A stretch of 64,000 bases of DNA from an uncultured delta proteobacterium (GTDB lineage Bacteria > Myxococcota_A > Polyangia > Polyangiales > Polyangiaceae). Both the position numbers and the translations under genes were made by a program. Positions 1 through 64,000 of the stretch are shown one piece after another. The stretch spans positions 832,001-896,000 of the forward strand of contig CAWJCS010000004.1 in the NCBI GenBank assembly GCA_963841435.1. Direction: 5' to 3'. Numbering within the stretch: the stretch's first letter is position 1; every line of letters begins with the position of its first letter. A model generated the notes under the pieces. The model had not been told where the DNA came from, searched no databases, and was given only the letters and a program-made list of their open reading frames with translations.

Positions 1-1008
1 CATCCGTCCGTCGATTTTCCGATGCAGCCGCTGCAAAACGTCGTCCGCGAGCACTCGTTCGTCCGCGACACGAATATAATGCGCGTTCAGGCTCGTCAAC
101 TTGGCAAGGTCGAAGCGCGCCGGCGCGCGTCCGACGTCGTCGAGATTGAACCAGCGGATGGCGTCGGCCCGGCTGATGATCTCGTCGTCGCCGTGACTCC
201 AGCCGAGACGAAGGAGATAGTTGCACATGGCGTCGGCAAGGAAGCCCATCTCGCGGTACGTCTCGACTCCAAGGGCGCCGTGCCGCTTCGAGAGCTTGGC
301 GCCGTCGGCGCCGTGGATCAGCGGAATGTGCGCGAACGCCGGCGGCTGCCAGCCGAACGCCTCATAGATCTGATGCTGACGAAAGGCGTTGGTCAGATGA
401 TCGTCGCCGCGGATAACGTGGGTAATCGCCATGTCGTGGTCATCGACGACGACGGCGAGCATGTAAGTCGGCGTGCCGTCGGCGCGGAGGATGATCATGT
501 CGTCAAGCTGGTCATTGGCCACGGTGACCGGGCCCTGGACCAGATCGTGGAGCGTGGTCTCGCCCGTCTGCGGTGCCTTCAGGCGGATGGCGGGCGCCAC
601 CCCGGGCGGTGCATCGCCGGGATCGCGATCGCGCCAGCGCCCGTCGTAGCGTATCGGCCGGCCGGCGGCGCGCGCCGCGTCGCGCATGGCCGCGAGTTCG
701 TCCGGCGTCGCATAGCAGCGGTAGGCGCGATCGGTTGCCAGCAGCGCTTCGACCGCCTCGGCATGACGTCCGGCCCGCGCCGACTGGAAGACGGGCTCGT
801 CGTCCCAGTCGAGGCCGAGCCAGCGAAGTCCCTCGAAGATCGCGTCGATCGCCGCCGACGTCGAGCGGGCACGATCGGTGTCCTCGATCCTGAGGAGAAA
901 ACGACCGCCGCAGTGCCGTGAGTACAGCCAGTTGAATAGCGCGGTTCGCGCGCCACCGATATGTAGAAATCCGGTGGGGGAGGGCGCAAAACGGCAAACG
1001 ACCGACAT
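1..1008 (-). CDS. gltX: Glutamate--tRNA ligase (3' end runs off window)
   Basis: Own translation of minus strand (not in ORF track): [28 protein letters not shown] (HIGH motif)...[12 protein letters not shown]...KLSKRHGA (KMSKS equivalent). Confidence 0.95.
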
Positions 1009-1133
1009 CGGCTTTCAGTCTCGACCGGCAAACTCGGGAAAAGTGGCGGGTTGGTTTAGCATATCTCCCGGCAAAAGCCATTAGCATCGGACTGAGGGAT
1101 CGCTAACGGCGATCGCAGCGAAGGAGGGCTTCG

Positions 1134-1575
1134 ATGAGCGAGGGCGTTGAGGTGAACGTGCATTGCGCCAGCTTCGAGGTGCTCGCTGGCGGTCGGCCCG
1201 GATATCGCCGACGTGACGGACCGTGTCGCCGAGATCGTCGCCGGCTCGGGCGTCCGCGACGGCGGCGCGCAGCTGACGACGCTCGGCTCGACGGCATCGC
1301 TCAGCGCCATCGAATTCGAGCCGGGTGCCGTCGCCGACCTGAAGCGGGCCATCGAACGGCTGGCACCGGTCGACCTCGTCTATCAGCACGAACTTGCCTG
1401 GCATGACGGCAATGGCCACAGCCACGTGCAGGCGGCGCTGCTCGGCCCGTCGCTGGTGGTGCCGGTGCGCGGCGGCCGGCTGCGCCTCGGGACGTGGCAG
1501 CAGATCATCCTGATCAATCACGATATCCGACCCCGGCGACGGACCGTCGAGGTGACGGTCATCGGCCGACGCTGA
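1134..1575 (+). CDS. yjbQ: YjbQ/UPF0047 family protein (one frameshift)
   Basis: GSTASLSAIEFEPG...HELAWHDGNGHSHVQAALLGPS...LGTWQQI. Confidence 0.85.
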
Positions 1576-1800
1576 CGCCGCACGTCTGCCTATCGAACAG
1601 CGCGTCGCCGGCGATCGCCCGAAATGCGTATCAGTTGCATCCGCACCAGCAAAATTTGCTTGTTAAACTTATACCGAGATGTGATGTAAAATATTTCCGG
1701 AAATTACAACCTCATCGACCGCTTCGTGTCATGCGCGGTGACACGAGGTTTGGAACCGGGTGAGCGAACATAAGAGGTCAGAGGGAGAAGGCGGGAGGAA

Positions 1801-2037
1801 ATGCTTCACCTGCCGAACAACGGGTACAAGATATACGCGGTTGAGCTTTACAATCAGCAGGTCCGCAATCTTGTCGAACGCAAGAGACAGCATTCCTATT
1901 TCGATGATCACTGGGCGGAGGTGCAGGTGCGCGACGTCGTCGCGCGCGATGAGGGTGAGGCGCTGGCGCTGATTGCCGAGCGGTTTCCTCCTGAAGACGG
2001 TTTCGTCGTCGAGCACGTCGCGGCGATGCGATATTGA
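1801..2037 (+). CDS. Small hypothetical protein, 78 aa
   Basis: Good RBS (GGGAGGAA) before ATG; natural-looking composition YNQQVRNLV...FDDHWAE...FPPEDGFVV. Confidence 0.75.
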
Positions 2038-2086
2038 TCGTGCGCCCGGCCGCGGGAGGCGGTGCGGGCGCCATCGACCGCCGCAG

Positions 2087-2678
2087 TCAGCCCAGGCTGC
2101 GGCGTGCCTGCAGGGCGGTCGACAGGGTCGCGTCGTCGAGATAATGCAGCTCGCCGCCGAGCGGTACGCCGTGGGCGATGCCGGTGATCCGCACGTCCGT
2201 TGCCGCAAGGGCGTCGCCGATGTAGAAGCCGGTCGTCTGCCCATCGACGGTAAAGCTGAGGGCGACGATGATCTCCCGGACATCGGGATGGCGCGCCCGC
2301 TCGACGAGCAGGGGAATGCGCAGGTCCTCCGGCCCGATTCCGTCGAGCGCCGAGAGGACCCCGCCCAGCACGTGGTAGCGGCCGCGGAACGCCCCCGATC
2401 GCTCCAATGCCCACAGGTCGCTCACGTCCTCGACGACGCAGATGAGCGACGGATCGCGCCTTGCATCCGCGCAGATGTGACACGGATCGCGATCGTCGAG
2501 ATTGCCGCAAATGCCGCACGCACGCACGCTCTCGGCGGCGGCGCGTCAGGGTCTGCAGCAGGGGTAGGAGGATCGTCTCCCGCCGCTTCAAGAGGTGCAG
2601 CACCGCCCGCCGGGCCGAGCGCGGCCCAAGTCCCGGCAGTCGGGCGAAGCTCTGGATCAGGCGTTCGATGTCGGACAT
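2087..2678 (-). CDS. recR: Recombination mediator RecR (frameshifted)
   Basis: [30 protein letters not shown]...DPCHIC zinc finger; [19 protein letters not shown]oprim. Confidence 0.95.
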
Positions 2679-2726
2679 GTCAGGGCGCCGAGCCTCGGTG
2701 GCCGGCAACGTTAGGTCGAGCCGCGT

Positions 2727-3050
2727 TCAGAACGGCAGCTGCATGCCGGGCGGCAACTGCAGGCCGCCCGTCAGTTCCGCCATCCGCTCGGCGACGTGCG
2801 CCTCAACCTTCTGCTTGGCGTCGTTACAGGCGGCGGCGATGAGATCTTCCAGCACTTCGACATCGTCGGGGTCGATCAGCGACGGATCGATCTTGACCTT
2901 GCGCACTTCACCCTTGCCGTTCATGGTGACCTGCAGCATCCCGCCGCCCGCCGCCCCGACGACCTCGATCGAGGCGAGCTGCTCCTGCATTTCGGCGACC
3001 TTCGCCTGCAGCTTCTGCGCCTGTTTCATCATCTGCCCGAGATTTTTCAT
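2727..3050 (-). CDS. ybaB: YbaB/EbfC nucleoid-associated protein
   Basis: [15 protein letters not shown]...[14 protein letters not shown]; adjacent to recR. Confidence 0.95.
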
Positions 3051-3161
3051 CGCGTCCGCGTCTCCTACCGCCGTCTGAACACCCCCTTCAGTACATAGCA
3101 GGTTTTCCCCCGCCGAGTCATGGCGGGGCGACGATGGGACGACCGGGAGAGAAGCCGGCGT

Positions 3162-4351
3162 CTATTCGTTCTGGGCAAGTGCCAGCCGCCGCGGCGCGGG
3201 TACGACGCCCGGGCCGCGCTTCGACATCGAGAGGCACGACTCGACGAACGATTGAAACTCTTTTGAAAAGCGTTCAGGAGCGAAACGCAGGGCATTGTTT
3301 CGGCAGTGCTCCTGGGAGAAAAATGTCCTTGTTGTGCTCGAATCGCTGAACGGCGTTGACCAGCGAGGAAACCGACTGTTCGGTGAAAAATACCCCGGTC
3401 GGAGCGTCGACCTCACCGACACCGCGGACCGTTTCGAGTGCGCCCTCCCTCTCCATAGGCGATGACCGGCGTACCGAATGCCTGCGCTTCCAACGGGACA
3501 ATTCCAAAATCTTCTTTGGCCATAAAAATGAACGCGCGCGCCCTCTTCATGTAATCGCGCATAATGTCATCCGGGCGGTAGCCCAATACCTTGATATTAT
3601 CGGCACCGGCAGCGGCCTTTTGCACTTTAGCTCATTTCCGGCCCGTCGCCGATAATAACGAGTCGCTTGCCCGGGTAACTGACGAAACGCCTCCGCGATC
3701 AAGGAGATCCGCTTGTACGGCACCATGCGCGATACCGTAATGTAAAAGTCTTCTTTAAGAGTCTTCGTATCGATAGTCTTCTATGTGACAGGTGGGTAAA
3801 TGACCGTCGAGTCGCGGCCATAGAACTTGCGGATCCGGCCGGCTATGTAATTCGAATTGGCAACGAAGTAATCAACATTTCGTGAGCTGGCAATATCCCA
3901 AATTCGCAGCTTTTGCAAGAAATAGCGGGCCGGCCACTGCCTTAAGCCCTTGTCAAGGCTGCGTTCCTGAAGGTACTGCTCGCGCAAATCCCAGGCATAT
4001 CGCATCGGCGTATGGCAATAGCATGATGTGAATCTGCTCCGGGCCGGTTAACACGCCCTTGGCGACGGCATGGGAATTGGAAATAACCAAATCATAACCC
4101 GAGACATCGAGCGCTTCCGCTGCCATTGGGAAAAACGGCAGATAGCTGCGAAATCTCCTCCTGGCGAATGGCATATTTTGAATGAAACTCGTACGAACGG
4201 GCTTGTCCAGGACAAGTTGCCGCTGATTGGGCGGAAGAAAGTCGACGAGCGCGAACACGTCCGCATCGGGAAAAAGCTGCATGATCCGTTCGAAGACCTT
4301 TTCGGATCCGCCGACCGTCTCCAACCACTCATTTACCAGCGCAACGCGCAT
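3162..4351 (-). CDS. Glycosyltransferase family 4, WbaZ-like (several frameshifts)
   Basis: [58 protein letters not shown] (GT4 EX7E motif); AT-richer than flanks. Confidence 0.85.
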
Positions 4352-5267
4352 CGATGGCTCCCAGCGTCTTAAACAGCTTCTGGAACAAATGAAAGCACGC
4401 CTGTGAAAAAAAGCCTACATAAAGGCCGACACGCGGCGAACTCCGACGCCGCATCGAATGCACCACGAATTAATAAGTGCCCATTTTTCGACGATTGTAG
4501 GGCGGAACCGACCAGCCCCGGATGCATCCGCAACACCTTGACCACTGGCGCCGATAAGCGCCGTGCCCCGGGTGCGCAGTCGCCGGCATTACCCCCTCAG
4601 CCTCCAGCTGTAAATGAACCAAACGTGATTTTTCTGCGGAAGCGGTGCGGGCTGGGTTCGTGTTCTCCACGCGAAGCCGACCTGTGAGCCATGTTGCCTT
4701 ATCTGGTGTACCTCTTCGAAGCGAAGGGGCCACAACGCGCAAGACGACCCCGGTCGGTCAAAGTTCAGCTTTGCGCCAGCACGCCTCGGATTCGATTAAT
4801 ATGTTTAGTACTGCGAGCTTGCGCAGTGATGGGTATACCACGATGCACTCATCGTCGCTACGTCTTCCGAGCGGCTTTATCTCGTTTGCGGTACTGCCTT
4901 GTCAAGGGTGGGATCCTCGCATCCAGGCCGGGTGAAGCCGGCGACGGCGGTCGCAAGAGAGGCACTTGACCGCCCTCACGGGTTAAAGAGACGAGATTTG
5001 CCCGCTCGTTATGCCCGACCGGTTGTCGGATTCGAGGCGTCGAAATCCTCCGTCCATGTCTCCTCTCCTAAGGCAATCTGCGAAGGAACAGCCGCGCGCG
5101 CCACTAAATGGCCCCAATGGGGATTTGATGGTGGCCAGCAACGCTTCAAAGCGCGGCCGCCTGGGCGCTGCCGCGTTGCGTGCGTCGGGCGATCTCCCTT
5201 CGCATGGCCCGGCCGAATGTCCTAGAGTATTGGCCGCGGCACGACATACCGGCGGAGGGATGCGGCG

Positions 5268-6846
5268 GTGATCGTCGAGGATCAGGGGGAGGTGATCGAC
5301 TTTCTTGCGCGGCCTGAGGCCGTACGGCGCCCGGGCGCTGTGCGCGCCGGCGTCGCAGGGGCGGCTGCGGAGAAAGCCGTCATCGATCGTGTCGACCGCA
5401 TTGACACGCACATCTCCCATGTTTTTCTCGCCGGCGACCATGCCTACAAGCTCAAGCGCGCCGTCCGCTTGCCGTATCTGGACTTCTCGAGCGAAGGGTT
5501 GAGGCGGCGCTGGTGCGAGCGGGAGGTGCGAGATCAACCGGCGGACGGCGCCGATGCTCTACCAGGGCTGCGTGCCGGTCGTCCGCACCGAAGGCGGCGG
5601 ACTTGCCATCGGCGGCGAGGGCCAGGCGGTCGACTGGCTGGTGATCATGGCCCGCTTCGCCACCGATGCCGTTTTCGACCGTATCGCCGCCGCCGGTCGC
5701 CTCGATCGCTTCGCCGTCGAGATTCTCGCCGACGTCGTCGCCCGCTTCCACGCCTCGGCCGAGCCGCGCCCCACTCACGGCGGCGCGGCGGCGCTCGCCC
5801 GCGTGCTCGCCGGCAACCGGACGAGCTTCGCCGAATGTCGCGGGGAACAGCCTCGATCCGGACGCCGTCGGCCGCCTCGACGCCGGAACCGCGGCGATGC
5901 TGGAAGCGCGTCGCTCCCATCCTCGATAAACGCAGCGGCGAGGGTTTCGTCCGCCGCTGCCACGGCGATCTGCACCTTCGCAACATCGTTGCCTGGAACG
6001 GCCTGCCGGTGCTTTTCGATGCCATCGAGTTCTCGGATGCGCTCGCCGAGATCGACGTCCTCTACGACCTCGCATTCCTGGTCATGGACGTGAGCGAACG
6101 CTGTGGGCGGCACCTCGCCTGCCTGCTGCTCAACCGCTACCTCGACGCAACCGACGACACCGCCGGCCTCGCGGCGATGCCGCTGTTCCTATCGGTCCGT
6201 GCGGCGATCCGCAGTCACGTCGAGGCGGCGGCGGCGGGAACGGGAGGCGGCGAGGAGGCGCGGCGCGGCGGCGGCGCGTTATCTCGGCGAGGCGGAGGCT
6301 TATCTGGCGCCGCGGCCGCCCCGTCTGATCGCCCTCGGCGGTCTGTCCGGCTCCGGCAAGTCGCGCCTCGCCCGCGGCCTCGCCCCGTTCGTCGGCCTCG
6401 CCCCCGGTGCCCGCATCGTCCGTACCGACACCACCCGCAAACGCCTGGCCGGCGTCGGCTTCAACACCCGCCTGGCACCCGCCCTTTACGGCGAGGCGAT
6501 GACCCGCAGGACCTACGAGGCGGTCTACGCCGAGGCGAGAGCGGCGCTCGCCGCCGGCTACGCAGTGATTGCCGACGCCGTCTTCGGCAAACCCGAAGAG
6601 CGCGCCGCCATCGCCCGCGTTGCCGAAGACGCCGGCGTGCCCTTCCAGGCGCTGTGGCTGCAGGCGCCCGCGGCGGTTCTCGAGGAGCGGGTGACCCGCC
6701 GCAAGATGAATGCATCCGATGCGACGGCGGAGGTGGTGCGACTGCAATTGTCCTATGACCTCGGCCCCATCGACTGGCCGCGGTTGGATACGCAGGCGGC
6801 GACGGAGGTCGTGCTCGCCGACGCCCGCCGCCGGCTCGGCTGTTGA
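5268..6846 (+). CDS. Bifunctional aminoglycoside-phosphotransferase-like / AAA_33 kinase protein (frameshifted)
   Basis: IDTHISHVFLAGDHAYKLKRAVRLPYLDFS; RCHGDLHLRNI; YDLAFLVMD; C-terminal P-loop GGLSGSGKS. Confidence 0.85.
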
Positions 6847-6957
6847 GGTCCGCCCGGATCACGCGCCGCGGAGCATGATGGGGATAAGGTTTATTATGGT
6901 CTTTGCTTCGTCCGGAAGGGCCGCCACAATGGAGGTTCGGGAAGCTGAGGGCGATCG

Positions 6958-7818
6958 ATGACGTTTCGCAAAATCCTCGTGCCGATCGATGGCTCGGAAA
7001 GTCAGCGCGCACCCTCTCGCGCTCGCTTTCGCCCTGGCCGCCCGGCACGCCGCCGCCGTCGATGTCCTGCACGCGCGGATGGACCCGATGGAAGCGGTGT
7101 CGTTCGTCGGCGAGGGCATGTCCGGCGAGGTCATCCAGGAGCTGATCGAATTGACGGAGCAGCAGTCGGTGGCGCGGGCGGCGGCGGCGCGCGCGCTCTT
7201 CGATGAGACCTGCAGGTCAGCGGCGATCGGAGAGGGACCACCGGCCGCGGGCAAACCATCCGCCCGTTACATCGAGCAGCTGGCGAGGGAGGACGAGGCG
7301 GTCGTCCGTCTCGGACGGGTCTGCGATCTCATCGTCGTCGCCCGACCGGCCGCCAGCCTCGATCCGGCAACACAATCGACACTGAACGCGGCGCTGTTCG
7401 AATCCGGCCATCCCGTCCTCGTTCCCGGCAAGGGCGAAGCCGTAGAGGCGGCTCCCTTCCGCCGCGTTCTCATCGCCTGGAGCGGCAGTACGGAAGCGGC
7501 GCGTGCCATCGCGTTCGCCCTGCCACTTCTGACGAGGCGGACGAGGTGACTGATCGCCGCCCCGGCCGCGGACGTCGATGCGCCGGCGATGCGGCGCAGC
7601 TCCTCGTCGATTATCTCGCCTGCCATGCGATCCCGGCCGACATCCGCCCGCTGGCCGAGCATCGCGGCGCCGGCGAGGCGCTTCTCGAAGCGGCGGCCGG
7701 CTTCGATTTGATGGTGATGGGCGCCTACACGCACAGCCGACTGTGGCAGCTGATCCTCGGCGGCGTCACCCGGCATATGCTGGAGCAGGCGCCGCTGCCC
7801 CTGTTCATGGCGCACTGA
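6958..7818 (+). CDS. Universal stress protein, two USP domains (frameshifted)
   Basis: MTFRKILVPIDGS; ALFESGHPVLV; VLIAWSGSTEAARA; DLMVMGAYTHSRL...GGVTRHML. Confidence 0.88.
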
Positions 7819-7822
7819 ACCG

Positions 7823-8563
7823 GTGACCGAAGCCCGCCCGACGGTGATCATCACCGGCGCCAGCCGCGGCATCGGCCATGCCACGGCGAAGGCGTTCCTC
7901 GACCGGAGCTGGCGGATCATTACGTGCTCGCGCGACGACGTGCCGGCCGAATGCAAGCGCGATCCCAACTGGACGCTGCACATCCCGACCGATCTCGGCG
8001 ACGCCGCCAGCTGTGCCGCGTTCGTCCGTGCCGCCAACGATGCCCTGGCCGGCGGTCCGCTCGCGGCGCTGGTCAACAATGCCGGCCGCTCGCCGAAGAC
8101 CCCTTACAAGGAACGCCTCGGCTGTCTCAACGGCGATCTCGATGCCTGGCACGAGGTGCTCGAGGTGAATTTCTTCGCGCCGCTCCGCCTCGTCCGCGGC
8201 TTCGCGGCGGCCCTGCACCGGGGCAAGGGCGCGGTGGTCAACGTCACCTCGATCGCCGGTCATACCATCCACCCGTTCGCCGGCTCGGCCTATTCCATCT
8301 CGAAGGCGGCCCTGTCGGCGCTCACCCGCGAACTCGCCCACGAATGCGCCGCCCTCGACGTCCGGGTCAACGCCGTCGCTCCGGGCGAGATCGAGACCGA
8401 CATGATCCAGCCGGACTACGAGGTGCTGATTCCGCGGATTCCGCTCGAGCGCATGGGCGCGCCGGCCGATGTCGCCAACGCCATTTTTTATCTCTGTTCG
8501 CCCGAGGCCGGCTACGTCACCGGCACCGAGCTGTGGGTGACCGGCGGCCAGCACCTCTATTGA
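7823..8563 (+). CDS. SDR family oxidoreductase
   Basis: TGASRGIG, NNAG, YSISK catalytic motif, VNAVAPG. Confidence 0.92.
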   Translation: MTEARPTVIITGASRGIGHATAKAFLDRSWRIITCSRDDVPAECKRDPNWTLHIPTDLGDAASCAAFVRAANDALAGGPLAALVNNAGRSPKTPYKERLGCLNGDLDAWHEVLEVNFFAPLRLVRGFAAALHRGKGAVVNVTSIAGHTIHPFAGSAYSISKAALSALTRELAHECAALDVRVNAVAPGEIETDMIQPDYEVLIPRIPLERMGAPADVANAIFYLCSPEAGYVTGTELWVTGGQHLY

Positions 8564-8599
8564 TCTTAGCCCACTGATCGTCGCCGGCCCTTCGCTCGA

Positions 8600-10587
8600 T
8601 CAGCCTCCCGACTGGCCGACGAGCTGGTAGAACACCTGGATGAGGGTGGCGACGAAGACGTAGCCCATCACCTTCAGCAGCACGAAATAGTAGCGGACGG
8701 CGTTGCTGATGCCGATGCCCTCGAACTCCTGGCGCAGGGTCACCGCCGGCAACAGGGTGTTGACGGTGTACTCGGCGGCAAACCAGATGGAGCGCTGCCG
8801 CCCTTCGGGTGTCCGATAGCGGAAGAGGCACGTGCCGATGAGGACGAGCAAGAGGAACCAGCCGAGTGCCCGGGCCGGCCGATAGCCATAGCCGTTGACG
8901 AGCCACGTCGCCGTCAGCACGGCGCTGTTTCTCGCCCGTCCCACGGGCTCTCGGGGTGCGCCGCACCATCGACACCGGTCCAGGCTTCGGATTGCGCCAC
9001 CGGCACGGTCGCCGGCCGGCCGGCGAGATCGCTCTTCCGCAGCACGCAGGCTTCGATGTCGTGTCCGGTGTCGCTGCCGGCGGCGATGCACCGCTCGATG
9101 TCGCGACTGGTGAACAAGATCGCGTCCCGGCTGTCGCGCCGGCCCTGTGCCTGCATCACCGCGGCGAGCTGTTCGTATGGTTGACGGGTGTAGCTGCGGT
9201 CGCGGGCGAGCCACGCGATCAGCCAGGCGTCGTCGCGCGCCTGAACGATGCGGCGTTCGTCCCCGTAGCTGCGCTCCTCGCGGCCGAGGCCGTCCCAGGC
9301 GCCGTAGGTGAACCCGTCGAGAACGAGCAGGGGCGCCCAGGACTGGCGCTTCGCTCCGTTCTGTGGCTCGCCCTCCGGCGGAAGCTCGGGCCGGTTGGTG
9401 ACGGGGCGGTTTGTATAGAGCCCGCCCAGGTCCTGGATCTTGCCGACCGCGACGTTTCTCAGCATCAAGACCGAGCGGTCGCCCCAGGTGTTCGGCGGCA
9501 TATGGTCGATCGAGCCGAGAAAGAGCTGGCCGCCGATGCGGGTGCCGCTGAGGTTGAGGAGACCGAGATGGGTGAGGTCGGCTCCGCTGAGAAACAGGTT
9601 GCCGCGGATGTCGGAGTTGTAGAGGTTCCACCCCGTGGCCGGTTGCCCAGCGTTCGCCGCGCCACCCGCCGCCGCGCCGTTCGGACAGTCCGGCCGTCCC
9701 GGCCAGGCGATTCCCCAGGCCGCCAGCAATTCGCCGACCCGGATCGTTCCCATGTTCAGATCGGCGCAGAAGCGCCCCCCTGTCAGGCGCAGATCACCGT
9801 CGATGCGGGCACGATCGAGCGAAACCTCGCTCTCGGCGATGATGCCGCCCAGATCAAGGGAGCCGTCGATGCGGATGTCAGCCATATCGACGGGCGCCGC
9901 GAACCGCGTCGGCGCCTCCGGTTGCACCGGTTCGGCGGCGGGCGGACCGGACGACGGTTTGATGGCAACGTTCGGACGGTCGAGACTGTCGCTGCCGAAC
10001 ACCGCCTGACCGCCGATGTGGGCGCCCTGGAGCAGCACCGGTGCCGCGTAGGTCGCTCCGCCGCCGAGAAACATCGATCCGCGAACGTCGATCTCGTTCA
10101 TCACCAACGGCTGCGCAAAGTGGGATCCTGCGAATGACAGCACCTTGTCGGCGCGCACCCGCTCGAGCGACACCGGGGCATCGAAGCGCGAGTGGCGAAG
10201 GCGGAACTGCACGGCGATGTTGGTACCCTGCAAATCGATCGGCTCGGTGAACCAGGCGTTGACGATATGCACGCCGCGCGGGGGCAGATCGCACAACCGG
10301 CCAAAGACGAGATCGGCGAGGAAGGCGGCGCCGAGCCGGCGGCCGGTCGGGCTGTCGGAGATCCCGGCGAGGTCGGCGACATCGCCGGCGCACACGCGCG
10401 CCATCGCCCACCGCTCGGCGGCGGTGGAATTGACTAAGGCGTTCGGTTCGCTCGCGGCGCGGGCCTCGGTTGTTGTCAAAGCGCACGCCAGGATCACGCC
10501 CAGGACGCCGGCGACAGGCCGCGGCCGCCCCCTGGCGAACCATCTGCCGGCGGACCAACTGTCAGTGATCAGGATTCGCTCCGGCAT
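8600..10587 (-). CDS. Exported beta-solenoid-repeat protein with C-terminal membrane module (frameshift near 8940)
   Basis: Signal-like GVLGVILACALTTTEARA; repeats LQGAHIGG, MADIRIDGSLDL, LDRARIDGDLRL, LSGTRIGGQLFL; QPYEQLA; GYGYRPARALGW followed by hydrophobic helices. Confidence 0.7.
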
Positions 10588-11462
10588 CCGGCGAGGGGCG
10601 ACGGGCCGGCATCCCGTTGCGGGTTGAACCAGGCGAGCCGCTCTGCAAGTGCGACCACCCGGCCGATGACGATCAGGGTCGGCGCCGCCATGTCGAGGCC
10701 GAAGACGCGGGCCGGCAGTTCGCCCAAGGAGGTGATCAGCGTTACCTGGTCCGGACGGGTGCCGTTGACGATGATCGCGGCGGGCGTAGATGGGGCGAGG
10801 CCGTGGCCGATGAGTTCGCCCGCGATCCGCTCGACGTGGATGCGACCCATGTAAAGGACGAGGGTGGTATCCGGATCGGCAAGGGCCCGCCAGTCGAGAT
10901 CGAGATCGACGTCCTCCTTGGCGTGGCCGGTGACGAAGCGGACGCCGTGGGCGAGACCGCGATGGGTTAAGGGAATGCCGGCGTAGGCGGTGCAGCCGGA
11001 GGCGGATGTCACGCCGGGGACGATCTCGAAGGGGACGCCGTGCGCCGAGAGGCACTCCGCCTCTTCGCCGCCGCGACCAAAAAGGAAGGGATCGCCGCCC
11101 TTCAGGCGCACCACCTTGCGGCCGCTGCGGGCAAGACCGACGAGCAGCGAATTGATCTCCGCCTGCGGCACGTGATGATGGCGGGCGATCTTGCCGGCGA
11201 AGATGCGCGACGTTCCGACCGGGATCAGCGCCAGGATCGGCGGCGACACCAGCCGGTCGTAAACGACGACATCGGCCTCGCGGATCAACCGCAGCGCCTT
11301 CAGCGTCAAGAGATCGGGATCGCCCGGGCCGGCCCCGACCAGCGCCACCGGATGGATGGTTTCCGCCACCAACCTCGCCCTCCCTTTCCGCCCTGGGGCG
11401 ACGGGTGGTATCGTTCCTTGCCCTGCCGCAACGCTCATAAGCGAAGCGGTGGGCAACGACAA
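10569..11462 (-). CDS. cobA: Uroporphyrinogen-III C-methyltransferase (true start probably near 11370)
   Basis: VALVGAGPGDPDLLTLKA; VVRLKGGDPFLFGRGGEE; VPGVTSA. Confidence 0.93.
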   Translation of the reverse strand: MSLPTASLMSVAAGQGTIPPVAPGRKGRARLVAETIHPVALVGAGPGDPDLLTLKALRLIREADVVVYDRLVSPPILALIPVGTSRIFAGKIARHHHVPQAEINSLLVGLARSGRKVVRLKGGDPFLFGRGGEEAECLSAHGVPFEIVPGVTSASGCTAYAGIPLTHRGLAHGVRFVTGHAKEDVDLDLDWRALADPDTTLVLYMGRIHVERIAGELIGHGLAPSTPAAIIVNGTRPDQVTLITSLGELPARVFGLDMAAPTLIVIGRVVALAERLAWFNPQRDAGPSPLAGCRSES

Positions 11463-11571
11463 GGCCCGGCGTCACCCGCCGTCCGGACGGCGCCTCTTGA
11501 GCGCGGCCCTGCGGCTGACGATACTCGCTGCAAACGGCGCACAGGCGAGAACAGACGGCAAGGACGAGGGC

Positions 11572-12694
11572 GTGGACGAACGCATCGACGGAGCGACTCG
11601 TGGAAGCGACGCAACGGCGGGAACGGACCGCCTGATCGCCGTCTGGCTGTTGGCCGTAGCGGCGATGGTGCTCGTCATGGTCGTCCTCGGCGGCCTCACC
11701 CGGCTCACCCATTCCGGGCTCTCGATGGTCGAATGGCAGCCGCTCACCGGCTGGCTGCCGCCGCTGAGCGAGGACGGCTGGCAGGCCCAGTTTGCCGCCT
11801 ATCAGCGCTATCCCGAGTTCCGCCTGCTCAATCCGGACATGACGCCGGCCCAGTTCAAGTCGATCTTCTGGCTGGAGTACGTTCACCGGTTGTGGGGGCG
11901 GATGATCGGCGTGGCTTTCTTCGCGCCCTTCCTCGTCTTTCTCATCCAAGGGCGGATCCGCGGCCGCCTCGCCGCCGGCTGCGCCGTCCTATTCGTCCTC
12001 GGCGCGCTGCAAGGGGTGCTCGGGTGGTTCATGGTCGAGAGCGGCCTGATCGAGAACCCCGATGTCAGCCCCTACCGGCTCACCGCGCACTTCATCTTGG
12101 CGCTTCTTCTTCTTGGTGCGCTCGTCTTAACCGCGCTCGGCGTGCTCTATCCGACGCTCCCCGGCGGTCGCGGCGGGCGTCTGCGGACGGCGCCGCTGGC
12201 CCTCGTCCTGCTCATCCTGGCGACCCTCACCTCCGGCGGCTTCGTCGCCGGCACCGATGCGGGCTACCACTTCAATACGTTCCCGCTGATGGACGGACGA
12301 CTGATCCCGGAGGATCTGTTCGTCCTTGATCCGGCCTGGCGCAACGCCTTCGAAAACGTGCCGCTCGTCCAGTTGATCCATCGGCTCCTGGCGGTCACGA
12401 CGCTGCTGGCGGTGATCGGCTGGCGGATCGCATCGGCGCCGACTGCCGGCCACCGGGCGAGGGCGGCTCGCCGGCAATCTGCTCGTCGCCGCGGTTCTGG
12501 TTCAGGTCGCGCTCGGCATCGCAACCCTTCTCCTCCACATGCCGATTGGTCTTGCCGCGTGGCATCAGGCGAACGGCGTCCTCGTCTGGGCGCTGGCGCT
12601 GTGGGTTCTGTTCGAGACGCGGGTAACGCCGCGCACGCTTCGAGAGGCAACCGGCGGCAAAACCATCGGCGAAGGGGCTTCGCGGCCCGCCTGA
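11572..12694 (+). CDS. ctaA: Heme A synthase COX15/CtaA (frameshift near 3' end)
   Basis: GGLTRLTHSGLSMVEW; FWLEYVHRLWGR; VSPYRLTAH; FVAGTDAGYHFNTFPLMDG. Confidence 0.92.
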
Positions 12695-12800
12695 GGCGTC
12701 ATCTTTCTCCCCACGCGCCTTAATTTTGCGACACCCGGGTGCGGAGGATTGGTTGAAGCGGGGGTTTTCCCTATACTCACGATAACAGGGCGGATAAACG

Positions 12801-14417
12801 ATGCGAGCGATCGGGCATTCCCGGGTTCGCAAGCCCGGCGCGGCCGAGACGCGAGCGAGGATGATCAGGTTCGGGTGTAACGTGGCGTCAGATCAACTGT
12901 CTGCATCAAACCGACGGTCTTCGACCCGGGCATCGCTGCGCCGCGGCCTTCTTGCTTTCACCGCCGTCGCCGCCTTCGCCGCCGGATTGCTTCCGGCGCT
13001 TTCCGGCTGTGCCGACGAGACTCCCTCGTTTCAGCGGATCGCGGAAGCCGTCGGCATCGATCCCTACCGCGCGTCTTCCGAGACCAATCGCGAACTCAAT
13101 CGCTTCAACGATGTCTTCGCCCTCTATGCCTCGGACCCGCAGAACAATCGGCAGCTCAAGCAGTTCCGCGACGCCTTCAAGCGCGTCCGCACCTCCTATG
13201 TCGAAGACGTTTCGGATGCCAAGCTGATCGATGCCGCCGTCGAGGGCGTCAAGGCGCAGAACCCGCAGCCGCATTCGATGAAGGCGGCGGAGCTGGTGGA
13301 GACGGCGCTGGACGCCATCACCGCGTCGCTCGACCCGCACTCGGCCTACCTCAATCCCGACGAACTGCGCGAATCCGAGCTGGTGACATCCGGCGAATTC
13401 GGCGGACTCGGCCTGCAGGTGACCCAGGAGGACGGCAAGCTGAAGGTCATCTCGCCGATCGAGGGGACTCCGGCCGACCGCGCCGGCCTCAAGCCGGGCG
13501 ACGTGATCAGCCACCTCGACGGCAAACCGGTCGAGGGGATGAGCCTGCGCAACGCCGTCAACGCCATGCGCGGCAAGCCCGGCACCGCGGTCAAGCTGAC
13601 CATCCAGCGCGACCAGGAACAGCCGTTCGACGTCTCCGTTACCCGCGCCGTCATCACCATCGAGCCGGTGCGCTGGCACATGGAAACCGACGTCGCCTAC
13701 CTCCGCGTCGTCAGCTTCAACGAGCGGACGGCGGAGGCGGTGGAGGCGGCGCTGAAGGACATCCGCGCCCGCCAGGGCGGCGATCTCCGCGGCATTGTCC
13801 TCGATCTTCGCAACAATCCGGGCGGGCTGCTCGATCAGTCGCTGGCGGTCGCCGATGATTTCCTCGAAGAGGGGGTGATCGTCACCATCCGCGGCCGCGA
13901 ACACGGCAGCGACCGCACCTTCTGGGCGAGTTCGGGCGACATGGCCCGAGAGATACCGTTGGTCGTCCTCGTCAATGCCGGCTCCGCATCGGCGTCCGAG
14001 ATCGTCGCCGCGGCGCTGCAGGATCACAATCGGGCAACGGTGATGGGTGCGCGCACCTTCGGCAAAGGCTCGGTGCAGACGGTCATGCGGCTGCCGATCG
14101 AAGGTGCGTTGAAGCTGACGACGGCGCTGTATTACGCGCCTTCCGGCGAGGCGATCCAGGCGCAGGGAGTGGTTCCCGATATCCAGCTCGTCGGCGCCCC
14201 CGCCGCCGAGGACGAATCGCACGAGGCCGACCTTCCGCACGCACTGCCGCCGCAGAGCCAGAACCGCCACGTCTCGCGGGCGACCGTCGAGGTCTCCAAG
14301 TGCCCGGAGATCGGCGAGGCCAAGGACCGCGAACTCGGCTGCGCGCTGTCGTTCCTGCACGCCGGCGGCTCGACCGATCGCTTTCTCGCCGCCCTCGCTC
14401 AAAAGGCGAAACTGTAG
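12801..14417 (+). CDS. ctpA: S41 carboxy-terminal processing protease
   Basis: LDPHSAY; GEFGGLG PDZ; LDLRNNPGGLL; SASASEIVA; TFGKGSVQT. Confidence 0.93.
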   Translation: MRAIGHSRVRKPGAAETRARMIRFGCNVASDQLSASNRRSSTRASLRRGLLAFTAVAAFAAGLLPALSGCADETPSFQRIAEAVGIDPYRASSETNRELNRFNDVFALYASDPQNNRQLKQFRDAFKRVRTSYVEDVSDAKLIDAAVEGVKAQNPQPHSMKAAELVETALDAITASLDPHSAYLNPDELRESELVTSGEFGGLGLQVTQEDGKLKVISPIEGTPADRAGLKPGDVISHLDGKPVEGMSLRNAVNAMRGKPGTAVKLTIQRDQEQPFDVSVTRAVITIEPVRWHMETDVAYLRVVSFNERTAEAVEAALKDIRARQGGDLRGIVLDLRNNPGGLLDQSLAVADDFLEEGVIVTIRGREHGSDRTFWASSGDMAREIPLVVLVNAGSASASEIVAAALQDHNRATVMGARTFGKGSVQTVMRLPIEGALKLTTALYYAPSGEAIQAQGVVPDIQLVGAPAAEDESHEADLPHALPPQSQNRHVSRATVEVSKCPEIGEAKDRELGCALSFLHAGGSTDRFLAALAQKAKL

Positions 14418-14432
14418 GCGCTCCGCGGGCCT

Positions 14433-15264
14433 TCAGTAGCCCCACTCGGTGGCTCGCTGACGCAGCGTCGCTTGCGGAACGGCAACGACCGACGCTCGTC
14501 GATAGCGGGCGAGCAGGCGATTGTAGGTGCCGTCTTCCTGCATCGCCCGGAACGCCGCCTGCCAGCGCGCCGCTTCGTCGTCGGAAACGTCCTTTGAAGC
14601 GGCGAGGTAGATGTCGCTCTGCCGGACGATTTCGCCGAAATTCAGGGCCGCCGTGTCGCCGCCGACGAGCCGCGTGGCGTAGAAAATCATCAGCCGTGGC
14701 GCCAACCAGCCGTCGATCAGCCGCTCACGGAGGTCGAGCGCATTCAGCCATTCCTCCGGGCGGGCCACGATGCGGGTGAAGCCACGTTCCTCGAGCAGCC
14801 GCTCCGCCCCGCTCGTGCGCAGAACGCCGACCGGCCGGTTTTTCAACGCATCGAGCGTCGAGACATCGACTCCGGTGCCGCCGACGACAACCAGGTCGTC
14901 GACGACGATCCGAACCAGCCAGCGGTAATGATCTTCCCGCTCGGGGCTGCGGGTCAGGGCCAGTATGCCGATGTTCGGCTGCGACATCGCCAGTTGCTGC
15001 GCCGCCGTCCAGCCCATGAACTCGATTTGTCCGGAGTGGCCGATACGTGCGGCCATTTCCCGCACCGTGTCGTAGACCACGCCTTCGGCCCGGCCGCGGG
15101 TTTCGCTCACCGCGGTCATCAGCGGCGGCGGGTCGTGGTAGCAATAGGGCGGCAACTCGGCGGTCACCAGCCGAAGCTCTTCGGCGCGTGGCTGCGGTGC
15201 AGCCAGAAGATTGGAGCCAGAAGATGAGGAGGAGGACGGGGAGCGTGGCCAGGCGGAGACGCAT
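14433..15264 (-). CDS. Amino-acid ABC-type substrate-binding protein, family 3 (frameshift after signal peptide)
   Basis: Signal peptide MRLRLATLPVLLLIFW; VTAELPPY; LTRSPEREDHYRW; AMQEDGTY. Confidence 0.8.
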
Positions 15265-15275
15265 CGGCGGATTCC

Positions 15276-16661
15276 TCAAAACGAGCCGAAGGTGATTCCG
15301 AGCACCATGACGACGACGGTCGCCAACACCGGGCCGATGACGCTGCAGACCAGGATGTCGAGATACGACTGACGGTGCGTCAGCCCGCAGATGGCGAGCA
15401 AGGTGATCACCGCGCCGTTGTGCGGCAGCGAATCGAAGCCGCCGGACGACATCGAGGCGACCCGGGCGAGCAGTTCGAGCGATGTCCCGTCGACCCGCGC
15501 CTCGCCGATGAACTGTTCGCTCATCGCCTGCAACGCGATCGAAAGCCCACCCGACGCGGACCCGGTGATCCCGGCGAGGACATTGACGGCGAGGAAGACG
15601 CCGACCACCGGGTTGGTGGCGACCGTTGCCATCGCATCGCGGACGATGGCGAAGGCCGGCAAGCTGGCGATCACAGACCCATAGCCGACCTCGGACGCCG
15701 TGTTGAAGATCGGCAGCATGGCGCCGAACGTGCCTTTGTTGATGGTTTCCACCACGCTCTTGAGGCGCGACCAGTTGAGCAGCACGCAAACGAGGGAGGC
15801 AATCAGCACCGCGCTGACGATCGACCAGATGGTCAGCACGCCGGAGAGCTTGGTCGCGCCATATCTCGGTTCGGCGAGGAAGCCGGTGTCCATCGCCGGA
15901 AACACGACCTTCGAGAAGAGATAATTGAGGCCGATGACGAGAAGGATCGGGATGATTGCGACGAAGAACGGCGGCAGCGGGCCGGTTTCGGCCGCCGCTG
16001 CCGGCGCCTCGTCGTGGATGCCGTAGCCCTCGCCCTTCCTGCGCGCCGAGTGCGCCCGCCACTGCAGCCAGAGCATGCCGAGGACGAACATCAAGACGCC
16101 GCCGATGGCGCCGAGACCGGGGGCGGCGAACGGAGTGGTACCGAAGAACGGCCCTGGAATGGCGTTCTGGATGGAGGGGGTGCCGGGCAAGGCCGTCATC
16201 GTGAAGGTAAACGCGCCGAGGGCGATGGCGCCCGGCAAAAGACGCTTCGGCACATCACCCGCTTTGAGCAGTGCGGCGCCGACCGGATAAACGGCAAAGG
16301 CCACGACGAACAGGGACACGCCGCCGTAGGTGAGGACACCGCAGGCGAGCACGATGGCGAGAAGCGCCCTCTCGGCGCCGACATGTTCGGCGATGCGTTC
16401 GGCAATGACGCGCGCCGAGCCGGAATCGTCCATCACCTTGCCGAAGATCGCGCCAAGCATGAACAACGGGAAGAACTTGGCGAGATATTTGCCGAGTTCG
16501 ACCATGAAAACCTGCGTGTAGGTGCCGAGCAGCGGCGTGTCACCGGCGAAAATCACCGCCACGGTCGCACAGATCGGTGCCAGAAACAGGACGTTGATGC
16601 CCCTGTAGGCGAGATAGATAAGGAGGGCGAGGGAAAGGACGATGCCGATAACGCCGAGCAT
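15276..16661 (-). CDS. GntP family permease
   Basis: Multi-TM; FTMTALPGTPSIQNAIP; AGITGSASGGLSIAL; DSLPHNGAVITLL. Confidence 0.88.
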   Translation of the reverse strand: MLGVIGIVLSLALLIYLAYRGINVLFLAPICATVAVIFAGDTPLLGTYTQVFMVELGKYLAKFFPLFMLGAIFGKVMDDSGSARVIAERIAEHVGAERALLAIVLACGVLTYGGVSLFVVAFAVYPVGAALLKAGDVPKRLLPGAIALGAFTFTMTALPGTPSIQNAIPGPFFGTTPFAAPGLGAIGGVLMFVLGMLWLQWRAHSARRKGEGYGIHDEAPAAAAETGPLPPFFVAIIPILLVIGLNYLFSKVVFPAMDTGFLAEPRYGATKLSGVLTIWSIVSAVLIASLVCVLLNWSRLKSVVETINKGTFGAMLPIFNTASEVGYGSVIASLPAFAIVRDAMATVATNPVVGVFLAVNVLAGITGSASGGLSIALQAMSEQFIGEARVDGTSLELLARVASMSSGGFDSLPHNGAVITLLAICGLTHRQSYLDILVCSVIGPVLATVVVMVLGITFGSF

Positions 16662-16789
16662 GATGAGTGCCTCCTGCGCGCTTTTTTTTCCGCGATCGGG
16701 TCGGTCCCGCGATCGGGTCGGGACGAACGGTCCCGTTCGTATTCGGCCTTGATCCAAGCGTAGCAGCGGCAACCCGCAGAGTCTCGCGT

Positions 16790-17355
16790 TCAGGGACGCG
16801 GACCCGGCGGCGGGCGCAACAGATCCGAGGTGACCTGGCGGACAAGGGCGAGAAAGTGCCGATCGTTCGGCCCGTCGCTTCGGCCGAGGCGGCCGCTCAC
16901 GTCGGCGAGCAACCGGTCTCCGTCGCAGAACACCGCCTGCATGCGAATCCCGCCCGCGACCTCAGGCGAGCCCCCGCCTCGACGTCGCCGCAGCCGGCCC
17001 TGCCGCCGCCGTTGAAGACGACGACGATGCGCAGGCCGCGGCCGACGCTTTCCGCCGGAACGAGAACGAAGCGGGCGTTGCGGTTCCAGGTGATCGCCTC
17101 GGCCATCGTTTTGACCACGGTTTCGGCGACACGCGCCGGCGCCTCGGCGAACGCCCGGCCGGCGACGACGACGGGCAGCGGCATGGCCCCTTGCGCGATC
17201 GCCCACGGATCCTCGATGCGGAAGGCGACCGTCGTGATCGGCACGTCGTCGCAGCCGGCGACGAGCGCAGGCAGGAGGAAGGTCAGCAGGCGGAGAACAG
17301 ACCGGCCAAGAACGCGCATCGCCGACCTCCGCAACCAAATCCGCGGGGCCCGCAT
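16790..17355 (-). CDS. Hypothetical lipoprotein (frameshifted)
   Basis: Hydrophobic stretch ending in lipobox LVAGC; co-oriented downstream of lexA. Confidence 0.55.
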
Positions 17356-17376
17356 CGCCAGGCGCCGAGGCCGGCC

Positions 17377-18123
17377 TCAGTAGGTGCGGATGAGGGCGAC
17401 GAGACGGCCCTGAACCTTGACCTGCTCGGGGCCGCAGATGCGGGTCTCGTACTTGGGGTTGGCGGGTTCGAGGGCAATCGAGTTGCCGCGCCGGCGCAGA
17501 CGCTTCAGCGTCACCTCCTCGTTGTCGACGAGGGCGACGACGATCGCGCCGTTATCGGCATTGTCGGTGCGCTCGATGATCACCGTATCGCCGTCGAAGA
17601 TTCCGGCCTCGATCATCGAATCGCCTTCGACCTCGAGCGCGTAGTGCTCGTTGCGGGAGATCAGCTCCTGCGAGACATCGATACTCCTCGACTGGTCGCG
17701 CAGCGCCGTGATCGGCGTTCCGGCGGCGATCTTCCCGTACAGCGGCAAGGTGACGATGCCCCGCGGCGGCGCCGCTTCCGGTTCCGGCTCGGGCGAGCGG
17801 AAATCGTGGCGGATGACGTTCGACGGCAGCCGTTCCGAGGGCGGGAGAGCCCGGATGCCGCGGTTGCGGCAGAGGCCGGGCCTGTTGCCGGTTCGCTGCC
17901 GCCGATGTTGCTCGGCATGCGAATGATTTCGAGCGCGCGCGCCCGATGCGGCAGGCGGCGGATGAACCCCCGTTCCTCAAGGCCGGTGATCAGCCGATGG
18001 ATTCCCGACTTTGAGCGCAGCCCGAGCGCCTCCTTCATCTCGTCGAAGGAGGGTGGCACCCCAGCCTCCTGCAGAGCGCCGACTGATGAACATCAAGAGC
18101 TCATGCTGTTTGCGTGTGAGCAT
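17377..18123 (-). CDS. lexA: SOS repressor LexA (frameshifted)
   Basis: [61 protein letters not shown] cleavage site; GDSM; TLKR. Confidence 0.96.
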
Positions 18124-18208
18124 CGACCTCTCCTACCAACCCTGTAATTCCCCGTGGGCCACGCACCGGTTGAGTCCGGTCGCGCCGAGTTCCTTTGCGC
18201 AGAATTTA

Positions 18209-18248
18209 GAACAAAAACCAAACCGGGCGCAATGTTCTATTTTGGTTC
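18209..18248. promoter_or_regulatory. Two alphaproteobacterial LexA (SOS) boxes upstream of lexA
   Basis: GAAC-aaaaacc-AAAC at 18209-18223 (one mismatch) and perfect GTTC-tattttg-GTTC at 18234-18248. Confidence 0.88.
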
Positions 18249-18355
18249 CGCAAATGCGTAAGAAAAAATCAGCGGATTTCCGGCCGCTCCGCCTCGGAAA
18301 ATCACCGGACAGGTGCAGGAGGCGATGAATTCCGCAGCCGGGTCGGCGCGGGCGA

Positions 18356-19577
18356 TCAGCCGAGAAGCAGAATCGGCACGGTTTCGCCGGCGGCGGCGGC
18401 GGGGGCCGAGGGCGGGCGGACGATCAGGGCGTCGGCCGCGGCGTAGAGGCGGAGCAGGGCGCTGTCCTGGCGCAAGAACGGTGCGGCCAGCGGCAATCGG
18501 CCGGGACGTGGCGTCAGGGTCGCGCGCAGGTAGTCCTCGCGGGCATCGTTGGCGGCGAGGTTTTCGGCGAGTTCGGCCGGGTGTTCGATCAGGCGGGCCG
18601 CCTCGGCCGGTTCCCAAGGCCGAGGAGGGCGGCGATCAGCGGGACGAGGAAGAGCCGCGCGGTGACGCCGGCGGAAACCGGATTGCCCGGCAGCACGAGC
18701 ACCGGCATCGCCGGGAGGGCCTGGGTCAGATGGCCGAAGCCGAGCGGTTTGCCGGGGCGCATCGCTACCCGGTTGAACGCCGGCCGGAAGCCGGCGTCGT
18801 TGAGGACGCCCCGAACCAGGTCGTAGTCGCCGACCGAGGCGCCACCGATGGTGACGAGCGCATCGGCGCCGGCGGCCTCCGCCAGGGCGCGCGGCGATGG
18901 CGTCGCGATCGTCGCCGACTACACCGAGGTCAATGGGCAGGCCGCCGGCCCGACGGACCTCTCCCGCGAGGAGGAGCGAGTTGGCGTTGACCAGCCGGCC
19001 GGTGCCGTCGGCCTCGCCCGGCAGAGCCAGTTCGTCGCCGGTGGCGAGGATGGCGATGCGGGGCCGGCGCCGGACTTTCAGCCAGACCGCACCGGCGGCG
19101 GCGGCGAGGGCGACGCCGCGGGCATCGAGGCGCCGGCCGGCGGCGAGCAGACTTTCGCCGGCCCGAAAATCGCCGGCCGCCGGGCGAACGAAGCGACCGG
19201 GCGGCGGCGCCGCGCGGATGGTCACCCAGCCCTCGGCCGCCTCGGTCTCCTCCTGGATGACGATGGTATCGGCATCCGCCGGCAGCGCCGCGCCGGTAAA
19301 GATGCGCATCGCCTCGCCCGAGCCCACGGCGGGGGTCTCGCCGCCGCCGGCCTGGGCAACGCCGACGACGCGCAGCCGGGTCGGCAGAGATCGCCACATC
19401 CGGGCCGCGCACGGCATAGCCGTCCATCGCCGAGACCGCCGCCGCCGGCTGGTCACGGCGGGCGACGACATCATCGGCAAGGACGCGATCGAAGGCATCG
19501 CCGAGGCCGACCAGTTCTCCCGGCAACGGCTTCACCCCGGCAACGACCAGGCGCCGCGCCGTCCGCACATCGATCAA
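18356..19577 (-). CDS. moeA: Molybdopterin molybdotransferase (frameshifted)
   Basis: SAMDGYAV; AMRIFTGAALPADADTIVIQEE; ILATGDEL; QDSALL. Confidence 0.92.
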
Positions 19578-20054
19578 GGTTCGCCCCGGAAGCTGCCTGA
19601 GCGGCCGCCCGCCTTCTCCAGCAGACGCAGATCGGTGATCCGCATGTCGCGGTCGAGCGCCTTGCACATGTCGTAGAGGGTCAGTGCCGCCACCGCCGCC
19701 GCGGTCAGCGCCTCCATCTCGACCCCGGTGCGGCCGGCGACCCGGCATGTGGTCCGGACATGAATGGCGGGACCGGCCGGATCAAGTTCGAAGCCACCGA
19801 GATGTCGGTCAGCGCCAGCGGGATGGCAGAGCGGGATCAGCTCATGCGTGCGCTTCGCCGCCAGAATGCCGGCGATGCGGGCGGTGGCGAAGATGTCGCC
19901 CTTCGCGGTTTCGCCACCGGCGATCGCCCGGAAGGTCGGCTCGGCCATCACCAGTGAGGCGCCGGCGACGGCATGGCGGTCGCTGATCGCTCTTCGCCGA
20001 GACATCGACCATCCGTACCCGGCCGGCCGCGTCAACGTGGGTAAAGCCGCTCAT
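19574..20054 (-). CDS. moaC: Cyclic pyranopterin monophosphate synthase (frameshifted)
   Basis: FTHVDAAGRVRMVDVSAK; ELIPLCHP; TGVEMEALT; YDMCKALDR. Confidence 0.95.
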
Positions 20055-20791
20055 TCGGCCGACGCAGCACTCGCCTCGGCCGGTTCCCATCCCTGTCCGG
20101 TGTAGAGCTGCAGCGGCTGGAACCTGGTCTTGTAGGCCATTTTCGTCGTCTCGGCGATCCAGAAGCCGAGGTAGACGTAGCCGAGCGGTATCGCCCGCGT
20201 CTTCTTGATCAGCTCGAGAATAAGGAACGTCCCGAGGCTGCGCCGCGGCTGATCCGCGGCAAAGAAGCTGTAGACGGCGGACAGGCCGTCGCAGACGACG
20301 TCGAAGATGGCGCAGGCGACCAGCTTTCCGCAGCGATCGCGGGCTTCGAGGACGCCGGTGCGCACCGGGGTCTGCTCGATCAGCGACTGGTAATCGGGGA
20401 ACGCCATCTTTGCCATCTCGCCCTGGTCGTGACGGATGTTCTGATAGGTGATGAACAGCCGGTACTGCTCCTTTGTCGCGATCGCCGCGCGTTCGCTGAT
20501 GACGAGATCGGCGTTGCGGGCGAGCACCCGGCGGTGTCCGCGGCCCGGCCGGAAACGGACGGCGTCGACGCGGACCGGGACGCAGGCCTGACAGCCATGG
20601 CAGATCGGCGCGTAGGCCAACGTGTGACTGCGCCGGAAGCCGGCTTGCGACAGGGCATCGTGGATGGCGACGGCGTCGCGGCGCGAGAGATCGGTCACCA
20701 GCCGTCGTTCATGCCGGTCCGGCAGATAGGGGCACGGCTGCGGCGAGGTCGCGAAAAAGGCGAGCGGGGCAGGGGCGAGCAGAGAGTTCAT
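20051..20791 (-). CDS. ate: Arginyl-tRNA--protein transferase-like (Asp/Glu leucyltransferase Bpt family)
   Basis: PCPYLPDRHER; GFRRSH; CHGCQAC; GLSAVYSFF; YVYLGFWI...KMAYK. Confidence 0.9.
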   Translation of the reverse strand: MNSLLAPAPLAFFATSPQPCPYLPDRHERRLVTDLSRRDAVAIHDALSQAGFRRSHTLAYAPICHGCQACVPVRVDAVRFRPGRGHRRVLARNADLVISERAAIATKEQYRLFITYQNIRHDQGEMAKMAFPDYQSLIEQTPVRTGVLEARDRCGKLVACAIFDVVCDGLSAVYSFFAADQPRRSLGTFLILELIKKTRAIPLGYVYLGFWIAETTKMAYKTRFQPLQLYTGQGWEPAEASAASAE

Positions 20792-20888
20792 GCGGCGCGC
20801 TCTGGATTCCCTCCACGTCTCGGGCCCGCGCGGGCAAGGGAAGCGACGCAGCCCGACCGCCTCTAGAAGTGATCGAACCTTACGCATG

Positions 20889-21795
20889 CTAACTCACCCC
20901 GGTTCCGCGCAGAAGCGTAATCGACAAGCCGGCGATTGCCCGGCGCCTCGGGAGCGTCGGGGAACAAGCGGCACCGTCGCCGCGCGGCCGATCGACCTTG
21001 TCGACGCGGGCGTCCGCGAGCCCCATCTCGACCAGCGCCCGGCGGGCGGCGTTCGCCCGATCGGACGACAGTTCCCAGTTGCCGTAGCCCGGACAGGTTG
21101 GCGAACGGCTTGGCGTCGGTATGGCCGGCGACCTCGATGTGCTGCGGCATCGTCCGGATCGCATTGGCGACGAGTTCGAGGATCTTGCGCGTGTACTGGT
21201 ACATGACCGCCTCGCCGCTCGGAAACATCGGCAGCCCGTCCTGATCGACGATCTGGATCCGCAGCCCCTCCGGCGTCTCTTCGATGATCAGGCTCTTGGC
21301 CAGGGCCTTCAGTTCGGGGTTGCTTTCGAGCCCCTTGCGAATGGCGTTCTCGACCTCGGCGAACTGGGCGCGATCGGAGACGGCCGGCCGCTGCCGGGCC
21401 GCCGTACGGGCGACCGGCCCCGGCGCCGCTCGCGTCCGCGCGCGTCGTCGTCGGCGGCACCGGCGTTCGATCCGCCTCCGTCGTCCGCTGCCCGGGCGCG
21501 AATGGCGATGTGCGGCCGACGGATCGCGGCTGTCGAACACGCCCTTGGCGGCGACGACGTTGCCGGCGAGGAGACCGCCGCCACCGCTCGTCGTCGTGTG
21601 CTTGTTGATCGGCGCGAAATAGTCGGAAATGCCTTCCAGCTGCTCCTGGCTGACCGCGTTCAGAAGCCAGAGCAAGAGGAAGAACGCCATCATCGCGGTG
21701 ACGAAGTCGGCATAGGCGACCTTCCAGGCTCCGCCGTGATGGCCGCCGCCGTGTCCCTTGCCGTTCCGCCGCCGATGGGGCCCGCCACCCGTCAT
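20889..21795 (-). CDS. motB: Flagellar stator protein MotB (frameshifted)
   Basis: HHGGAWKVAYADFVTAMMAFFLLLWL; EGLRIQIVDQ; GHTDA; NWELSSDRANAARR. Confidence 0.93.
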
Positions 21796-21805
21796 ATCGT
21801 CGGCC

Positions 21806-22665
21806 TCAGACCTGGATCGTGCTCAGCTTCTCGTCGAGCTCGACGAACGTCGGTCTGCAGCTTGGTTGCGATCGTCTTCCGCGCGAACTCGACCGAGATC
21901 TGCGGAGCGTAGCCCTGGGTGTGGGCGACGAGCGCCGTCTTCGTTGCCTCCAGAACGTGTTCGTCGGCGCCGAGCCGGGCCTCGAGCGCCTTGCCGATCG
22001 GTGCGACGAATCCGTACGCGGCGAGCACGCCCGAGAACGTGCCGACAAGGGCGGCGCCGATGAGATGGCCGAGGACCTCGGGCGGCTCGGTGATCGCGCC
22101 CATCGTGTGGATGACGCCGAGCACGGCGGCGACGATCCCGAGCGCCGGCAGACCGTCGGCGGCGGTGGACGACGACACCGGAGACGGCGCCGTGGTGGTG
22201 GCGGTGCGCGTCGATCTCGGCGTCCATGATCGCCTCGAGCTCATAGGGATTGTGCGAGCCGAGGGTGAGCAGGCGAAGATTGTCGCAGATGAACTCCATC
22301 AGCACGCCACGCCTGGCGATCTCCCCATAGGCCTGGAAGATCGCGCTTTCGGCAGGCTTCTCGATGTGCGCTTCGAGAGCGATGTCGCCCTTGCTCTTCG
22401 CCACCTTGAACAGCGAATAAAGCGTCGAGAGGAGATCGACGTAGGTGGCCTTGCTGGCGGCGCCGCCCTTGACGATCAGCGGCAGCGACGCCAGCAGCGA
22501 TTTCAGCACCGGCGCCGGCGTGCCGGTGATCATGCCGCCCAGCATCGCGCCGAAGATGATCAGAAACTCGAACGGCTGCCAGAGAACGGCGATGTGGCCG
22601 CCGCCTGCGAGGAAGCCGCCGGCGACACAGCCGAGAACGACGATGATACCGATCAGAACGAGCAT
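21806..22665 (-). CDS. motA: Flagellar stator protein MotA (frameshifted)
   Basis: LWQPFEFLIIFGA; LEAHIEKP; ADGLPALGIVAAVLGVIHTM; GAALVGTFSG; VEFARK. Confidence 0.93.
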
Positions 22666-22946
22666 GTCTGCCTATGCGCCGGAGCCCGGAACCGCGTGGT
22701 CCCGGCCGCCGGGCGCGACCGGTTGCGGCCGAACTTGCCGGCCGCGCCCTCGTGTTTAGGGCAGATCGGCTTTGTGATTGGTTAACCGGTGCGCGAAGAC
22801 CGCATAGGCAAGGCAGTTCCGGCACCGGTGAGCGACGCTGCGCCACCGGGGTCGCGAGCGGTCGGGGGCGGTCGGGCCGCGGCGCTTGTGTTTCAGAATT
22901 CCTCGCAATAGCATCGGAGCATACGGCGCCGCCGGGGGCGTCGGCG

Positions 22947-22985
22947 AAGGCGCAAAGCCATCGGGACAAGGCGCAAAGCCATCGG
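22947..22985. repeat. Perfect 18-bp direct repeat, 21-bp period, upstream of pdhA
   Basis: AAGGCGCAAAGCCATCGG at 22947-22964 and 22968-22985. Confidence 0.8.
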
Positions 22986-23018
22986 TTTTCTGTGCTTCCC
23001 AGCTGAGGAGATGATGCG

Positions 23019-24051
23019 GTGACGGATGCAAAGTCCGCGAAGGCAGCCGACAATCGCGCAACGCCCGCGGCGGGCACGGCACCGGCGTACGATCGCGACG
23101 AACTGCTCGGTTACTACCGGCAGATGCTGCTGATCCGCCGGTTCGAGGAAAAGGCCGGCCAGCTCTATGGCATGGGTCTGATCGCCGGCTTCTGCCATCT
23201 CTACATCGGCCAGGAGGCGGTGGTCGTCGGCCTGCAGGCCAATGCGACCGAGGCCGATTCCGTCATCACCACCTACCGCGATCACGGCCACATGCTCGCC
23301 ACCGGCATGGATGCCGAAGGGCGTCATGGCGGAACTGACCGGGCGCATCGACGGCTATTCGAAGGGCAAGGGCGGCTCGATGCACATGTTCAGCCGCGAG
23401 AAGAAGTTCTACGGCGGCCATGGCATCGTCGGCGCCTCGGTGCCGCTCGGCGCCGGACTCGCCTTCGCCCACAAGTATCGCGAGGACGGCGGGATCAACT
23501 TCTGCTACTTCGGCGACGGCGCCGCCAACCAGGGCCAGGTCTACGAAGCCTTCAACATGGCCTCGTTGTGGAAGCTGCCGGTGATCTTCGTCATCGAGAA
23601 CAACCGCTACGGCATGGGGACGTCGATCCAGCGAGCCTCGGCCTCGACCGAATTCTATCGGCGCGGCGAGGCGTTCGGCATCCCGGGCGTCATGGTCGAC
23701 GGCATGAACGTGCTGGAGGTGAAGAAGGCCGGCGCCGAGGTCGTCGCCCATGTCCGCGGCGGCAAGGGCCCATACGTCATGGAGCTGAGCACCTACCGCT
23801 ATCGCGGCCACTCGATGTCGGATCCGGCCAAGTACCGGACCAAGGAAGAGGTCTCGACGATGCGCAAGGAGCACGATCCGATCGATCGTCTCCGCCAGTT
23901 CATGCTGGACGAAGGGCTGGCCGACGATGCGGCGTTCAAGGAGATGGACCGGCAGACCAAGGACATCATCAACGAGGCGGCGGAATTCGCGCAGAAGAGC
24001 CCCGAGCCCGATCCGTCGGAGCTGTGGACGGATGTCCTGATCGAAGCCTAG
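23019..24051 (+). CDS. pdhA: Pyruvate dehydrogenase E1 alpha (frameshifted)
   Basis: LIRRFEEKAGQLYGMGLIAGFCHLYIGQEA; GDGAANQGQ; YRYRGHSMSDPAKYR. Confidence 0.96.
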
Positions 24052-24097
24052 TCGCCGAAAAGTAAAGTCGCGGGTCGTCGCTGAGGGAGGATGCCTG

Positions 24098-25479
<1,382 letters not shown>

Positions 25480-25496
25480 ACGAGGGAGCGGATCCC

Positions 25497-28300
<2,804 letters not shown>

Positions 28301-28369
28301 CGCCGGCCGGGCACACGCGGCGGCGCGCCAGGCCGACGCCGCGGGAACAGCGGCATTGATGTCGCCGCG

Positions 28370-29339
28370 ATGGGGAGCCACATCCAGACCATGCCCGACA
28401 GCGCCCCCCTGAGACACCCCGAGAAGGCCGGCCGCCCCGACCAGCCGTCGCCGCGCAAGCCCGACTGGATCCGCGTCCGGGTGCCGGCGTCGTCGGCCGG
28501 CTACGGCGAGACGCGGGCGGTGTTGCGGACGCACGGCCTGCACACCGTCTGCGAGGAGGCGGCGTGCCCGAACATCGGCGAATGCTGGGCGCGCAAGCAC
28601 GCGACCGTACATGATCCTCGGCGCCATCTGCACCCGGGCGTGCGCCTTCTGCAACGTCGCCACCGGCAGGCCGGGGCCCGTCGATGCGATGGAGCCGGAG
28701 CGGCTGGCGCGGTCGGTCGGCGAGCTCGGGCCTGAAGCACGTGGTGATCACCTCGGTCGATCGCGACGACCTCGCCGACGGCGGCGCGGCCCAGTTCGTC
28801 GCGCTGCATCGAGCGGATCCGCGAGCTCTCGCCCGGCACCACGATCGAGGTGCTGACGCCCGACTTCCGCGGCAAGGACGGCGCGGCCGAGCAGGTCTTC
28901 GCGGCCGCGCCCGACGTCTTCAACCACAACCTGGAGACGGTGCCGCGGCTCTATCCCGGCATCCGCCCGGGCGCCCGCTACTACCTGTCGCTGAAGCTGC
29001 TGGATAAGGCGAAGGAGGCGAACCCGGCGCTGTTCACCAAGTCCGGGATCATGGTCGGCCTCGGCGAGGAGCGGGCGGAGGTGCTGGCGGTGATGGACGA
29101 CCTGCGCGCGGCCGGCGTCGATTTCCTCACCATCGGCCAGTACCTGCAGCCGACGCCGAAGCACGCCGCCGTCGCCCGCTTCGTGCCGCCGGACGAGTTC
29201 GCCGAATTCAAGCGAGTGGCGCTGGCGAAGGGCTTCCTGGTGGTGGCGTCGACGCCCTTGACCCGATCCTCCTACCACGCCGATCGCGACTTCGCCGCAG
29301 CTCAGGGCGGCGCGCGTCGCCGGCGTCGCGGCCGGCTGA
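28370..29339 (+). CDS. lipA: Lipoyl synthase (frameshifted)
   Basis: [36 protein letters not shown]. Confidence 0.96.
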
Positions 29340-29344
29340 GGGCG

Positions 29345-29844
29345 ATGCCGACCCATGCGGAAATGCGCCGCCTGCCGTACAGCCGCGAGCAGATGTTCGA
29401 TCTGGTCGCCGATGTCGAGCGGTATCCCGAGTTCCTGCCGTGGTGCGCCGCCTGCCGGATCAAGCGGCGGGAATCGCCGTCCGCCTTCACCGCCGACCTG
29501 ATCATCGGCTTCAAGATGTTCCGCGAGCGCTTCACCTCGCGGGTCGGCCTCGACCGGCCGCAGAGCGGATCGACGTGTCCTATCAGGACGGCCCGTTCCG
29601 CTATCTCAACAACCACTGGCGGTTCGAGGAGGCCGACGACGGCGGCTGCACCATCGACTTCTACATCGACTTCGAGTTCAAGTCGAAAACCCTGCAGAAG
29701 ATGATCGGCACCCTGTTCAACGAGGCGGTGCAGCGGATGGTCAACGCCTTCGAGAACCGGGCGATCGCCCTTTACGATGCGGACGCTTCGCCGCGCCGCC
29801 GCCGGCCGGTGCCGGCGAAACCGGGCGCCCCGCGGCTGTCCTGA
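29345..29844 (+). CDS. ratA: RatA/Coq10 START-domain protein (frameshifted)
   Basis: [39 protein letters not shown]. Confidence 0.9.
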
Positions 29845-29858
29845 GGCGGGCACGCGCC

Positions 29859-30351
29859 TCAGCCGGCAAGCGTCTCGCGCAGCAGCGCCACCGCCCGCCG
29901 CACGGTGGCGAGGCGGACGGCCTGGCGGTCGCCGGGGAAGACCTCGCGGTGGTGGCGAATGGGGCCGCCCTTCACCGCCGCCGCCATGTGGACGAGGCCG
30001 ACCGGCCGGCCGGGTGAGCCGCCGCCCGGCCCGGCGATGCCGGTGACGGCGAGGCCGACGTAGGCATGCGAGCGGGCGAGCGCGCCTTCCGCCATCGCCC
30101 GCGCCACCTCCTCCGACACCGCGCCCTTCGTCCGCAGCAGCTCCCGCCGGCACGCCGAGCAGCTCCTCCTTCGCCTCGTTCGAATAGGTGACGAACCCGC
30201 GGTCGAACACATCCGACGACCCGGCGATCGCGGTCAGCAGCCCGGCGATCAGCCCGCCCGTACACGACTCCGCCACCGCCAGCGTCATCCCCCGCGCCCG
30301 GCAGCGGTCGAGAATATCGGCGGCCAGCGCCAGGTCTTCATCGGTGAACAT
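29859..30351 (-). CDS. cinA: CinA family NMN amidohydrolase (frameshifted)
   Basis: [40 protein letters not shown]. Confidence 0.92.
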
Positions 30352-30409
30352 ATGTGCATTCCATCCGCAACATTTCTACAGATTAGTTTTCCGAGCTTTC
30401 TCATATGCC

Positions 30410-31594
30410 TCACGGATTTGGTGCGGGAATAGGGAATTGACCTGCGGACTGCGACTGCTCAGGAGGCGTACCTTGTTCTCCCTTCTGCCCGACGGAAGAC
30501 GTTGCCGCCGCGTACGTGCCCGCCCGTCGCTGAGCGGAGCGGTTAGCCCAGCCGGCCGGAAGAAAGGATGGGATTTCCTGCGGCTGTTGGAAAAAAATGT
30601 AGTTTATGAAGGTGCCGAAACGCGCCTCCGCATCGTTCAGCAGCGACTGGCAGCTTAGGATCCCGTCCAGATTGTTGCCTACCGATTTCCAATGGATGCG
30701 CTGATCTTTCTTTTTCTTAAGTGAGAACCCCACCGCTGTTCGCAAAACAAGTTGGGCATGGGTCATGTCGCCTGACGCCACAAAAGAGAGAGCAAAACCA
30801 TCGTCCGTGACTTCGTGGTAATCCTTCAAAGTTGAAAGTATCGCCCAGACAACCGAGCGCGGCACTCCCTCAGTCCGCACGCCCGCGGCGTCGTGCAGGT
30901 ATGCATCAGACACCCGAAACTTGGCTCGGTACCCATCCGACGTTGAGTGCTTCTCACCGATCCACTCGCCTTCGATGCGCAGACCAGCCCCCTCCCTCGG
31001 GACAATCCAATAATCGCCGGCTAGGAAATTCATCAGATCATGTTTGACCGCCAGCTCGAAATCGACTGTTACGGAGTGGCCGTCAACGGGCGCCGCAATG
31101 TCAGGATCGAACAATATCCAGAAACCGAGGGCGCGCGGACGCCACGCAATCAGCAACGGCTTTTGCATCAACGAGGCATAGGCTTGGAGACGCTGCAGGT
31201 AAGATTTTTTGAGTTTCAGGAACATATCTTTGCTGGTCTTGACCTCAATCAGCGTGCTGCACTTCTGGTCGCCAATTTGGAAAACCGCAAACAGATCTGG
31301 CACCTTCCACAAACTGCGCGCCGAGTTTTCAAGCACATCTTCGCTAAGTCTATGGACGAAAGTGCAACAGCCGAGCCAGCGGAGAATGGCAGCGAACTCT
31401 ATTTCTGAGGACAGTCCATATTCAACGTGCTGAACTTGACGGATAAACTTCTTAACATCCGAAAAATTCCAGTTAAGGTGCTCCGCTGCTTTAACAACAG
31501 TGTGTGCGGCATCTGTTGCCGCAAATGGTTCGGCCATTCTGTCGAACTGAGGTCGTTGAGCCGTCGGTGGCCGACTTGTGGGCGGATCGCTCAT
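30410..31594 (-). CDS. PD-(D/E)XK nuclease, Hjc/restriction-endonuclease-like, 394 aa
   Basis: GLSSEIEF...VPDLF...LIEVKT catalytic pattern; intact ORF in an AT-richer patch. Confidence 0.72.
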   Translation of the reverse strand: MSDPPTSRPPTAQRPQFDRMAEPFAATDAAHTVVKAAEHLNWNFSDVKKFIRQVQHVEYGLSSEIEFAAILRWLGCCTFVHRLSEDVLENSARSLWKVPDLFAVFQIGDQKCSTLIEVKTSKDMFLKLKKSYLQRLQAYASLMQKPLLIAWRPRALGFWILFDPDIAAPVDGHSVTVDFELAVKHDLMNFLAGDYWIVPREGAGLRIEGEWIGEKHSTSDGYRAKFRVSDAYLHDAAGVRTEGVPRSVVWAILSTLKDYHEVTDDGFALSFVASGDMTHAQLVLRTAVGFSLKKKKDQRIHWKSVGNNLDGILSCQSLLNDAEARFGTFINYIFFQQPQEIPSFLPAGWANRSAQRRAGTYAAATSSVGQKGEQGTPPEQSQSAGQFPIPAPNP

Positions 31595-31810
31595 TGTACC
31601 ACGTTCAACATCAAGGCCATTGTTCGACAGTCTTTGTTCCTCTCGTAGCGTGGCTGACGACCACGCTCCGTAGAAATCACGGCTCGCACAGGGTGTAATA
31701 GCATCAGCGTATTGCGCCGGATGAGGCGTGGATCACACTTTGATGATCCTGCCCCTACCGTTCTCCGACGCCGGAGGTTTCACGAGCGTGCCCGAAGGTC
31801 CGAGGTCGCG

Positions 31811-32362
31811 TCAGTGCATGCGGATGAGTTGATCGGCCTTCTGCCGCTGCTCCGGCGTCAGCGCCTGGTAGAGGGCATCGAAGGCCGGCTTGATCTTCTT
31901 CATCGCGGCGAGATGCTCTTCCATCATCTGCAGGTGCCGGTCGAGCCACTGCGGCAGTGTCGCGTCCGGCTGGCCGGGTGTCGGCATCCACTTCTGCTGG
32001 GACTCGGCCAGGCTCTTCATCTGCGCGCGGACGACGTCGGCGAAGGCGTTCCAGGGGCCGCTCTGCGCCTCGGTGATGCCGAGCCACGACTTGAGGAAGG
32101 CGAGTTTGCCCTCGGCGAAGGCCTGGATCATGCCGGGCGCCATCATCATCCCGTGATGCCCGCCTGGACCCATCATCCACGGAGCCCATCATCCACGGAC
32201 CCCAGTCCCGTGACCCATTCCGGGCCCCATCATACCCGGCCCCATCATCGGCCCGGGCTGCCGGGCCGGTGCCTGCGGCTCCGCCGGCGGCTGCTGGGCG
32301 AAGGCGCTGCCGGCGAGGATCAGCGAGGCTGCGGCGAGCGAAGCGGCGAATTTTCCGGTCAT
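31811..32362 (-). CDS. Spy/CpxP (LTXXQ) family periplasmic protein with Met/Gly/His-rich N-terminus (frameshifted)
   Basis: Signal peptide ...AGSAFA; MMGPG repeats; LGITEAQ; LYQALTPEQRQKAD. Confidence 0.8.
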
Positions 32363-32539
32363 GTCTGATCTTCCTGCTTTCGTGGGGCTATGCTTGTCAG
32401 GGCTCGGCGACAGGCAGTGGCGCGTTGGCCTTCAAGATCAACACGCCATATGCGGAAATGGGGCTTCGACGGCGACGACCGCAAGCGGCGGCGGATGAAG
32501 ATGCGGACATGCGGCGGATCACGCTCTCGCTGATCCGCC

Positions 32540-33064
32540 CTACGGTTGCGGAGCTGCATCGAGCTTTGCCTGCAATTCGCCGAGCCATGCGCGCAGGCGG
32601 TTGCGGTTGACGCCTAAGTCCCAGTAGCCGGTTTCGGCGCGGCTGTAGGCGCAGAGCGTCGAGCGGGTGGGGGTGAGCGGGACGGCCCGGAAGCTGATGC
32701 GGTCGACGAAGCCGAAGACGGCCGTCTTCTGCTGGGATTCGATCTGCAGGCCGTCGGCGGAGACGGCGGTGATTCGCGTCCGCGGCTGGCTCTGAACGAC
32801 GACGGTCCAGGCCTCGGCGAGACGTTCGGCCGGGACATCGAACGTGGGCGCGGTCTCGTCCGGGGTCGCCGGGGTGAAAGCAGAGGGCGCGATCAGCCAG
32901 CGGTTCGGGCTTGCGGGCAGGGTGAGCCGGCTGAAGTCCGTCAGATTCGCCTCAAAAGGGGTTTCAGCCTCGGCGGTCATCGCGGCGGTCGCGATCGAAG
33001 CAGCGAGGACGACAAACGCCACCCGATGCCCCCGGCACTGCCCCGGAGCGGAAAAGATCTGCAA
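32540..33064 (-). CDS. DUF1499 family protein
   Basis: PASPNRWL; VFGFVD; YSRAETGYWDLGVNRNRL. Confidence 0.8.
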   Translation of the reverse strand: MQIFSAPGQCRGHRVAFVVLAASIATAAMTAEAETPFEANLTDFSRLTLPASPNRWLIAPSAFTPATPDETAPTFDVPAERLAEAWTVVVQSQPRTRITAVSADGLQIESQQKTAVFGFVDRISFRAVPLTPTRSTLCAYSRAETGYWDLGVNRNRLRAWLGELQAKLDAAPQP

Positions 33065-33141
33065 CGCAGATCATCTCCGGGGTCGGCGCCGAGCGTGCGC
33101 CCCGCCGATCAGCGAGGCGCCGCCGCATCCGTCGGGCGGAG

Positions 33142-33600
33142 TTATTTGTAATAACCGACGCCGCACACCTGGTCGCCGATTTTGGTGATGTAGGACTCTT
33201 TCGGCACCGGTGTGGTCTCACCCGGTTTCGCAATCATGTAAGACGCTTCCGAAAGCTTTCCTTCCTGGGCGATTTTGTAGAATTCCTCGCCGTAAGCCTT
33301 GCCGGTCGGGTCTTTACGATCCTTCATGCTCTGTCCGACCAGAGAAGCGTTGGCGCCGTGCGCCGAAAAGTTGCCGTCCGGACCGCCGCAAAACGGATAG
33401 AGATCCTTCTCCTTGAACTTGCCGGCCGTGATCTCCTCCAACGTCTTTGCCTTGTTGGCCTTCATGTCGGCAACGACTTTCTCCAGCATGGCTTTCGCTT
33501 CCGCCGCCGTTCCGGCTTGCTGCGCCGACGCCGGCGTGACCGCAAACATCAGAAGTGCGAGCACGAGCATCGACACCCATCGCAAGAGCTTCATGTCCAT
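33142..33600 (-). CDS. Secreted single Cache-domain protein
   Basis: Signal peptide; GTAAEAKAMLEK; KDLYPFC; KDPTGK; PKESYI...CGVGYYK; RBS GGAGGA. Confidence 0.82.
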   Translation of the reverse strand: MDMKLLRWVSMLVLALLMFAVTPASAQQAGTAAEAKAMLEKVVADMKANKAKTLEEITAGKFKEKDLYPFCGGPDGNFSAHGANASLVGQSMKDRKDPTGKAYGEEFYKIAQEGKLSEASYMIAKPGETTPVPKESYITKIGDQVCGVGYYK

Positions 33601-33810
33601 TCCTCCATATCGTTGGTTTCGTAAGACTTGTGCGCAATCGTGTACTGTCTGCGGGAGCCGAGGGCAAGTCCTCCATACCACCTAATGGGGAATGCCGAGG
33701 GATCCTTAAGAGCATACGCTGATGCCCGAACGGCGCCGGGCTGCGCGAGCCGAAATTGCCCGGTCCGCTTGGAGCATGTCGTTGCCCGTAGCGCGGCCGG
33801 GGAGCGGGAG

Positions 33811-33886
<76 letters not shown>

Positions 33887-33937
33887 ATCGCCGCGGGTGG
33901 GGGCGAGGGGCGATCCGACCCGGCCCACGATGCGCCG

Positions 33938-33967
33938 CTTATAACAAGCCGGGCGGCTTTGTGTCCA
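33938..33967 (-). promoter_or_regulatory. Putative sigma70 promoter of tRNA-Phe
   Basis: Minus strand TGGACA...TGTTATAAG about 50 nt upstream of the tRNA. Confidence 0.5.
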
Positions 33968-34114
33968 GCCGCCCCGGCCGCGGCGCGGTCGGCGGCGGTC
34001 GGTGAGCACACCGGTCCGGCCGCGTTGCCTTTTCATGAGAGGACGAGTGCCTTTCGGGCGGTTCGAGATCCGGAGTTTAGGCCTAACCCATTGATGACAA
34101 GCCATACCCGCGAA

Positions 34115-34274
34115 GTGCGCGGCGAAAATGTCGTCATTCGTCGTCATTTGTCGGCAAACGTCGTCATCGGCAGCCGGTGCGCGGCGAAAATGTCGTCATC
34201 GAGGCACCCACCGCGGCCCACAATGTCGTCATTCGTTCGTCAAATGTCGTCATGTGTCGGCACGATGTCGTCAT
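34115..34274. repeat. Helically phased array of GTCG(T/G)CA heptamers
   Basis: Copies start at 34130, 34140, 34150, 34160, 34192, 34225, 34236 (TTCGTCA), 34246, 34256, 34267; includes a 23-bp perfect duplicate at 34115-34137 and 34177-34199. Confidence 0.9.
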
Positions 34275-34330
34275 ACCGGTTCGCCCGCCTGGGATCCGAA
34301 TCGCCGGACGATTGCTGCGCGCCGGGAATG

Positions 34331-34371
34331 GAACATAATACGAACATACGCGAAGCCGCGGCGCCGGTCAA
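34331..34371 (-). promoter_or_regulatory. Sigma70-type promoter overlapped by a perfect LexA box
   Basis: Minus strand TTGACC-N17-TATGTT; GAAC-ataatac-GAAC at 34331-34345 overlaps -10/+1. Confidence 0.8.
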
Positions 34372-34406
34372 CGCCCCCGCCCGACTGCGCGGAATCGCCA
34401 AGACAG

Positions 34407-34859
34407 TTACTTGTCGAAGGTCGTCAGGGGCGCCCCGTCGTCGGCGACGAACACGGCCAACAGGCTCGCCGGCTCGGTCGCACTCGCGTTCTCGCTGACG
34501 AGGTGCTCGCTGCCCGGCGGCTCGAAGAAGCTCTCGCCGGCGCTATAGACCCGGGCCGGTCCGGTCGCGGAGTTTTCCGAGCGAATTGTTCCCGAGAGCA
34601 CGTAGGCGAATACGCTTCCGGCGTGGTGGTGCGCGCTGGAGTGTCCGCCGGGGCCATAGGTGACGACGAGTGCTGTGAGGGTCTTGCCCGGAACGTTCGG
34701 CAGTTTCTCCGCGAATGCCTGCTTCACCTCGGCGCCCGCGCCCTCGGCGGATGCGCTCGACGTGGGGCCGGCCAACACTATTCCGGCCAGTATCACACCG
34801 GTCGACAGCAACGCCGCCGCAGCCGGCAAACGGCGGTGCGTCCGATACCCTTGTCTCAT
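34407..34859 (-). CDS. Secreted cupin-domain protein
   Basis: Signal-like N-terminus; HHHAGSVFAYVLSG; GESFFEPPGSEH. Confidence 0.85.
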   Translation of the reverse strand: MRQGYRTHRRLPAAAALLSTGVILAGIVLAGPTSSASAEGAGAEVKQAFAEKLPNVPGKTLTALVVTYGPGGHSSAHHHAGSVFAYVLSGTIRSENSATGPARVYSAGESFFEPPGSEHLVSENASATEPASLLAVFVADDGAPLTTFDK

Positions 34860-35346
34860 CATTGCGCCCCCCGTTGAGCCTCTTCGGGCGCTCGCGTGGG
34901 CAGGTGCCGGCGGATGCACCGAGCGGAAGCCGATGGCGATCCGGTTCCAGGCATTGATGGTGCCGATGAGCACCGTCAGCTTGACCAGCTCGTCCTCCGC
35001 GAAGTGCCGGCGCGACCTCCTCGAAGACGGCATCCGGGGCGTGCGTCTCGGAGATCAGGGTGAGTGCTTCCGTCCAGGCCAGGGCCGCCCGCTCGCGCTC
35101 GCTGTAGAGCGGCGATTCTCGCCAGGCGTCGAGCAGGTACAGGCGTTCCTCCGTCTCGCCGCGGGCGCGGGCGTCGCGCGTATGCATCTGGATGCAGAAG
35201 GCGCAGCCGTTGATCTGCGACGCGCGCGTCTTCACCAGCTCGATGAGCGACGATTCCAGCCCGCAGTTGCGCACGTGGTTTTCGAGCGCGCCCATCGCCT
35301 TCATCGTCTCCGGCGCCGCCTGATAGGGGTTCAGTCTCGGTTGCAT
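34860..35346 (-). CDS. Carboxymuconolactone decarboxylase/AhpD family protein (frameshifted; 3' end uncertain)
   Basis: ELVKTRASQINGCAFC; AWRESPLYSERERAALAWTE; INAWNRIAI. Confidence 0.88.
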
Positions 35347-35400
35347 CGTCTCGCCCTCCCCGATTGACTATGTGGGAGCCGCCGACATCGAGGACGCGTT

Positions 35401-38220
35401 CTAATGCGCGGAGCCCCAGTCGCGGCCGGTGCCGGTGTCGACGACGAGCGGGACGGAGAGGTCGGCGACCGACTGCATCGTCCGCACCACTACCTCGCGG
35501 GTCGGCTCGACCTCGGCGTCCGCCACCTCGAAGATCAGCTCGTCATGCACCTGCAAGAGCATTTTTGCAGCGAGCCCGGCCGCTTCGAGCGCCGCCGGCA
35601 GCCGGATCATCGCCCGCTTGATGATATCGGCGGCGCCGCCCTGGATCGGCGCGTTGATCGCCGCCCGTTCGGCAAACGCCGCGCGCCGCCGGGTTCTTGT
35701 CGGCGATCCCCTTGCGTATGGCAGCGCCGGCCGAACAGCGTCGTCACGAACCCCTTCGTCCGGGCGTCGCGCTTGGTCCGTTCCATGTAATCGCGGATGC
35801 CGGGGTAGCGGGCGAAGTAGGCGTCGATGTAGGCGCCGGCTTCGCCGCGGCCGATGCCGAGCTGGCGGGCGAGGCCGAAGGCGGAGATGCCGTAGATGAT
35901 GCCGAAGTTGATCGCCTTCGCCTTCCTGCGGACGAACGGGTCCATGCCCTCGATCGGCACGCCGAACACCTGGCTCGCCGTCATCGCGTGGATGTCGTGG
36001 CCGTCGCGGAAGGCGTCCTTGAGCTGGCCGATGTCGGCGACGTGGGCGAGCAGCCGCAGCTCGATCTGCGAATAGTCGGCACTCAGCAGGACGTGCCCGG
36101 CGGGGCGACGAAGGCACTGCGGATCTTCCGTCCCTCCTCGGTGCGGACGGGGATGTTCTGCAGGTTCGGATCGGACGACGACAGCCGGCCGGTCGACGCC
36201 ACGGCCTGCTGATAGGAGGTGTGGACGCGGCCCGTTTGCGGGTCGATCTGGCCGATCAGCGCATCGGCGTAGGTGCGTCTTCAGCTTGGCGAGCTGCCGC
36301 CAGTCGAGCACCTTGGCCGGCAGCGGCTGGCCTTCGAGCGCCAGCAGTTCGAGGATATCGGCGCCGGTGGCATAGGCGCCCGTCTTGCCCTTCCGGCCGA
36401 CGCCGAGGCCCATCTCGTCGAACAGCACCTCGCCCAGCTGCTTCGGCGAGCCGATGTTGAAAGGACGGCCGGCAAGGCCGTAGATCTCGCGTTCCAGATC
36501 GCCGAGGCGCGCGGCGAAGTCCTCGCTCAGGCGGTGCAGCGCGTCCCGATCGACGAGGATGCCGTGCGCGCTCCATCGCCGCCAGCACCGGCACCAGCGG
36601 CCGCTCCAGCGTCTCGTAGACGGTGACCAGCCGCTCCGCCAGCAGCCGCGGCTTGAGGGCGGCGTGCAGTGCGAGCGTCACCTCGGCGTCCTCGGCGGCA
36701 TAGGCGAGGGCCCGGTCGGGCGGCACCCGGTCGAAGCGGAGCTGCGCCTTGCCGGTGCCGGCGACTTCCGCGTAGCTGATCGTCGTCCGGCCGAGATGCA
36801 GGGATGCCAGCTCGTCTATGCCGTGGCCGTGCAGGCCGCCTTCGAGCACGTAGGACAGCAGCATGGTGTCGTCGAACGGCGCGAGCGCGATGCCGTGGCC
36901 GGCGAAGACATGGGCGTCGAACTTGATGTCGTGGCCGATCTTGAGGACCGAGTGCGTCTTCCAGCAGCGGCTTCAGCAGCTGCAGCGCCCGATCCGGCGT
37001 CGAGCTGCGGCAGGACGCGAGCGCCGCCGGCATCGGTGTGGGCGAGCGGGATGTAGCACGCCTCGCCGGCAGCAATCGCCAGCGACACGCCGACGAGCGG
37101 CCGCCGTAAGCGGGTCGCGCGCCGTCGTCTCGGTCTCGACGGCGACGCATCCTGCCTCGTGCGCGCGGGCGATCAAGAGGGCGAGTTGGGCCTCCTCGGT
37201 GACGAGCGCGTAGGCGGCCGGAGCGGCGGGCGCCGGCGTCGGCGATGTCGAGGGCGAGCTGGGCCTGCGCCGCCTTCGCCGGCGTGCGACGGCGCCGGGA
37301 TCGCCGCAGGTCGAGGCGGGCGATCAGCGAGCGGAACGCCTGCGCCTGCAAGAACGCCTTCAGCGCCGCGCGGTCCGGCTCGCGCTTGGCCAGCGCCGAA
37401 AGCGGCTCCGGCACCGCCACGTCGTCGGCGAGCGTCACCAGCCGCTTCGACAGCCGCGCGTTCTCGGCGTGCGCGATCAGCGCCTCGCGCCGCTTCGGCT
37501 GAGCGATCGAGCCGGCGCCGGCGAGCAGCGTCTCCAGATCGCCGAACTCGCGGATGAGCTGGGCGGCGGTCTTGACGCCGATGCCGGGGACGCCGGGTAC
37601 GTTGTCGGTCGGATCGCCGGCGAGCGCCTGCACGTCGATGACCTTCTCCGGGCCGACACCGAACTTCTCCTCCACCTCGGCGGCGCCGATCGCCCGGTTG
37701 TTGACCGGGTCCCACATGCCGACGCCGTCGCCGACGAGCTGCATCAGGTCCTTGTCGGACGAGACGATGGTCACCTCGGCGCCGGCCTCGCGGGCGAGGC
37801 GCGCGTATGTCGCGATCAGGTCGTCCGCCTCGAAGCCTTCGGATTCGACGCAGGCGACGTTGAAGGCGCGCACCGCCTCGCGGATCAGCGGGAACTGCGG
37901 CACCAGCGCGTCCGGCGGCTCCGGCACGGTTGGCCTTGTAGGCGGGATAGAGGTCGTCGCGGAAGGTGCGACGGGCGGCATCGAAGACGACGGCGATGTG
38001 ATCGGCGTCGGTCTCCTTGAGGAGCTTGATCAGCATCGTGGTGAAGCCGAAGACGGCGTTGACCGGCGTGCCGTCCGGCCGGGTCATCGGCGGCAGCTTG
38101 TGGAAGGCGCGGAAGATGAAGCCCGAGCCGTCGACCAGATAGACGTGGCGAGGTGCGGGGCGGGAAGGGGCCGCCGACGGCTCGGCCGCCGGCGCGGGCC
38201 GGCGGCGGTGCTTCGGCGTC
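35401..38220 (-). CDS. polA: DNA polymerase I (multiple frameshifts; start approximate)
   Basis: [62 protein letters not shown]. Confidence 0.95.
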
Positions 38221-38222
38221 GA

Positions 38223-38447
38223 TCAGTGGTCGTCCGCGGCGCCGTCGGCGCCGGTGAAAACGAAGTGCCGCGAGCAGTAGGGGCAGACGACGTCGCCCGC
38301 GGCGCCGATCGGCAGATAGACGAGCGGATGCCCGAGCGCGCCGCCGCCGCCGTCGCAGCCGACCTTGCGCGCATCGACGAAGATCGTCTCGTCATACTCG
38401 CTGGCGAGAGCGGGCGTCTCCGGCATCGTCGTCGTCAGGTCCTGCAT
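38223..38447 (-). CDS. zf-CHCC zinc-finger protein
   Basis: CDGGGGALGHPLVYL...CPYCSR. Confidence 0.88.
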   Translation of the reverse strand: MQDLTTTMPETPALASEYDETIFVDARKVGCDGGGGALGHPLVYLPIGAAGDVVCPYCSRHFVFTGADGAADDH

Positions 38448-38499
38448 GGCGGCTCGATCGGTTCGGATAGACGACAAGGCGCGCCCGCCCCGCCGCCCG

Positions 38500-40050
38500 G
38501 ATGATAGCGAATGCCGCGAGAGGGTCAATCGGCGGCGGAGCGGCATTCACGGCCCGAAGCAGCTTCGGTTCGACGCAAGATCTCCCGCATGACCTCCTCA
38601 TCTGGATGGGCGGACCGCCGAACGCCGGACTCGTCGAGCAGGGCATCGCGGCGGCGAGATCGTCCTCCGCCTTGGCATCGAGCGTGTTGAAGAGGCCATG
38701 CGAGCAAGGGGACGGCGGTGGAACAAACGTTCGCGCCTTCGCGCGGTGAGGAGCTGATCGTGATCAGCGCATCGGCGAACAGGTTGCCGCGGCAGCGGTC
38801 AGGCGGAGCGGCATAGGCGGGAGCCCGCTTACGGGGCCGTCGCTGCCAGTGTGCGCAGACCCATCAGTGCTGGAACGGCATCCGGCGTCGTGCCGCGGAC
38901 ACGACCGGCAGCGCGAGATCAGCGCCTCGGCTTCCTTTCGGACCGTCGCCTTGCGGTTCCCGCTCAGCCACGCGAGCACCGCCTCGGCCCGTTTCGCATG
39001 GCCGAACCGGGGGAATCGACCTGTTCCAGGACACCGGCCGCCAATCGGATCATCGCAGGACTTCCTCGCCCAGTCCCGCGAGCACGTGCCTCCCTCAACG
39101 CCGCCAGACATCGGCGTTGGCGACGATCGGCAGCCGCGAGTGCGCATCGCCAGCGAGCTGAATCTCGTTAGGTTTCCCCAGCGCTTTCGAATCCGGCAGC
39201 GAAATGCGTTGCGCGTCATCGGCAACGGTGCGCTAGGTCATCCAGCGACTGCATCCGCTGTCGCTTGCCCGGCTGGTCCAGCGGCCGAGTTACGCCGGCG
39301 TAGCCGCCGATCGTGGCAATGACGACCGGTGTCGTCCACGGCCACGTTGCCGGAACCTGGCAACGGAGATGATCGACAGCCGTCGTTTCCATCGTCAGGG
39401 AGCCACATGGGTCGTAGCGGGTAGCATCCGACCGCCGGGATCATGCCTGCTCCAGTTCGTCCGACACATCGCTGGCCGGCAATTCCGATCGGTTGCCGAT
39501 CGAAGATGTGGCAGTCGGGCCATTCTTCCAGATGGCGAAGGAAGGCATCGAGGATATCGCCTCAAGCGCGGATCGGCGATTTCTCCCGCTGATCGAGAAG
39601 AGTAGCGATTGGCCGTTCGCTGGATCTTCGCCACTGCGTCGACCAGGTCGCGTGCCTGTTCGTACTGCAGGCGTCGGAGCTGCACGCCACGGAGGTCAGC
39701 GTCTGGTTGGCGGCGAGGAAAGTCGATCGGTCTTCGACAACATCTCCGACGAAGTTCCTGCCGGAGACAGGGTCGGTCAGGATCATTCCGAGTGGTCGGC
39801 GACCGAGCCTGTGCAGCTCCGGCCGCTGCTGCCGCCAGCCCAGTCGAATTCCGTTGTGCCCAGCGGCGGACCCATAGCGGCAAGCCGCTGGGCAGAGAAC
39901 CCGATTGTCGAGCAGATCGGCGCAGCAGCCCCAAGGCTCGAGTGAGGCCCGAAGCAAGGTTCCCGGCCGTCGGCCGAGGCCGTTACCCTTCGGAGCCGGT
40001 CCTACCGATCCCCGGTGTCGGAGATGATGACGGGAACTCTTCATGATAAC
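38500..40050. pseudogene. Probable decayed, unidentified gene remnant
   Basis: About 1.5 kb with no coherent ORF; short protein-like pieces on minus strand separated by stops and shifts. Confidence 0.3.
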
Positions 40051-40108
40051 CCCCTTGTGCGCTGTCCGGCCGGCGCTCGATGGCGGTGATGCTCAGGCCA
40101 CGGCCGTG

Positions 40109-40701
40109 CTACCCGGTTGCCTCAGATCCTCGACAGCGGAATGGGTCCGATTGGGATCCCTTCGTAAGCCGCTCTCTTAGCCTTGGATAATTGATTCGAC
40201 CGTGACGCCTATCGTTTGGCCCCCACAGGCGGTAGGGGTGGCGGGCGAGGTTGATGTTGAGGTAGCGGGGATCGTCGGTGACCTCGCGGCCGGCCCAGGG
40301 GGGGAGGTCGACCGGCTGGTCGGCGCGGTCCAGTTCGACCTCGGCGAGCACCAGGCCGGTATTTTCGCCGGCAAAGACATCGACCACCCATTCGAGGCCG
40401 GCGTAGGTGAAGGGTGTGGCGGACCTTCTCGATCAGCGGCCGGCGGCAGAGGTTTGCCAGCAGCTCTTCGGCATCGCTTGCAGGGATCGGGTATTCGTAC
40501 TCCGGCCGGCTGACGCCCTGCTTGCCGCCCTTGATGGTAAGGAAGGCGTCGTCGCCGAAGACGCGGACGCGGACGGCGAGCGTCGCCCCCACCGCCGCCG
40601 TCGCCGTGGCAGAGGTAGCCCTGGCGGATCGGCAGGGCGACGGCGCCCTCCGCCAGCCATCGCCCTTCGACCAGGAATTTGCGTTCGGTCTCGACCGCCA
40701 T
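40109..40701 (-). CDS. CYTH domain protein (frameshifted)
   Basis: MAVETERKFLV (EXEXK); IRQGYL; EYEYPIP; LAEVEL; EVTDDPRYLN. Confidence 0.88.
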
Positions 40702-40733
40702 CGCGTCGCTTCCGCGTTTATGGTCTCGTTGTT

Positions 40734-42642
40734 TCAGTCGTCGGCGCCGCCTCCGATCGTCGCATCCGCCGGATCGTCGCCGGCGGCATCGTCGACGACC
40801 ACGGTCGTTATCGGGCGGCTCGTCATCGTCATGATCACCGGCATCGCCCGCGGCATCCGTCGGATCGAGGCGGCGGATGCTGTCGATCGTCGCCCCCGGG
40901 AATGCCTCGATGATGGCGGCGATCATCGGCGTCGCCAGCACCCGCTCGCGCAGCTCGGCAGCGTCCTGCCGCCTTTGCGCCAGAACCGACGGGCGCCGCC
41001 CTGCGTCGGCGGAGAGCGTCACCAGCCACGGCCGGCCGGTGCGCCCCGAAAGGAAGCGGCTCAGCCGCTGCGGCAGATCGGCCGGCGCATCCCGCTCCAG
41101 CGCCAGCTCCAGATGCCCGATCTCGAAGCGGACGAGGCGAACGCTGCCGATCAGATGGCCGTGCAGCAGCATCTCGCGCTGGGATTCCGCCAGCGCGATC
41201 ACCTGGGCGAAGCTCGTCGGCAGCGGCGTCGGCACGGCGAGGAGGGCGTCGCCGGTCTGCGGCGGCGTCCGCGGGCCATCGGGCTCCGCCGGCACCGCGG
41301 TGGGCCGGCGCCACGGACGACACGGCGCCGGACGGCGGCCGCGGCGCCTGGACGTCGCCGCCGGGGGGTGCGGCCGGCGCAACGCCAGGCGGAATCTCGA
41401 TGCGCCGGTTCCCCCGGTCCGCCCTCGGCCGCTGGCGCCGGACGGCATCCGGGCGAGCGCTTCCGCCGGGGTCGGCAGCGGCGCCGTATAGGCGAGGCGG
41501 ATCAGCACCATGTCCGCGGCCTTGATCGGCATCGGCGCCTGCCGCGTCTCAGCCAGCCCCTTCAAAAGCATTTGCCAGGCGCGGGCGAGCTGCGGGATGG
41601 CGAGACGGCCGGCGAGGGTCTGGCCGCGCACCCGCTCCGCCTCCGGAACGCCGGGAGCGGCGGCGACCTCGGGTGTGATTTTGATCCGCGTCAGCCAGTG
41701 GGTCAGTTCGAGGAGTCTTCCAGCACCGCCGCCGGATCGGCGCCGGCCTCGTACTGCCCCCGCAACAGCGCCACCGCCGCCGCCGCATCGCCGCCCATCA
41801 CCGCCTCGAACAGATCGAAACCGGCGATGCGGTCGGCGAGGCCGAGCATGTCGCGCACCGCCGCCTCGTCGATGTCCGTTGCCGGCATGGGCGATCGCCT
41901 GATCGAGAAGCGACAGGGCATCGCGGACGCTGCCGTCGGCGGCGCGGGCGATGAGCTGCAGCGCCGCGCGTCGACGGCGACGCCCTCGGCCGCGGCGATC
42001 GCGGCCGAGATGGCGAGGCGAGCGTCGCCTGCTCGACACGGCGCAGGTCGAAGCGTTGGCAGCGCGACAGCACGGTGACCGGCACCTTGCGGATCTCGGT
42101 GGTGGCGAAGATGAACTTGACGTGCTCCGGCGGCTCTTCGAGGGTCTTCAGGAGGGCGTTGAAGGCCTGCGTCGACAGCATGTGCACTTCGTCGATGATG
42201 TAGACCTTGAAGCGCGCCGACGCCGGCCGGTAGCGGACGCCGTCGAGCAGCTCGCGCATGGCATCGACGCCGGTGCGGCTGGCGGCGTCCATCTCGATGC
42301 ACGTCCAGGTGGCGGTCCTGGGCGATGGCGACGCACGGCTCGCAGGCACCGCACGGCTGGACGGTAATGCCGCCCTCGCCGTCGGCGCCGATGCAGTTGA
42401 GGGCGCGGGCGATGATCCGGGCGGTCGTCGTCTTGCCGATGCCGCGGACGCCGGCGAGCATGTAGGCGTGGGCGATGCGGCCGGAGCGAAAGGCGTTGCG
42501 TCAGCGTGCGCACCAGGGCGTCCTGGCCGATCAGGGCCTCGAACGTCGACGGCCGGTATTTGCGGGCGAGGACCCGGTAGGGCGATCGCGGCTCCTTGGT
42601 CGGCGGCGGAAGAAGTCGCGCAGGCGTATCGCGTCGGTCCAT
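40734..42642 (-). CDS. dnaX: DNA polymerase III gamma/tau (frameshifted)
   Basis: [49 protein letters not shown]. Confidence 0.95.
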
Positions 42643-42667
42643 GGCAGCGGGCAGGTCAGGCCGAAGG

Positions 42668-42766
42668 GTGGGAGACTGATCGAACGACCCGGACCGAAAC
42701 TCGTTACGGCTGCTTCCTTCCGGACCTGACCGGGTTGGCGAGGAGCCCGTCCGCCGTCAGCCTCCC
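42668..42766 (-). ncRNA. ffs: Signal recognition particle RNA (small bacterial SRP)
   Basis: Conserved core GGTCAGGTCCGGAAGGAAGCAGCC inside a long hairpin GGGAGGCTGA...TCAGTCTCCC; classic position upstream of dnaX. Confidence 0.95.
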
Positions 42767-42884
42767 AATCGCTCAATATCCGCCGCGCGCGCAACCGACG
42801 CAAGGGGGGAGGGGGTGCCAAGGGTGTCGGCCCGCCGCCGTCGCACGTTGCCGAAGGGCCTGCGCTATGGCACGCTCGCCGGCG

Positions 42885-43840
42885 ATGATCGCGCCGCTCG
42901 CCTACGCCGACTGCCCGCTCGACCGCGCCACCCATCTCCGCGCCGATCCGCTGTGGATCGAGGCGCGGCGGCGCGACCCCGGCAGCGTCTTCGTCGTCGT
43001 CTGCCGCGATCGCAATCTTGTCGCGGGCGAGCCGCCGCGGGCGGTGCGGCTCTCGGGGGCGGCTGGCGTCGGCGACAGCGAAGCCTTCGCCTTTCTCGGC
43101 ATATCCCGGTCCGGCGCCTCGGGGAATGGCACCGCCTGGTTCGCGGTCGAACCGGAGGCTTCGGTCGCCGCGCAGAACTGGCGGGTGCCGTCGCGCGGCG
43201 TCTTCATGGAACTGAGGCGGGTGAGCGTCCGGCTGCCGGCCGGCGAGGCGGCGATCCTCGCCTACGCCCGGGCGCTGATGAACTGGCACCGGCGGCACCG
43301 CCACTGCGGCGTCTGCGGCGGGCCGACCATCGTCCGCGAGGGCGGCCACATGCCGGGTCTGCCTCGACGCCGCCTGCGGCACCCTGCATTTTCCGCGCAC
43401 CGATCCGGCGATCATCGTCCTCGTCACCCGCGATGGACCGGACGGGGAGGCGTGCCTGCTCGCCCGCCAGCCCGGCTGGCCGAAGGGGCTGATGTCGACG
43501 CTCGCCGGCTTCGTCGAGCCCGGGGAGACGGTGGAGGGCGCCGTCGTCCGCGAGGTCCGGGAGGAAGCGGGCATCGGCGTCGCCGCGTCCGCTACACCGG
43601 CTCCCAGCCGTGGCCGTTTCCATCGTCGCTGATGCTGGCGTTCCGCGCTTCTGCCGAGCCCGCTGCCGAAATTGCGTTCGATTCGCGCGAGATTGAGGAC
43701 GGCCGCTGGTTCAGCCCGCGCGGAGGTCCTCCGCCTGGCGGACATGGGCCTGAAGCTGCCGACGGCGGATTCGGTCGCAAGGAGGCTGATCGAGGACTGG
43801 CTCGGCCGAAGGCGACGCCGCCGGCGCGATCGGCTGCTGA
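42885..43840 (+). CDS. nudC: NADH pyrophosphatase (frameshifted)
   Basis: [31 protein letters not shown]udix box; [11 protein letters not shown]. Confidence 0.9.
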
Positions 43841-43858
43841 CGCGCATGGAGGCGGGCG

Positions 43859-44416
43859 ATGATGGCGGCAGACCGCGCGCATCCGGCCGGCGCGGCCGGG
43901 CGATGCCGAGGCCATCGCCGAGGTCCATATCGATGCATGGCGCTCCGCCTATCCGGGACTGGTGCCGACGGTCGTCCTGGTTCGCTGTCGAAGCGGGCGC
44001 AGACACGCGAATGGTCGCAGCAGATCGCGCGACAGGGGCTATCCGGCCGGTGTCCTCGTCGCCGATCTTCCCGGCCAGGGGGTCATCGGCTTCGGCAGTT
44101 GCGGCCGGGCGAGGCCACCAGCCTCGCCTGGGTCGCCGAGATCTATACCCTCTACGTCTCGCCCGAACACCAGGAGTGTGGTGTCGGCCGGGCGCTGCTG
44201 TTCGGCCTGTTCCAGGGCCTCGCCGACCGAGGCCTGACCTCCGCCCTGGTCTGGGTCCTGAAGGAGAATCCGGCGCGGTTCTTCTACGAAGCGATGGGCG
44301 GACGGCGGGTCGCCGAACGGGAGGAGCACCTGTGGAACACCCTCGTCCCGCAGGCCGCATATGCGTGGGACGACGTCCGCCTGCTCGAGGCGCGCTCCCG
44401 CACGGACGATATCTAG
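43859..44416 (+). CDS. GNAT N-acetyltransferase (frameshifted)
   Basis: EIYTLYVSPEHQECGVGRALL; VWVLKENPARFFYEAMGG. Confidence 0.85.
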   Translation: MMAADRAHPAGAAGRCRGHRRGPYRCMALRLSGTGADGRPGSLSKRAQTREWSQQIARQGLSGRCPRRRSSRPGGHRLRQLRPGEATSLAWVAEIYTLYVSPEHQECGVGRALLFGLFQGLADRGLTSALVWVLKENPARFFYEAMGGRRVAEREEHLWNTLVPQAAYAWDDVRLLEARSRTDDI

Positions 44417-44439
44417 CAGTTTCCGTTGATCTGAACTCG

Positions 44440-44499
44440 CCCTCACCCTCCCGCGCCGCGGTCCCTCCCTCTCCCGCCGGGAGAGGGCTGGGGTGAGGG
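44440..44499. repeat. REP-like nested palindrome between convergent genes
   Basis: CCCTCACCC...CCCTCTCCC-gcc-GGGAGAGGG...GGGTGAGGG. Confidence 0.75.
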
Positions 44500-44614
44500 G
44501 CGGCGCCGGCAGCGGTGTGCGTCCGTCCAGCCGAACGGAATGTTAGACCGGCGACCTGAGAGCGGCGATACGGCGTGCCTCCGCCGTCATTTGCCGCGGT
44601 CACCGCGCCCGGCG

Positions 44615-45530
44615 TCAATCCCCGTCGTCGTCGAGGCTGCGGCTGTCGAAGCGGTAGGAGTGCTGCGGATAGACGCCGAGGATGCGTACCTCGCGGGTGA
44701 AGAAATCGAGCTCTTCCAAGGCGAGGCGCAAACCCGGCTCGTCCGGGTGGCCTTCCACCTCGGCATAGAATTGCGCCGCGTTGAAGCGGCCGCCGACCAG
44801 ATAGCTCTCCAGCTTGGTCATGTTGACGCCGTTGGTGGCGAAGCCGCCGAGCGCCTTGTACAGCGCCGCCGGAACGTTGCGGACGCGGAAGACGAAACTG
44901 GTCATCACCGGTCCCGACTTCGGATGCGGGACCAGCGGCGCCTTGGCCATGATCAGAAAGCGGGTGGTGTTGTGCTCGGCGTCCTCGATGTTGGCCCTCA
45001 AGGTGATCAGCCCGTTGATGGCGCCGGCGAGTTCGGAGGCGATGACGGCCTGCGTCGGATCGCCGGCGGCGGCGATCTCGGCGGCGGCGCCGGCGGTGTC
45101 GATGCGGACGACCGCCTCGACGGCCGAGTTCGCGGAGAAGGACGCGGCACTGGTTGAGGGCGTGAATGTGGCTGTGGACATGGGTGATGTCGGCGATGCG
45201 GGCGCCCGGCAGCGCCGAGGAGGAAGTGGTTCACCCGCTGGTAGTGCTCGCCGATGATATGCAGGCCCGAACGCCGGCAGCAGGTGATGGATGTCGGCGA
45301 CGCGACCGGCGACCGAATTCTCGATCGGAATCATCGCCAGCGCCGCCCGGCCTTCGTGCACGGCGCCGATGGTGTCTTCGAAGGACCGGCACGGCAAGGT
45401 CGCCAGTTCCGGCCGGGCGGCCCGGCAGGCGAGATCGGAATAGGCGCCGGGGGCTCCCTGGAAGGCGATGGTATGACCGGGGTCGGCGGCACGCGTCCGG
45501 CGCAACGGCGGGTGCCGGCGCCGTCGTCAC
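44615..45530 (-). CDS. pheA: Prephenate dehydratase (frameshifted)
   Basis: IAFQGAPGAYS; IPIENSVAGRV; NTTRF; NVPAALYKALGGFATNGVNMTKLESY. Confidence 0.93.
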
Positions 45531-46290
45531 TGCGGCGGCGGACGCTGATGTTGCGTCGTATCTTGCACCCATTCCGGCGGTCTCAGATCCTCGACGTTAA
45601 GAAGGACGGGGAGATAGTGCCTGCGCGACGTGGCATGGAAGAGCTGACCGCGGGCGACTACCCGTTTCTTGAGGAGCGGACGTAAGCCGGGCTCAAGCTC
45701 CTTGTCCACGATCAACTGCAACTGCCTGACATTTTTTTCCGGCCGGTTGATCAGGTCGCCGGCCTCGATGCTGACGCAGACCGGTTTTGCCAGGGTGATG
45801 ACCCAGACCGCCTCCGGCGGCGGCGGCTTCGCGACCGGACGCGCCCGTAAGAGCACCGGGTCGGGAGCGAGCAGCTCCGGCGGGATCGGCGGGCCGATGA
45901 AGTCGGCGAGCTACCTCCGCGGCGAGGGGGGAGGGGGCGCCGGGGAGGCAGGGGACGAGGGCGCGGCCGCGGGTGGCCCCGTGGCAGCCGCATCGCCCTT
46001 CGCCGGCGCGCCGGCGCCGGCCGGCGGTGTCGCGGCGGCGACGGCACCGGCCGCGCCGGGCGGCGGCACGCCTTCCACCTCAACGTCGTCGGGATCGACG
46101 AACAGGTCCTCGATCGGCTCCGGCCAGAAGCTCTGGCGGCCGAGCGTGCCGATCAGCTCGACGGGCTCGGGGGCATAGGCGAAACAGGAAACGGGGGTCG
46201 GCGGCCTTCCCGAAGGCGGCCACGACCAGGGCTCCGGCGACGACGATCGCCCTAGGCAGGACGGACGAGCGAGCGCCGGAGCACCGGCAC
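45527..46290 (-). CDS. DUF4431-like exported protein with Pro/Ala-rich insert (interrupted)
   Basis: CFAYAPEPVELIGTL; WVITLAKPVCV; VRQLQL; VVARGQLFHA...HYLPVLL. Confidence 0.6.
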
Positions 46291-46293
46291 CGC

Positions 46294-47047
46294 CTAACGC
46301 TCGGCAAGAAGGGCGCGCGCCCGGTCCAGATCGGCTTCGGTGTCGACCCCGAGCGGCACCGTCGTCGACCCGGGCGACGTCGATGCGCATGCCGTTTTCC
46401 AGGGCGCGCAGCTGTTCCAGGCGCTCGCGCCGCTCGAGCGACGCCGCACGGCAGAGCCGACGAAGCGGGCAAGGGCGGCGCGGCGATAGGCATAGAGCCC
46501 GATGTGATGCCAGCGTCGGCCCGTCGCCCCACGGCACCGGATTGCGGCTGAAGTAGAGGGCGCGGCCGATGTCGTTGCCGTCGGCAAAGGCGACGGCGGC
46601 CTTGACGACGTTCGGATCGGCGCGCTCTTCCGCATCGATCGATCGGCGCAACGAGGCGTGGCGATGTCGACGGCCGGCTCGGCGAGCGGTCGCAGCGCCG
46701 CCTGCACCAGACCCGGGATCGAGCGTCGGCAGATCACCTTGCAGATTGACGACGATGTCGTACCGGCCGGCCTCGTCGACGCGCTGCAAGGCTTCGAATA
46801 TGCGGTCGGACCCGGACGGATGGTCCGGCGCGGTCGCGACCGCCCGGCCGCCGGCGGCGGTCACCGCGTCGATGATCTCCTGTTCGGCACAGGCGACGAC
46901 GACGGGGCCGACATCCGCCTCCATCGCCCGTCGCCAGACGTGAACGATCATCGGCAGGCCGGCGATGTCGGCAAGCGGCTTGCCCGGCAACCGCGTCGAC
47001 GCCATCCGCGCCGGCACCAGGACGATCGCGTTTTGAGGCGTGATCAT
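46294..47047 (-). CDS. kdsB: 3-deoxy-manno-octulosonate cytidylyltransferase (frameshifted)
   Basis: VPARMASTRLPGKPLADI; SGSDRI; NLQGD; ALYFSR; LEQLRALENG. Confidence 0.95.
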
Positions 47048-47202
47048 TCCGCAGATCCTTAGCACATGTGGCCCGGCGCCACCAGATGGCGGTCGGCTGG
47101 GCATTGAAGCCGCTGGTGTCTTACGGCTATTGTGCGGCCGCGTCATGGGGCATCGCGGCACCCGCCCGAGCACCGGCAACGGGCCGAAAAAAGGAAACGG
47201 GA

Positions 47203-47741
47203 ATGCACTTCTCTGTCATGGAAAAGCTCGGGGCGTCGGTCCTGATCGTCGCGTGGCTGATTTACGGGGCGAACTTCCTCGGCAACACCCTGGTCAACGT
47301 GCAGCAGCACGCATCGACGATGCCGGTTGCGGAAAAGGCGGGCGCCGGCCAGGCGGCGGCACCGGAAGCCCCGGCGGCGCCGGTCGACATCCTGCCGCTG
47401 ATCGCCGCTGCCGATCCGGCCGCCGGGGAGAAGATCTTCGGCAAGTGCAAGGCATGCCACACGGTGGCAAAGGGCGGCTCCGGCCGGTGTCGGTCCGAAT
47501 CTGTGGAACGTCGTCGGCGGGCCGCACGCGCACATGGAGGGGTTCAACTATTCGTCGGTGATGGCCGGGATGCACGACAAGAAGTGGACGTACGAGGAAT
47601 TGAACGCCTTCCTCACCTCGCCGAAAACCTATGCCCCCGGCACCAAGATGACGTTTGCGGGCTTGAAGAAGCCGGAGGAGAGGGCCGACGTCATCGCCTA
47701 CCTGCGCACCCAGTCCGACAACCCGATCGCCGCTGCCGTGA
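47203..47741 (+). CDS. Membrane-anchored cytochrome c (CycM-like; frameshifted)
   Basis: N-terminal TM; CKACH heme motif; PGTKMTFAG. Confidence 0.9.
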
Positions 47742-48513
47742 TCGATCTCGACGCCTTCGTCGGCCTGGCGGCGGCGATGGCCGACGCCGTTCGCCCGGTG
47801 GTCCTCGAGGCGTTCCCGACCCGGTCGCCTTTCAGAGGAAGGCCGACGACACCCCGGTGACCGCCGCCGATCGGGCGGCGGAGGCGACGATGCGGCGGAT
47901 GATCGAGACCGCCTGGCCGGAGCACGGCATCCTCGGCGAGGAATACGGCGCCGCCCGCAGCGAAGCGCCGTTCGTCTGGGTGCTCGATCCGATCGACGGC
48001 ACCAAGTCGTTCGTCACCGGCAAGCCGCTGTTCGGCACGCTTGATCGCGCTGACCCGGAACGGCGAGCCGATCCTGGGCGTCATCGACATGCCGGCTCTC
48101 GACGAGCGCTGGATCGGCGCCGCCGGCCGTCCGACAATGCGCAACGGCCGGGCAGGTCAAGGGGCGCGCCTGCGCGTCCCTGGCCGATGCCTGGCTCTTC
48201 GCAACGTCACCGCAGATGTTCGAGGGAGACGATGTCGCCGCCTTCGAGCGCCTGCGCGCACGCTGCTACGCCGCCGTGTGGGGCGCCGATCTCTACGCCT
48301 ACGGGCTGCTCGCCAGGGGTCGCGTCGATCTCGTCTGCGAGGCGTCGCTGCAGCCCTACGACTACTGCGCCGTCGTCCCGGTCGTCGCCGGGGCCGGCGG
48401 GATCATCACCGATTGGCACGGCCGGCCGCTCGCACATCCGCTCCGATGGCCGGGTGCTCGCCGCCGGCGATCCGCAGGCGCATCAGGCGGCGCTCGCCGC
48501 CCTCGCCGGGTGA
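47738..48513 (+). CDS. hisN: Histidinol-phosphatase, inositol monophosphatase family (frameshifted)
   Basis: [33 protein letters not shown]. Confidence 0.8.
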
Positions 48514-50460
48514 CCGGTATCGGACGGCGACCGCACCGGCTCCGGATTGCTGTTGCTGGCGCTGGTGCCGGTGCTCGCCCTTTGCGCGGCATACCGGCGC
48601 CGGCGAGCGCGGCGGCGGCCAGGACCGGCGGCGGGGAGAAGACCCAGCCGATCCACTCCGGGTCACGCCATCGCCATGTTCGGCGAGCCGAAATACGGCC
48701 CGACTTCCGCCATTTCGACTACGTCAATCCGGACGCCCCGAAGGGGGGGCTGATGCGCCTCGGCGTCGCCGGCACCTTCGATTCGTTCAACCCCTACATC
48801 GTCCGCGGCAATCCCGCCGCCGGCATCGATGCGGAGAGCCTCACCGTCGCCAGCCAGGACGAGCCGTTCACCCAGTACGGGCTGATCGCCGAACGAATCG
48901 AATGGCCCGAGGACAGGTCCTGGGTCGCCTTCACCCTGCGGCCCGAGGCGCGCTGGCACGATGGCCAGCCGATCACCGTCGATGACGTGATCTTCTCGCT
49001 CGACACCCTGAAGAGCAAGGGCCAGCCCTTCTACCGGTTCTATTACCGGAGCATCGTCCGGGCCGAGAAGGTGGGCGAACGCACCGTCAGGTTCGTCTTC
49101 AGCGAGGCCGGCAATCGCGAATTGCCGCTGATCGCCGGCCAGATCCCGATCCTGCCGAAGCATTACTGGGAAGACCCGCGACTTCGAGCGCTCGACCCTG
49201 GAGCCGCCGCTCGGCAGCGGCCCCTACCGGATATCGACCTTCGAGGCCGGCCGCTACGTCGTCGTCGAGCGCGTCGACGACTACTGGGGCAAGGATCTTC
49301 CGGTCAACATCGGCCAGAACAACTTCGACCGGATGCGCTTCGAGTATTTCCGCGACGAGACGGTGTTGCGGCAGGCCCTCAAGGCCGGCGTCCTCGACTT
49401 CCGCATCGAGAACCAGGCGAAGGCCTGGGCCCTCGACTACGATATCCCGGCGGTGCGCGACGGCTGGCTGAAGAAGGTCGCGTTCCCGCACAAGCGGCCG
49501 GCCGGGACTGCAGGCGTTCGTTTACAATACCCGCCGGCCGGTGTTTGCCGACGCGCGCGTCCGCGAGGCGCTGGGATATGCCTTCGATTTCGAGTGGACC
49601 AACCGCATCCTGTTCTTCGGCCAGTACACGCGGGCGACCAGCTATTTCAATAACTCGGAACTCGCCGCCGAGCGGCCCGCCGAGCGAGGCCGAGCGCGCC
49701 ATTCTCGAACCGTTTCGAGGGCAGGTGCCGGACCGGGTGTTCGGCCCGGCCTACCGGCCGCCGACGACCGACGGCTCCGGCTGGCCGCGCGCCAATCTCG
49801 AGCACGCGTTTCAGCTGCTGCGCGAGGCCGGCTGGGTGGTGCGCGACATGAAGCTCGTCAACGAGACGACGCGGCGAGCCGATGGCCTTCGAGATCCTCA
49901 TCGACACCCCGACCTTCGAGCGCATCATGCTTCCCTTCGTCCGCAACCTGAAGCGGCTCGGCATCGATGCGCGCATCCGTCTCGTCGACGATTCGCAATA
50001 CATCAACCGGCTGCGTTCGTTCGATTTCGACATGGCGATGCTGGTCTGGGGACAGTCGGAATCGCCCGGCAACGAGCAACGTGACTTCTGGAGTTCGGCC
50101 GCGGCCGATCAGGAGGGCAGCCGCAACTATGCCGGCATCAAGGATCCCGTCGTCGACAAGCTGATCGAAATGTTGATCACCGCGCCCGACCGCGAGGGCC
50201 TCGTCGCCCGCAGCCGCGCCCTCGACCGGGTCCTGACCTGGGGCTTCTACGTCATCCCCGCCTGGTACTCGAACATGGACCGCGTGCTCTATTGGGACAA
50301 GTATGATTACCCCGCCGTCTCCCCCGACCGCGGCGTCATCGTCGGCACCTGGTGGTTCGATGCGGAAAAGGCGGCGCAGGCTCGCCGCCCGCGTGGCGCG
50401 AACAGCCGGGCGCCGAGCGTCCCGGAATGCGGTCGATGCCGCAAGTCGGAGAGCGATGAT
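48510..50460 (+). CDS. yejA: YejA-like peptide ABC transporter substrate-binding protein (frameshifted)
   Basis: [38 protein letters not shown]. Confidence 0.87.
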
Positions 50461-51580
50461 GGGCGCCTACATCGTCCGCCGCCTGCTCCTGATCGTGCCG
50501 ACGCTGCTGGCGATCATGCTGATCAATTTCCTGATCATCCAGACCGCCCCCGGCGGCCCGGTCGAGCAGATGATCGCCCGGGTGACCGGCGAAGGGCCAG
50601 GCGATGACCGAGCGGGTGAGCCGCGGCGGCGGCGGCGAGACGGTCGCCGGGCAGGCGGCGGCTCCCGGCAGTCAGGCGGCGCGGCAGTCGACCGGCCGCT
50701 ACCGCGGCGCCCAGGGCCTCGATCCCGAGTTCATCAAGGAGCTCGAGAAGCAGTTCGGCTTCGACAAGCCGCTGTGGGAGCGGTTCGTCACCATGATCGG
50801 CAAGTACATCGTCTTCGACTTCGGCGAGAGCTACTTCCGCAACCGGCCGGTCGTCGACCTGGTTCTGGAGAAGATGCCGGTTTCGATCTCGCTCGGCCTG
50901 TGGACGACGCTGATCACCTACCTGATCTCGATCCCGCTCGGCGTGGCGAAGGCGGTGCGCGACGGCTCGCGCTTCGATGTCTGGACCTCCGTCGTCATCG
51001 TCGTCGGCAACGCCGTCCCCGCCTTCCTCTTCGCCGTGCTGCTGCTCGTCCTCTTCGCCGGCGGCAGCTACGTGCAGTGGTTTCCCCTGCGCGGCCTCGT
51101 CTCGGAGAACTGGGCGGACCTCTCGTGGCCGGCAGCGCATCCTCGATTATTTCTGGCATCTGGTGCTGCCGGTGACGGCGATGGTGATCGGCGGCTTCGC
51201 CACGCTGACGATGCTGACGAAGAACTCGTTTCTCGATCAGATCAATCAGCAGTACGTGCTGACCGCCCGCGCCAAGGGCCTGTCCGAGCGCCGCGTGCTC
51301 TACGGCCACGTCTTCCGCAACGCCATGCTGATCGTCATCGCCGGATTTCCCGGCGCGCTGGTCAGCATCCTGTTCACCGGCACCGTCTTCATCGAGATCA
51401 TCTTCTCGCTCGACGGGCTCGGTCTGCTCGGACTTCGAGGCGGCGTTCGCCCGCGACTATCCGCTGATGTTCGGTACCCTCTATTTCTTTTCGCTGGTCG
51501 GCCTCGTCCTCAACCTCGTCGGCGACGTGATGTACACGATCGTCGATCCGCGCATCGATTTCGAAGCGAGGCGGATGTGA
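50459..51580 (+). CDS. yejB: YejB-like ABC permease (frameshifted)
   Basis: [39 protein letters not shown]. Confidence 0.9.
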
Positions 51581-51617
51581 GTCCGGCGTCTCCCGTACCG
51601 CCGACCGCATCCTCGGG

Positions 51618-52716
51618 ATGGCCATCACGCCGCTCACCCGGCGGCGGATCGACAACTTCAAGGGGAACCGGCGCGGCGTCTGGTCGCTCTGGATCTTCCT
51701 CGCGCTGTTCGTCGTCTCGCTGTTTGCCGAGTTCATCGCCAACGACCGGCCGATCGTCGTCTCTTACGATGGCGCCTTCTATTTCCCGATCCTCGACGCG
51801 CTATCCGGAGACGACCTTCGGCGGGACGTTCGCCACCGAGACCGACTACAGCGATCCGGAGGTGCGGCGGCTGATCGACGCCCGCGGCTGGATGCTCCTG
51901 CCGCCGATCCCCTACGACTACCGGACCGTAGCCTGGGACCTGCCGGTCCCGGCGCCCTCGCCGCCCGACGCCGTGCACTGGCTCGGCACCGACGATCAGG
52001 CCCGCGACGTGCTCGCCCGGACCATCTACGGCTTCCGCCTGTCGGTCCTGTTCGGCTTCACCCTGACCATCGTCTCCGCCGTCATCGGCGTCGCCGCCGG
52101 CGCGGTCCAGGGCTATTTCGGCGGCTGGATCGATCTCGCCTTTCAGCGGTTCATGGAGGTGTGGTCGTCGGTGCCGACGCTCTACGTGCTGATCATCCTC
52201 GCCAGCATCATCGAGCCGACGTTCTGGTGGCTCCTGATCATCCTTCTCTTGTTCCAGTGGATGGGCTTCGTCGGCGTCGTCCGCGCCGAGTTCCTGCGCG
52301 CCCGCAACTTCGACTACGTCCGTGCCGCCCGCGCGCTCGGCGCGTCCGATGCGACGATCATCGTCCGCCATGTCCTTCCCAACGCGACGGTGGCGACGAT
52401 GACCTTCCTGCCGTTCATCCTCGCCGGCTCGGTGACCGCGCTCACCGGGCTCGATTTCCTCGGCATCGGCCTGCCGCCCGGCTCGCCCTCGCTCGGCGAA
52501 ATCCTGGCCCAGGGCAAGGCCAACCTGCAGGCGCCGTGGCTCGGCATCACCGGCTTCGTCGTCATCGCGCTGATGCTGTCGCTGTTGATCTTCATCGGCG
52601 AGGCGGTGCGCGACGCCTTCGATCCGCGGAAGGCGCTGGGCGCGGCGCCGCCGACCCCCGGATTCGCCTCCGGCGCGCCCCAGCCGACGCGGCCGCTGGC
52701 CAGGCCGGCGGAGTAG
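51618..52716 (+). CDS. yejE: YejE-like ABC permease (frameshifted)
   Basis: [40 protein letters not shown]. Confidence 0.9.
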
Positions 52717-52772
52717 GGTGCAGATGCGAACGGACAAGAGCGGTCGGGAGCATAGCGGCGGGGACGGGTGCG

Positions 52773-54442
<1,670 letters not shown>

Positions 54443-54480
54443 TCAGCGAGTCGCGCGACGAAGCAAAGGACGCAGGGACC

Positions 54481-55164
54481 ATGGCCGACGATGCACTCAC
54501 GATCGCTTTCGATGTCTACGGAACGCTGGTCGATCCGGCCGGGATGGCGGAGCACCTGCGCGCCGACGTGGGCGACGATGCGGTGGCCTTCGCTACGCTG
54601 TGGCGGGAGAAGCAGCTCGAATACTCCTTCCGGCGCGGGCTGATGCAGCACTATGCGACGTTCTTCGTCTGCATCGCCGAAGCGCTCGAGTTTTGCGCCG
54701 AGCGCTTCCGGGTGGGCATGTCGCCGCAGCGGCGGGCGGAACTGATGGAGGCCTACGAGTGGCTGCCGGCGTTCGCCGATGCGGAGCGAGGGCTGAGCCG
54801 ATTGCGCGCCGCCGGCCACCGGCTGTTCGCATTCTCCAACGGGACCGCCGGCCATGTGGATACGGTTCTGAACTATTCCGGTCTGCGCGGTTTGCTCGAA
54901 GGCGTGATCAGCGTCGACGATCTGAAGACATTCAAGCCGGCTCCCGCCGTCTACGCCCACGTGCGGCGTGCGACCGGGGCCTGGTCGCAGCCTTGCTGGC
55001 TCGTCTCCGGCAATGCCTTCGATGTCATCGGTGCCCGCGCCGCCGGTCTGGATGCGGCCTGGGTGCGGCGGTCGGACGCGCACCTCTTCGACCCCTGGGG
55101 GATCGAGCCGACGCTGACCGTCTCCGGCCTCGATGATCTCGCCGACGGCTGGCGCCCGGCGTGA
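54481..55164 (+). CDS. Haloacid dehalogenase type II
   Basis: AFDVYGTLVD; WREKQLEYSF; FSNG; FKPAP; VSGNAFDV. Confidence 0.9.
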   Translation: MADDALTIAFDVYGTLVDPAGMAEHLRADVGDDAVAFATLWREKQLEYSFRRGLMQHYATFFVCIAEALEFCAERFRVGMSPQRRAELMEAYEWLPAFADAERGLSRLRAAGHRLFAFSNGTAGHVDTVLNYSGLRGLLEGVISVDDLKTFKPAPAVYAHVRRATGAWSQPCWLVSGNAFDVIGARAAGLDAAWVRRSDAHLFDPWGIEPTLTVSGLDDLADGWRPA

Positions 55165-55171
55165 ACCGATC

Positions 55172-58100
55172 CTAGAACTCGATATCGACGCGCGGCGGCC
55201 CGGTGTCGTCGGCTGCGTAGACCGCCGGCAGTCGAGGACCTGGTCGCCGCGGACGCCGTAGCTTGTCGATCAGCGCCCGCCGGACGGCGAGCGTCCTCGC
55301 CTCGGCGAGGCCGCGCAAGGCGCCTTCCGCCGCTGCCGGATCGGCCGCCGTCGCGGCGGTGCGATCGGCGCCCGTCGCCCGGCCGCAGACCTTGACGCGG
55401 ACCTTGTCGTGCTCGCCGAGAACCCCCGCCAGGCGCTCGAGGGCGGCGTTGGCCTGAGCGTCGAGGGTGGCCTCGCCCGCCGTGAACGGGATCGGCGGCA
55501 GCTGCGGCGTGCCCGCGTCCGGCGACGCCGGCGATGACGGTGACCGGCAGCAGGGCGAGGCGGAAGGGGGCCAGCACCGCCCCCTTCAGCACGTTGGTGA
55601 CGGCCTGGCCGATGGCGTCGCCGAAGTCGAACGACGGCGCGGTGAGATCGCCCGAGAGCGGGATATCGAGTTTGATCCGTCCTTCGTCGTCCTGAATCAG
55701 CCCGATCGCCGCCCCGACCGGCAGGCCGATGGTCTGTTCGACCTTGGAGGCCTCCTCGGCAGACGCCGATTGCACGGCAAGATCGCCGACGTTGAGCCTG
55801 AGCACGCCCGCGAGCTTGCCGGCGTCGGCCGTCGCGTCGGCATCGACCTTGAGGCTGCCGCTCTCGAAGTTGAGCCCGGCGGCGCGCAGCGTGTACGGCG
55901 ACAGCGGCGGCAACTGCAACTGCTGAACCCGAACGGCCAGGGCGAAATCGGGCTTTTTGGCGATGGGTGAGGCCCAGCCCTGGATTTCGATCGGTGTGAA
56001 CTCGTTCAGCGTCGCGCGAAGGTAGAGATCGGTGCGCCCGTCCGGCTTGGTCGTATCGAGTGTGCCGAGATCAAGCGCCTTGACCTGCAGCTTGAAGCGT
56101 TCCGGCGGTTTGATCGAGGTATCGAGGAAAGTCGATGGTGGCGCCGTTGACGACGCGGACTTCCTCGATCCGCACCGGCTTTGTCTCGGCGGTCTTTTCC
56201 ACTTTCGCTGCCACCTCTTTCGCCGCCGGATTGCCGCCGAGCTCCGAAATCCACGCCGTCGAGATCGCCGCGTCCACGTTGTCGAGGGTGAGCGCGCCTA
56301 AGTTGATGGCGCCGCGATCGTTGGTGGAGAAGCCTTCGGTCTCGACGCGGGCGGCCTTGAAGCGGGGGATCGGCGCCTGACCGCCGGCGCGGAGGTCCGA
56401 CAGCGCGGCGTCGATGGCGACGCGCCAGCTCTCCGGCTTCGGCTTGCCCTGCTGCAACTCGCGCAGCTTGATCTGCGCCGCACCGAGATCGATGGCGCCC
56501 CCCGCCATCGTATCCAGCGCCGGCGACCGTATCGCCAGCCGATCGGCGGCGAGGTGAGGTCGCCGTCGAGGTCGAGGCCGGCGCCGCCGGTGCGCACACC
56601 GACGGATGGCGCATCGATGCGCACCGCGTCGGCGCCGGCGGTGCTGCCGGTCGGCTTGCCGCTTGGTCCGGGCAGAACCGCGCGCCAGCCCGCGTTCGGC
56701 TGCTTGATCTCCGCCTTCAGCCGGCCTTTTAGCTGCATCGCCTCCGGCTTGATCGACCCGTCCAGCTCGGAGACCTGGAACGTCAGGCCCGTCGCGTGCA
56801 CCGTCGGCTGCACGGGGACCGCCGGCAGGCCAGATCGATGCTTTCGGCGGTGAGGTTGGCGGCGCCGGAAACGCTCGTCGCCGATGGTGCGGCGGTGAGA
56901 CCGAGATCATTGACATCGAGTGCGATCGCTTCCGCCGCGAGATTGGCCGCATCCCCGGAGCCGGTTTTGCCCCCCGGTTGAGCGGAGGGAGCGTGTTGGG
57001 TTGCCTTTGCCGCCGAAGCGGACGCCGACAGCGACGTCTTCACTTGCGTCGAATTTGGGCCGATGCGCAGCGATAGATCGTGGATATCGACGCCGGGGCT
57101 GGTCAGGTTCACCTCGGCCGGCTGGGGTCCAGTCTGCGCGAGGCTGAGCGTGTCGGCGGTAAATTTGGCCTGCGCGGTGATCGTGTTGGCATCGCCGTCT
57201 CCTTCGACGCCGACGCGGGCGAGATCGAGCTTGGTCCCGTTCAGCTCGATCGTCTGCGCCGCCGCCTGCTCGCCGCCGGCGGCCAGCGTCACGGCCAGCA
57301 TCGGGCTGGTGAGCGTTGACGCGGCCGCCCACCTTGAGCCGCTTATCCTCCTTCTCGATGCTGAGTTCGCCGATCTCCGTGTCGATCCCGGATGAGCGGA
57401 AGGACGTGGCACCGCCGTCCCGCCGCCGGGCGGTGCCGCCTTAGATCTCCGTTCCCTTCAGGGTTCCCGCGGTGTTCAGCGACAGCGCTCCCTTCGGCGA
57501 CGATCGTCAGATCGACCGGCGTCAAGCGCGAGGTTCAGCTCGCCGCCGAGGCGACGGCCGGACCGCTCAGTGCCGCATCGGCGACATCGAGCGCGGTTTG
57601 GCCTGCAAGGCGAGGCTGTCGTCGGTCCCGATGTCCAGCTTGAGATCGGTCGGCGACAGGACCGCCCGGCCGAACGTCAACCGCCAGCCCGTCCGGCAGC
57701 TCGATCTTGCCGGTTGCCGCCTGGAAGCCGAGGGACCCGGCGGTGCCGGCCTCGCCCGCCGGCGAAATGCGGGTGCGCAGGGAATAATTACCGGACGCCC
57801 GCTGCATCGCCAGGTGCCCCATCTCGGCGCGGGCCACGTCGACGTCGGCGACGGACAGGTCACCCGTAACCGAGAAATCGGCGCCCGTCTTGGGCTCATG
57901 GGTCAGTTCGCCGGCGCCGCTCACGTTCAGTCGTCCGGCGCTCGGCTTCAGACCCAGATCGCCGGTGAAACGCTCGATCTTCGCCCATTCCACGTCTTTG
58001 AGGCGAAAACGCCAGACGCACGTGCGTCTCCTCGGCGAACGGCCACGCTTCGCCTTCGATTTGCAGAGGAATTTCGTTCAGGCTGCCGTCGACGGCGAAC

Positions 58101-58700
58101 GTTCCCGGCTTGTCCGGCTGCCACGTTCGAAAACCGATCAGATCGAGCCGGTTGATCGCCAGTCGCGCCTCGCCGCGATCGGGAATGGCGTAGACGACCT
58201 GCGAGTTGCGAAGCTCGAACAAGTCCAGCCCCGCTCCCCAGCCGCTCTCCTCCTTCTGCTTGTTCGCCGCTGCTTCCTCCGGCGGCGGAAGCAGCTTCTT
58301 CAGGGGCACGCCGTTAATGGTGATCTTGTGCTCCGCATCCTCGGCGACCCGTCAACTGCAATCCCTCGATGACGAGCGTCGTCAGAAGCGCGTGGCGCTG
58401 GAAGATCGGAGGCAGCGAGAACTGGAGGGCCATACTGGTGATTTGTCCCGGATCGGCGTCGCCGAGACTGAACCGCGCCGGCCCGAAGGTGATGCGGCCC
58501 TTCCAGAGCTCGACGTCGAGGGTCCGCGTGCCCTGGACATCGATGCCGAGACCTTCGACATAATGAGCGAGCACGAGGCGGCCGACGTAGCGGGGAGCGA
58601 CGACGAGGATAGCGGCAAGGACCAGGACGATCGCGCCGACGATCAGGAGGATGCGGCGGAGTCTATGTTTTTCTGCGATCGCTGGACGTGGTCCTGGGTT
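55172..58700 (-). CDS. Large DUF748/AsmA-like protein (many frameshifts; start approximate)
   Basis: N-terminal TM ILLIVGAIVLVLAAILV; long beta-rich body; QLPPLSPY; LIQDDEGRIKLDIPLSGDL; OmpA-like C-terminus. Confidence 0.7.
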
Positions 58701-60072
58701 GCGTTTCGCCCGCCACCGTTCCTCCTCTCCCTGTCCCCGCCTGCCGGCTCGCTCGGCGGCGCCGACACCGCCAGCTCCTTTAACGTGAGGCCGTCGAGCG
58801 CGCTCGCCACGGCATCTTCGATCCGCTGCTGGCACATCCCGACGCTGGGCACCTCCGTCTCCGCGGTTTCACCCCCGTGCACCCCGGCCCGCATGGCATC
58901 CCACACCGCCGTGACCGAAGTCTGCTCGAGAGGCTTCGTCGCCACCAGGCGGGGCGGATGGTCGGCCGTGCGGGCGACAAGGCCGGAGCTTTCCAGCCGT
59001 TCTAACGTGGTGCAGACCGCATCGTGCGTAAAGCCAATTCGATTGACCAGCGTTTCGACGGCGAGCGGCGGCTCGCCCTTGTATTGAGCCGCGCCGATGG
59101 CCTGCATGACCGACAACGCGATCTTCTCCTGCACCCGGCCGCTGACGTGGCGCGCCCGGCTCACCAGGGTCGCCCGCGGGTACTGGACGTAGAAGGCGAC
59201 GGCACACCCGGCGAGCAGGATCAGCCAGTTCACGTTGAGCCAGATCAACAGCAGGATCAGGGCGGCGAACGCCGAGTAGATGGCGGTGTAGCTCGTCGAG
59301 CCGGCGACGAAGCGGGAAAAGAACCAGGCGGCGAGCGCCCAGGCGGCGCCGGCGACGATGCCGCCGGCAAGCGCGGCGGTGAAGTGGACGCGGGTGTTCG
59401 GGATGAGCCAGTAGAGGAGGACGGAGCCGAACATGACGACGACGATCGGCAGCAGCTCGGTGAGTATTGCTGGATCAGCTGGCCCACGGGGCCGATGGTC
59501 GTCATTTCCGAAACGAAGGCCGAACTCATGATCGAGCCGGTGAGGGCGAGATGCGGTGAACAGGAGGATCGGTCCGACGACGATGATGGTGAGATAGCGG
59601 GTGAACGACTGGGTGATCGAGCGCCCCTCGCTGACGTGCCAGATCGTATTCGCCGCGTCCTCCAGCTTCCGGCCCATCGAAATCGAGGTGTACAGCAAGA
59701 AGACGACACCGATGGCGCCGAGCACGCCGACATTGACGTTTTCGACGAACGATATGATGCGATCGGTGATCTCGCCCGCCTTCGGCCCGATCGGCGCCAG
59801 CGCCTGTTTCAGCAAGGGGGCGAGCTGGTTGTGGCCGCCGAGACCCTTCAGCACCGAAAAGGCCAGCGCCAGCAGCGGCACCACCGACAGCAGCGTCGTA
59901 TAGACGAGACTGGACGCATGCAGCGGCAACAGTCCCTGGACGATGTCGCGGGCGACCGCATAGCCGATGAAATAGACATGGCGGAGGTGGCGGCGCCACA
60001 CACCTTCCCCGTAGAGGAAGGACGGGGTGTATTTGTTCGGCTATGGGCGGGCCGCCCGCTGTCTTTCGGCAT
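58643..60072 (-). CDS. YihY/BrkB family membrane protein with C-terminal HTH-like extension
   Basis: ASSLVYTTLLSVVPLLA; NTIWHV; LYWLIPNTRV; YTAIYSAFAAL. Confidence 0.88.
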
Positions 60073-60111
60073 GAGGGGCACAACGCAGCCAAAACCGCGC
60101 AAAGTGCCAGA

Positions 60112-60926
60112 CTAATGCGATCCGCGGCTCAACAAAATGCCGACCATGATCACGCCGATGACGATGCGGTAGTAGGCGAAGGGGGCGAAGCCGTTGCGCG
60201 AGACGAAGCGGATGAGGGTGCGGACGACGACGAGGGCGGCGAGGAACGCAGCAATGAAGCCGGTGGCGATCAAGGTGCTCGTCGTCGAAGCTGAGAAACG
60301 CCCAGTTCTTGTAGAGATCGTACACCGTCGCCGCCAGCATCGTCGGGATGGCGAGAAAGAAGGAGAACTCGGTCGCCGCCTCGCGACCGACGCCCAACAG
60401 CATCGCTCCCATGATCGTCGCGCCGGAGCGGGAGACGCCGGGGATCATGGCGACGCACTGGCAAAGCCCGATCTTCAGCGCCAGTCCCGGCGTCACCTGA
60501 TCGATATGCGCCACCGTCGGCTGCCGCCGGAAGCGCTCGATCAGGAGAATGGCGATGCCGCCGAGGACGAGCATGGTCGATACCACCCAGGGGGTGAACA
60601 GCACGCCCTTGATGAAATCGTGGGCCAGCGCACCGATCACCATCGCCGGCAGAAATGCCCAAGAGGATGTTGGTCGCGAACCGCTGCGCCGCGTGATCGG
60701 TAAAAAGGCCGAGCGCCACATGCGTCAGCCGCCGCCAATAAAGGACGCAGACGGCGAGGATCGCGCCCGAGCTGGATCGAAATCTCGAAGACCTTGCCCG
60801 GCGGCCCGTGGAACCCGAGGAGTCGACGAGAAGGATCAGATGACCGGTCGACGAGACCGGAATGAACTCGGTCAGCCCTTCGACCAGACCGAGGAGAGCG
60901 GCGAAGACATACGACGTATGGTCCAC
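60112..60926 (-). CDS. uppP: Undecaprenyl-diphosphate phosphatase (frameshifted)
   Basis: LGLVEGLTEFIPVSSTGHL; PGVSRSGATI; EFSFFLAIP. Confidence 0.95.
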
Positions 60927-61154
60927 GGGCGGCGATCCCGGCGGTAGAGGAGGGCGAGGAAACATCCCCGAACGGGGCGGCAAGGATGTAGCGCGTCAAC
61001 GCCGCGTTGTCCAATCAAGACGGCGTCGAGGCGAGGCGGCGGCGTACGCGGGGCGGTTGCCCGATAGATCCCAATGGCCCACTGCTCTCAAAGGTGATAC
61101 GGGAGTGGCTGCAGAGAAGCGTTAGCGTTCTGGAAGTACCACGGCGTTTGATAC

Positions 61155-61358
61155 TTAGTTGTCCTGCCCTTCGCCGATGCGCGGTGGGCCCGGCCGACGC
61201 TGGGCTATTTCCACCAGCGTTTCTATCCGGATCAGCCGGCCTTCGTGATCGATCACGCGCTTGCTCACGTCCTGCAGGCCGTCCGCCAGTTGCTGAAGCT
61301 TGCTCTCCATCAGTATCACCTGGCGGATGCTCTTGAGCAGGCTGTCGATCGTGCTCAT
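61155..61358 (-). CDS. Small coiled-coil hypothetical protein (in frame with upstream RHH ORF as assembled)
   Basis: MSTIDSLLKSIRQVILMESKLQQLADGLQDVSKRVIDHEGRLIRIETLVEIA; starts at an ATGA. Confidence 0.6.
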   Translation of the reverse strand: MSTIDSLLKSIRQVILMESKLQQLADGLQDVSKRVIDHEGRLIRIETLVEIAQRRPGPPRIGEGQDN

Positions 61359-61637
61359 CCGAAGCGCCCGTGAGCGGCCCAGGTCGATCTCCTCAAAGTA
61401 ATGCCGCATGGCTTGCAGCTCGGCGAGGGCGGCATCCACTTTTGCTTCGGTCTGTTCGACCACGGCGGCCAGTTCCTCGGCGAGAAGTCGCAAGGTCCCG
61501 TCATTGCGATCGGGATCGTAAGCTTCGACCGCCCTGCGCACCAACTCGCTAGAGGTGATCCCCAGTGCCTTGGCCTGCGCCTCGATTGACGCCTTCGCCT
61601 CGGGCGTGAGCAGGATGGTCAGGCGTGCGGACCGCAT
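61355..61637 (-). CDS. CopG-like ribbon-helix-helix protein
   Basis: RLTILLTPEAKASIEAQAKALGITSSELVRRAV: beta-strand then two helices with G-x-(S/T)-x-S-E-L-V-R. Confidence 0.75.
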
Positions 61638-61668
61638 CGGGGGGTGTTCCGACCGGACATTGCGGATG

Positions 61669-61708
61669 TTATCATGTGCATGATAATGGCGGCGGCGATC
61701 TCAGGCAA
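61669..61708 (-). promoter_or_regulatory. Promoter with palindromic operator over -10, upstream of RHH gene
   Basis: Minus strand TTGCCT-N17-TATCAT; perfect inverted repeat TTATCATG-tg-CATGATAA at 61669-61686. Confidence 0.7.
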
Positions 61709-62040
61709 TCGGATTACGGGCATAGCGCGGCCACACCGGCGGCCAAAGAAAACCTTGCGGGCATCGGACAAGTTTGTAATCTGCGAGGCCGGCCCATGTC
61801 CAGCGCGCGTATTCAGTGCATATGCGTGCGTCCGATGGGCACCTGCCGATCTGCCGATCGGGCCGAACGGATCGCGGCACCTCAAACGTCGGGGGCGAGG
61901 CGCATGTCGGGAAGCGGAAGTGCGGCGACAACGACGCCGAACCGCGGGCAACGCGGAGGCGACCGGGACATTTGGACCGGAGCCGGGTCTTCTCAGGGCT
62001 GACGACGGACGAGCGGCGATCATAGACGAGGATGCGCCTT

Positions 62041-64000
62041 ATGAGATCACTCGCCTCGCCACCAGCGCAGGGGCTCTACGATCCGACGCCAGGAGCACGA
62101 CGCCTGCGGCATCGGCTTCCTCGCCCATATCAAGAACCGCAAGAGCCACGAGATCATCGAGCAAGGGCTGAGCATCCTCTGCAATCTCGAGCATCGCGGC
62201 GCGGTCGGCGCCGACCCGCTGGCCGGTGACGGCGCCGGCATCCTGATCCAGGTGCCGGATGCGTTTTTCCGCGAGGAGTGCGACCGCCTGGGCTTCGCCC
62301 TGCCGCCGTTCGAGCAGTACGCCGTCGGCATGGTCTTCCTGCCGCGCGATCCCGGCACCCGGCAGAAATGCATCGACGCCTTCTATCGGGTCGTCCCGGA
62401 GGAGGGGCAGATCCTCCTCGGCTGGCGCGACGTGCCGACCGACAACTCGCGTCCTGGGCTTCAGCGTCAAGCCGATCGAGCCGATCATCCGCCAGGTGTT
62501 CATCAAGCGCGGGCCGCGCACCGCTCGACCGACGCCTTCCAGCGCAAGCTGTTCGTCATCCGCAAGCAGGTGCATCACGCCGTCTGGGGCGAAGACCTGC
62601 CGGACGAGGAGCAGTTCTACATCTGCTCGCTGTCGCCGCGGACGATCGTCTACAAGGGGATGATCCTCGCCGGCAACCTGTCGACCTATTACCTCGACCT
62701 GCAGGCGCCGACGCTGGTCTCGGCGCTGGCGCTGGTGCATCAGCGGTTCTCCACCAACACCTTTCCGTCGTGGAAGCTGGCGCATCCGTTCCGCTACCTC
62801 TGCCACAACGGCGAGATCAACACGCTGCGCGGCAACATCAACTGGATGCTGGCGCGCCGCCATCCGATGAAGTCGGACCTGCTCGAAGGATGATCTGCAG
62901 AAGCTGTGGCCCTTGATCGGCGACGGCGCTTCGGACTCGGCGACGTTCGACAACGCGCTCGAGCTGCTCTTGGCCGGCGGCTACTCGCTGCCGCACGCGA
63001 TGATGATGATGGTTCCCGAGGCGTGGGACGACAATCCGCTGATGGACGAGGGGCGGCGCGCCTTCTACGAGTATCACGCGGCGCTGATGGAGCCGTGGGA
63101 CGGCCCGGCGGCGCTGGCGTTTACCGACGGCCGGCTGATCGGCGCCACCCTCGACCGCAACGGGCTGCGGCCGGCCCGCTACGTCATCACCGAGGACGAC
63201 CTCTGCGTGATGTCGTCGGAGGCGGGCGTCCTCAAGATCCCCGAGGACAAGATCGTCAAGAAGTGGCGATTGCAGCCGGGCAAGATGTTCCTGATCGACC
63301 TGGAGCAGGGTCGGATCATCGACGATGCCGAGCTCAAGGAGCAGCTCGCCTCGGCCAGGCCGTACCAGCAGTGGCTGGACGCGACCCAAATCCGCGTCGA
63401 GCAGCTGCCGCCCGAGGTCGGCCCGATGGCGCCCGATCCGCAGACGCTGCTCGACCGGCAGCAGGCGTTCGGCTACACGCAGGAAGACATCCGCTTCTTC
63501 CTGCAGCCGATGGGGCTGACCGGCGAGGATCCGGTCGGCTCGATGGGCCGCGACATTCCGATCGCCGTCCTCTCCGACCGGCCGAAGATGCTCTACGACT
63601 ACTTCAAGCAGTGCTTCGCCCAGGTCACCAACCCGCCGATCGATCCGATCCGCGAGGAGCTGGTGATGTCGCTGGTCTCCCTGATCGGTCCGCGGCCCAA
63701 CCTGCTCGCGCCGCAAGGGGCGGCCGGGCACAAGCGGCTCGAGGTGCGGACGCCGATCCTCTCCAACGTCGATCTCGAGCGCATCCGCCGCATCGAGAAC
63801 CACGTCGACCACGCGTTCCGCACCTACACCCTCGACATCACCTTTCCGGCGGCGGCCGGGCGCTGCGGGGATGGAGGACGCCCTCGATCGGCTGTTCGCC
63901 GTCGCCGCCGACGCGGTCGAGGACGGCTACAACATCATCATCCTGTCCGACCGCGCCATCGCCGCCGACCGCATCGCCATTCCGGCACTGCTGGCGACGG
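62041..64000 (+). CDS. gltB: Glutamate synthase large subunit (frameshifted; runs off window)
   Basis: EHDACGIGF; LEHRGAVGADP; HQRFSTNTFPSW; HNGEINT; EPWDGPA; FAQVTNPPIDPIRE. Confidence 0.96.

Follow-up and report, generated by a model that had tools for sequence, protein, structure and literature searches.

The cosB site of phage lambda contains the R sites of gpNu1 together with the IHF site I1. The classic anatomy of an origin or a centromere combines direct iterons in phase, one inverted copy, A/T-rich DNA and an IHF site. Dispersed, gene-less intergenic repeats with a central IHF site, some of them with promoters, occur as BIME-1/RIP elements in E. coli and as Correia elements in Neisseria. 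SF6 G1P is reported to display its HTH motifs in a ring (PMC4737164). In SaPI/PICI-type satellites and in lateral transduction, a TerS homologue and its cognate site are SOS timed and chromosomal sites can start packaging; PMC8575950, PMC10996546 and PMC12597102 deal with such systems. In PMC6237742, GTTCN7GTTC is given as the Caulobacter SOS box, and no SOS box is reported near the start sites of the mitomycin-induced sRNA genes of that organism; a non-coding unit with a LexA box would hence be unusual for the class.

The locus described here lies in a 64-kb stretch of DNA, called the window throughout. An earlier note on the window had described an SOS promoter on the minus strand that fires into a repeat array instead of a gene. 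The features of the locus, and of lexA in the same window, are as follows.

34862 to 34407, minus strand: cupin gene, upstream context, with its stop 35 nt before the −35 hexamer
34371 to 34366, minus strand: −35 hexamer TTGACC, from sequence reading and promoter scan
34348 to 34343, minus strand: −10 hexamer TATGTT, with a 17-nt spacer to the −35 TTGACC
34345 to 34331, minus strand: LexA-type box GTTCGTATTATGTTC, a perfect GTTC-N7-GTTC overlapping the −10 hexamer and the inferred start at ~34336
34274 to 34225, minus strand: iteron cluster 1, three exact ATGACGAC (34274, 34253, 34232)
34263 and 34243, minus strand: degenerate iterons GTGCCGAC and TTGACGAA, respectively, interleaved in cluster 1
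34199 to 34177, minus strand: first copy of the 23-mer ATGACGACATTTTCGCCGCGCAC, with a lone iteron (34199) inside it
34167 to 34115, minus strand: iteron cluster 2, ATGACGAC at 34167, 34147 and 34137 and TTGCCGAC at 34157, followed by copy 2 of the 23-mer
34095 to 34084, minus strand: IHF consensus match ATCAATGGGTTA ([AT]TCAA-N4-TT[AG]), with the orientation towards the iterons that is typical of the family described below
33974 to 33951, minus strand: G+C-rich hairpin, terminator-like, with a poor T tail
33967 to 33938, minus strand: possible promoter of tRNA-Phe itself, TGGACA-N18-TATAAG, found by eye and below the promoter-scan criteria
33886 to 33811, minus strand: tRNA-Phe (GAA), 450 nt past the inferred start at ~34336
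18234 to 18248, plus strand: box GTTCTATTTTGGTTC, ~110 nt upstream of lexA
17377 to 18123, minus strand: lexA of the window, frameshifted

The promoter, the box and the gene-less array that precedes tRNA-Phe were all found where the earlier note had placed them. TTGACC-N17-TATGTT (34371-34343) was the sole sigma-70-like site returned by a scan of 33500-34700 (9 of 12 positions matched, whereas shuffles predict 0.3 such sites), and the perfect box at 34345-34331 lies over its −10 element and +1. A direct repeat, overlap with the core promoter and the same motif at lexA, all three found for this box, are the marks of an alphaproteobacterial LexA promoter. The note's claim of a common motif upstream of lexA was likewise confirmed, and the box at 18234-18248 shows the same motif in apparent use at lexA in the window DNA. 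Taken by itself, GTTC-N7-GTTC is without significance, as four matches were present in the window versus 1.55 expected and at least four were reached in 8 of 100 shuffles. At least five A/T positions in the spacer were found in 6 of the 178 perfect boxes of the 7.78-Mb assembly, including the array box and the lexA box of the window. The weight of the window box comes from its A/T-rich spacer, its overlap with the −10 element, the motif at lexA and its recurrence upstream of homologous arrays. The array box has the form of the window lexA box, as in an alphaproteobacterial SOS regulon, but the unit that it would regulate is gene-less. In a Reyranella MAG, an almost identical box is followed by an SRAP/YedK gene, though no remnant of such a gene was present in the window.

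The iteron ATGACGAC occurs 13 times in the 64-kb window versus 2.35 expected, a count reached in none of 100 shuffles, and seven of the 13 copies lie on the minus strand within 34274-34130. Start-to-start distances between these exact copies are 21, 21, 33, 32, 20 and 10 nt, and three copies with two mismatches occupy 10- to 11-nt gaps between them, for a window total of 10 iterons (seven exact and three degenerate). The 23-mer ATGACGACATTTTCGCCGCGCAC is exactly duplicated within the array. IHF sites were sought as [AT]TCAA-N4-TT[AG], after the consensus of E. coli IHF (WATCAANNNNTTR).

Six-frame translation and codon-position GC revealed no hidden or frameshifted gene at the array, and within 34340-33900 the codon-position GC signal was absent and the ORFs were short. 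It is highly improbable, in our estimation, that the promoter serves a small protein (a leaderless 21-aa MFHSRRAAIVRRFGSQAGEPV from 34336, or one of the 34- to 36-aa MTTF... ORFs) or SOS-dependent read-through into tRNA-Phe. An ATG does stand at the inferred +1 and short ORFs are present, but they are not conserved in homologous elements and, because the assembly has many frameshifts, short ORFs in the window are unreliable. For read-through, merely a weak hairpin separates the promoter from the tRNA, and a second array-tRNA pair was found at locus L415; however, tRNA-Phe has a plausible promoter of its own and a tRNA is missing downstream in most family members.

The tetranucleotide profile of the terminal ~100 kb of contig C4 (810001-909933), where the window lies, was unlike that of every other 10-kb segment of the 7.78-Mb assembly. 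Genes of this contig end are alphaproteobacterial housekeeping genes (gltX, recR, lexA, pdh genes, lipA, polA and gltB), and frameshifts split many of them. The window polA was best matched in a Reyranella MAG (70%), and a second polA lies elsewhere on contig C4. Moreover, the region is absent from the assembly's "genus" relatives, the polA genes of which are 46 to 55% identical to that of the window. We read the ~100-kb end of C4 as the product of chimeric joining or else as foreign DNA of very large extent, and the flagging of the assembly as chimeric or foreign-bearing is a warning for its users.

Searches of the window's own genome say little because only ~100 kb of the true host is in the assembly. 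Within these 7.78 Mb, of which ~100 kb is true host, the array is single copy and no Terminase_2 gene was found, and a mobile element present in multiple copies was not supported for this assembly. The window DNA and its cupin and sCache neighbors were not found in 40 "relatives" of the assembly, an absence due to the window being alien to that genome. Neither tRNA-Phe nor the array was downstream at any of 80 polA-anchored loci, and none of 80 cupin-anchored metagenome loci had tRNA-Phe, a box with an A/T spacer or the array, such that no syntenic relative of the window locus was found in the three sets. An exact 23-mer had no match in metagenome contigs. The stretch was present in none of the public runs, and all 24 listed contain just 0.05 to 0.06 of the sampled words, which is taken as tRNA.

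Homologous arrays were sought with the pattern ATGACGACAT-N9-13-ATGACGACAT in one genome per species, and 67 loci were obtained. A first scan, for three ATGACGAC in a row, had mainly picked up repeats that were coding or simply tandem. Non-coding arrays, several to a genome, were present in Defluviicoccus sp. SSA4, D. vanus, a Rhodospirillaceae MAG, a Rhodospirillales MAG and a Thalassospiraceae MAG, and these five iteron-rich genomes have ~7 to 20 array loci each. The iteron-pair pattern TGACGAC-N2-3-WTGACGAC matched 77, 9, 57, 32 and 34 times in the five, and its reversed control matched in none of them. When 150 further genomes were drawn evenly from the class, one or two matches were found in seven and three or more in none, and the five relatives nearest to the window by polA had no match. 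The five iteron-rich genomes and the window make up the set of 68 array loci to which the counts below refer. The genes that flank the arrays are unrelated.

No description of such elements was found in Rfam or in literature searches by sequence string and by topic. Literature matches to sequence strings, among the matches listed, were of the primer type only, and a Caulobacter GTA/IHF paper proved unrelated to the elements. We conclude that the family of dispersed, mostly gene-less elements in Rhodospirillales-like alphaproteobacteria is previously undescribed; the note had called the locus the best candidate in the window for an undescribed system. Like BIME-1/RIP and Correia elements, the family is dispersed, gene-less, intergenic and multi-copy and has an IHF site. 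Unlike those elements, which are palindromic units or have terminal inverted repeats, the family consists of direct 8-mers phased at ~11 bp and shows coupling both with LexA boxes and with a TerS-like gene.

The multi-copy, dispersed nature of the family could also indicate a non-autonomous mobile element with its own SOS switch, the iterons of which would be transposase or integrase arm-binding sites. Consistent with mobility, copies occupy non-orthologous positions in the two Defluviicoccus species (two D. vanus copies are missing at the orthologous SSA4 loci), and tRNA genes adjoin 4 of the 68 array loci. However, neither terminal inverted repeats nor target duplications were seen by eye in aligned copies, the iterons at the two sides are direct and not inverted, and no transposase or integrase is consistently nearby. 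Moreover, copies within one genome have common motifs but differing linkers, which looks like site selection rather than recent transposition, and the module that precedes DAHP synthase keeps its synteny across several MAGs. We consider such an element very unlikely.

Across the 68 array loci, the iterons are direct copies of (A/T/G)GACGAC with ~11-bp phasing. Start-to-start distances peak at 10 to 12 (243), 20 to 23 (73), 32 to 33 (14), 43 to 47 (9) and 54 to 56 (14) nt, with longer peaks at 64 to 65 (5), 75 to 77 (15), 85 to 87 (4) and 98 (3) nt, and the phasing persists over non-repeat spacers, to ~100 bp. The IHF consensus was found in the forward orientation at 49 array loci and in the reverse orientation at 1, with a variable center. 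Phased iterons and an oriented IHF consensus are, to judge by their arrangement, signatures of a probable protein-DNA assembly and not of an RNA. An array of GGATGACGACG at 21 to 22 bp was also seen in Sorangium and may be analogous only.

The earlier note had offered a repeat-containing ncRNA and a transcription-activated cis element, for instance an origin or loading site, among its readings. As an SOS-induced regulatory sponge, an RNA with (A/U)UGACGAC repeated 7 to 12 times would sequester an RNA-binding protein or a complementary sRNA/mRNA, and the DNA features would be secondary. Upstream of each copy that was read stands a promoter-like element, aimed into the iterons in a fixed orientation, no ORF is conserved, and in SSA4 an inverted iteron pair followed by a T-run after the first cluster resembles an intrinsic terminator. 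Nevertheless, that inverted pair is missing from the window and from other lineages, fold z-scores of −1.26 and +0.32 were no better than those of shuffles, and leaders are not conserved between copies. Rfam 15, searched at E up to 1 and 0.1, gave no family match, with tRNA as the only hit in the window and in 12 homologous loci, and neither phasing at 11 bp across spacers to ~100 bp nor an oriented IHF consensus of variable center is predicted by an RNA function. A structured ncRNA was thus not supported, and a sponge is in our view unlikely. The cis element came closest, in light of the ~11-bp phasing, the oriented IHF site and the adjacency of arrays to a small-terminase-like gene in complete modules, and the interpretation of the earlier note as a whole is partly supported.

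The layout of the elements, in which direct iterons in phase are joined by an inverted copy, A/T-rich DNA and an IHF site, would also be expected of remnants or satellites of an iteron replicon or a partition site (oriV/Rep or parC-like), with the SOS promoter providing transcriptional activation. Small Psychrobacter plasmids have 22-bp iterons with the same ATGACGACAT core, as direct repeats with an inverted copy, beside a Rep3 gene. The family differs from these Rep3 origins in its period of 10 to 11 bp versus 22 bp and in the absence of a Rep3 gene from four of the five iteron-rich genomes. Rep3_N was found in the remaining one, on a separate contig, and the Rep3 initiator was rejected as the iteron binder. 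Moreover, none of the scanned loci has a rep or par gene as a neighbor, and ~20 chromosomal copies with unrelated flanks do not fit origins or centromeres. A replicon or partition remnant is accordingly a reading to which we give very little credence.

LexA-like boxes were scored in the family as GTTC-N7-GTTC with at most one mismatch and at least four A/T positions in the spacer, on the same strand and no more than 200 nt upstream of the array. Such a box was present at 17 of the 68 array loci, and in three control windows it was present at 0, 0 and 1 of 68. The loci with a box were distributed as follows.

Window: 1 of 1 array loci
Defluviicoccus sp. SSA4: 0 of 20 array loci
D. vanus: 6 of 9 array loci, a biased count in that two of the six came from a box search (4 of 7 when unbiased)
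Rhodospirillaceae MAG: 5 of 7 array loci
Rhodospirillales MAG: 1 of 15 array loci
Thalassospiraceae MAG: 4 of 16 array loci

Perfect boxes were found at five D. vanus array loci, two of which are ascertainment biased because they were discovered via the box search. D. vanus elements such as TTGACT-N17-TATGTTCGCTTTATGTTC are close mirrors of the promoter and box in the window. Not every member of the family is under SOS control, as the 20 SSA4 copies have no LexA box. We conclude that the association of the array family with LexA boxes is conserved.

A Pfam scan of 73 ORFs flanking the arrays gave three Terminase_2 matches (E 3e-12 to 4e-9), all in the Thalassospiraceae MAG, and each of the three ORFs has a GTTC-N7-GTTC box on one side and an array on the other. 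The TerS-like gene, of ~145 to 190 aa, was found as a short gene in all five iteron-rich genomes versus 1 of 14 control genomes; a protein search placed it in 7 of 150 sampled class members, and it was also present in 1 of 5 relatives of the window. In D. vanus Ben 114 the gene lies at 1969806 to 1970219 of contig C1. PF03592 scored above its cut-off eight times across five genomes, PHROG 51 (terminase small subunit) matched the protein with an E of 1e-15, and NCBIfam gave no match. The AlphaFold model is all-helical, with five helices and a pLDDT of >83 over residues 31 to 131, and contains the predicted N-terminal HTH and helical oligomerization region of a small terminase; the C-terminal beta-barrel, or TerL-binding part, is absent from the model, which has no strands. 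The top eight PDB matches of the model in Foldseek were small terminases, but with E values of 0.017 or weaker, and the best was the SF6 DNA-binding domain 4zc3 (TM 0.89, rmsd 1.0 Å). At the loci read, no large terminase lies beside the gene, the neighbors of which are DAHP synthase, polA, a DUF4167-like gene and a P-type ATPase. As no large terminase follows the gene at these loci, the TerS-like protein may not act in packaging at all.

A profile-guided scan identified 68 gene loci with TerS relatives, all in Rhodospirillales-like records. At 9 of these 68 gene loci, from six MAGs, at least seven phased GACGAC copies run from the stop codon or just before it, and none do so on the other strand; an IHF site is present at seven of the nine gene-array junctions. 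A perfect GTTC-N7-GTTC on the same strand just upstream of the TerS-like gene was found at 14 of 64 loci, and the two sets of control windows had none (0 of 61 and 0 of 67). The last codons of the TerS-like gene (..MTTNDDIS..) are themselves two iterons, with the IHF site ~30 nt further on and 8 to 10 iterons thereafter. The complete module therefore has the order LexA box and promoter, TerS-like gene, two iterons over the 3′ end, IHF site and 8 to 10 iterons ~11 bp apart. Direct coupling of gene and array is limited to 9 of the 68 gene loci due to genomes like SSA4, in which one terS-like gene and ~20 arrays are present and the gene does not adjoin any array.

The window corresponds in part to a complete module. 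Its iteron pair ATGACGACgaATGACGACATT matches the pair at the 3′ end of the TerS-like gene, and the interval 34147-34084 (ATGACGACgaATGACGACATT, 32 nt, then ATCAATGGGTTA) has the layout of the junction between gene end and IHF site. No terS-like ORF or remnant was present in the window, with the best tblastn match at an E of 0.009 in an unrelated place. The earlier note would have counted against its reading any relatives with a normal SOS gene at this site, and this condition is half borne out: a terS-like gene with an SOS box does lie between box and array in paralogous modules of other genomes, but a syntenic relative of the window locus itself was not found. One explanation for the missing gene is that the window locus is a decaying, functionless relic, a module that lost its gene and in which promoter and box remain by chance. 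The window copy is indeed rearranged with respect to the family, with all iterons upstream of the IHF site and the 23-mer duplicated, and syntenic relatives with the array were lacking. A relic would not be expected to keep a perfect box, an intact promoter and seven exact iterons, however, and in the five genomes most copies likewise have a promoter and no gene. We regard decay as quite unlikely.

The family thus resembles phage lambda cosB and SPP1/SF6 pac in having a gene of the small-terminase HTH type next to repeated sites that are helically phased and accompanied by an IHF site, and the TerS-like fold is nearest to the DNA-binding domain of SPP1/SF6 G1P. Phased repeated sites with an IHF or bend site, as in pac and cosB, are present in the window array and throughout the family, and a position beside the small-terminase-type gene was found at 9 of the 68 terS-like loci and not in the window. 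The family differs from the phage systems in that the modules examined lack large terminase, portal and capsid genes, and in that its arrays occupy ~7 to 20 chromosomal loci, mostly gene-less and many under a LexA box. The TerS-like protein is also shorter than a phage small terminase and all-helical in the model. SaPI/PICI satellites and host pseudo-pac sites are alike in concept, as a TerS homologue and its cognate site are linked to SOS. The satellites differ, however, since family modules are 0.3 to 0.9 kb in size, have no integrase, replication or capsid-remodeling genes and lie at several syntenic host loci. We know of no helper phage for the family modules.

From its anatomy, the window locus may be a gene-less copy of the module in which an SOS promoter is joined to an array of the pac/cosB type that would be recognized by a TerS-like protein with its gene at another place, a reading that we rate at about an even chance. 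Of the module layout, the window lacks the ORF and has the putatively LexA-repressed promoter, ten iterons and the IHF site. The iterons would be DNA recognition sites of a TerS-like protein encoded elsewhere in the organism's genome; they would lie on one face of the helix, and an IHF bend would help the DNA to wrap round a multimer, as at phage pac/cosB. DNA damage would lead to cleavage of LexA, and the promoter would then fire through the array. Firing might yield a non-coding transcript of ~200 to 400 nt and open or remodel the protein-DNA complex. The inward promoter on each gene-less copy is unaccounted for by a pure DNA-site model, and the SSA4 copies without a LexA box are unexplained by the reading proposed here.

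The role of the system could be initiation of packaging, interference with phage packaging, or that of a domesticated regulator with a non-coding regulon. A bolder possibility, which we think unlikely, is that in some Rhodospirillales-like alphaproteobacteria an SOS-controlled TerS-like protein and its ~7 to 20 promoter-bearing pac-like arrays, whether host-resident or a minimal satellite, provide damage-triggered entry points for headful packaging of the phage or GTA type, the tRNA-Phe locus included, and so constitute a built-in platform for lateral transduction. If the proposed reading were true, alphaproteobacterial LexA boxes would govern gene-less DNA elements and not genes alone, and the DNA-binding module of a phage small terminase would have been co-opted, or would be host-parasitic, as a stand-alone chromosomal system. 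Many dedicated terminase-recognition arrays per chromosome would then bear on the mobilization of chromosomal genes after damage. Even if packaging is wrong, the family offers a clean and abundant new target, in which phased 8-mers come together with an IHF site and a binder can be proposed. The family is also present in Defluviicoccus vanus strain Ben 114, for which a complete chromosome is on record.

The final ~100 kb of the contig that holds the window (C4:810001-909933; the window itself spans C4:832001-896000) has a tetranucleotide profile that differs from that of every 10-kb stretch in the rest of the assembly (G000, GCA_963841435.1), and it carries a second set of housekeeping genes, including polA and lexA, that is alphaproteobacterial. 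The most probable origin of C4:810001-909933 is a chimeric join made during assembly. The bulk genome, meaning the assembly outside that segment, carries recA twice, each time as a full gene, as well as a lexA of its own (C3:1236694-1237503, C3:439225-440007 and C6:391377-391571), and GTTC-N7-GTTC was absent upstream of both recA genes and of lexA. Because its recA and lexA genes lack the upstream motif, the bulk genome has a LexA motif different from that of the segment.

Several genes in the window were each split into several overlapping open reading frames, which fits either frequent indel errors in the segment or decay:
17377-18123, lexA
23182-26880, pyruvate dehydrogenase genes
35401-38087, polA
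62045-63998, gltB

Complete modules, consisting of the LexA-type box, the small terminase-small-subunit-like (terS-like) gene and the iteron array, precede a gene for class-II DAHP synthase at loci L441, L444, L450, L451 and L386. The DAHP synthase-linked copy recurs in several different MAGs, which suggests a chromosomal locus that is inherited stably.

Additional motifs accompanied the arrays and the terS-like genes. An ATAGG...CCTAT inverted motif was common to promoters of gene-less arrays in Defluviicoccus sp. SSA4 (L340, L342, L343, L345, L347, L348 and L352) and to terS-like gene promoters (L417 to L421), where it lay either between the −35 and −10 elements or after them. The motif could be the operator of a further regulator. 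At the D. vanus arrays L337 and L327, GAAC-N7-GAAC motifs whose spacers are G+C-rich, LexA-type half-sites in the opposite orientation, lie ~60 to 100 nt downstream of the iterons.

Genome G064 contains nine copies of a gene for a ~290-amino-acid protein with a TerS-like N terminus (L427, L433, L435 and L436). Upstream of some copies lies GAACATAATGCGAAC, whereas the palindrome TAGTCCTAGGACTA stands before others. These proteins constitute another multi-copy TerS-like family, possibly one with a link to SOS. Finally, ~16 copies of GGATGACGACG with a 21- to 22-bp period occupy positions 1490 to 1810 of L064, on the chromosome of Sorangium sp. So ce1128, in what was read by eye as a divergent intergenic region adjoining a PAAR-like gene. 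The Sorangium array is similar to the window array in its interspersed style, and its host is a myxobacterium.

Follow-up and report, generated by a model that had tools for sequence, protein, structure and literature searches.

A helically phased heptamer array between tRNA-Phe and polA belongs to a dispersed alphaproteobacterial repeat family and is a candidate binding site for a small-terminase-like protein

What reads a row of ten short repeats that are set about one helical turn apart beside a tRNA gene? The window analyzed here, a stretch of 64,000 nucleotides, had been described in a first-pass annotation as carrying ten GTCG(T/G)CA-type heptamers in one helical phase, and the sequence bears this out. 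Nine exact GTCGKCA copies start on the plus strand at 34130, 34140, 34150, 34160, 34192, 34225, 34246, 34256, and 34267, the tenth copy (TTCGTCA at 34236) has one mismatch, and together they span 34130–34273 in 10/11-bp steps, with the variant GTCGGCA at 34150 and 34256. Spacings of 10, 10, 10, 32, 33, 11, 10, 10, and 11 bp were confirmed, as was a perfect 23-bp duplicate on the plus strand, with GTGCGCGGCGAAAATGTCGTCAT at 34115–34137 and again at 34177–34199 (offset 62 bp); GCGGCGAAAATGTCGTCAT is also found 5′ of block B in two related loci (L045, L139). The plus-strand copies form a block of four at exact 10-bp steps (34130–34166), a single heptamer at 34192 inside the second copy of the duplicate, and a block of five (34225–34273), whose spacers (aat/tgt/cgat) resemble those of a five-copy block in the related closed genome G469. 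The genome-wide count proposed earlier yields 5382 GTCGKCA on both strands of the whole assembly (7,783,927 bp), corresponding arithmetically to a chance expectation of ~0.05 per 144 bp per strand. At least four copies on one strand within 170 bp occur at two places only, the window array (nine copies) and a coding acidic tract on contig C3, and the phased array is unique in the 7.8-Mb assembly; five of the 15 assembly copies of ATGTCGTCAT fall within it.

The window is part of a ~97-kb, compositionally foreign and frameshift-rich end of contig C4, where stop-free frames of at least 900 nt cover 0.71 of the sequence compared with 0.91–0.94 elsewhere. Judged by composition and phylogeny, it is foreign to the rest of its assembly, in which only these ~97 kb of the true host seem to be present. 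For this reason the nominal genus of the assembly proved misleading as a comparison set and was dropped: no array was found in 46 genomes, no cupin orthologue turned up there, and polA is only 43–45% identical. Among public sequencing runs, none was found to contain the array; the 24 runs listed hold only 0.06 of the sampled words, and these represent tRNA. Since many reading frames around the window are broken, single 10-versus-11-bp steps could carry indel errors; the 10–11-bp rule nevertheless stands, because independent assemblies show the same spacing.

The closest relative found is a locus, L037, whose polA shares 68% identity with that of the window. Both loci have the same order of tRNA-Phe, IHF-like site, heptamers (four in L037), LexA-box promoter, and polA end, and the L037 locus is devoid of island genes. 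The tRNA-Phe gene (GAA anticodon, 33811–33886, minus strand) was identified by ARAGORN and by synteny with L037 and turns its 5′ side toward the array. Upstream of it, a promoter-like TGGACA-18-TATAAG (33938–33967, minus strand) was read by eye and lies in a block, CGCCGCTTATAACAAGC...TGTCCAGCCGC, that is kept in the L037 alignment; the promoter scan passed over it, since the second hexamer has a G at position 6. The IHF-like site TAACCCATTGATG (34074–34086, plus strand) equals YAANNNNTTGATW except for its last base and aligns with TAACATATTGATA of L037. The block of four heptamers is orthologous to the entire L037 array, and in the alignment the second 23-bp copy marks an internal duplication that made the window array ~110 bp larger than its counterpart.

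The window array is one copy of an array family scattered through some alphaproteobacterial chromosomes. Rhodospirillales relatives carry the same heptamer in about 17–20 dispersed arrays per genome: the pair pattern GTCGTCA-N3-4-GTCGTCA gives 39 matches at 17 loci in G064, 68 at 20 in G066, and 92 at 20 in G469, with 0–1 matches for reversed-pattern controls. It is present in 13 of 19 genomes of the genus of G469, and a triple-heptamer pattern was found in only two of 401 genomes sampled across the class. The 20 loci of G469 are of mixed orientation along the chromosome, with no replichore polarity. Common to the family are heptamer blocks at 10–11 bp around an IHF-like site, usually with a facing promoter; YAANNNNTTGATW lies inside 37 of 47 related arrays, compared with six matches in 145 kb of flanks. 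About five of 80 metagenomic loci with DNA have this architecture (L267, L273, L279, L312 with a flagged IHF-like site, and L260 with a terS-type promoter), the remainder being generic or coding repeats. Viral contigs yielded 29 loci for the triple pattern, and two scrambled versions of it gave 13 and 9; we set these aside as support because most of them are iteron-like arrays with no relation to the family, in phages spanning 25–72% GC. A kdp/KdpE link of one five-heptamer array (L123) was rejected, the neighboring gene being LemA-like by eye. No description of the element was found in openly accessible papers on heptamer repeats and IHF, on small terminases and LexA, or on Rhodospirillales, and the repeat-array family appears to be previously undescribed.

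Comparison of homologous arrays, which had been suggested as a check, shows that phasing is kept while linkers vary. Among 366 short gaps between neighboring heptamers in 57 arrays, 142 measure 10 bp, 143 measure 11 bp (285 at either length), and 22 measure 12 bp, and inter-motif sequence is not conserved between copies. Conserved phasing with varying linkers favors protein binding on one DNA face over slippage, in support of the earlier proposal. The further claim that phase persists across the gaps is not supported for the long gap over the IHF site, which in relatives measures 55, 75–76, or 87 bp, a non-integral number of turns. We consider it very improbable that the element is a selfish, MITE-like or slippage-made repeat with no protein partner, its phasing a by-product of duplicating a 10–11-bp unit. 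The enlargement of the window copy by the duplication that the 23-bp repeat marks would fit such an origin, as would the occurrence of multiple intergenic copies, often at contig ends and in variable regions. However, conservation between copies is limited to the heptamers, the IHF-like site, and the promoter module, which argues for selection on the motifs rather than recent copying. All heptamers of one element share the same orientation, copies differ outside the motifs, and inspection of 53 copies by eye showed neither terminal inverted repeats nor target duplications; the tRNA-Phe/polA copy is kept across relatives even at 68% polA identity. The BIME/RIP elements of E. coli are likewise dispersed, intergenic mosaics with an IHF site and have gyrase or REP-associated partners, but REPs are palindromes, unlike the phased direct repeats described here.

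On the polA side, the array is faced by a sigma-70-like promoter, TTGACC-17-TATGTT (34343–34371, minus strand), directed into it from 70 bp away and the sole promoter-like match in 33700–34500 (shuffle mean 0.1). Its −10 element overlaps a LexA-type operator found by motif scan, GAACATAATACGAAC (GAAC-N7-GAAC, 34331–34345, plus strand), a pattern with only four matches on both strands of the 64 kb. A near-identical box, GAACCAAAATAGAAC in minus-strand reading, stands upstream of the window's own lexA (Peptidase_S24 ORF, 17377–17748), and in relatives GAAC-N7-GTAC precedes recA in three of four genomes. The alphaproteobacterial LexA operator, as cited in PMC8565304, is a direct repeat GTTC-N7-GTTC (GAAC-N7-GAAC), and by its form the window box is a predicted site of this kind. 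The same promoter/array layout occurs in L037, L120, L132, L149, L162, and eight of 13 G064 arrays. A promoter that fires into the array also suits the notion that the element acts as RNA, as an SOS-induced UGACGAC-repeat transcript titrating an RNA-binding protein, an antisense RNA, or the message of a small repetitive peptide; on the minus strand the strongest copies, ATGACGACA, are indeed 21, 21, and 33 nt apart and a 37-codon frame is open. We regard this, too, as very improbable: shuffled sequences fold as well as either strand does (z = +0.32 and −0.50), Rfam matches are confined to tRNAs (in L024 and L128), homologues step by 10/11 nt and not by multiples of three, the LexA promoter is missing from many family members (0 of 18 in G469), and an IHF-type site is a feature of DNA.

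The site categories offered in the first-pass annotation, iteron, centromere, and integrase/excisionase site, did not hold up, as each fails a defining feature. Replication iterons call for a Rep gene next door, an AT-rich unwinding element, and a single origin per replicon; no Rep was found among the window ORFs scanned, relatives have 17–20 dispersed loci per chromosome, and blastn of the array against a plasmid collection gave no match. The DnaA box consensus does not resemble the heptamer, and the many copies per chromosome in relatives likewise led us to reject a replication origin. A partition centromere, which overlaps or lies ahead of the operon for its own binding protein and NTPase, was dismissed since no Par/Stb family was found in the window or in the flanks of 36 arrays. 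Integrase/excisionase arm sites, which adjoin an integrase gene and the 3′ end of the target tRNA and have core inverted repeats, were rejected on three grounds: tRNA-Phe has the array on its 5′ side, the scanned ORFs contain no integrase, and a relative that lacks island genes keeps the locus in synteny. As a separate observation, the window has a sole RHH/NikA-like ORF at 61155–61637, 27 kb from the array.

Tandem direct repeats of 10–11 bp are the classic footprint of OmpR/PhoB, ParR/StbA, and excisionase/Cox families, and candidates for binding the arrays are an OmpR/PhoB-type response regulator arranged head-to-tail, a centromere-binding protein or repressor resembling ParR/StbA, and a filament former of the excisionase/Cox type. 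OmpR/PhoB boxes are tandem 10–11-bp half-sites located just upstream of, or replacing, the −35 element. Their spacing fits, and the sole promoter-like site of the window, 70 bp off and directed into the array, faces it from a side that does not suit an activator site near the −35; to our knowledge, copy numbers of 8–12 are also unusual for such boxes, and no cognate regulator was identified. In P1 parS, a central IHF site is flanked by short repeated boxes, including the heptamer box A, and the partner is ParB; unlike there, no ParB gene is linked to the arrays. StbA and its repeats, to which parC/ParR of plasmid R1 is a comparable system, also resemble the window array. In R388, the stbDRs comprise ten 9-bp repeats (TTGCATCAT) in two groups of five, with 2-nt spacers and an 11-bp period, bound cooperatively and in trans by the small HTH protein StbA (PMC3098194). 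The four-plus-one-plus-five layout of the window array recalls this arrangement, and its variant TGTCATCAT is similar to the motif TTGCATCAT. The stbDRs overlap the promoter of their own binding protein's gene on a plasmid, whereas the arrays are chromosomal and multi-copy and their scanned flanks contain no stb or par genes.

Only one gene family, terS, is fused to the arrays in fixed orientation. Three Terminase_2 genes of G064 (48.1, 37.7, and 43.8 bits; cut-off 26.1; phrog_51), all directed into their arrays, end within or beside block B, and metagenome contig L267 repeats this layout (hmmsearch E 1.8e-50). In a sister family, phased chains, defined by a k-mer chain test as three or more copies after the terS 3′ end, follow eight of 30 terS loci (six of 27 outside G064) but none of the 145 tiles used as controls (Fisher p = 3e-7); the other 22 loci have no such chain downstream. 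This test replaced a self-similarity detector that was too strict for three-copy arrays (4/30 terS loci versus 3/150 controls). Near distant viral relatives of TerS, phased chains were found in 0 of 14 cases. A terS-like gene is present in 11 of 11 array-bearing genomes and in five of eight without arrays (0 or 1 pattern match), all related genomes and MAGs; three genomes have a terS-like gene but no arrays, and in the genus richest in GTCGTCA arrays the single-copy terS-like gene does not adjoin one. Co-occurrence of terS and arrays is thus weak. The heptamer downstream of terS differs by genome (GTCGTC[AC], GTAGACA, GTCAGCA, GGTCATT, or CCCCCAT), and the three genome-specific heptamers that were tested are each scattered through their home genome alone: GTAGACA with seven matches in G500 and none in four other genomes, GGTCATT with 12 in G486 and 0–1 elsewhere, and CCCCCAT with 25 in G492 and none elsewhere.

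That some other DNA-binding protein binds the arrays, with terS as incidental cargo, we consider rather unlikely. Most arrays, including that of the window and all those of G469 and G066, are without terS alongside, and toxin-antitoxin pairs and TIR/STAND genes adjoin arrays as well. On the other hand, no regulator, Par, or recombinase gene recurs in the scanned flanks, terS is enriched over controls, and heptamer identity follows the TerS-like protein of each genome. A factor that acts in trans had been anticipated for the window, and it must do so because no Rep, Par, or integrase family was found among the 69 window ORFs scanned and the assembly has no TerS homologue; the cognate TerS protein would escape view since the assembly seems to hold so little of the true host.

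The TerS-like protein itself matches Terminase_2 (PF03592) in seven cases at 37.7–53.1 bits (cut-off 26.1); two distant proteins score below it (24.6 and 25.1 bits), that of L422 gives no PF03592 match, and no NCBIfam model matches. The structural model (pLDDT 71.8) has six helices, and its ten best PDB matches are all small terminases, albeit with weak E-values (at least 0.012); locally, it fits best to 4zc3, the SF6 DNA-binding domain (TM 0.90, rmsd 1.0 Å, 34% identity). Profile, predicted N-terminal HTH, and long putative oligomerization helices accordingly describe a candidate small terminase. The motif S-x-[KR]-N-x-G-Y-R-L opens the predicted third helix in ten of ten TerS-like proteins from GTCGTCA genomes, and five of five from genomes with other heptamers differ at this place; the predicted recognition helix changes with the heptamer, a trend confounded by relatedness. 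In the SF6/SPP1 family, adjacent HTH motifs of the TerS ring are about one B-DNA turn apart, ~100 bp could wrap the ring, and the DNA-binding domain is reported to have little sequence specificity (PMC4737164). This last report sits oddly with a strictly conserved heptamer.

Because the best candidate partner is small-terminase-like, the nearest analogue of the array is a recognition site of the cosB/pac type. In lambda cosB, sites R3, R2, and R1 for gpNu1 (TerS) are gathered by an IHF-enhanced bend, with I1 between R3 and R2 (PMC4856287). Similarly, an IHF-like site is flanked by the heptamer blocks, which abut a terS gene in relatives. The lambda sites are three in number, 16 bp long, and part of a phage, where they adjoin cosN and the terminase operon. 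An array, by contrast, has from four to over 12 heptamers set one turn apart, neither a large terminase nor a cleavage site adjoins it, and the cassettes stand alone with housekeeping genes as neighbors, dispersed orphan copies reaching ~20 on a chromosome. In the SPP1 pac region, groups of direct repeats surround terS, and the HTH spacing of the SPP1/SF6 ring, about one DNA turn, would fit DNA wrapping (PMC4737164). SF6 G1P, a ring-shaped TerS, is the best structural match of the TerS-like protein. The pac repeats of SPP1/SF6 are described as few, poorly conserved, and of little sequence specificity, unlike the strictly conserved, genome-specific, and dispersed heptamer of the arrays. Taken as candidate TerS sites, the arrays combine repeats on one face (285/366 gaps) with a likely bend (37/47 arrays). 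A small terminase gene adjoins some of them in relatives (8/30 loci and L267); the window, G469, and G066 arrays are orphans, lacking an adjacent protein gene. Cassette neighbors are housekeeping genes and included no large terminase, and an HK97-type capsid (PF05065, the capsid family searched) was detected in only two of five array-bearing genomes, most of them MAGs. SaPI/PICI satellites, islands of roughly 10–15 kb with integrase, replication, and interference genes, also carry a small terminase gene that is not part of a complete phage and has a recognition site of its own, and their TerS redirects helper-phage packaging. Unlike satellites, the unit described here, made up of promoter, terS, and array, measures at most 1 kb, and terS has been lost from most copies.

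The window array is thus probably an orphan, trans-acting TerS-like binding array, organized like lambda cosB or a pac site. As such, it would be a docking platform within a dispersed cis-element family of Rhodospirillales-like alphaproteobacteria, its direct GTCGTCA repeats, one per turn, offering one helix face to a ring or filament of helix-turn-helix domains, and an IHF-type bend between blocks would bring the heptamers together. The reader is most likely a stand-alone, phage-derived small-terminase-like protein (TerS, Terminase_2) encoded elsewhere, and the LexA-repressed promoter firing into the window array would tie the element to the SOS response. We infer binding of the heptamers by the TerS-like protein, occupancy of their sites by IHF and LexA, and any action of the complex from these arrangements. 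Packaging initiation, regulation, or defence are possible roles. Ranked first is an SOS-linked nucleoprotein switch or regulator derived from a domesticated TerS; ranked second are pac/cosB-like sites that might start capsid packaging of chromosomal DNA. A bolder version, which we hold to be unlikely, is a chromosome-wide pac/cosB-like network in some Rhodospirillales that would amount to built-in, sequence-addressed lateral gene transfer. DNA damage would then lift LexA repression, the TerS-like protein and IHF would assemble on dozens of genome-specific arrays, and neighboring chromosomal DNA, often toxin-antitoxin or defence genes, would be passed to a terminase and capsid from a prophage or a gene-transfer-agent-like particle. 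Its mirror image, a decoy sabotaging phage packaging, is possible as well.

It has long been unclear how TerS recognizes DNA. Should the arrays indeed be read by the TerS-like protein, they would give a small terminase a clear, short, and genome-specific recognition word, heptamers repeated once per DNA turn would keep step with the HTH motifs of TerS rings, and the set of covarying heptamers (GTCGTCA, GTAGACA, GTCAGCA, GGTCATT, and CCCCCAT) with their helix changes would provide a ready-made specificity code to test. It would also mean that a terminase module exists outside any phage, under SOS control and with sites spread over the chromosome, and whether these are addressed packaging sites that move chromosomal genes or the mark of a phage DNA-recognition protein recycled as a regulator would be directly testable.

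The array occupies window positions 34130-34273, between a tRNA-Phe gene (33811-33886, minus strand, 5' side toward the array) and the 3' end of a cupin gene (34407-35033, minus strand), which is followed by a CMD-family gene and then polA. Pattern search and reading recovered nine exact GTCG(T/G)CA heptamers on the plus strand, starting at 34130, 34140, 34150, 34160, 34192, 34225, 34246, 34256 and 34267, and a tenth at 34236 that reads TTCGTCA, with one mismatch. The steps between them (10, 10, 10, 32, 33, 11, 10, 10 and 11 bp), the single GTCGGCA variant in each multi-copy block and the 23-bp perfect duplicate at 34115-34137 and 34177-34199 are all as described in the first-pass annotation. 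A genome-wide count identified the array as the only non-coding site in the 7.78-Mb assembly with at least four heptamers on one strand within 170 bp, and 5 of the 15 assembly occurrences of ATGTCGTCAT fall within it. Elsewhere in the window, a low-GC stretch (0.587; 30001-32000) includes a 394-aa ORF (30410-31594, minus strand) on the 3' side of the tRNA-Phe gene, past sCache, DUF1499 and LTXXQ genes, whose sole match is a weak, sub-cut-off one to an Hjc-type nuclease (19.4 versus 21.1 bits). An AAA_33/Zeta-toxin-like kinase ORF (6103-6846, plus strand) and a ribbon-helix-helix/NikA-like ORF (61155-61637, minus strand) are both distant from the array.

None of 46 genomes of the assembly's nominal genus contains the array, and no cupin orthologue was found in that genus. 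Window polA is only 43-45% identical to its counterparts there and lies nearest to Rhodospirillales-type records, the best being 68% (locus L037). For the window pyruvate dehydrogenase E1, the whole nominal order offers no match above 48% identity. A second polA on the same contig (C4:~330,500-333,000), 42-51% identical to window polA, presumably belongs to the bin's main organism. Tetranucleotide composition shifts sharply at ~C4:812-813 kb, and the last ~97 kb of C4 (to 909,933), with the whole window inside, is unlike all other 20-kb tiles of the assembly; it encodes Rhodospirillales-like proteins, and the remainder of the bin represents another lineage. Reading frames in this segment are broken: at 35401-38087, polA is fragmented into four or more parts; at 34407-35346, the CMD and cupin ORFs overlap out of frame with one another; the lexA gene (17377-18131, minus strand) is frame-shifted; and stop-free frames of at least 900 nt cover 0.71 of the segment versus 0.91-0.94 elsewhere. 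This pattern suggests uncorrected indel errors, not pseudogenes, and the contig end probably reflects chimeric joining during noisy long-read metagenome assembly, the alternative being a very large foreign segment. Because the segment is foreign, finding the array once in the assembly is a poor guide to the true host, and because its assembly is noisy, the window's single 10- versus 11-bp steps could be indel errors. Public sequencing runs represent only the tRNA part of the array stretch.

Five Rhodospirillales-like genomes (G063, G064, G065, G066 and G469) carry related arrays. L037, from G063, has the same order of parts, namely tRNA-Phe, a conserved promoter block, TAACATATTGATA, four heptamers, GAACATAAAGCGAAC and the polA end. 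Its four heptamers align with the first block of the window array, and the ~110 extra bases in the window comprise the second 23-mer, the lone heptamer and the five-copy block, pointing to enlargement of the window array by internal duplication. The pair pattern GTCGTCA-N3-4-GTCGTCA, for which reversed-pattern controls gave 0-1 matches, yielded 39 matches at 17 loci in G064, 68 at 20 loci in G066, 92 at 20 loci in the closed 4.35-Mb chromosome of G469, 4 at 3 loci in G063 and 10 matches in G065. It is present in 13 of 19 genomes of the G066 genus; a triple pattern occurred in only 2 of 401 genomes of a class-wide sample, one match looking coding. Comparison of 53 fetched copies revealed a common plan of one-directional heptamer blocks (in which GTCGTCC, GTCATCA and GTCGGCA occur as variants), a site between the blocks matching YAANNNNTTGATW, which we take to be the IHF consensus, and a right-hand module with a -35-like TTGAC. 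The copies diverge outside these motifs and are thus not recent identical repeats. We conclude with high confidence that the window array belongs to this dispersed family.

Among 366 short gaps between heptamers, 142 measure 10 bp, 143 measure 11 bp and 22 measure 12 bp, and 32 gaps of 3 bp are overlaps arising from the relaxed motif; homologous arrays hold the 10-11-bp phasing while their non-motif sequence differs. The gap across the IHF-like site has a constant length per genome: G469 arrays have 55 bp, G066 and G064 arrays have 75-76 bp, and some of those in G064 have 87 bp. The initial proposal that helical phase is kept throughout therefore holds for the short gaps but not for these IHF-spanning gaps of the relatives, which are not whole turns. 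The IHF-like site lies within 37 of 47 arrays, always in the same orientation, compared with 6 matches in 145 kb of flanks when both strands are counted.

Genes flanking the arrays are mostly housekeeping; toxin-antitoxin pairs flank 3 of 16 arrays in G066, and other neighbors include TIR/SEFIR-STAND and TPR genes and, in G469, an IS66 fragment and a RAYT-like ORF. Along the closed G469 chromosome array orientation is mixed. Several arrays adjoin a REP-like repeat, cgtcattgcgagc...gaagcaatcca (G469 L218, L219 and L225; G066 L149), and a G469 ORF (L230:1889-2329), lacking a Pfam match, resembles by eye a REP-associated tyrosine transposase. In G469 (L214-L233), an inverted heptamer, aATGACGACa, lies between the IHF-like site and the five-copy block, with a forward one 3-5 nt on, the pair forming one two-fold symmetric site in an otherwise one-directional array. 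A simpler type, five GTCGTCA exactly 11 bp apart with GC-rich spacers and without the IHF-like site, occurs in G065 (L123:1501-1551, ~100 nt upstream of a LemA-like gene) and in G468 (C9:43030-43080). Short GTCGTCA arrays with 10-11-bp steps were also seen in viral contigs (L163-L191) of unrelated phages of 25-72% GC, at 29 loci versus 13 and 9 in scrambled controls, with three blocks in L180; these are probably ordinary phage iteron-like repeats.

A promoter scan of 33700-34500 returned one site, on the minus strand and pointing into the array (TTGACC from 34371, a 17-nt spacer, TATGTT ending at 34343), against a shuffled-sequence mean of 0.1. Its -10 element overlaps a LexA-type box, GAACATAATACGAAC (34331-34345). 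PMC8565304 gives the direct repeat GTTC-N7-GTTC as the LexA motif of Alphaproteobacteria. The 64-kb window contains only four matches, including GAACCAAAATAGAAC (minus-strand reading) just upstream of the window's lexA (Peptidase_S24 ORF 17377-17748 within 17377-18131, minus strand); the perfect GAAC-N7-GAAC there (18234-18248) reads GTTCTATTTTGGTTC on the plus strand and is accompanied by a one-mismatch second box. GAAC-N7-GTAC precedes recA in 3 of 4 relative genomes examined. Where present, the promoter-plus-box always lies right of the array and is directed into it: it was found at all three G063 loci (L037, L120, L132), in L138, L149 and L162, and in 8 of 13 G064 arrays. It is absent from all 18 G469 arrays, whose corresponding module has an ATAGG-N7-9-CCTAT palindrome. 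Predicted folding of the window element is no better than that of shuffles on either strand (z = +0.32, -0.50), and an Rfam search found tRNAs only. A ~22-nt conserved word, CTATTCAC(G/C)(A/G)TG(T/G)CAAAGAGCG, lies between arrays and the promoter/operator module in G064 (L234, L235, L238, L242, L243, L245, L246, L129, L139), G500 (L432-L434) and G486 (L438), where it would fall near the 5' end of an array-directed transcript. In 11 of 16 G066 elements (L148, L150-L155, L157-L159, L161) the right end carries, in place of a LexA box, GCAACCCGCCAACCTTGGCGGCTTGAC(G), in which a -35-like hexamer follows a palindrome, and a similar word lies ~50 nt left of the next element in G469 L220 and L233.

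In three G064 elements, a gene encoding 136-157 aa takes the place of the right-hand module, its 3' end overlapping or abutting the last heptamer block and its transcription running toward the array. The products match Terminase_2 (PF03592) above the curated cut-off and phrog_51 (terminase small subunit), and a GAAC-N7-GAAC box beside TTGACA lies upstream of each gene. Marine metagenome contig L267 has the same terS-array arrangement, at a locus that looks orthologous to the DAHP-synthase locus. Homologues number four in G064 and one each in G469, G066, G063 and G065. Within the G066 genus, 16 of 19 genomes carry the gene, which is flanked there by a P-type ATPase gene and prmC and has no adjoining array; the three genomes without it have no arrays, nor do three that carry it. 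This co-occurrence is weak evidence and depends on phylogeny. In G064's family, a profile search detected homologues in 15 of the 41 genomes sampled, many of which have 2-4. Chains of at least three identical 6-mers at 10-12-bp steps occur within the 420 nt that follow the 3' end of terS at 8 of 30 loci, versus 0 of 145 control tiles from the same loci (Fisher p = 3e-7; loci related). Neighbors of terS are purH, DAHP synthase, histidine kinases, acs, aconitase and hutH, with no large terminase or other phage gene among them. NCBIfam holds no model for the protein.

The word following terS differs between genomes of this family: GTCGTC[AC] in G064, G488 and G498; GTAGACA, here too split by an IHF-like site, in G500; GTCAGCA in G490 and, as a pair, in G489; GGTCATT in G486; and CCCCCAT in G492. 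Pairs of GTAGACA gave 7 matches at 5 loci in G500, of GGTCATT 12 at ~10 loci in G486 and of CCCCCAT 25 at ~14 loci in G492 (control 3), compared with 0, 0-1 and 0, respectively, in the other four genomes searched. Orphan copies in G500 retain the block, IHF-like site, block and promoter plan. Profile alignment placed S-x-[KR]-N-x-G-Y-R-L in 10 of 10 TerS-like proteins from GTCGTCA genomes, including two groups only 45-50% identical mutually, and all five proteins from other-word genomes deviate at these positions. Heptamer, genome and predicted recognition helix covary three ways among related genomes, mostly MAGs.

In an AlphaFold model (pLDDT 71.8), the motif starts helix 62-70, the third of the N-terminal bundle. 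The ten top PDB matches are all small terminases, with weak E-values (at least 0.012), and superposition on the DNA-binding domain of SF6 G1P gives 1.0 A across 56 columns at 34% identity. According to PMC4737164, neighboring HTH motifs of the SF6-type TerS ring are about one B-DNA turn apart, ~100 bp could wrap the ring, the isolated DNA-binding domain has low sequence specificity, and the SPP1 pac region contains sets of direct repeats around terS. We consider the TerS-like protein a reasonably probable partner of the heptamer arrays.

The identities suggested at first, iteron-, centromere- or integrase/excisionase-like, are not supported: on the window ORFs and array flanks scanned, the array falls short of defining features of iterons, partition centromeres and integrase arm sites. 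It may likewise fall short of those of promoter-proximal response-regulator boxes. A full-text literature search found no description of the element. Formally it resembles the R388 stbDRs (PMC3098194), and its predicted mode of working is that of a cosB/pac recognition site. At lambda cosB, according to PMC4856287, TerS docking is enabled by the IHF site I1, located between R3 and R2. TerS-like protein would oligomerize on the heptamers with one HTH per turn, and IHF, by analogy with cosB, would fold the two heptamer blocks onto one particle. No cognate terS gene was seen for the window's true host, and the window copy may be an orphan that has no terS of its own and depends on protein supplied in trans. 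DNA damage could alter the state of the complex, either through transcription across the array or through more TerS-like protein, the latter in line with the LexA boxes upstream of terS in G064. Packaging initiation as a role fits the protein family; the genes beside terS cassettes lend it no support, and an HK97-type capsid gene was found in only 2 of 5 array-bearing genomes. A domesticated regulator, a chromosome-structuring role or a defence/decoy role would fit stable syntenic cassettes among housekeeping genes.
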